The position numbers and the translations under genes were made by a program. DNA of 28,434 nucleotides, taken from contig JBFXGX010000013.1 in assembly GCA_050177605.1 (NCBI GenBank), forward strand, positions 16,248 to 44,681, given 5' to 3'. The notes beneath the pieces were generated by a model. That model had not been told where the DNA came from and searched no databases. It worked only from the letters and a program-made list of their open reading frames with translations. Positions 1 through 28,434 of the stretch are shown here, in pieces. The stretch comes from Candidatus Izemoplasmatales bacterium. Lineage in GTDB: Bacteria > Bacillota_I > Bacilli_A > Izemoplasmatales > Hujiaoplasmataceae. Positions within the stretch are counted from its first letter, which is position 1; every line of letters begins with the position of its first letter.

Positions 1-132
1 TTAACAAGAGAAGATATTGAAGAAATTGTTAAAACCGGTGGTTTAAAACGTTTTGATGATCCTCATGCTGCAGATCAAATTGAACTACCAGAACAACCTG
101 AAATTAATAAAACTGATGAAGTAAAACACTAG
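1..132 (+). CDS. ftsH: 3' end of a gene, probably ATP-dependent zinc metalloprotease FtsH (partial)
   Basis: Frame 1 is open from base 1 (LTREDIEEIVKTGGLKRFDDPHAADQIELPEQPEINKTDEVKH) to TAG at 130-132. It resembles the FtsH C-terminal 'ETLtxedI' segment plus an acidic tail, and ftsH lies near lysS in Bacilli. Only 43 aa are visible. Confidence 0.55.
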   Translation, partial: LTREDIEEIVKTGGLKRFDDPHAADQIELPEQPEINKTDEVKH

Positions 133-152
133 GGATACGTTGCAGTATCCCT
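131..152 (+). terminator. Stem-loop after the ftsH-like gene (weak terminator or processing hairpin)
   Basis: AGGGATAC-gttgca-GTATCCCT followed by TCTTCGTT, a poor U-tract. Confidence 0.45.
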
Positions 153-170
153 TCTTCGTTGGAGGGACCT

Positions 171-446
171 ATGAGACTCGATAAATTTTTAAAAGTCGCA
201 AGAGTTTTTAAAAGAAGAACAATTGCGAAGGAAGTTGCTGACCATGACAAAATTCTCGTCAATGGTCATGGAGCTAAACCATCCACAATGTTAAAAATTG
301 GAGATATTGTGGTTATTCGTTATGGATCCAAAGAGTTCACGATCAAAGTACTGAATTTTGCGAATCAAGCATCCAAAGAATTCGCACTAAGTATGTATGA
401 GTTAATCGAGGATAAAACAATTGATACATTGAATAAAAACGAATAA
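171..446 (+). CDS. S4-domain RNA-binding protein (YabO/RqcP/Hsp15 family)
   Basis: MRLDKFLKVARVFKRRTIAKE...ILVNG...KPS motif. GGAGGG RBS at 161-166 favours ATG 171 over the TTG at 159. Confidence 0.9.
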   Translation: MRLDKFLKVARVFKRRTIAKEVADHDKILVNGHGAKPSTMLKIGDIVVIRYGSKEFTIKVLNFANQASKEFALSMYELIEDKTIDTLNKNE

Positions 447-457
447 TTTTGTATAAT
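429..457 (+). promoter_or_regulatory. Sigma-A promoter for the metal-binding lipoprotein and lysS
   Basis: TTGAAT (429-434), 17-bp spacer, TATAAT (452-457). Confidence 0.65.
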
Positions 458-488
458 GTTAGAGGACACTCACGAAAGGAAAGAAGAT

Positions 489-1457
489 ATGAAAAAAACG
501 TTGATTGCCCTTCTTCTACTCCTATCCTTATTGATGCTAGGATGCACGGAACAAGATGTCAGATATGATATGTATGTTACAGTGTATCCCTTACAATATG
601 CGTTAGAAGAAATTTTAACTGATACAGGTTTAACCGTAGGAATTGTTCCTGGTGTAACTTCCCATGAAGATTCCGTGGATTGGTCTCCGAAAGAAATCAT
701 TGCGATGACCGAAGCTAGTCTCCTATTTTATGTAGGGGCGAACTACGACCAATACATTGACTTTCAAATCGAGAGCATCTTTACCAATAAAGATGTTGAA
801 CTTGTTAAAATTGAAGATGAAACAGATTATATGACGATGATTCCTGGTGTGATTGATGATCACGACCATGAAGAAGATATCATCACTTCAAATGAAGCAG
901 CTTTAGGAATTGATCCTCATTTTTGGATTTCTCCGAAAAGACTGATTGATGTGTCGCTACTATTGTTTGATAAAGTTGTTTCTAAATATCCTGATTTATC
1001 CACGAAATTCACTGAAAATTATGCTGCCTTAATTCTTACACTGAGTGATTTAGATACTGCATTTACAGAAATTATTTCCTCAAGCAATCAAGTAGCTATG
1101 TTTTCAACCAATCTCTATGGATATTTACGAGAAGATTATGGACTTGAATATATTTCTATTTCTCCGGGATATCATGAAGAAACCGAACAATTTACAACAC
1201 AAGAAAAAGAAGAAATAGTAAATGATGCGATATTTCATAATATAACCTATATCATTTATGAGAAAAACACGACTTCCCCTTTGTCAAATGCAATATTCAC
1301 AGAACTTGAAACGCTTGGATATACGCCAGTGAAACTTGAGTATGATATTTTGCAGTCTTTAACCGATGATGATCGTAATCTTGGAAAAGATTATGTTAGC
1401 ATCATGTATGAAAACTTAGAACTAATAAAAAAAGCTTTAGGCTTTATAGAGAGGTAA
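489..1457 (+). CDS. Metal ABC transporter substrate-binding lipoprotein (ZnuA/AdcA cluster A-I)
   Basis: Signal peptide with lipobox LMLG-C; VTVYPL, DWSPKEI, HDHEED loop and DPHFWISP motifs. RBS GAAAGGA precedes ATG 489. Confidence 0.85.
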   Translation: MKKTLIALLLLLSLLMLGCTEQDVRYDMYVTVYPLQYALEEILTDTGLTVGIVPGVTSHEDSVDWSPKEIIAMTEASLLFYVGANYDQYIDFQIESIFTNKDVELVKIEDETDYMTMIPGVIDDHDHEEDIITSNEAALGIDPHFWISPKRLIDVSLLLFDKVVSKYPDLSTKFTENYAALILTLSDLDTAFTEIISSSNQVAMFSTNLYGYLREDYGLEYISISPGYHEETEQFTTQEKEEIVNDAIFHNITYIIYEKNTTSPLSNAIFTELETLGYTPVKLEYDILQSLTDDDRNLGKDYVSIMYENLELIKKALGFIER

Positions 1458-2966
<1,509 letters not shown>

Positions 2967-2972
2967 TCAAAG

Positions 2973-2998
2973 AAAAAGCATCCGCGAGGATGCTTTTT
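2973..2998. terminator. Bidirectional intrinsic terminator between lysS and the convergent lipoprotein gene
   Basis: AAAAAGCATCC-GCGA-GGATGCTTTTT. Confidence 0.85.
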
Positions 2999-3011
2999 TC
3001 ATCGAATAGTT

Positions 3012-4361
3012 CTAACCTATGTATGGATATTCCATAGCGTATTGATACTTCGTTTTTAAATCTGTGTACTTGAATTCTACAAGAACATGATTTGATATAT
3101 CAATGATACCATAGAAGTTATCGAGCTTTGCCGCTGCGACACTACCTTCAAATGGAGATAAAGATTGATACATTAATGGGATAACAAGTTCGCCGTCTTC
3201 ATTCAGTGCACCGTATTGATAAAACGAGTTGCGAACAATTAACATTCCATCAAATATGCCAACTGGTAGATAACCATTATAATATTCATATGCAGAATAA
3301 CAAGTTCCTTCATAATCGTAAATAGCCAACATCCAATTTGAATTTCTTGTCACGATTCTTGAGTCATCCGCAAAAACAGGAATTTCTGAGGTAAATGTAA
3401 TTAATTCAGCCCCTGAAATATCAATAACCGCATAATAACTACCTTCCAAAGATGTTATATGAACGATTGCTTTTCCCCCATACACATAAGATGATTTCAT
3501 TCCGTCAAACATTGGTATAACAAAATCAAAACTTTGAGTCAATACCTTATCGAAATGAGTGTCGATAAGGTAATAACCATTATTTTCTTCTTTCACAAAA
3601 GCATAACCTTCATTAAATGGTGTGCATTCAGTATAATAATTACCGATAGACCCAAAGATATTCCCTGTAGCATCTATATATCCACAATACTCAGAAATTT
3701 GATTTTGTTCATCAAGCAAATTAACTGGCGCAAACCCGTTTTCAAAATAGGACTCTGAAGTAAAATGTGCGCTCGTCGAGGTCACTGTCTGAAGCTCATT
3801 ATCAATAATTAAAGTTTGTGATCCGTTGTGAATAATGCTGAACATTTCATCTGTAAAATGGATAATGTGATTATAGAGGATTGGATAGTAGTCAAACCAA
3901 ACACCTAGTTCCTCACCTATTGTATTAATATAAGTGAATTGATTGTCTTTAATGACCATTGCCAAGCCATATCGAAAAGGTACAACTGTATCATATTTAG
4001 CCTCAACTAGTTTTTCTCCATTTGGTAAAAGAAATCCCCATAGACCATTTTCTTGATAACTAAAATAGTTTTCTTCACCTAATGGAAAAAGACTAAACCT
4101 AGCATAAATATCTGTATTAGATTCTATTGGTAATGAAAAATCAAAAGGAGTTGAGAAGTCCGCGTCTATGTACCAACCAAAAAAAGAAAATCCATCTTTG
4201 GTTGGGTTATCCAATTGTTCTAGAGTCTCTCCACGAGTAAGAGAAATGTTATCTTCGCGATCATCTACATGAACAATCACAGTGACTAAGTTATTTTGGC
4301 TACAAGCTGTAATAAAAACAAGTATAATTGCGAAAAATAAAAGTGCTATAGTTTTCTTCAT
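3012..4361 (-). CDS. Lipoprotein with an InlB B-repeat (Listeria-Bacteroides repeat) and WG repeats
   Basis: Lipobox FITA-C; PTKDGFSFFGWY..D...PFDF..PI..NTDIYARF; repeated F..G.A.V....GYID..G units. Confidence 0.8.
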   Translation of the reverse strand: MKKTIALLFFAIILVFITACSQNNLVTVIVHVDDREDNISLTRGETLEQLDNPTKDGFSFFGWYIDADFSTPFDFSLPIESNTDIYARFSLFPLGEENYFSYQENGLWGFLLPNGEKLVEAKYDTVVPFRYGLAMVIKDNQFTYINTIGEELGVWFDYYPILYNHIIHFTDEMFSIIHNGSQTLIIDNELQTVTSTSAHFTSESYFENGFAPVNLLDEQNQISEYCGYIDATGNIFGSIGNYYTECTPFNEGYAFVKEENNGYYLIDTHFDKVLTQSFDFVIPMFDGMKSSYVYGGKAIVHITSLEGSYYAVIDISGAELITFTSEIPVFADDSRIVTRNSNWMLAIYDYEGTCYSAYEYYNGYLPVGIFDGMLIVRNSFYQYGALNEDGELVIPLMYQSLSPFEGSVAAAKLDNFYGIIDISNHVLVEFKYTDLKTKYQYAMEYPYIG

Positions 4362-4366
4362 ATTTT

Positions 4367-5197
4367 TTACTCCAAATCCAGGATAATTAATGTACTTAAG
4401 TAGCCACTATCCCAACTGCTACTAAAACTATAATCATCCTCTGATTTAATATTAATAACAGCGTATGTCGTTGAACCACACACATAACTCTCATAATGAA
4501 CAATATAGTGGGAAGAAATAAAGCCATATTCAATAGGATTCTTCTGTGTAATTAATAACGAACATTGATCAGAATGAACTTGCTTGAATACAAAGAACAT
4601 CCCTTTATATACAGAATCTACAAAAAGACGCGTTGGCGCTATGAATTCATAAATATCGTATTGATCACTATAATCAGCTGCATTAATCAATTCAGAATCA
4701 AAGAACGAATAATCTGATGTGTATGTATAATACGCTATATCAATATATGATAAATATAATCCTTCACTATAAAAATCAATCTCAGAATAGTTGGAAACGT
4801 AAATTATGCTAAAAAATTTATCATCATAATAGTTGAATGTAGAACCAATAATCCTACCATATAAATGTACAAATTGACTAAAATTAGGTATGTTTGATGA
4901 AAACTCGGATAATGGAAGATATAATTCCAAATATATCGGAGCACTTAAAGTGTCATAAGGAGCTAATTCACCAGTTACAGTGGCGCTGTTTATTTGTCTG
5001 ACAAAACCAGTACCAATTAATGCAAAGTCATTCTCATTATTTTCGTTTGGCTCTACATAAATTGCAGATCCAGATTCATCTTGCTCAAAATAGAATCCAG
5101 GACCATAAGCAGAAGCATTAACTTTGCATGATTGATTTATAACAAATAAAAAAGTTGATAATACTAATGCGGTTAATAAAAATATTTTTCTTTTCAT
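4367..5197 (-). CDS. Hypothetical secreted protein, rich in Tyr/Ser/Phe
   Basis: 276-aa ORF with MKRK, a hydrophobic stretch and a VNA/SA cleavage-like site. RBS AAGGAGTG. No family recognised. Confidence 0.7.
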   Translation of the reverse strand: MKRKIFLLTALVLSTFLFVINQSCKVNASAYGPGFYFEQDESGSAIYVEPNENNENDFALIGTGFVRQINSATVTGELAPYDTLSAPIYLELYLPLSEFSSNIPNFSQFVHLYGRIIGSTFNYYDDKFFSIIYVSNYSEIDFYSEGLYLSYIDIAYYTYTSDYSFFDSELINAADYSDQYDIYEFIAPTRLFVDSVYKGMFFVFKQVHSDQCSLLITQKNPIEYGFISSHYIVHYESYVCGSTTYAVINIKSEDDYSFSSSWDSGYLSTLIILDLE

Positions 5198-5222
5198 AAT
5201 TCAATTCACTCCTTTTCGCAAT

Positions 5223-5251
5223 ATTATACAATATATACCAAAAAAATCCAA
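5223..5251 (-). promoter_or_regulatory. Sigma-A promoter for the 5197-3012 gene pair
   Basis: Minus strand TTGGAT (5251-5246), 17 bp, TATAAT (5228-5223). Confidence 0.5.
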
Positions 5252-5302
5252 TATAAATAAAGAACTTAAGAAAAAATTAATATATTATTCATTTGCTTTC
5301 CT

Positions 5303-5334
5303 AAAAAAACACCTCCTATTGTAGGAGATGTTTT
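5303..5334 (-). terminator. Intrinsic terminator after the TPR-like gene
   Basis: Plus-strand AAAACACCTCCTA-ttg-TAGGAGATGTTTT with one mismatch; T-run follows on the minus strand. Confidence 0.65.
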
Positions 5335-6222
5335 CTATTTGATTTCGTCTTCTTTATCAATTGGTTCCAGTTCTTCTAGTTCAACAACTTCTACTTCTTC
5401 ATTGTCCTTAACACTATTCGTTTTCATAGGATCATAGATATAATCCTCTACATTCACAGAACCTTGAAACATTGATTTCGCTCTAGCGGCTAAATGTTGT
5501 TCCTTTCCGTTTGCAATACAGAAAGCTAAACATTTATCCATTTCTAACGTATTCCCTTCCATTTTATAGTAATACGCTTTACGATACTCATAGTTTAATT
5601 TTCTAGCAATATATCCATCATCATTTGCAAAATGCTTTTCAACCATATTTAAATATCCTTCATGGTCAAACTCCATATTTTTAATTGCTTCTAAAACTTC
5701 ACGATAATTACCAACAAAAGCTTGATATTTATTTGGAACTTGCCCAACCAAACTTTCCATTCTTGCTAAACAACTATCAAAAGTTTCATTGTCCCCAATC
5801 TCAAAAGCACTATATGCTGTAAAAGAAAAGACGAGGGCATGGAATACAGGGTTCATCCGTTGCAGCTCAAGTTGATTAAATGTTTTTATCGCTTCATCGT
5901 AATTTCCACAGTAATAATGAGCTAACCCAACATAGAGGGCATAACTTGCTTTCATATTTGCGGTTGGTGCATTTTCATAAGCATTTAACGCCATATCTAG
6001 TGCTTGTTTTACATCGAGATCATAATCGAGTAACATATTGAATCTCGAAGAAAAATATTGTAGTCTTCCATCCACACGATAGCGAATAAACAAATATCCA
6101 ACAAAGATTCCAGTAATAATTAATATGGTATTTGTATAATTCCAAATCGCATTCGTGATGAGAGCGATGACCGATAATGAACTATATACCGCCATCGTAA
6201 TAACATATTGTTTTCTGTTCAT
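5335..6222 (-). CDS. Membrane-anchored TPR-like protein
   Basis: Two N-terminal hydrophobic helices, then YVGLAHYYCGNYDEAIKTF (TPR-like) and further helical repeats. Confidence 0.7.
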   Translation of the reverse strand: MNRKQYVITMAVYSSLSVIALITNAIWNYTNTILIITGIFVGYLFIRYRVDGRLQYFSSRFNMLLDYDLDVKQALDMALNAYENAPTANMKASYALYVGLAHYYCGNYDEAIKTFNQLELQRMNPVFHALVFSFTAYSAFEIGDNETFDSCLARMESLVGQVPNKYQAFVGNYREVLEAIKNMEFDHEGYLNMVEKHFANDDGYIARKLNYEYRKAYYYKMEGNTLEMDKCLAFCIANGKEQHLAARAKSMFQGSVNVEDYIYDPMKTNSVKDNEEVEVVELEELEPIDKEDEIK

Positions 6223-6226
6223 TGCG

Positions 6227-6805
6227 TTAAATATCCTTTCCTAATGTATAATCTTCATCTTCATATAGATAGATGCCTAATGTCTCAGCTACGTCCACAA
6301 AGATATCAATGATTCCATAAAAATCAAAGCTTTGATCCTCTAGAATCGATTTAATTAAATCATCCACGTACAGCGTATAGTTTTCGGGAATCATTCCTTT
6401 TGATTCGATGATCCCTTCAATTTCAGAAATGATTGCTTCTAATTGTTCTTCATTAAACTTCACGGACTTTTCATTAAGTTCATATCTTAAATCTTCAATA
6501 TAGAATAAAAGTGAGATTAGCTCGTCATAATGCATGAATTCATGAAAGTCTCCCTTGAATGACACATCAAGATATAATTTACACTGTGCAATTTGATCAT
6601 GTAAATATTCATATCCGACGGTAAAAATTCTTTCAATATCATCGGAAGGATCTAGCTTTTTATTTTGAGTATTTAAATATAGGTAATTCAAAACTTCATA
6701 AACTGGCATAAATCGTTCATATAATGATAAATGATGTTCTTTGAGTTCTAGGTAAAAATCTTCGATTTCTTTCACCCAAGAAGCATATTCTTGATATAAA
6801 TTCAT
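6227..6805 (-). CDS. Hypothetical acidic helical protein
   Basis: Open frame. The track's GTG start (6814) lies inside the GAGGTG RBS, so ATG 6805 is preferred. Confidence 0.7.
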   Translation of the reverse strand: MNLYQEYASWVKEIEDFYLELKEHHLSLYERFMPVYEVLNYLYLNTQNKKLDPSDDIERIFTVGYEYLHDQIAQCKLYLDVSFKGDFHEFMHYDELISLLFYIEDLRYELNEKSVKFNEEQLEAIISEIEGIIESKGMIPENYTLYVDDLIKSILEDQSFDFYGIIDIFVDVAETLGIYLYEDEDYTLGKDI

Positions 6806-6856
6806 TTTCTTCACCTCACAAAAAGATTATACCCTATTATACTATTTATAGAAAAG

Positions 6857-6883
6857 AAAAACCACAAGGACTTTGTGGTTTTT
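6857..6883 (-). terminator. Intrinsic terminator after fba
   Basis: Plus-strand AAAAACCACAA-ggact-TTGTGGTTTTT. Confidence 0.8.
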
Positions 6884-6889
6884 ATGTGA

Positions 6890-7756
6890 TTAAGCTTGGT
6901 TTACTGAACCAAATAATGCCATTTTTTCACGAACAGCTTGTTTCATTGCTTCTACACCAGGAGCTAATAATTTACGAGGGTCAAATCCTTTTCCTTCTAA
7001 ATCTTTTCCAGCTTCGATGTATTTGCGAGTAGCGGCTGCGAATACTAATTGTAATTCAGTGTTAACATTGATTTTAGCGACGCCCATTGAAATTGCTTTT
7101 TTTACCATTTCATCAGGAATCCCTGTGCCACCATGTAATACGAGTGGAGTTCCAGTTGTTGCATTATCGATTTTTTGTAATACATCAAAGTTAAGTCCTG
7201 TCCAGTTTGCTGGATATTTTCCATGGATATTACCAATACCTGCAGCTAAGATTGTAACACCTAAATCCGCAACCATTTTACATTCTTGAGGATCTGCGAC
7301 TTCTCCGCCACCAATAACGCCATCTTCTTCTCCGCCGATAGCACCAACTTCAGCCTCTAAAGATAATCCTAAATTCTTTGTTAATTCCACTAATTCTTTT
7401 GTTTTAGCGATGTTTTCGTCGATTGGGTAATGAGACCCATCAAACATAATGGAAGAGAATCCAGCTTCAATTGCAAGATGTGCGCCATCATAACTTCCAT
7501 GATCTAAATGAAGTGCAACTGGTACAGTTATTTTTAAACTATCTACCATCGCTTTTACCATTTCAGCGACAACTTTGTATCCTGCCATGTATTTTGCTGC
7601 ACCTTCAGAAACACCTAAGATTACTGGTGATTTCATTTCTTCTGCAGTTAATAAAATTGATTTTGTCCATTCTAAATTATTAATATTAAATTGACCTACA
7701 GCATATCCGTTTTCATATGCTTTTTTACACATTTGTTCTAATGAAACGAGACCCAT
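6890..7756 (-). CDS. fba: Class II fructose-1,6-bisphosphate aldolase
   Basis: YAVGQFNINNLEW, VALHLDHG, MFDGSH, GNIHG, LVLHGGTG and KINVNTE motifs. Confidence 0.97.
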   Translation of the reverse strand: MGLVSLEQMCKKAYENGYAVGQFNINNLEWTKSILLTAEEMKSPVILGVSEGAAKYMAGYKVVAEMVKAMVDSLKITVPVALHLDHGSYDGAHLAIEAGFSSIMFDGSHYPIDENIAKTKELVELTKNLGLSLEAEVGAIGGEEDGVIGGGEVADPQECKMVADLGVTILAAGIGNIHGKYPANWTGLNFDVLQKIDNATTGTPLVLHGGTGIPDEMVKKAISMGVAKINVNTELQLVFAAATRKYIEAGKDLEGKGFDPRKLLAPGVEAMKQAVREKMALFGSVNQA

Positions 7757-7791
7757 ATATATAGTCCTCCTCTATATTTTTTATCATTTAT

Positions 7792-7820
7792 ATTATACTT
7801 TAATTTCGGCTAGATGTAAA
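7792..7820 (-). promoter_or_regulatory. Sigma-A promoter of fba
   Basis: TTTACA (7820-7815), 17 bp, TATAAT (7797-7792). Confidence 0.65.
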
Positions 7821-7857
7821 GAATCTTTGCTTTCTAGCACAAATGCTAGAAAAGAAA

Positions 7858-7885
7858 AAAAGAGTTTGGATTTCCAAACTCTTTT
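7858..7885 (-). terminator. Intrinsic terminator after pmbA
   Basis: AAAAGAGTTTGG-attt-CCAAACTCTTTT with a long T-run on the minus strand. Confidence 0.8.
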
Positions 7886-7890
7886 GATAA

Positions 7891-9207
7891 TTATTTACCA
7901 GCAACTGGCATACTTTTTACTTTCACTGAAGGACAAGTAATACCATAGTAACTCATTTTTACATCATTTCCTACAAGGACAACATCTTTTAACATTGCGA
8001 TGAAATTGCCTGCGACAGTAATTAAAGCAACTGGCTTAACAATTTTTCCGTTTTCTACTAAGAATCCAGAAGCTTGAAGACTAAAATCTCCACTCACTGG
8101 GTTGGCCCCAGCATGTGCTCCTTGAACATCAGTGATATATACACCGTTTTCAAGTGAAGCAAGGAGAAGCTCTTTTGTAGAAGTTCCAGGTAGTAACATT
8201 AAGTTTACAGCTGCAACTGTCGTTCCAAATCCATTTCCAGTTGGTTCAACGCCATCTTTTTTTGCTGTAACTAAATTATGTAAGTAGGTTTTTAATACAC
8301 CCTTAGAAATTAGTTCTTTATATTTTGTCGCAACACCTTCATCATCAAATGAACGAGAACGACTACTTTTCTTTAAGAATGGATCATCAACAATGGTCAC
8401 AAGAGAAGAACCTACTTCTTCTCCTAATTTTCCTTTTAACAAAGAGAAGCCTTTATGAACTGCATCTGCTGAGAATACATTTCCAAACGCACTTAAAAGG
8501 GTAGCTAAAGCACTGCGATCAAATACAATTTCATAGTTTCCTGAAGGAATAGGACCAGCACCAAGTTGACTCACTGCGTCTTTCACAACTTCACTAGCTA
8601 ATGTATCTACGTGAAAATCATCAAAATTGTTTGAGATTTCAAGATCAAAAGCAGTTCTTTGATCTTTATCATCTTTAACGATAACACTACCACCAATATA
8701 AGCGGAGTTTACTTTGTTAAATAATTTTAGACCTAATGTATTTTGAATCATCACGGAACGTGTTGTTTCAGAATACATTGTTTCAGCGACAGTTACCAGT
8801 GGATTCGCTTCATGGAATTGTTTATCGAGTTCCTTCACAGTAGCGATTTTTTTCGCCACTTCAAGTTTAGATAAATCTTCATTAAACAAACCCTCAACTG
8901 CTTTGTACTCTTTGTCTCCGCCATAGATGATTGCGTCATCTAAAGAGTCAATAATGGAAGCATTTTTGATTAAATGATCAACGATACCATCAATGAGTTC
9001 ATCTTCCATAATTTCTGTAACATAAGAACCCATTTTGCCTTTGTATACACCACGAATTGTCATACTAGAAGTATCGGCAATTTCATATTTATCTAATTCT
9101 CCCGCAAAAACCTCAATGGATAATTGCGTTGAATTATTAACGAATACTTGGACATCACTAAGGCCTTTTGCAAGTGCTTTTTCAAATAACTTATCAACAT
9201 TCATCAT
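7891..9207 (-). CDS. pmbA: TldD/PmbA family protein, PmbA (TldE)-like non-catalytic subunit
   Basis: FDDEGV, GAHAGANPVSGDFS and ITVAGN motifs; no HExxxH. Start moved to MMNVDKLF (9207), just after the tldD stop; the ORF-track N-terminus overlaps tldD. Confidence 0.85.
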   Translation of the reverse strand: MMNVDKLFEKALAKGLSDVQVFVNNSTQLSIEVFAGELDKYEIADTSSMTIRGVYKGKMGSYVTEIMEDELIDGIVDHLIKNASIIDSLDDAIIYGGDKEYKAVEGLFNEDLSKLEVAKKIATVKELDKQFHEANPLVTVAETMYSETTRSVMIQNTLGLKLFNKVNSAYIGGSVIVKDDKDQRTAFDLEISNNFDDFHVDTLASEVVKDAVSQLGAGPIPSGNYEIVFDRSALATLLSAFGNVFSADAVHKGFSLLKGKLGEEVGSSLVTIVDDPFLKKSSRSRSFDDEGVATKYKELISKGVLKTYLHNLVTAKKDGVEPTGNGFGTTVAAVNLMLLPGTSTKELLLASLENGVYITDVQGAHAGANPVSGDFSLQASGFLVENGKIVKPVALITVAGNFIAMLKDVVLVGNDVKMSYYGITCPSVKVKSMPVAGK

Positions 9208-9209
9208 GA

Positions 9210-10607
9210 TTATTTCGCTCCTTTCTTTCCACCAACGGTGATGGATGAAACGCGAAGTGTTGGTTGTCCAACGTCCGCTGGAATTGATCCAGAAGCTGAG
9301 CCACACATTCCGCGAGCACTATCAAGATTATTTCCAACCATATCGATTTTCATTAAGATATCAGCGCCATTACCAACTAAAGAAGCTCCTCTTACTGGTT
9401 CAGCGATTTTTCCATCACGAACGATGTACCCTTCAGATACTGAGAAGTTGAAATCACCATTTCCAGGATTAACCGATCCGCCTCCAAGTTTGGCTGCAAA
9501 TAAACCGTATTCAGTAGCTGCAATGATTTCTTCAAAAGTCGATGTGCCGTTATCAATATAAGTATTACTCATACGAGATGTAGGCGCGTATTTATATGAT
9601 TCTCTTCTAGAAGAACCTGTCGGTCTATGATTCATTCTTCTAGCATTGAGTTTATCAACCATATAGGTTTTTAAGACACCTTTATCGATTAATACACGAC
9701 GTTCTTGAGGTGTTCCTTCATCATCGAAGTTAGCACTTCCCCAAGCATTTTCTATCGTTCCATCGTCAATCGCTGTCACGATTGGTGTTGCGACTACTGT
9801 ATTTAGTTTTCCACAAAATACGGATGCATTTTTCGCAACGCTAGTTGCTTCTAAACTATGTCCGCAAGCTTCATGGAAAATAACGCCACCAAATTTGTTA
9901 TTAATGATGACCGGCATATTGCCACTTGGGCAATCATCCGCAAACAACATTGTTTTTGCAGTTCTAGCCGCATCTTTAGCGATTTCTTCGATATCGATAT
10001 CTTCTTCAAAGTATTCGTATCCTTTTCCAGAACCTGGGCCTTCTCCGCCTGTTTGCATCACGCCGTCTTTTCCAGCAATCGCTTGGATATATAATCTTGC
10101 ACGAACTCTGGTTTCACTGACAAAACGTCCTTCACTGTTCGCGATAAGTACTTCTTGAGAAGAATCTCCTAAGTTAATCGCAACTTGTTGAATGACTTCG
10201 TCATATTCTTTGGCTGCTTTATATGCTTTTTGCATTAAAGCAACTTTTTCTTCTTGAGATACATCTTTTGGATTTTTCTTTACTTGATGTCTTGTGCCGA
10301 CTTCAAGTTCTCCTAAAGGAACTCTTTTTGTTAATTCATGATTGTTGAATGACGCACTTAAATCAGCTGCTAATTTTAATAGGTCCTTTGGATTTTGACT
10401 ATTTGTATAACCATATACACTTTGTAATTTGAGTGCAATACGAACGCCAACACCGAAGACTTTAACGCTAGCTACTTTTTCAACACGTCCCCCAATTAAT
10501 TGAATTGAATCTGATACTTTTTCTTCTGTATAGACTTCTGCGAAATCGGCCCCAGTTGAAAGTGCTGTATCTAGAATTTGTTCAATTAATGTTTTTTCTA
10601 GTAACAT
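9210..10607 (-). CDS. tldD: TldD metalloprotease
   Basis: GADFAEVY, HEACGHSLEA metal motif, FDDEGTP, RMSNTY and GMCGS.SGSIP.DVGQPTLRV motifs. Confidence 0.93.
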   Translation of the reverse strand: MLLEKTLIEQILDTALSTGADFAEVYTEEKVSDSIQLIGGRVEKVASVKVFGVGVRIALKLQSVYGYTNSQNPKDLLKLAADLSASFNNHELTKRVPLGELEVGTRHQVKKNPKDVSQEEKVALMQKAYKAAKEYDEVIQQVAINLGDSSQEVLIANSEGRFVSETRVRARLYIQAIAGKDGVMQTGGEGPGSGKGYEYFEEDIDIEEIAKDAARTAKTMLFADDCPSGNMPVIINNKFGGVIFHEACGHSLEATSVAKNASVFCGKLNTVVATPIVTAIDDGTIENAWGSANFDDEGTPQERRVLIDKGVLKTYMVDKLNARRMNHRPTGSSRRESYKYAPTSRMSNTYIDNGTSTFEEIIAATEYGLFAAKLGGGSVNPGNGDFNFSVSEGYIVRDGKIAEPVRGASLVGNGADILMKIDMVGNNLDSARGMCGSASGSIPADVGQPTLRVSSITVGGKKGAK

Positions 10608-10708
10608 ATCTTGTCCTCCTAAATAAACTTTAGTTTATTATAACACTTCTTTATGTGATATTGAAGTAATATTGATGAAACAATTGTGATTAATTTCAGT
10701 GTTTTAGA

Positions 10709-10738
10709 TAAAAAGCAAACAAGTAAGTTTGCTTTTTA
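10709..10738 (-). terminator. Intrinsic terminator after the M32 carboxypeptidase
   Basis: TAAAAAGCAAAC-aagtaa-GTTTGCTTTTTA. Confidence 0.8.
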
Positions 10739-10758
10739 GTGCTTTTGAAAGTAGATTT

Positions 10759-12258
10759 TTATTTCAAATAAAGTGCTGAATATTTTTCTTTTAGGTACTT
10801 CACATAATACATTGCATTGAATGGTTCACCAGTAACGTCAAGTAATAATTCTTTTGGTGATTTAGAACTACCGTACTTGTGTATTTTTTCTCTCAGCCAA
10901 GCGTTAATTTGTTTGATTTCACCTTGTTCAATTAAACTCTCAATGTCTAAGTCTTTTTTCATTGTATAGTAGAATTGTGCTGCATAAGCAGATCCTAATA
11001 CATAGGTAGGAAAATATCCAATCATTCCACCACTCCAATGAACATCTTGAAGTACTCCTTCGCTCATCTTTGTTGGTCGAATACCAAGGTAAGCAACCAT
11101 TAAATCGTCCCAAGCGGCAGGTAATTCATCGACCGTGAGTGATCCGTCAATGAGTTGTTTTTCTAAATCATAACGTAACATAATATGCATTGGATAGGTG
11201 AGTTCATCTGCTTCAACACGAATGAAGGAAGCTTCTACTTTATTGGCTGCTTTATAGAAATCTTCAAGTGAAACATCTTTTAACTCTTCTTTGAAGATGG
11301 ATTGAAGTTTTGGATAATGTGTTTTCCAGAAAGAATAAGAACGACCAATCATATTTTCAAAGAATCTTGATTGGGATTCATGGATTCCCATCGATGTTCC
11401 ACCGTTTAGAAGTGTATCATCAAATTCAGTTGAGATTTGTTGTTCATAGGTCCCGTGCCCGAGTTCGTGAATTGCTGCGAAGATGGATGAAAACATATAG
11501 TTTTCTAAGTATCTCGTAGTAAAACGAACATCTTCTGGGCTCGTATTCCATGTGAATGGATGTACTGATTTTTTCATCAACCCATAGTTGCGGTTAAAGG
11601 CAACAACATCAATCAGATAATCACAGAATTCTTCTTGTTTTTTCTTATCGAAGAAAGCTGTCATAAATGCATCATTTTCTTGTTTCTTGACATTCAATAC
11701 TTCTTTAACAAAAGGAACGAGATCTTTTCTTAATGTATCAAAGAATTCATCAAATTCTTTCATCGTCATTCCTTCTTCATATTCATCGAGAAGGACATTG
11801 TATGGGAGATCATCAATTTCATAATAATTCACAAACTTCTTTGTGTAATCAATGATTTGTTTAAGATAAGGTTTAAATAACTCATAATCTTCTTTATCTT
11901 TAGCTTCTTCCCAAATGTTCTCAGAGATTTGTGCTAATTTTTGGTAAGCAACATAATCTTCTTCTGGGATTTTAACAACCTTATCGATATTCTTTTTTGC
12001 TTTTTCGATTTCTCTTTTTAATAGCGGATCGAGTGATTCTTTTTGTTCAAATAGCTGATTCACTACTGAAACTGTGTGTTCGCCTGTTTGAAGGCGGAAG
12101 GATTCCGCGCTCAGAATTCCCATCATTTCAGCTCTTCTTGGGAAAGAACCTTTAGGTGCTTCTGTCGCACTATCCCATCCCACAAGACTCATAACATAGT
12201 TATAAGCTTTTATTTTTTTTACGATTTCTCTAAATTCTTTGACTAATTCCAATTTCAT
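10759..12258 (-). CDS. Carboxypeptidase, peptidase family M32 (Taq type)
   Basis: HPF, DVRFTTRY, HELGH, HESQSRF, IRVEADE, QDVHW and GYFPTY motifs. RBS GAGGTG before ATG 12258; extended -10 TGATATAAT at 12280-12272. Confidence 0.95.
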   Translation of the reverse strand: MKLELVKEFREIVKKIKAYNYVMSLVGWDSATEAPKGSFPRRAEMMGILSAESFRLQTGEHTVSVVNQLFEQKESLDPLLKREIEKAKKNIDKVVKIPEEDYVAYQKLAQISENIWEEAKDKEDYELFKPYLKQIIDYTKKFVNYYEIDDLPYNVLLDEYEEGMTMKEFDEFFDTLRKDLVPFVKEVLNVKKQENDAFMTAFFDKKKQEEFCDYLIDVVAFNRNYGLMKKSVHPFTWNTSPEDVRFTTRYLENYMFSSIFAAIHELGHGTYEQQISTEFDDTLLNGGTSMGIHESQSRFFENMIGRSYSFWKTHYPKLQSIFKEELKDVSLEDFYKAANKVEASFIRVEADELTYPMHIMLRYDLEKQLIDGSLTVDELPAAWDDLMVAYLGIRPTKMSEGVLQDVHWSGGMIGYFPTYVLGSAYAAQFYYTMKKDLDIESLIEQGEIKQINAWLREKIHKYGSSKSPKELLLDVTGEPFNAMYYVKYLKEKYSALYLK

Positions 12259-12292
12259 CACCTCAAGCATTATTATATCATCATTCATTACT

Positions 12293-13246
12293 TTAATGGA
12301 TTTTTATCTCTCCAGAAAGTGATTTTTGGCTGATAATTCTTATTGATTTTGTCTTATCTTCGTTGCGAATTGAAATATCTCCACTGACAGATTGTAGTCT
12401 AATTGCTTCTGGATAAAATTCTTTAGCACTCATATCTCCACTAACTGTTTGGAAATGACATTCCCTGCATTTCATCGTATTGACACTTAAGTCTCCACTG
12501 ACGGTATTAAACACGACATCTCCTTCAATATCAACATGATTGAATTTAACATCGCCGTTCACATTGGATAAACGAAGGTCATTCGATTCAAAGTTTGTGA
12601 TTTTAAGATCACCATTTACATTGTCAAATTTGAAACTTTTCGTTTTCATATTGGTGAAGACTAAATCGCCGTTCGTGCTTTTTAAAACAAAGCTATCACA
12701 TTTTAAATTATCAACGGTAATATCAGAATTCACTGAATGTAATGAAGTTAGTAAAATCGAAACATCTGGTACTTTGATTAAAAACTCAAATTCGTTATGA
12801 CTGAAAAAGAATAGGCTCGATCTGATTTGTTTTTTTGATTTAGCATAAAATGTTTGTCCATTCAGTCCAAACTCATAGTCTTCTAGTTTTCCTTTTCCTT
12901 TATAGTAAACTTCAATGTCGTTTGTCTCTGATTTTTCTAGATGATAATCTTCATTCACAAAGTGAATATCTATATTCATTTCAGAATCTAGAACATGAAA
13001 AGATTTGAATAATGTATATTCCTTTGAATTAACAGTGTTTTTTGTTTCAAGTTTTGCAAGATCACTTAAATCGTCCGCAATTTTAGAAGGACGACCAAAT
13101 TTGGTTTCGATTTCTTCTTCACTCAATCCTTCTGCGATTGCTTCATCAATCATTTCTTGATGATCGCTTAATATCTCAGTAATATCCTCTTTAGATAAAC
13201 CTTTACTTTGTAATTCTTTCTCTAGTTCTTCTAAGAACTTCTTCAT
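12293..13246 (-). CDS. DUF1700-like N-terminal domain fused to DUF4097 (adhesin-like beta-repeat) domain
   Basis: FLEELEKEL...DH.EMI.E...GLSEEE....FGRP, then repeated (S/T)(V/T)(N/S)GD(L/I) units. Typical partner of PadR genes. Confidence 0.8.
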   Translation of the reverse strand: MKKFLEELEKELQSKGLSKEDITEILSDHQEMIDEAIAEGLSEEEIETKFGRPSKIADDLSDLAKLETKNTVNSKEYTLFKSFHVLDSEMNIDIHFVNEDYHLEKSETNDIEVYYKGKGKLEDYEFGLNGQTFYAKSKKQIRSSLFFFSHNEFEFLIKVPDVSILLTSLHSVNSDITVDNLKCDSFVLKSTNGDLVFTNMKTKSFKFDNVNGDLKITNFESNDLRLSNVNGDVKFNHVDIEGDVVFNTVSGDLSVNTMKCRECHFQTVSGDMSAKEFYPEAIRLQSVSGDISIRNEDKTKSIRIISQKSLSGEIKIH

Positions 13247-13565
13247 TTTTCTTTCCCCCTTTATTTAGGATTTGATAGACGCCCCCGATAAATTCATCCC
13301 ATTCATCACGTAGGGTTGTATAGTAATCGAGTCCTTTTTTTGTCATTTGATAGTATTTTCGCGGTGCACCGATGCTTGATTCTTCTAAGTAAGTTGTAAA
13401 ATAGCCGTCTTGAGTGAGTCTTCGAAGAATTGGATAAATCGTATTTTCATTTACATCTAGATATTTTGAGATGTTATTGATAATGACATATCCATATAAG
13501 TCTTCTTCTAATAGTTCAGACAAGACACAAAGTTCAATAATTCCACGCTTAAATTGTGAGTTCAT
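13203..13565 (-). CDS. PadR family transcriptional regulator
   Basis: MNSQFKRGIIELCVL, YGY, ENTIYPILRRL and PRKYY motifs. RBS GAGGAGGG before ATG 13565. Confidence 0.92.
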   Translation of the reverse strand: MNSQFKRGIIELCVLSELLEEDLYGYVIINNISKYLDVNENTIYPILRRLTQDGYFTTYLEESSIGAPRKYYQMTKKGLDYYTTLRDEWDEFIGGVYQILNKGGKKNEEVLRRTRERITK

Positions 13566-13584
13566 TCTATCCCTCCTCGAACCC

Positions 13585-13613
13585 ATTATAACACAGTACT
13601 GTGTGGTACACAA
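13585..13613 (-). promoter_or_regulatory. padR promoter containing a palindromic candidate operator
   Basis: Minus strand TTGTGT, 17 bp, TATAAT (extended TGT-TATAAT). The spacer holds the perfect palindrome ACACAGTACTGTGT (13591-13604) and an overlapping GTAC-N6-GTAC. Confidence 0.6.
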
Positions 13614-13625
13614 TACCATTTTTAA

Positions 13626-13657
13626 AGAAATTTAAAAGGAAATCTCTTGATTTCCTT
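13626..13657. repeat. 32-bp direct repeat copy 1, also the hydF terminator
   Basis: AGAAATTTAAAAGGAAATC-TCTT-GATTTCCTT; 28/32 identical to 18093-18124. Confidence 0.7.
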
Positions 13658-13687
13658 AACTTTTATTGAGCGATATTGATTTTTAAA

Positions 13688-14869
13688 TTAACAAAATACT
13701 TTCGTGGTTCTATCAAGAATGTTCGTAAGGTAACTAATTAATACGCCATAGTTAACCATTGGTATATTCAAATCATTCGCTACTTCAATTCTAGATTTCA
13801 TTGTTTTTCGATTTAACATACAACTTCCGCAGTGAATAATTAAGTCATATCCTTGAATCACAGAAGGAAAATCTGCGCCAAGACAAAAATCAATTTGTGG
13901 TTTAAATCCAAGTTTTTGTTCAAGAAGACGAGGGATTTTGATTTGTCCAATATCTTCATGTGATATGTTATGAGAACAACTTTCTACAACCAGAATTTTA
14001 GAGGATGGTGTTAGTTTATCTACAAAGCGCGCACCTTGAAGCAATGTGTTGAAGTCCCCTTTGTACCTTGCGAAAAGCATTGAAAAAGATGTTAACGGAA
14101 TATTATCGGGAACAATTTGATTTACATAATGAAATGCCTGAGAGTCTGTGATTACAATCGCTACATTTTTTGTGATTTGAAGCGCATGTTCTAGTTCTGT
14201 TTCGCGAATCACTAACGCTTGAATTCCATAATCAAGTAAATCTCGAATCACTTGAACTTGAGGAAGAATCATTCTTCCTTTTGGTGCCTCAGAATCAATT
14301 GGACAAACAAGAATTGCGACATCTCCATATTTTAATTGATCCCCAATGATGGATGGCTCTTTAACTTCACCTAATTGTTTAATCAATGTGGATCTTAATT
14401 TCTCGATATCCCTATTCTTAGCACTGACGAAGATGGCTTTTGGATATTTATGAATCAAACTTTCTAACTCTTCTTCACTCACTTGATCACTTTTATTAAA
14501 TACGAGAATGGATGGAATACTTCTTCTTTTTAGCTTCAACTCTAAATTTTCTATGAAAAGATCATCGATATTGTTACTATCTACAACAAGAAGTGCTAAA
14601 TCCGTTTGCATCATCACATGTTCCGATTTCTTGACTCTCATCGAACCTAGTTCTCCAACATCATCCAGTCCTGCTGTATCGATAAAAATCACTGGCCCGA
14701 AAGGAATCAATTCCATTCTTTTTTTGACAGGATCTGTCGTTGTTCCCATCGTATCATGAACCAAAGAAACTTCTTGATTCGCCAGTGCATTCAGCAAGCT
14801 ACTCTTCCCAACGTTTCTTTTCCCAAAAATAGTAATATGTGGTATTAACGCTGTTGGTTGTTTATTCAT
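13688..14869 (-). CDS. hydF: [FeFe]-hydrogenase maturation GTPase HydF
   Basis: GKRNVGKSS P-loop, GTTTDPV, DTAG, NKSD, APKGRMILPQVQ, CSH and HCGSC Fe-S motif. Confidence 0.95.
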   Translation of the reverse strand: MNKQPTALIPHITIFGKRNVGKSSLLNALANQEVSLVHDTMGTTTDPVKKRMELIPFGPVIFIDTAGLDDVGELGSMRVKKSEHVMMQTDLALLVVDSNNIDDLFIENLELKLKRRSIPSILVFNKSDQVSEEELESLIHKYPKAIFVSAKNRDIEKLRSTLIKQLGEVKEPSIIGDQLKYGDVAILVCPIDSEAPKGRMILPQVQVIRDLLDYGIQALVIRETELEHALQITKNVAIVITDSQAFHYVNQIVPDNIPLTSFSMLFARYKGDFNTLLQGARFVDKLTPSSKILVVESCSHNISHEDIGQIKIPRLLEQKLGFKPQIDFCLGADFPSVIQGYDLIIHCGSCMLNRKTMKSRIEVANDLNIPMVNYGVLISYLTNILDRTTKVFC

Positions 14870-16232
14870 ATAAATCTTTTTGTCCTTCCTTGATTTTTAA
14901 AAGATTATCTTCAAGTCTTTTTTTAGTCTTTTCAAACGGAATTTGGTTCACTTCGTTTTGAATAAAATCCCAACCTATATCTTTGAGTTCTTCATCTCCG
15001 TAATTTTGTATATATTCTGCTAAAGATAAAATGGCATTTGGTTGACAAAAGAGATTAATATTTCCAGCTTTGACTGTTTCCATAAACACTTCTCCTGTTC
15101 TTCCTTTTCTGTAACATCCAGTGCAAAACGAAGGAAGATGACCGTAAGATATTAACCATTTAATGACCTCGATAGGAGTTCTTTCGTCTTTTAAAGTAAA
15201 CTGAGACACCTTTTTTGCTTTTTCATTTTCTTGGTAACCACCTACTTCAGTATGAGAACCAGCACTCAGTTGAGTTACTCCTGAATCTATCAGTAACTCT
15301 CTCATCTCTTTGGTTTCTCTTGTGGAAATGATTATTCCGGTATAGGGGACAGCAAGGCGGATTGTAGCAACAATTTTTTTAAATGAAAAGTCATCCACAA
15401 GATATTTGAACTTTTCAGCCGAAACTCCTTCTGCTTTTTGAAGTCTAGGAACACTTATTGTATGAAACCCAACGTGGAATTGTTTCTCAAGTGCTTCATT
15501 ATGCAAAAACAGCGATATGACTTCATAGCGATAATCTGAAAGTCCAAATAAGACCCCTCCACCAACATCATCGATTCCTGCTTCCATAGCACGGTGCATT
15601 GCAAATAATTGTCTTTCATAGTCACTTTTTGGCCCAGAGATATGCATTTTGCGGTAGACATGTTCGTTATATGTTTCTTGGAATAAAATATAGGTACCAA
15701 TTCCCTTTTCTTTCAGTCTTCGATAATTCTCGACGGATGTCGCAGCAATGTTCACGTTGATTCTTCTGATATCTCCAGAACGATAAATTGTATCGATTGC
15801 ATCTAGAACTTCATCGAAAGAACAATTTTCATCATCCTCCCCAGCTTCTAGTGCAATTCGCTTGTGTCCTGCTTTTTCGAGTGCTTTTACTTCGTTAACA
15901 ATTTCTTCTGTGGATAGTTTTCTTCTCGCTATTTTATTTGTTTTTTTGTATCCGCAATATGCGCAGTTATTCACACAATAATTACTGATATATAGCGGTG
16001 CGAAAAGAACAACTCGGTTGCCATAGATCTTCGACTTTATTTCGTTTCCTGCCTGTAAAAGTTCTGATAATAAATCCTCATCAACAATCGATAATAATTT
16101 GGCTACTTCAACATGGCTTAAACCAACGAGTGTTTTTCCCTTTTCTATAATTTCTCTTATTTCTTCTTTTGTAGAAAGAGCTGCCGTTTCTACTAATTGA
16201 TTGATATATTCTTGATTAATAAAGTTATCCAT
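14862..16232 (-). CDS. hydG: [FeFe]-hydrogenase radical SAM maturase HydG
   Basis: FAPLYISNYCVNNCAYC, FQETY, and the C-terminal auxiliary-cluster motif CTGC-X22-C that distinguishes it from ThiH. Confidence 0.95.
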   Translation of the reverse strand: MDNFINQEYINQLVETAALSTKEEIREIIEKGKTLVGLSHVEVAKLLSIVDEDLLSELLQAGNEIKSKIYGNRVVLFAPLYISNYCVNNCAYCGYKKTNKIARRKLSTEEIVNEVKALEKAGHKRIALEAGEDDENCSFDEVLDAIDTIYRSGDIRRINVNIAATSVENYRRLKEKGIGTYILFQETYNEHVYRKMHISGPKSDYERQLFAMHRAMEAGIDDVGGGVLFGLSDYRYEVISLFLHNEALEKQFHVGFHTISVPRLQKAEGVSAEKFKYLVDDFSFKKIVATIRLAVPYTGIIISTRETKEMRELLIDSGVTQLSAGSHTEVGGYQENEKAKKVSQFTLKDERTPIEVIKWLISYGHLPSFCTGCYRKGRTGEVFMETVKAGNINLFCQPNAILSLAEYIQNYGDEELKDIGWDFIQNEVNQIPFEKTKKRLEDNLLKIKEGQKDLYE

Positions 16233-16235
16233 TTG

Positions 16236-17342
16236 CTAATTCCTCCTCATATTGGGATGGTCTCCCCTGCTTAAATCGATTTCGTATCCACTAAGGACGA
16301 TTCTACCTTCAATGCATCCGCGACACTTAATAGACTCATCTGCGATACATATTCGATTCTCATATAATTCATACTTACTCTTAAACTTGGCTTCTGATAT
16401 GCTTGGCATTACAACATTCGCTCCTGATTTTAATGCTTTTTCTCTTCCACCAGGAAATACTGTCCCAAGCGCGGTTGTCGAAGGAAGGAGTGCTTCGGGT
16501 AAAATCAATCTTGTTAACGCAACGCAAACTAAAACTTGGTCAAGCGTTCCACTTGGGAAATCCTTAAAAGGTGTTTTTGAATGCGCAATAAAAGGTCCTA
16601 TTCCAACCATATGAGGTTGTAATTTCTCTAAAAACAGAAAGTCTTCAACTAAGTCCTCATTACTTTGAGTTGGCGAATTCACCATAAATCCTGCTCCGAC
16701 TTGATATCCTATTTCCTTCATATTCCAAAGGCACTCTATCCGGTTCTCAAAACTCATTATTTCAGGATGTAAGTACTCATATAATCTTTTTGATGCGCTC
16801 TCATGTCTTAGTAAATACCTGTCACATCCTGCATCAAAATAGGATTGATAACTCTCTTTGGATTTTTCTCCGATTCCTAAAGTAATTGCAGCGTCAGGAA
16901 ACTCCTTTTTGATGTGACGAATCATTGAACAGATTCTTTCATCTGTAAAATAAGCATCTTCACCAGATTGTAATACGAAAGTTCGATAACCCATATCATA
17001 TCCTTCTTTAGCGTAAGAAAGGATTTCCTCTTCAGTCATTCGAAATCGTTTAGCTTCATGATTGGACATTCTAATTCCACAGTATTTACAGTCCCTTGAA
17101 CAAATATTCGAAAACTCGATCAAACCTCGAAGGTATACACTCGATTGATAGTGTTCCTTTCTAGTCTTATCTGCCATTTTCGTTAAGATATTCAATTCGT
17201 ACTTTGTAATATTATCTAAAATATAGAGATATTCTTCTCTTTTTAAATTTTTCTCTCGGGATAGTTTTTCAAGATAAGAAATAATTGTGTTTTCACAGAT
17301 AGATTGGTTATTTCTCGTCAATTCAAGATTAGGTAGTATCAA
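16236..17342 (-). CDS. hydE: [FeFe]-hydrogenase radical SAM maturase HydE
   Basis: LRGLIEFSNICSRDCKYCGIR, VLQSGED, RYLLRHE, MVGIGPF and GANVVMP motifs; adjacent to hydG/hydF. The TTG start is uncertain. Confidence 0.92.
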   Translation of the reverse strand: MILPNLELTRNNQSICENTIISYLEKLSREKNLKREEYLYILDNITKYELNILTKMADKTRKEHYQSSVYLRGLIEFSNICSRDCKYCGIRMSNHEAKRFRMTEEEILSYAKEGYDMGYRTFVLQSGEDAYFTDERICSMIRHIKKEFPDAAITLGIGEKSKESYQSYFDAGCDRYLLRHESASKRLYEYLHPEIMSFENRIECLWNMKEIGYQVGAGFMVNSPTQSNEDLVEDFLFLEKLQPHMVGIGPFIAHSKTPFKDFPSGTLDQVLVCVALTRLILPEALLPSTTALGTVFPGGREKALKSGANVVMPSISEAKFKSKYELYENRICIADESIKCRGCIEGRIVLSGYEIDLSRGDHPNMRRN

Positions 17343-17371
17343 TTTATCACTTCTTTCTTTTCACCCGAGTT

Positions 17372-17413
17372 ATTATATGATATTATAGAGCCATATATCG
17401 TAACATACGTTAC
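17372..17413. promoter_or_regulatory. Divergent hydE/crp promoter region with palindromic Crp/Fnr-family site GTAAC-ATAC-GTTAC (17400-17413)
   Basis: Minus-strand TATAAT at 17377-17372 puts the palindrome centre at about -41.5. Plus-strand TGATATTAT (17378-17386) is a candidate crp promoter upstream of the same site. Confidence 0.65.
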
Positions 17414-17427
17414 AAAAGGAGTAAAAT

Positions 17428-18081
17428 ATGTTTGATTTAAGTCGCTGCAAATTATTTCGAAGTTCTGAAATAGAAAATCTATCTAAATATTTTAGTATTC
17501 AGGATTATGACGAAAATGCGCTTATTCATTTTGAAGGTGATCTGTGTAATGAGATTAGTATCATCTTGTCTGGAGAGATTGAAATCATCACCTATAATTA
17601 TGATGGTTCCCTTTTTGTCATCTCGTCTCTCGGTGAAGGAAATATCTTTGGAGAGATTCTACTATATAGTTCGTATAAATTTTACATGGGGAATGTGATG
17701 TCCAAAACCAAGGTTTCCATCGCTACTATTACAAAAGAAAAGTTGGAAATGCTTTTCCAACTTGATTCAACCATTTATCATAATTTTATTAATATCGTTT
17801 GTGACAGAGCATTTTCAATGAACACAAGATTAAAACTCATTGGGCAAAAAAGTATTCGAGAAAGAATCAACCATTATATTAATATCCAGCAAACGCTAGG
17901 TTCATCAGATAAAATAACCATTGGAAAATCTAAAGAGGAACTAGCTAGGTTCCTAAATATCCCCCGACCTTCACTTTCAAGAGAACTTCTCTTGATGAAA
18001 CAAGAAGGGATTATCGACTATGATCGCTCTTACATCTACCTTCTCGCACCTCCATTTTGTAATATTATTAAAAATGATTAA
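17428..18081 (+). CDS. Crp/Fnr family transcriptional regulator (HcpR-like)
   Basis: cNMP-binding fold (EGD.C..I.IILSGEI, IFGE) and C-terminal HTH SKEELARFLNIPRPSLSREL. RBS AAGGAG. Confidence 0.9.
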   Translation: MFDLSRCKLFRSSEIENLSKYFSIQDYDENALIHFEGDLCNEISIILSGEIEIITYNYDGSLFVISSLGEGNIFGEILLYSSYKFYMGNVMSKTKVSIATITKEKLEMLFQLDSTIYHNFINIVCDRAFSMNTRLKLIGQKSIRERINHYINIQQTLGSSDKITIGKSKEELARFLNIPRPSLSRELLLMKQEGIIDYDRSYIYLLAPPFCNIIKND

Positions 18082-18092
18082 AAATAATTACT

Positions 18093-18129
18093 AGAAATAT
18101 AAAAGGAAATCGATCGATTTCCTTTTTTT
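18093..18129. repeat. 32-bp direct repeat copy 2, also a bidirectional terminator between crp and the ABC permease
   Basis: AGAAATATAAAAGGAAATC-GATC-GATTTCCTT-TTTTT. Confidence 0.7.
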
Positions 18130-19398
18130 CTACCATGATTTATCTCTTAATAAATAATCTCTGATTGTTTGTTTTTTCATTCGATAGATTGTGCCTAAAT
18201 AAATTAGACTAATGAAAGTAATCATAAGTGCGAATCCAATAACAATCATCCATAGAAACATTGAAATACTAGTAATTAAGTTGATTTGATAGGTAGCTTC
18301 AATGAGATAAGTTATTCCAAAACGGCCCAAAAATTCAATCGGTAACGCTAGTAAAAAAGCGAAAAATCCAAGTTCAAAAAGTTCAATAAGAAGTAATTCT
18401 GATATCTTCTTGTTCGACAGCCCTAAGGTAAGTAATACGCCAGAACTTTTCGAAAACTGACTAAGAAATTTATTCACTGACAGATATAAAATCATGACGA
18501 GTGCAATGCCGATTTGTATTTCCATAATCAAGATAAGACTGTTTAGTATAACTAACATGGAAGCAATATCGCCCATTTGAGTAATCACTGATTCAGCAAA
18601 ATAGATAAAAGAGTATCGGTTAGATAATCCAGAGAATTGTTCAAGCGATAAATACTCGGTAAGAATATACTGATTTACGGGTTCAAACTCTTCGCTATGT
18701 GTAATATAAAAACGATTGGTCATTCCCATATATATTGTAGGATTAAACATATAGTAGTCTATTTTATGCCCAGACAAAGCATAATACTCCGATTTAATGA
18801 TTCCAGAAACAATAAAGGAATCAAGGATTATGGCTTGATGATTGGTTCTACTGGCAATTGTTAATGATTTTCCGATAATATCCGGTGAAAGTCCGAACGA
18901 CTCAAGCATAGGTTCTGAAACTAATATCTCATTGTCGTTCGTTGGAAAACTTCCGATGATTAAATCTTGGCTGGAAAGTTCCATTACGTCATTATTGTTC
19001 AATAAATCATTTGACTGTCCAGCAACAATAGAAAAACTAGTTGACTGATTGGACTCGTAATATATTCCATCGACAGAAATGCTTAGCAAATCTGAAGATA
19101 AATAGTCTAATGATATACCATAAAGTCTCTCTGTTATGGATGCTGGATCAAAATACATAAACGTTTTCTCTTGATACACTACTTTCTCATCTTTAAAATC
19201 AATCTCATCATTTGATAGAATGTAGTTGGATGAATAATAGTCATTCAGTAAACTTATTTGTTTCTCTCTTAAAGATATACTGAATGAAATGGTCAATGTA
19301 ACCAGAACCATAATAATAGTGAAAATAAAAGAAAAAGCAAAACAAACCTTTTTATTGGAGGAAAGATTTCTAATGGATAAAATCAAAACTGATTTCAT
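18130..19398 (-). CDS. FtsX/MacB-family ABC transporter permease 2
   Basis: N-terminal TM, large extracellular domain (GSFPT.DNEILVS), three C-terminal TMs with LLTLGLS.K.I. Confidence 0.8.
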   Translation of the reverse strand: MKSVLILSIRNLSSNKKVCFAFSFIFTIIMVLVTLTISFSISLREKQISLLNDYYSSNYILSNDEIDFKDEKVVYQEKTFMYFDPASITERLYGISLDYLSSDLLSISVDGIYYESNQSTSFSIVAGQSNDLLNNNDVMELSSQDLIIGSFPTNDNEILVSEPMLESFGLSPDIIGKSLTIASRTNHQAIILDSFIVSGIIKSEYYALSGHKIDYYMFNPTIYMGMTNRFYITHSEEFEPVNQYILTEYLSLEQFSGLSNRYSFIYFAESVITQMGDIASMLVILNSLILIMEIQIGIALVMILYLSVNKFLSQFSKSSGVLLTLGLSNKKISELLLIELFELGFFAFLLALPIEFLGRFGITYLIEATYQINLITSISMFLWMIVIGFALMITFISLIYLGTIYRMKKQTIRDYLLRDKSW

Positions 19399-19409
19399 AA
19401 TGCTCCCCC

Positions 19410-20525
19410 TTACCTTTTTACCTTTTTCACACTAATGAAAAATGATAAACTTGAGATAAACAATAATACAATTGTGATGAGTAAAAAATTGTTCAATTGT
19501 ATAGAAGAACTAAAACTCATATTAAACAAATCACTCGCTAGTGAAATAATCTTGTCTTGAATCATCATTGACATGAAAAAAGCAATGGAACTAGCGATCA
19601 ATGTCATTCCAACAAAGATGAAGAAATATCCAAGCATTATTGTTTTCTCTTGAAAGCCAAGAATGTTTAGAAGCTTGGTATATTGTTCTCTTTGGATCAT
19701 AATAATGGAAGAAACAGCGTAGAAACAAAGAGCAATCGAAACTCCAATAACAATTGTGGTCACTAACAAAAACGAATCAGTAATGCTAACATTCCGAAAA
19801 TACACTTGGATATCGCTTGGAACATCAACAACATAACCCAATTTAGATAAGTTTAAGGACAATTGATATCCTTGATAGACAGAATCGGTTACGATTGTTA
19901 TTGTATCGATGTCATCAAGTGGTCCTAATGTAATATAAAAATATGCTGCAAATTCCGAACTATCAAACAATTGTGAAGTTCTATCATATATTCCTACCAC
20001 CAAAAAGTCTTGATGATTGATTGTTATTGTATCACCTATATTTGCCCCCAATTGTAATGCAATATATTGACTTAACGCAATTTCATAATAATTCATTGGC
20101 CAATCACCAGAAAACAAAGAGTTGTTGTATTCATTCAGCAACTGACACTCAGGGTCAGGAATAATTTTTCCGTTGTAAAATGAGATAATCGTGTAATCTC
20201 CAAGATGCTGAGTTGAAACAGTTGAAAAAATTTTATCGTTAAAAATAAGTTCCGCTTCTTCGGTATAGTAACGTCCACTACCAACAAGACTCATATCTAT
20301 AGAAAGATATGGTGAGATTGTCTCAAAATCAATATCATCAACACCTAGTGTAATTCCGTCTTCTCTTTCCTCTATTTGTGAGATGAAATTATAAAATAAA
20401 TCTTGTTTAATTGATAAAAAGCTAAATAGCGTAGAACAAAACAATGTGATAGTGATACCAAAAAGAAAAATTGTACGGTACAAAACTCTCCATTCTTTAT
20501 CGATTAACCACAGTATTTTCTTCAT
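19410..20525 (-). CDS. FtsX/MacB-family ABC transporter permease 1
   Basis: N-terminal TM, GDWP...EIALS...A..LGANIGDTI...F.VVGI, then C-terminal TMs with LNILGF. Confidence 0.82.
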   Translation of the reverse strand: MKKILWLIDKEWRVLYRTIFLFGITITLFCSTLFSFLSIKQDLFYNFISQIEEREDGITLGVDDIDFETISPYLSIDMSLVGSGRYYTEEAELIFNDKIFSTVSTQHLGDYTIISFYNGKIIPDPECQLLNEYNNSLFSGDWPMNYYEIALSQYIALQLGANIGDTITINHQDFLVVGIYDRTSQLFDSSEFAAYFYITLGPLDDIDTITIVTDSVYQGYQLSLNLSKLGYVVDVPSDIQVYFRNVSITDSFLLVTTIVIGVSIALCFYAVSSIIMIQREQYTKLLNILGFQEKTIMLGYFFIFVGMTLIASSIAFFMSMMIQDKIISLASDLFNMSFSSSIQLNNFLLITIVLLFISSLSFFISVKKVKR

Positions 20526-21186
20526 CTTTCACTACCTTCCCATCAGATAACGTAATGACTCTATCTGCGATTTTAGTCGTTTCTTCATCATGGGTAACTA
20601 ATACAATGGTTTTACCTAAGGTATGCAAATAGGTCAATAAATCAAGAACGATTTTTGCGTTGGTTTTATCGAGATTGCCTGTCGGCTCATCAGCAAGAAT
20701 AATCGATGGATTATTGATGATTGCTCTCGCAATAGTAACCCTTTGTTGCTCTCCTCCAGATAACTTTTTTGCTTTTACATCCTTTTTGTTTAATAAATCA
20801 ACGATTTTTAATACATCAAGAATTTCTTCGAGGTTCTCTTTGCCAAACAATCCACTGATAATCAGTGGAACTTCAATGTTTTCATAAACAGTATATTCGC
20901 CCTCAAGGTTGAATTGTTGAAATACAAATCCAAGCTCTTTATTTCTAAACTGGGCTACTTCTTTACTAGAAAATGAATCCACATTCCGATCATGAATGAT
21001 AATCTCCCCTTTAGTTGGTCGATCTAAGGTCCCAATCAAATTGAGTAATGTTGATTTCCCACTACCTGATTTTCCAGTAATTGCAACAAATTGTGCGTCT
21101 TTAATTCGGATAGATAAATCGTCAATTGCTCGAAATAGTCCGTCTCCAATAATATATTCCTTTGTAACATTTCTTAATTCGATCAT
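20497..21186 (-). CDS. ABC transporter ATP-binding protein (LolD/MacB type)
   Basis: GKSGSGKST, GFVFQQFNL, LSGGEQQRV, ILADEPTGNLD and VTHD motifs. Confidence 0.95.
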   Translation of the reverse strand: MIELRNVTKEYIIGDGLFRAIDDLSIRIKDAQFVAITGKSGSGKSTLLNLIGTLDRPTKGEIIIHDRNVDSFSSKEVAQFRNKELGFVFQQFNLEGEYTVYENIEVPLIISGLFGKENLEEILDVLKIVDLLNKKDVKAKKLSGGEQQRVTIARAIINNPSIILADEPTGNLDKTNAKIVLDLLTYLHTLGKTIVLVTHDEETTKIADRVITLSDGKVVKDEENTVVNR

Positions 21187-21194
21187 AAAATGTA

Positions 21195-21578
21195 TTATCC
21201 TTCCAAAAGAAATTTTTGATGATTAACAATAATATAATCCTCTTTAAATTCAAACTGAACTGAGATTCCCATCATTAATTCAATTGATATTTTTTTATCT
21301 GTTATAGTATAAGAATTTTCGTTGCATAGTTTATTTGTCAAGTTGAAATCAACTCCAAAGTCTTTTTGTAAATCGTCATTAAAATCATCAAAATTCACGT
21401 TGAAAAATTGGATATAATCTTCATTTATAATCAACGTCTCAGAATCATTTGATTCATTAACATACGTTCCATATTCTATTTCATTTGATTTTGTGCATGA
21501 AATTAGAGTTCCTAAAGCTAAATAAAAAATGCTGATTATAAATATTTTACCATATATGTTCATTATTTTCTTTGACAT
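21195..21578 (-). CDS. Small hypothetical lipoprotein
   Basis: Hydrophobic signal ending LIS-C; EYGTYV followed by a beta-rich body. RBS GAGAGG. Confidence 0.7.
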   Translation of the reverse strand: MSKKIMNIYGKIFIISIFYLALGTLISCTKSNEIEYGTYVNESNDSETLIINEDYIQFFNVNFDDFNDDLQKDFGVDFNLTNKLCNENSYTITDKKISIELMMGISVQFEFKEDYIIVNHQKFLLEG

Positions 21579-21611
21579 ATAAAAATTTCCTCTCTTATTG
21601 TTTGTATATAT

Positions 21612-21644
21612 TAATAAAATGAGGATGCATTTCTACATCCTCAT
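21612..21644 (-). terminator. Internal hairpin or terminator between the two lipoprotein genes
   Basis: Minus strand ATGAGGATGT-agaaat-GCATCCTCAT followed by TTTATTA. Confidence 0.6.
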
Positions 21645-21651
21645 ATGAATA

Positions 21652-22020
21652 TTATACTTTGTTGTATCGTCTACCTACTAGTAAAATATAGTCAGTATCT
21701 GAATCATAAAGGTATCCTGTTACCGAAATGTATCCGTTATTATACTCTTTTTCAGCTGTGAATTCATATACCCCAGTACTAATCTTGTCAGCATTAAAAT
21801 CCAAACCAGTTCCAGACATAAAAAGCATATAATAATCTCCATTATCATCTTGATACCATCCAAGATATACATTTTCAAAATCTACAGTACTTGTATAAAG
21901 TTGAATCCAGGAAGTTGACGTGTACTCATACTTTCCGGTCAAACTACTTGGAGCTGTATTACATGCCGTTGCAAACATCATTACAAACACAAGAACAAGA
22001 ATGGCATAGACTTTTTTCAT
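21652..22020 (-). CDS. Small hypothetical lipoprotein
   Basis: MKK, hydrophobic stretch and ATA-C lipobox; LTGKYEY; Tyr-rich beta-type body. RBS AGGAGG. Confidence 0.78.
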   Translation of the reverse strand: MKKVYAILVLVFVMMFATACNTAPSSLTGKYEYTSTSWIQLYTSTVDFENVYLGWYQDDNGDYYMLFMSGTGLDFNADKISTGVYEFTAEKEYNNGYISVTGYLYDSDTDYILLVGRRYNKV

Positions 22021-22051
22021 TATAATCCCTCCTATCTTATGGATTTGTTAT

Positions 22052-22183
22052 TTATTGTGTATCAATATCTATTTCTTCGTAGTCTATATCATCAAAATCT
22101 GCATAGACATTTGATACTGAAGACCCTAAAAAAAACAAAGATAAAAATATAAATATAAAGATATATATCAGGTATTTTTTCAT
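22052..22183 (-). CDS. Uncalled 43-aa secreted pro-peptide MKKYLIYIFIFIFLSLFFLGSSVSNVYADFDDIDYEEIDIDTQ (candidate signalling peptide)
   Basis: Hand-translated. AAGGAGG RBS 4 nt before ATG 22183, TAA at 22054-22052, Sec-type signal peptide with a V-Y-A cleavage site. It fills the gap ahead of the lipoprotein gene. Confidence 0.8.
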   Translation of the reverse strand: MKKYLIYIFIFIFLSLFFLGSSVSNVYADFDDIDYEEIDIDTQ

Positions 22184-22198
22184 TTTTCCTCCTTATAA

Positions 22199-22246
22199 TG
22201 CTATAATATAATAGAATCCACATTAAAAAAAGGACCTGAAGGTTCC
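22199..22246. promoter_or_regulatory. Overlapping divergent promoters with candidate regulator box GGACC-N5-GTTCC (22232-22246)
   Basis: Plus strand TGCTATAAT (22199-22207, extended -10) for the regulator. Minus strand TATTAT (22213-22208) has no good -35; the imperfect inverted repeat and a T7 tract occupy that region. Confidence 0.55.
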
Positions 22247-22266
22247 GTTTTTCCGAGGAAGATAAA

Positions 22267-23214
22267 ATGATTAATATTGTACAAAATCATATGTATCATA
22301 TCGATAAAATTAGACAAAAAAAGAATATAAAAGTTGTCGATTTGTGTGATGGAATTTGTTCGGATAGACAATACAGAAAATATCTTTCAGGAACAAACAA
22401 CATCAGCGATAGTAGAATAATTGAATTTTGTAATAAAATGGGCGTTAGTTCGCGAGACTTTTACTATACTTTAAATGTATCAGAATTAAATAATTTTGCT
22501 TACATCAAAGAGATATATTGGAGCCTAGTGAATAAAAACTATATAAAGACTAAGTCTCTGATAGATCAATATAAAATTAACCCAGAACATATATCTATTC
22601 AAAGTCAAAGGTTGTATAATTACTGTCTTATACGGTACGAATATTCAATACATAGTATTTCTGATGACAATACAGTAAATCGCATTACCAAGTTAATTGA
22701 TTTCAATTCAAAAGAATCAATCATGGCTTTTGACTATGTTGACATTCTACTTCTCTTATTCGTTGCCGAAATTGAAGTAAAATCCCACAGGACTGAAACT
22801 CTTTATAAATTGACTGACCTTCTAAAAACAAATCAAGTCCTATATTTAAGTCCTGATAGTAGAGAATTAATTTCTCCAATATACTCTAATGTCTGTATCA
22901 TGTTTGGCAGATTATCTAAGTACGAAGATATATTAGAAATCAATAAAGCAGGAATCGATTTTTGCCTTAAATATTCTTTTAGCAAGTCATTGACAAGATT
23001 ATACTATACAAGATCTATTGCACTAAAAAAGTTGAATAGAAGCGAGGAGTCTGAAGAATTTGCTGCGAAATGTTTGTTTAATTCGCTTTCGTTAAATAAT
23101 ATTGATGATTATCATCAATTTTCACAATGTATTATGAAAGACTTCAACAAATCTAGTGTGATTATAATCAATCAGTATATTTCTAAAATGAATGATATTC
23201 TATCTAAACAATAA
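22267..23214 (+). CDS. RRNPP-family (PlcR/NprR/Rgg-like) HTH-TPR transcriptional regulator
   Basis: XRE-type HTH (IRQKKNI..VDLCDGICSDRQY.KY..G) and a C-terminal TPR-like region (IYSN...KYEDILEINKAGIDFC...SLTRLYYTRSIALKKL) recalling PlcR; 315 aa. Confidence 0.75.
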   Translation: MINIVQNHMYHIDKIRQKKNIKVVDLCDGICSDRQYRKYLSGTNNISDSRIIEFCNKMGVSSRDFYYTLNVSELNNFAYIKEIYWSLVNKNYIKTKSLIDQYKINPEHISIQSQRLYNYCLIRYEYSIHSISDDNTVNRITKLIDFNSKESIMAFDYVDILLLLFVAEIEVKSHRTETLYKLTDLLKTNQVLYLSPDSRELISPIYSNVCIMFGRLSKYEDILEINKAGIDFCLKYSFSKSLTRLYYTRSIALKKLNRSEESEEFAAKCLFNSLSLNNIDDYHQFSQCIMKDFNKSSVIIINQYISKMNDILSKQ

Positions 23215-23250
23215 AAAGTACCTAAGTCGACAGACGAAGGTACTTTTTTA
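23212..23250. terminator. Bidirectional terminator between the regulator and pyrG
   Basis: AAAAAGTACCT...AGGTACTTTTT with an inner GTC-gaca-GAC stem. Confidence 0.75.
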
Positions 23251-23261
23251 TATTATTTACT

Positions 23262-24881
<1,620 letters not shown>

Positions 24882-24896
24882 CTATTTATGCTCTTT

Positions 24897-24979
24897 AAAA
24901 AATAAAAAGGTTCTCCGTTTGGAGAACCATTTTTTAGTGAGCTCTTTACGATTATATCAAATCTAATCATTTAAATCAA
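24897..24979 (-). promoter_or_regulatory. pyrG promoter and leader attenuator
   Basis: TTGATT (24979-24974), 17 bp, TGA-TATAAT (24956-24951). Predicted start GAGCTC at about 24944, then terminator GGTTCTCC-aaac-GGAGAACC-TTTTTATTTTTT upstream of the pyrG RBS. Confidence 0.75.
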
Positions 24980-24993
24980 TTATAATTTAAAGA

Positions 24994-25536
24994 TTATTCA
25001 TCATACATTTTTTCGTAATCGTCCATGTATTCGTTGTACTTGTCATCATCAAAGTCGTCTTCTTCATCGATAACTGCATCTTCTGAATCTTCAATGAAAT
25101 CCTCTTCGTCATCATCGAAATCATCAAAATCAAGGTCATCTTCGTAGATGTCGTCTTCTTCCTCTTCTTCGTCTTCTTCCTCTTCTTCGTCTTCATCTTC
25201 TTCATCAAGATCGAAGTCGTCTTCTTCCTCTTCCTCTTCTTCTTCGAATTCTTCTTCAAAGTCAGGGAATTCTTGATAGAATGCGCCGTCTTTATCCCAT
25301 AGATCGATGGATTGTCTGCTTTTTAAATCCCATAAATCATCGCCAACGTAGACAAACTTTGCACTCATTATAAAATCTGCATATACTTGTGAGATAATTT
25401 CATTTTTTTCTTCTTCGCTGATTCCTTTTAGTTCACATACCGCTTGGAATAATTCCAAGAAAGACATAGGTTGGTTGTTTTTAACTAAAGTTTCTTCTGC
25501 AGCTTCCATTAAAGACATTTGATTCCAATCTGCCAT
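24994..25536 (-). CDS. rpoE: RNA polymerase delta subunit
   Basis: MSLMEAA...PMSF.EL...Y.D....KFVYVGDDLWDLK plus a long D/E tail; rpoE-pyrG order as in Bacilli. Confidence 0.92.
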   Translation of the reverse strand: MADWNQMSLMEAAEETLVKNNQPMSFLELFQAVCELKGISEEEKNEIISQVYADFIMSAKFVYVGDDLWDLKSRQSIDLWDKDGAFYQEFPDFEEEFEEEEEEEEDDFDLDEEDEDEEEEEDEEEEEDDIYEDDLDFDDFDDDEEDFIEDSEDAVIDEEDDFDDDKYNEYMDDYEKMYDE

Positions 25537-25554
25537 AAATTTGTTCCTTCCGTA

Positions 25555-25917
25555 TTAAACTTTCCAGTCTAGTGTCAAATGGTGACTGGATAGCACCTCA
25601 GTGTCATTTACCATATCATACGCTATCTCAAGTTGATGATCGGTAAGTCGCACCTTATTTGTTTTCAGTTCTAATGTAAAGATTTGTTTTTCAGTTTCAA
25701 ACTGAGCCACAGTTAACCTTAATGCAAAGAACTTCATGATTAAAGGTGTTTCTCCACTTCGTTTCAAAACTATACCGTCTTCCTCTATAAGAAACGTATA
25801 TTTTTGTTTTAATTCATCAATGAATGATATGCTCATGTCAGATTTTATTCCAGGTCCTTCAAATGAAAGATTTGGGATACCCTCTGTCATCATTTTAAAC
25901 TTCACGAGACAACGCAT
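25555..25917 (-). CDS. DUF1934 (YwiB-like) small beta-barrel protein
   Basis: I.LKRSGE...M.F, L...T..V and L.IAY pattern; upstream of rpoE. RBS AAGGTGG. Confidence 0.6.
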   Translation of the reverse strand: MRCLVKFKMMTEGIPNLSFEGPGIKSDMSISFIDELKQKYTFLIEEDGIVLKRSGETPLIMKFFALRLTVAQFETEKQIFTLELKTNKVRLTDHQLEIAYDMVNDTEVLSSHHLTLDWKV

Positions 25918-26007
25918 GATGAACCACCTTTTTTATGCTTTATTAATTATATATTATATTGACAATAAATACAAGTATCATATTTTCAATATTTTGTAAA
26001 GTTTTTT

Positions 26008-27684
26008 TTAGAAAAACGTCTCATCATGTGTATAATTTTCGGATAGTACATTAATTACGATATTATTACAGTGATCGCCGATACGTTCCATGTTAGAAAG
26101 GATGTCCACATAGAATCCTGCTTCAGTTTCAGCGTTCGTTCTATCGTTGATACGATTGATATGATTTCTACGATATTTTTTAACTAGTTTGTCGAGTAAG
26201 TCTTCTCTAACATTGACTTCCATTGCGATTTCTTTGTTTTTAGTTGTATAAGCTTCAATGGATTGTGTTAATGTTTTATTTAACAAATCATAAAGGTCTG
26301 TTAAGTCTGTTCTAGCTTCAGGATATAATTCAATTCGGTTAGTATATCTCTCATCAAAGAATTCAAGCAAGTTCGTTAAGTGATCACCAATTCGTTCTAG
26401 ATCTGTAATTGTATCAATATCTTTTGCTAATTCTTGAATTTGTCGATCCGATAAATCATTCGCGCCAATCTTCACTAAATAATTATGGATTTTATCATCC
26501 ATAGTATCAATTAACTCTTCACACTGAACGCCAAGCTCTTTAACTTTTTGATCATTTCCATTTAATGAAAAATTAACTGTATAATCAAACATTACCTTAC
26601 ATACATTTCCCATATTTACAATGGCTCTTTTTGCATTTTCAAGCGCAAGATCAGGAGATTCAGCAATTAAATGTTCTTCAAGTGAAACTTCATCAAGTGT
26701 GATTTCGTTCTTCGCTGGAATGATTTTTGTAATCAACCAAACTAATTGCTTAATAAACCAGTACATAATAAATACGTTGATAATGTTAAATAGCATATGC
26801 ACTACGGATATTGTAAATTTATTTGATAAATAATCTGGAATGAGGTGTTCTCCAACAAATGCGATAAAAGCAGCATATGGTTTAATCAATAGTAAGAATA
26901 CAACGGTACCGATGGTATTAAACATAACGTGAATCCCTGCGGTTCTTTTTGCAGCTGAAGATCCACCAGCAGCCGCCATTACGGATGTCACGGTAGTCCC
27001 GATGTTATCTCCAAGAACAATAGCGATTGCGCCAATTAAAGGTACGCCTCCGGTAGAATATAATTGTTGTAAGATACCAATCGTTGCGGAGGATGATTGA
27101 ATAACTGCGGTTGTTAATACACCGACTAGCACGCCAAGAACAGGATAATCACCCACACTGATAAGTGCGTTGTGGAATGCTTCTAATTCAACGAGTTGTT
27201 TTAAAGCTCCACCCATCGTTTCTAGACCAAAGAATAACATTCCAAAACCTAGAATCGTTTTTCCAAGTTCCTTAATTCTTTTATTACGAATAAAGAAAAT
27301 CATGACTGACCCAACAAACATGATTGGGAAAGCGTAATCGCCAATTTTTAATGAAATTAATACGGATGTAATCGTTGTACCGATATTGGCACCGAAGATA
27401 ACCCCAACCGCTTGAGGAAGTGTCATTAACCCTGCACGGACAAGTCCAACAACGATGGCGCTTGTCGCAGAAGATGATTGAATGATTGCGGTAATTAAGA
27501 TACCAACAAAAATTCCTTTAAGTGGTGTGTTTGTGGCTTTTTCTAAGAATAGTTTTAATTTTGTTCCAGCTATTTTTTTAAGTGAATCGCTCATTAGGTT
27601 GATACCAAAAAGAAATATACCAAGACCTCCTAATATTTCAAAAACGGTTGTTTTCCAATCAATCGATAAAAACATTGGAATCAT
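26008..27684 (-). CDS. Na+/phosphate cotransporter with C-terminal PhoU-like domains
   Basis: LGGLGIFLFG, two QSSSA repeats, GANIGTT/GDNIGTT and two (L/M)ERIGDH motifs. The GGAGG RBS favours ATG 27684. Confidence 0.92.
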   Translation of the reverse strand: MIPMFLSIDWKTTVFEILGGLGIFLFGINLMSDSLKKIAGTKLKLFLEKATNTPLKGIFVGILITAIIQSSSATSAIVVGLVRAGLMTLPQAVGVIFGANIGTTITSVLISLKIGDYAFPIMFVGSVMIFFIRNKRIKELGKTILGFGMLFFGLETMGGALKQLVELEAFHNALISVGDYPVLGVLVGVLTTAVIQSSSATIGILQQLYSTGGVPLIGAIAIVLGDNIGTTVTSVMAAAGGSSAAKRTAGIHVMFNTIGTVVFLLLIKPYAAFIAFVGEHLIPDYLSNKFTISVVHMLFNIINVFIMYWFIKQLVWLITKIIPAKNEITLDEVSLEEHLIAESPDLALENAKRAIVNMGNVCKVMFDYTVNFSLNGNDQKVKELGVQCEELIDTMDDKIHNYLVKIGANDLSDRQIQELAKDIDTITDLERIGDHLTNLLEFFDERYTNRIELYPEARTDLTDLYDLLNKTLTQSIEAYTTKNKEIAMEVNVREDLLDKLVKKYRRNHINRINDRTNAETEAGFYVDILSNMERIGDHCNNIVINVLSENYTHDETFF

Positions 27685-27846
27685 TACTATGTCCTCCATA
27701 TATTAGTCATACGTTCTTTAAACCGCATATATTATAACAAAAAGAAATGTATATTTATAGTCAAGAAAACATTTTCATTTTACTTTTTTTTAACAAAACC
27801 AAATAAAAAAGGTTTTTTCAAACCCTTATTTATTATTGATGTCTTT

Positions 27847-28434
27847 CTACGAAAGACTTTCTTTATATTCTTTTACTAATTGATCGGCATCCGCTAAAAT
27901 CTTGTCTACCGTTTCCCAGTTTCCAAGGTTCGCTCCACACGCCATTTTATGTCCGCCACCGTCATATTTATTTGCAAGCAAATCAATTGCTGGTCCCTTA
28001 GAACGAAGTCTAGCACGAACGATATTATTTTCGTATTCAGCAAATAACATCCAAACAGGACAATCTTCTAATACACTGAGTTCATTGACTAAAGAAGTAG
28101 CTTCTTCTAGTGATACTTGATGCTTTTGAATGATGTCTGGCGTCATTTTAATATAAGCAACACCGTTTGGCGTTTTTTCAAAGTTTTGTAATACATACCC
28201 TTGTAACTTCATTTGGTTTTCACTCTTTACATCTAAAACTTGAAGAATCTTTGTGAAATCAAGTCCGAATTCAAGTAATTCAGCCACTGCGCGGAATGTA
28301 TCTGCGGTAACACTACGGTATTTAAATCTTCCAGTATCGGTAATAATTCCTGTGTATAAAGCGGTTGCTGCCTTCATATTCAGTTTTAATACATCTTTAA
28401 AATCCATGTAAAATTCTAAAATGATTTGAGCGGT
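27847..28434 (-). CDS. nrnA: DHH/DHHA1 phosphoesterase, NrnA-like nanoRNase/pAp phosphatase (5'-truncated by the window edge)
   Basis: Frame open to the window end (TAQIILEFYMD...); LYTGIITDTGRF, RLRS and GGGH..ACG motifs. Confidence 0.88.
   Translation of the reverse strand, partial: TAQIILEFYMDFKDVLKLNMKAATALYTGIITDTGRFKYRSVTADTFRAVAELLEFGLDFTKILQVLDVKSENQMKLQGYVLQNFEKTPNGVAYIKMTPDIIQKHQVSLEEATSLVNELSVLEDCPVWMLFAEYENNIVRARLRSKGPAIDLLANKYDGGGHKMACGANLGNWETVDKILADADQLVKEYKESLS

Follow-up and report, generated by a model that had tools for sequence, protein, structure and literature searches.

A PlcR-like receptor and its candidate quorum-sensing peptide in an Izemoplasmatales-like bacterium

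In the window, the whole stretch of 28,434 nucleotides (nt) that was analyzed, a 315-amino-acid (aa) regulator and a 43-aa pro-peptide are encoded head-to-head, with divergent start codons 83 bp apart (Table 1). This layout had been proposed in a first-pass annotation and is confirmed by the coordinates of the two open reading frames (ORFs). The same holds, on the sequence itself, for the peptide gene it described, a 132-nt ORF with an AAGGAGG ribosome-binding site, a signal peptide ending in VYA, and a 15-aa acidic tail; at 43 aa, this ORF lies below the default 60-aa threshold for ORF listing. Its translated minus-strand product, MKKYLIYIFIFIFLSLFFLGSSVSNVYADFDDIDYEEIDIDTQ, begins with a basic n-region (MKK), continues through a hydrophobic core of 17 residues into the c-region that precedes the predicted cleavage site, and ends in a tail in which 8 of 15 residues are acidic and none is basic. 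The signal-peptide features of this and of the other pro-peptides considered here are a rule-based judgement. Sub-threshold matches of the pro-peptide to DUF1948, PsbI, and Nodulin_late were judged to be chance.

Table 1. Features of the locus, in coordinates of the window
Feature	Position	Strand	Remarks
Terminator-like hairpin	18101-18126		At end of ABC/FtsX unit
Possible further downstream unit	18130-21578	-	From ORFs and family searches
422-aa protein	18130-19398	-	FtsX-like topology
FtsX/MacB-type permease	19410-20525	-	
ABC ATPase	20497-21186	-	
127-aa lipoprotein	21195-21578	-	
Terminator-like hairpin	21619-21644	-	11-bp stem; after 122-aa gene
Predicted lipoprotein, 122 aa	21652-22020	-	Lipobox-like ...FATAC; 31 nt downstream of peptide gene
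Pro-peptide gene, 43 aa	22052-22183	-	43 codons + stop; stop at 22052-22054
Pro-peptide acidic tail	22055-22099	-	Residues 29-43; 15 aa
Pro-peptide signal peptide	22100-22183	-	Residues 1-28; predicted cleavage after VYA
Ribosome-binding site of peptide gene	22188-22194	-	AAGGAGG; 4 nt before ATG
-10-like element of inferred peptide promoter	22203-22212	-	ATTATATTAT in peptide sense
15-bp imperfect palindrome	22232-22246	.	GGACC-N5-GGTTC on plus strand; candidate operator
Ribosome-binding site of regulator gene	22255-22259	+	GAGGA
Receptor/regulator, 315 aa	22267-23214	+	XRE-type HTH, residues ~4-69; five-TPR-like helical domain, ~70-315

Among Pfam families, HTH_3 alone matched the regulator (residues 14-64, E 1.4e-4), at 22.2 bits and thus 0.8 under the cut-off of 23, and RNPP_C gave no match at E<=1; across 123 members of the regulator's family, HTH_3 is matched by 55 and RNPP_C by 11. 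The earliest sequence matches in the PDB were to Rgg2 only (E 1.5e-3, then E 6.7e-6). Rgg was nevertheless rejected as a family label, because the deeper family profile and the fold both rank PlcR first. The 123-member profile matches PlcR with E 1.3e-12 over positions 5-267 and, more weakly, PrgX (E 1e-4) and ComR (E 6e-3); its region 153-274 matches TPR proteins, and its match to Rgg/Rgg2 is confined to the N-terminal ~110-115 residues. Neither the 315-aa regulator nor any of the 123 family members matched the Rgg-specific NCBIfam models.

A structural comparison of the kind suggested in the first-pass annotation was carried out with an AF2 model of the regulator (pLDDT 86.9, 17 helices). 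The top Foldseek match was PlcR (3u3w_A, E 2.6e-7), and the first 26 among the matches listed were HTH-TPR regulators throughout; 25 of them are named peptide-pheromone receptors, the remaining one being an uncharacterised Listeria regulator. In VIA-align, the PlcR-PapR7-DNA complex (3u3w_A) was again the best match, with Z 19.1 and an rmsd of 3.8 over 272/280 residues, ahead of 2qfc (Z 18.9) and then of Rgg3, ComR, Rgg2, and PrgX (Z 14.7-16.5). The HTH of the regulator superposes structurally on those of PlcR and Rgg. Sequence identity to PlcR is 17-18%; the description of the regulator as a PlcR-like receptor with HTH and TPR-like domains is borne out by the profile, Foldseek, and VIA-align results alike.

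Small secreted ORFs beside homologs of the regulator, another feature that the first reading had proposed to look for, were detected as divergent ORFs of 25-110 aa that have a ribosome-binding site and combine a basic N-terminus with a hydrophobic core. Such a pro-peptide ORF adjoins 32 of 33 fetched relatives, a count whose loci are not independent because several come from identical or nearly identical contigs in two collections (for example L010 and L027, both on 6013-nt contigs); about 21 distinct pro-peptide sequences are present among them, and the ribosome-binding sites of the relatives' peptide genes are placed as they are here. An order-wide sample of 20 relatives, spanning E 7.5e-145 to 1.3e-27, yielded the ORF beside 17 and no intact peptide ORF beside the other three. 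Within the same genome, two paralogs of the regulator, on contigs C6 and C10, are likewise accompanied by a divergent secreted pro-peptide ORF, and a third has a 96-aa secreted ORF in its place. As a control, the upstream regions of 978 long ORFs from the genome were scanned with the detector, which was positive for 15; under stricter settings (38-60 aa, <=130 nt) it was positive for four, three of which are the regulator at this locus and the two paralogs. Pairing of peptide and regulator exceeds chance.

The family comprises 690 representative clusters, and roughly half of the genomes sampled in the order have a member, with at most five matches per genome. Its peptides include wholly acidic 13-17-mers and tails with two cysteines, which may be disulfide-closed, and one relative encodes a precursor in which the tail motif is repeated five times in tandem. 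In a quick tree of 20 rows, peptide tail types track regulator clades; the match was not counted as co-evolution because common descent yields the same pattern.

Modeling of the complex placed the acidic tail in the TPR groove of the regulator, with ipSAE values of 0.86, 0.86, and 0.87 in three runs, contacts that were 100% concordant, and a partner pLDDT of at least 86; the best of three controls, a set without non-cognate peptides, reached 0.02. In the calibration, 116 of 157 solved complexes attained the ipSAE mark, as did 2 of 215 mismatched pairs; the present run departs from that calibration in having a 15-aa partner (<30 aa) and its own alignment. The score may also reflect mere likeness, since solved complexes of PlcR, Rgg, and ComR with peptides exist. 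Groove residues K81, R215, K240, R244, and K291 are conserved, basic, and face the acidic peptide in the model, and positions 88, 164, 168, 200, 204, 284, and 288 of the groove are variable.

These data bear on whether the peptide is a signal at all. A TPR-containing XRE regulator might answer another ligand, or none, with the secreted peptide serving as conserved cargo. The peptide gene always stands first in a small cargo operon, and the three order-wide relatives that lack an intact copy would fit such an arrangement; the return of the peptide into the cell is itself a prediction. We nonetheless consider this explanation unlikely: the closest solved structures of the regulator are peptide-pheromone receptors, the conserved basic groove residues match an acidic peptide, and the five-copy precursor of one relative is easier to reconcile with a released signal than with a structural product. 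The predicted docking of the tail (0.86 versus 0.02 for the controls) points in the same direction, subject to its possible dependence on the solved complexes.

The candidate operator between the two genes is centered ~41 nt upstream of the inferred transcription start of the peptide gene and lies 20 nt upstream of the regulator ATG. Since this places it inside the leader of the regulator gene, binding there could modulate that gene too. An alignment of 18 upstream regions shows the palindrome in 17 of them, with the conserved consensus GGNNC-N5-GNNCC and half-sites that vary jointly between clades. For 15 of 17 boxes, the best match to the -10-like decamer lies at an offset of 19 nt after the box; at this locus the 19-nt offset gives a decamer score of 8/10 and a 24-nt offset one of 9/10, the element having an overlapping second copy 5 nt downstream. 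A whole-genome search for further sites with a loose pattern returned 23 matches, compared with 26 in a reversed-genome null, and thus gave no sign of a large regulon; the C13 and C10 peptide promoters were the only matches that appeared genuine, and the pattern missed the C6 box, which differs by one base. On the plus strand, the palindrome was also called as a terminator-like hairpin, though a weak one, and it could alternatively act at the RNA level in the regulator leader, as a hairpin or weak terminator.

The position of the palindrome also informs the sign of the regulation. The apo-regulator might repress from this site until relieved by imported peptide, the mode of PrgX and of repressor-type Rgg proteins; PrgX and Rgg proteins are among the structural matches (Z ~15-16.5), and a site so close to the regulator ATG and beside the peptide promoter would suit a repressor. 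An operator that takes the place of the -35 element at fixed spacing is, however, typical activator placement, and here the palindrome replaces the -35 element with a fixed 19-nt spacing to the -10-like element. PlcR, the closest structure, is moreover deposited as a transcriptional activator, and we regard repression as quite improbable.

Downstream of the peptide gene, the 122-aa lipoprotein gene is probably co-transcribed with it and would be the first target of the regulator. Its product reaches the cut-off of none of the Pfam and NCBIfam families and has no paralog in the genome; Shiga-toxin B-subunit models gave 13-15 bits (cut-offs 175-203) at the signal-peptide end only, which was judged to be a chance match. 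The lipoprotein, ABC ATPase, and FtsX-type genes that lie beyond the first hairpin could possibly come under the same regulation, and would do so only if that hairpin is read through. In most relatives, the gene after the peptide encodes a 91-109-aa cytoplasmic protein, which at many loci weakly resembles the N-terminus of anti-phage SpbK and is accompanied by an HNH-like protein.

The presence of transporter genes raises the possibility that the peptide is a bacteriocin-like product, with the ABC/FtsX genes providing export or immunity and the regulator being ordinary and local. The ABC ATPase does score 210.8 bits against TIGR03608 (NCBIfam "putative bacteriocin export"), below the cut-off of 254.85, and relative L035 has a C39-peptidase-like ABC gene after its peptide gene. 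LolD and FtsE models outscore TIGR03608 for the same ATPase, however, and a terminator-like hairpin lies between the peptide-lipoprotein unit and the ABC genes. The mature part of the peptide is short, wholly acidic, and unstructured, and the gene that follows it in most relatives encodes no transporter. A bacteriocin thus appears very improbable.

The machinery that a secreted and re-imported peptide would need is encoded in the genome. Signal peptidase I is recognized by TIGR02227 with 110.2 bits, above cut-off, at G000:C30. A search for an Opp importer, also advised at the outset, retrieved a complete set of genes in a single operon (OppABCDF; G000:C21:18-8864), comprising an OppA-like 911-aa lipoprotein (SBP_bac_5), OppB, OppC (OppC_N), and OppD and OppF (oligo_HPY); re-import of the peptide by this permease is possible.

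The original interpretation of the locus as an RRNPP-type receptor/pro-peptide pair is supported by the profile, the fold, the conserved pairing, and the genes for Opp and signal peptidase I, and we consider peptide quorum sensing through a PlcR-like receptor to be the probable function of the locus. On support that is in silico throughout, the pair is best described as a new PlcR-like subfamily. In the proposed mechanism, the 43-aa pro-peptide would be exported via Sec and cleaved after VYA by signal peptidase I, freeing an acidic peptide of at most 15 aa that may be trimmed further, its mature length being a guess. At high cell density, the Opp permease would re-import the peptide, which would bind the concave TPR groove of the regulator. 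A regulator dimer would occupy the palindrome near -41 of the peptide promoter and, when bound by peptide, would activate the peptide gene in a positive feedback, activation rather than relief of repression again being a guess. The co-transcribed 122-aa lipoprotein gene, and perhaps the ABC/FtsX genes behind it, would be activated as well. Its small size, its self-contained layout, and the presence of a clear candidate operator make the pair amenable to direct tests with synthetic peptide.

RRNPP-type peptide quorum sensing is regarded as characteristic of walled Firmicutes. The host is Izemoplasmatales-like, a wall-less relative of mycoplasmas, in agreement with the Mollicutes-related lineage assigned at first reading. 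That reading knew of no characterized example in such a lineage, and a literature search likewise found no report of RRNPP, PlcR, or quorum sensing for it. By term search, Tenericutes, Mollicutes, Acholeplasma, and Haloplasma go unmentioned in the main text and part of one supplement of the RRNPP_detector survey (PMC10075063) and in the main text of the FoldTree paper (PMC12700828). If the system works as proposed, free-living wall-less relatives of Mollicutes would communicate through secreted peptides, and the PlcR-like, Sec-dependent branch would extend into Mycoplasmatota, which bears on the origin of the Rgg/ComR branch. A broader proposal, which we regard as doubtful at present, is that the pair is one copy of a lineage-wide radiation of PlcR-type pheromones across wall-less Izemoplasmatales and Acholeplasmataceae, each acting on a tiny private operon; if so, the operons with SpbK-like and HNH-like genes would point to defence or competition cassettes under density-dependent control in these relatives of Mollicutes. 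To our knowledge, wholly acidic 13-17-mers that lie along the whole groove, as modeled here, two-cysteine tails, and a five-copy precursor are undescribed for RRNPP systems.

Of the systems already characterized, PlcR-PapR from the Bacillus cereus group is the best structural and profile match. It likewise combines an HTH and five-TPR receptor of ~290-315 aa with a Sec-type pro-peptide of ~40-50 aa whose signal-carrying part is C-terminal, and it has a palindromic operator upstream of target promoters, as predicted here. The differences extend from the host, a Bacillus as opposed to a Mycoplasmatota relative, to the wholly acidic tail and the lack of an evident large regulon at the present locus. 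papR lies downstream of plcR on the same strand, whereas the peptide gene here is divergent, and the PlcR box is A/T-rich, in contrast to the G+C-rich box described above. Given the divergent peptide gene, the different box, and the low identity, the regulator is PlcR-like and not a PlcR orthologue.

Streptococcal Rgg-SHP has a similar fold (Z ~16), Rgg2 was the first weak sequence match, and its peptide gene diverges from that of the receptor and stands first in the target operon, a layout like that proposed for the pair described here. SHP peptides, however, are short, hydrophobic, and devoid of a Sec signal, unlike a peptide with classical n-, h-, and c-regions and an acidic tail; PapR and Phr peptides are Sec-type, as is this one. 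The initial characterization of the components as PlcR/PapR-like in an Rgg/SHP-like layout is therefore retained for the Sec-type peptide, the PlcR fold, and the divergent arrangement, and membership in the Rgg family itself is not. ComR-XIP and PrgX-cCF10 share the HTH and five-TPR fold (Z 14.7-16.5) and a groove-bound peptide, with a weaker sequence signal, and their peptide biogenesis differs from that of a Sec-type pair. Finally, as to TprA-PhrA of Streptococcus pneumoniae and other systems of the PlcR clade, published work groups PlcR and TprA as the less diverged branch of the five-TPR clan and takes Sec export to be ancestral (PMC12700828), which fits the present pair.

The pro-peptide and regulator genes lie on opposite strands, with 83 bp between the pro-peptide start codon and the regulator start. 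Residues 1–28 of the pro-peptide, judged by rule, read as a Sec signal peptide with all three of its regions and V-Y-A at the end; the 15-residue tail contains eight acidic and no basic residues. The first-pass annotation, which proposed a PlcR-like receptor and a divergent secreted pro-peptide, was correct in every detail it gave of the ORF, its AAGGAGG site, the V-Y-A signal peptide, the acidic tail, and the 83-bp spacing.

Coordinates of the gene pair, its paralogs and neighboring features (window positions unless a contig or locus is named)
Feature	Position	Strand	Remarks
TldD/PmbA pair	7891–10607		
HydF GTPase and two radical-SAM genes	13688–17342	minus	in a row
Terminator-like hairpin	21619–21644		11-bp stem; after 122-aa lipoprotein gene
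Pro-peptide ORF	22052–22183	minus	132 nt; product MKKYLIYIFIFIFLSLFFLGSSVSNVYADFDDIDYEEIDIDTQ
AAGGAGG ribosome-binding site	22188–22194	minus	4 nt upstream of pro-peptide ATG
Candidate operator palindrome	22232–22246		intergenic region of both genes; 20 nt before regulator ATG
Palindrome with conserved GTTTT	22232–22251	plus	
Regulator ORF	22267–23214	plus	315 aa
90-aa Lys-rich ORF	24987–25259		other frame, overlapping the 180-aa gene
180-aa protein gene	24994–25536	minus	
Own-genome regulator–peptide pair, C6	G000:C6:17345–19160		L023
Own-genome regulator–peptide pair, C10	G000:C10:43535–45110		L024
Distant own-genome cluster, C43	G000:C43:203–3862		L025
91–109 aa protein	L023:3581–3868, L024:2536–2853, L007:2423–2752, others		alignment A3
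Repeat-containing precursor, L065	G008:C1, upstream of regulator at 1744253		

The regulator alone matched only HTH_3 in Pfam, at 22.2 bits and below the cut-off of 23, had no match in NCBIfam, and gave weak matches only among PDB sequences, to Rgg2-type entries (E 1.5e-3, residues 13–104). Its 23 close relatives (alignment A1) include one named Haloplasma contractile HTH regulator. Searched with a profile, 1.84 billion representatives yielded 690 proteins at E ≤ 1e-3, of which 278 reached E ≤ 1e-10 and 104 reached E ≤ 1e-30. The profile built from 123 full-length family members (A2) matched PlcR (2qfc, 3u3w, 4fsc) at E 1.3e-12 over positions 5–267 and Rgg2 at E 1e-10, the latter confined to the first ~115 positions; PrgX (E 1e-4) and ComR (E 6e-3) were also matched, as were TPR proteins across positions 153–274. 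Pfam RNPP_C was matched by 11 of the 123 members (best E 9e-11) and HTH_3 by 55.

An AlphaFold2 model of the regulator, computed from A1, is all-helical, with 17 helices, a mean pLDDT of 86.9, and a pTM of 0.71. In agreement with the receptor having been called PlcR-like, a Foldseek search against the PDB ranked the PlcR–PapR7–DNA complex first (3u3w_A, E 2.6e-7, TM 0.65/0.72), followed by Rgg2, ComR, Rgg3, NrpR, and PrgX, with 54 matches at E ≤ 1e-3. VIA-align likewise gave its highest scores to PlcR (Z 19.1, rmsd 3.8, 272/280 residues aligned, and Z 18.9; apo-PlcR, 16.8), then 16.5 for Rgg3, ComR, and a Listeria regulator, ~16 for Rgg2, and ~15 for PrgX; Rap and NprR aligned over the TPR part only (Z ~14). 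The structure and profile matches to PlcR, Rgg, ComR, and PrgX therefore place the receptor in the five-TPR clan, with PlcR its nearest member at 17–18% identity.

The association of a small secreted ORF with the regulator recurs across genomes. Further regulator copies are present in the window's genome, and at least two, on contigs C6 and C10, form additional regulator–peptide pairs that share the box and the layout of the window's pair, facing divergent ORFs of 46 and 53 aa, respectively, each with a ribosome-binding site and a signal-peptide-like start. A more distant cluster, on C43, has three paralogous regulator genes together with a divergent gene for a 96-aa secreted protein; the mature portion of this protein opens with a two-cysteine motif. 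A divergent pro-peptide ORF stands beside 32 of 33 relative loci (14 from species-representative genomes and 19 from metagenomes), a count that includes L012, where the contig ends after the pro-peptide N-terminus, and in which several loci are duplicates between collections, leaving ~21 distinct pro-peptides. The one locus lacking the ORF, L020, has a regulator that is 24% identical and appears split. The relatives' tails are akin to each other (for example, DGFDDVDLEEVVIESQ, DFDEITYEDVEID, and DIHEVDFETPRIPYVIQ).

Within the order, regulator matches at E ≤ 1e-20 occur in 73 of 151 genomes, with at most five per genome, and in 39 of 62 high-quality genomes and 22 of 33 genera. For a less biased count, 20 regulators were sampled order-wide (E 7.5e-145 to 1.3e-27). 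An automatic rule found the divergent ORF at 16, and with L065, a ~117-aa precursor that has a signal peptide and repeats a DFEDSGEPEY-type motif five times in tandem, an intact ORF is present at 17; L050 retains a remnant broken by stops, and no divergent pro-peptide ORF was found at L055 or L057. These frequencies contrast with the background in the window's genome, where, of 978 long ORFs, 15 have an upstream ORF that satisfies the same rule; the strict form of the detector (38–60 aa, within 130 nt) fired at 4 of 978, three of them the window regulator and two paralogs. The DFEDSGEPEY-type motif appears as a single copy in L064 and L066. Six distant order-wide members (L049, L053, L056, L058, L060, and L061) have tails with two cysteines 10–15 residues apart, which suggests disulfide-closed peptides; to our knowledge, none have been described for RRNPP signals.

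Upstream regions of 18 peptide genes (the window, 14 relatives, and three paralogs) were aligned, and 17 share a 15-bp palindrome, GGNNC-N5-GNNCC, mostly preceded by AAAAC; the C43 paralog region does not contain it. The half-sites vary jointly from clade to clade (GGAAC/GGTCC, GGCCC/GGGCC, and GGGCC/GGCCC). The best match to a −10-like decamer (consensus ATTATAACAT) falls exactly 19 nt past the box in 15 of 17 cases, the window having an 8/10 match at this distance and, another 5 nt on, a copy that matches at 9/10. If the decamer contains the −10 hexamer, the palindrome would be centered near −41, where activators substituting for a −35 element bind. Its distance from the regulator ATG therefore places the palindrome also within the regulator's leader, where, on the plus strand, a simple scan reports it as a terminator-like hairpin of weak score and where, together with the GTTTT that follows, it also resembles an intrinsic terminator or attenuator, albeit a weak one. 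The mismatch conserved in the most frequent form, GGAAC/GGTCC, slightly favors a protein site over an RNA stem, although either may be right; we refer to the palindrome as a candidate operator.

Signal peptidase I is encoded in the window's genome, scoring over its model's cut-off, and an Opp importer, when sought, was found as one operon (an OppA-like 911-aa lipoprotein, OppB, OppC, OppD, and OppF). When residues 68–315 of the regulator, its TPR part, were folded with the tail using alignment A1, ipSAE reached 0.86, 0.86, and 0.87, compared to 0.02 for the best of three controls; in the calibration, 116 of 157 solved complexes attained this mark, as did 2 of 215 mismatched pairs. Contact agreement between runs was 100%, and partner pLDDT was at least 86. 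The tail is shorter than any partner in the calibration, the alignment was our own, and similar complexes are already solved, so the high score may come from structures that the predictor has learned; the model supports, short of showing, binding of the tail in the regulator groove. The modeled groove contacts 14 of the 15 tail residues and combines conserved residues (Y84, D156, N208, G214, R215, K240, R244, Y247, K291, and D292) with variable positions (88, 164, 168, 200, 204, 284, and 288); its conserved basic residues would suit an acidic peptide.

A predicted 122-aa lipoprotein of no known family is encoded 31 nt downstream of the peptide gene. Beyond the hairpin that follows lie genes for a 127-aa lipoprotein, an ABC ATPase, an FtsX/MacB-type permease, and a 422-aa protein with FtsX-like topology; the 122-aa lipoprotein and the genes behind it may be what the system controls. 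Most relatives and two own-genome paralogs have, after the peptide gene, a conserved 91–109 aa cytoplasmic protein, which is not found at that place in the window. It has no Pfam family, and its only PDB sequence match, to the N-terminal part of SpbK (E 8e-4), is weak. The small genes next in line vary and include one for an HNH-like 93-aa protein on C6 (E 1.6e-3) and, at L007–L011, one for a 96-aa protein. At L035, the peptide gene is followed by an ORF whose start resembles the C39 peptidase domain found in bacteriocin-type ABC exporters; the contig ends within this ORF.

Elsewhere in the window, HydF and two radical-SAM genes look like an [FeFe]-hydrogenase maturation set, adjoined by genes for a PadR regulator and a DUF4097 protein, then the TldD/PmbA pair and an M32 carboxypeptidase. 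The 180-aa protein combines a HARE-HTH at its start with a very long tail rich in Asp and Glu; the Lys-rich ORF overlapping it is probably a by-product of composition.

The host had appeared to be Mollicutes-related, and its CTP synthase is indeed 80–81% identical to proteins of Izemoplasmatales and 'Tenericutes bacterium HGW-Tenericutes-1'; the genome measures 1.94 Mb, with 34% G+C and genes read with table 11. Regulator relatives occur in genomes of Candidatus Izemoplasmatales, Acholeplasmataceae, Mycoplasmatota, and one 'Bacillota' MAG. The first-pass annotation knew of no characterized example in this lineage, and full-text searches covering Mollicutes, Acholeplasma, Haloplasma, Izemoplasma, and related names likewise listed no paper on peptide quorum sensing in this lineage. 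The main text and one supplement of PMC10075063 name no Tenericutes, Mollicutes, Acholeplasma, Haloplasma, or Mycoplasma, although other supplement parts may list such systems; one column of its dataset reads 'Firmicutes'. A section of PMC12700828 gives Sec as the ancestral export route.

To the limit of sequence and models, the first-pass reading holds up: the pair is a PlcR-like receptor and a predicted Sec-type pro-peptide in divergent layout with their own candidate operator, and, as judged from homologous loci, it belongs to a family widespread in Izemoplasmatales and relatives. We infer the translation, secretion, mature form, import, and binding of the pro-peptide, as well as the direction of regulation. 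The pair falls outside both PlcR proper and Rgg–SHP and is therefore filed as a new PlcR-like subfamily.
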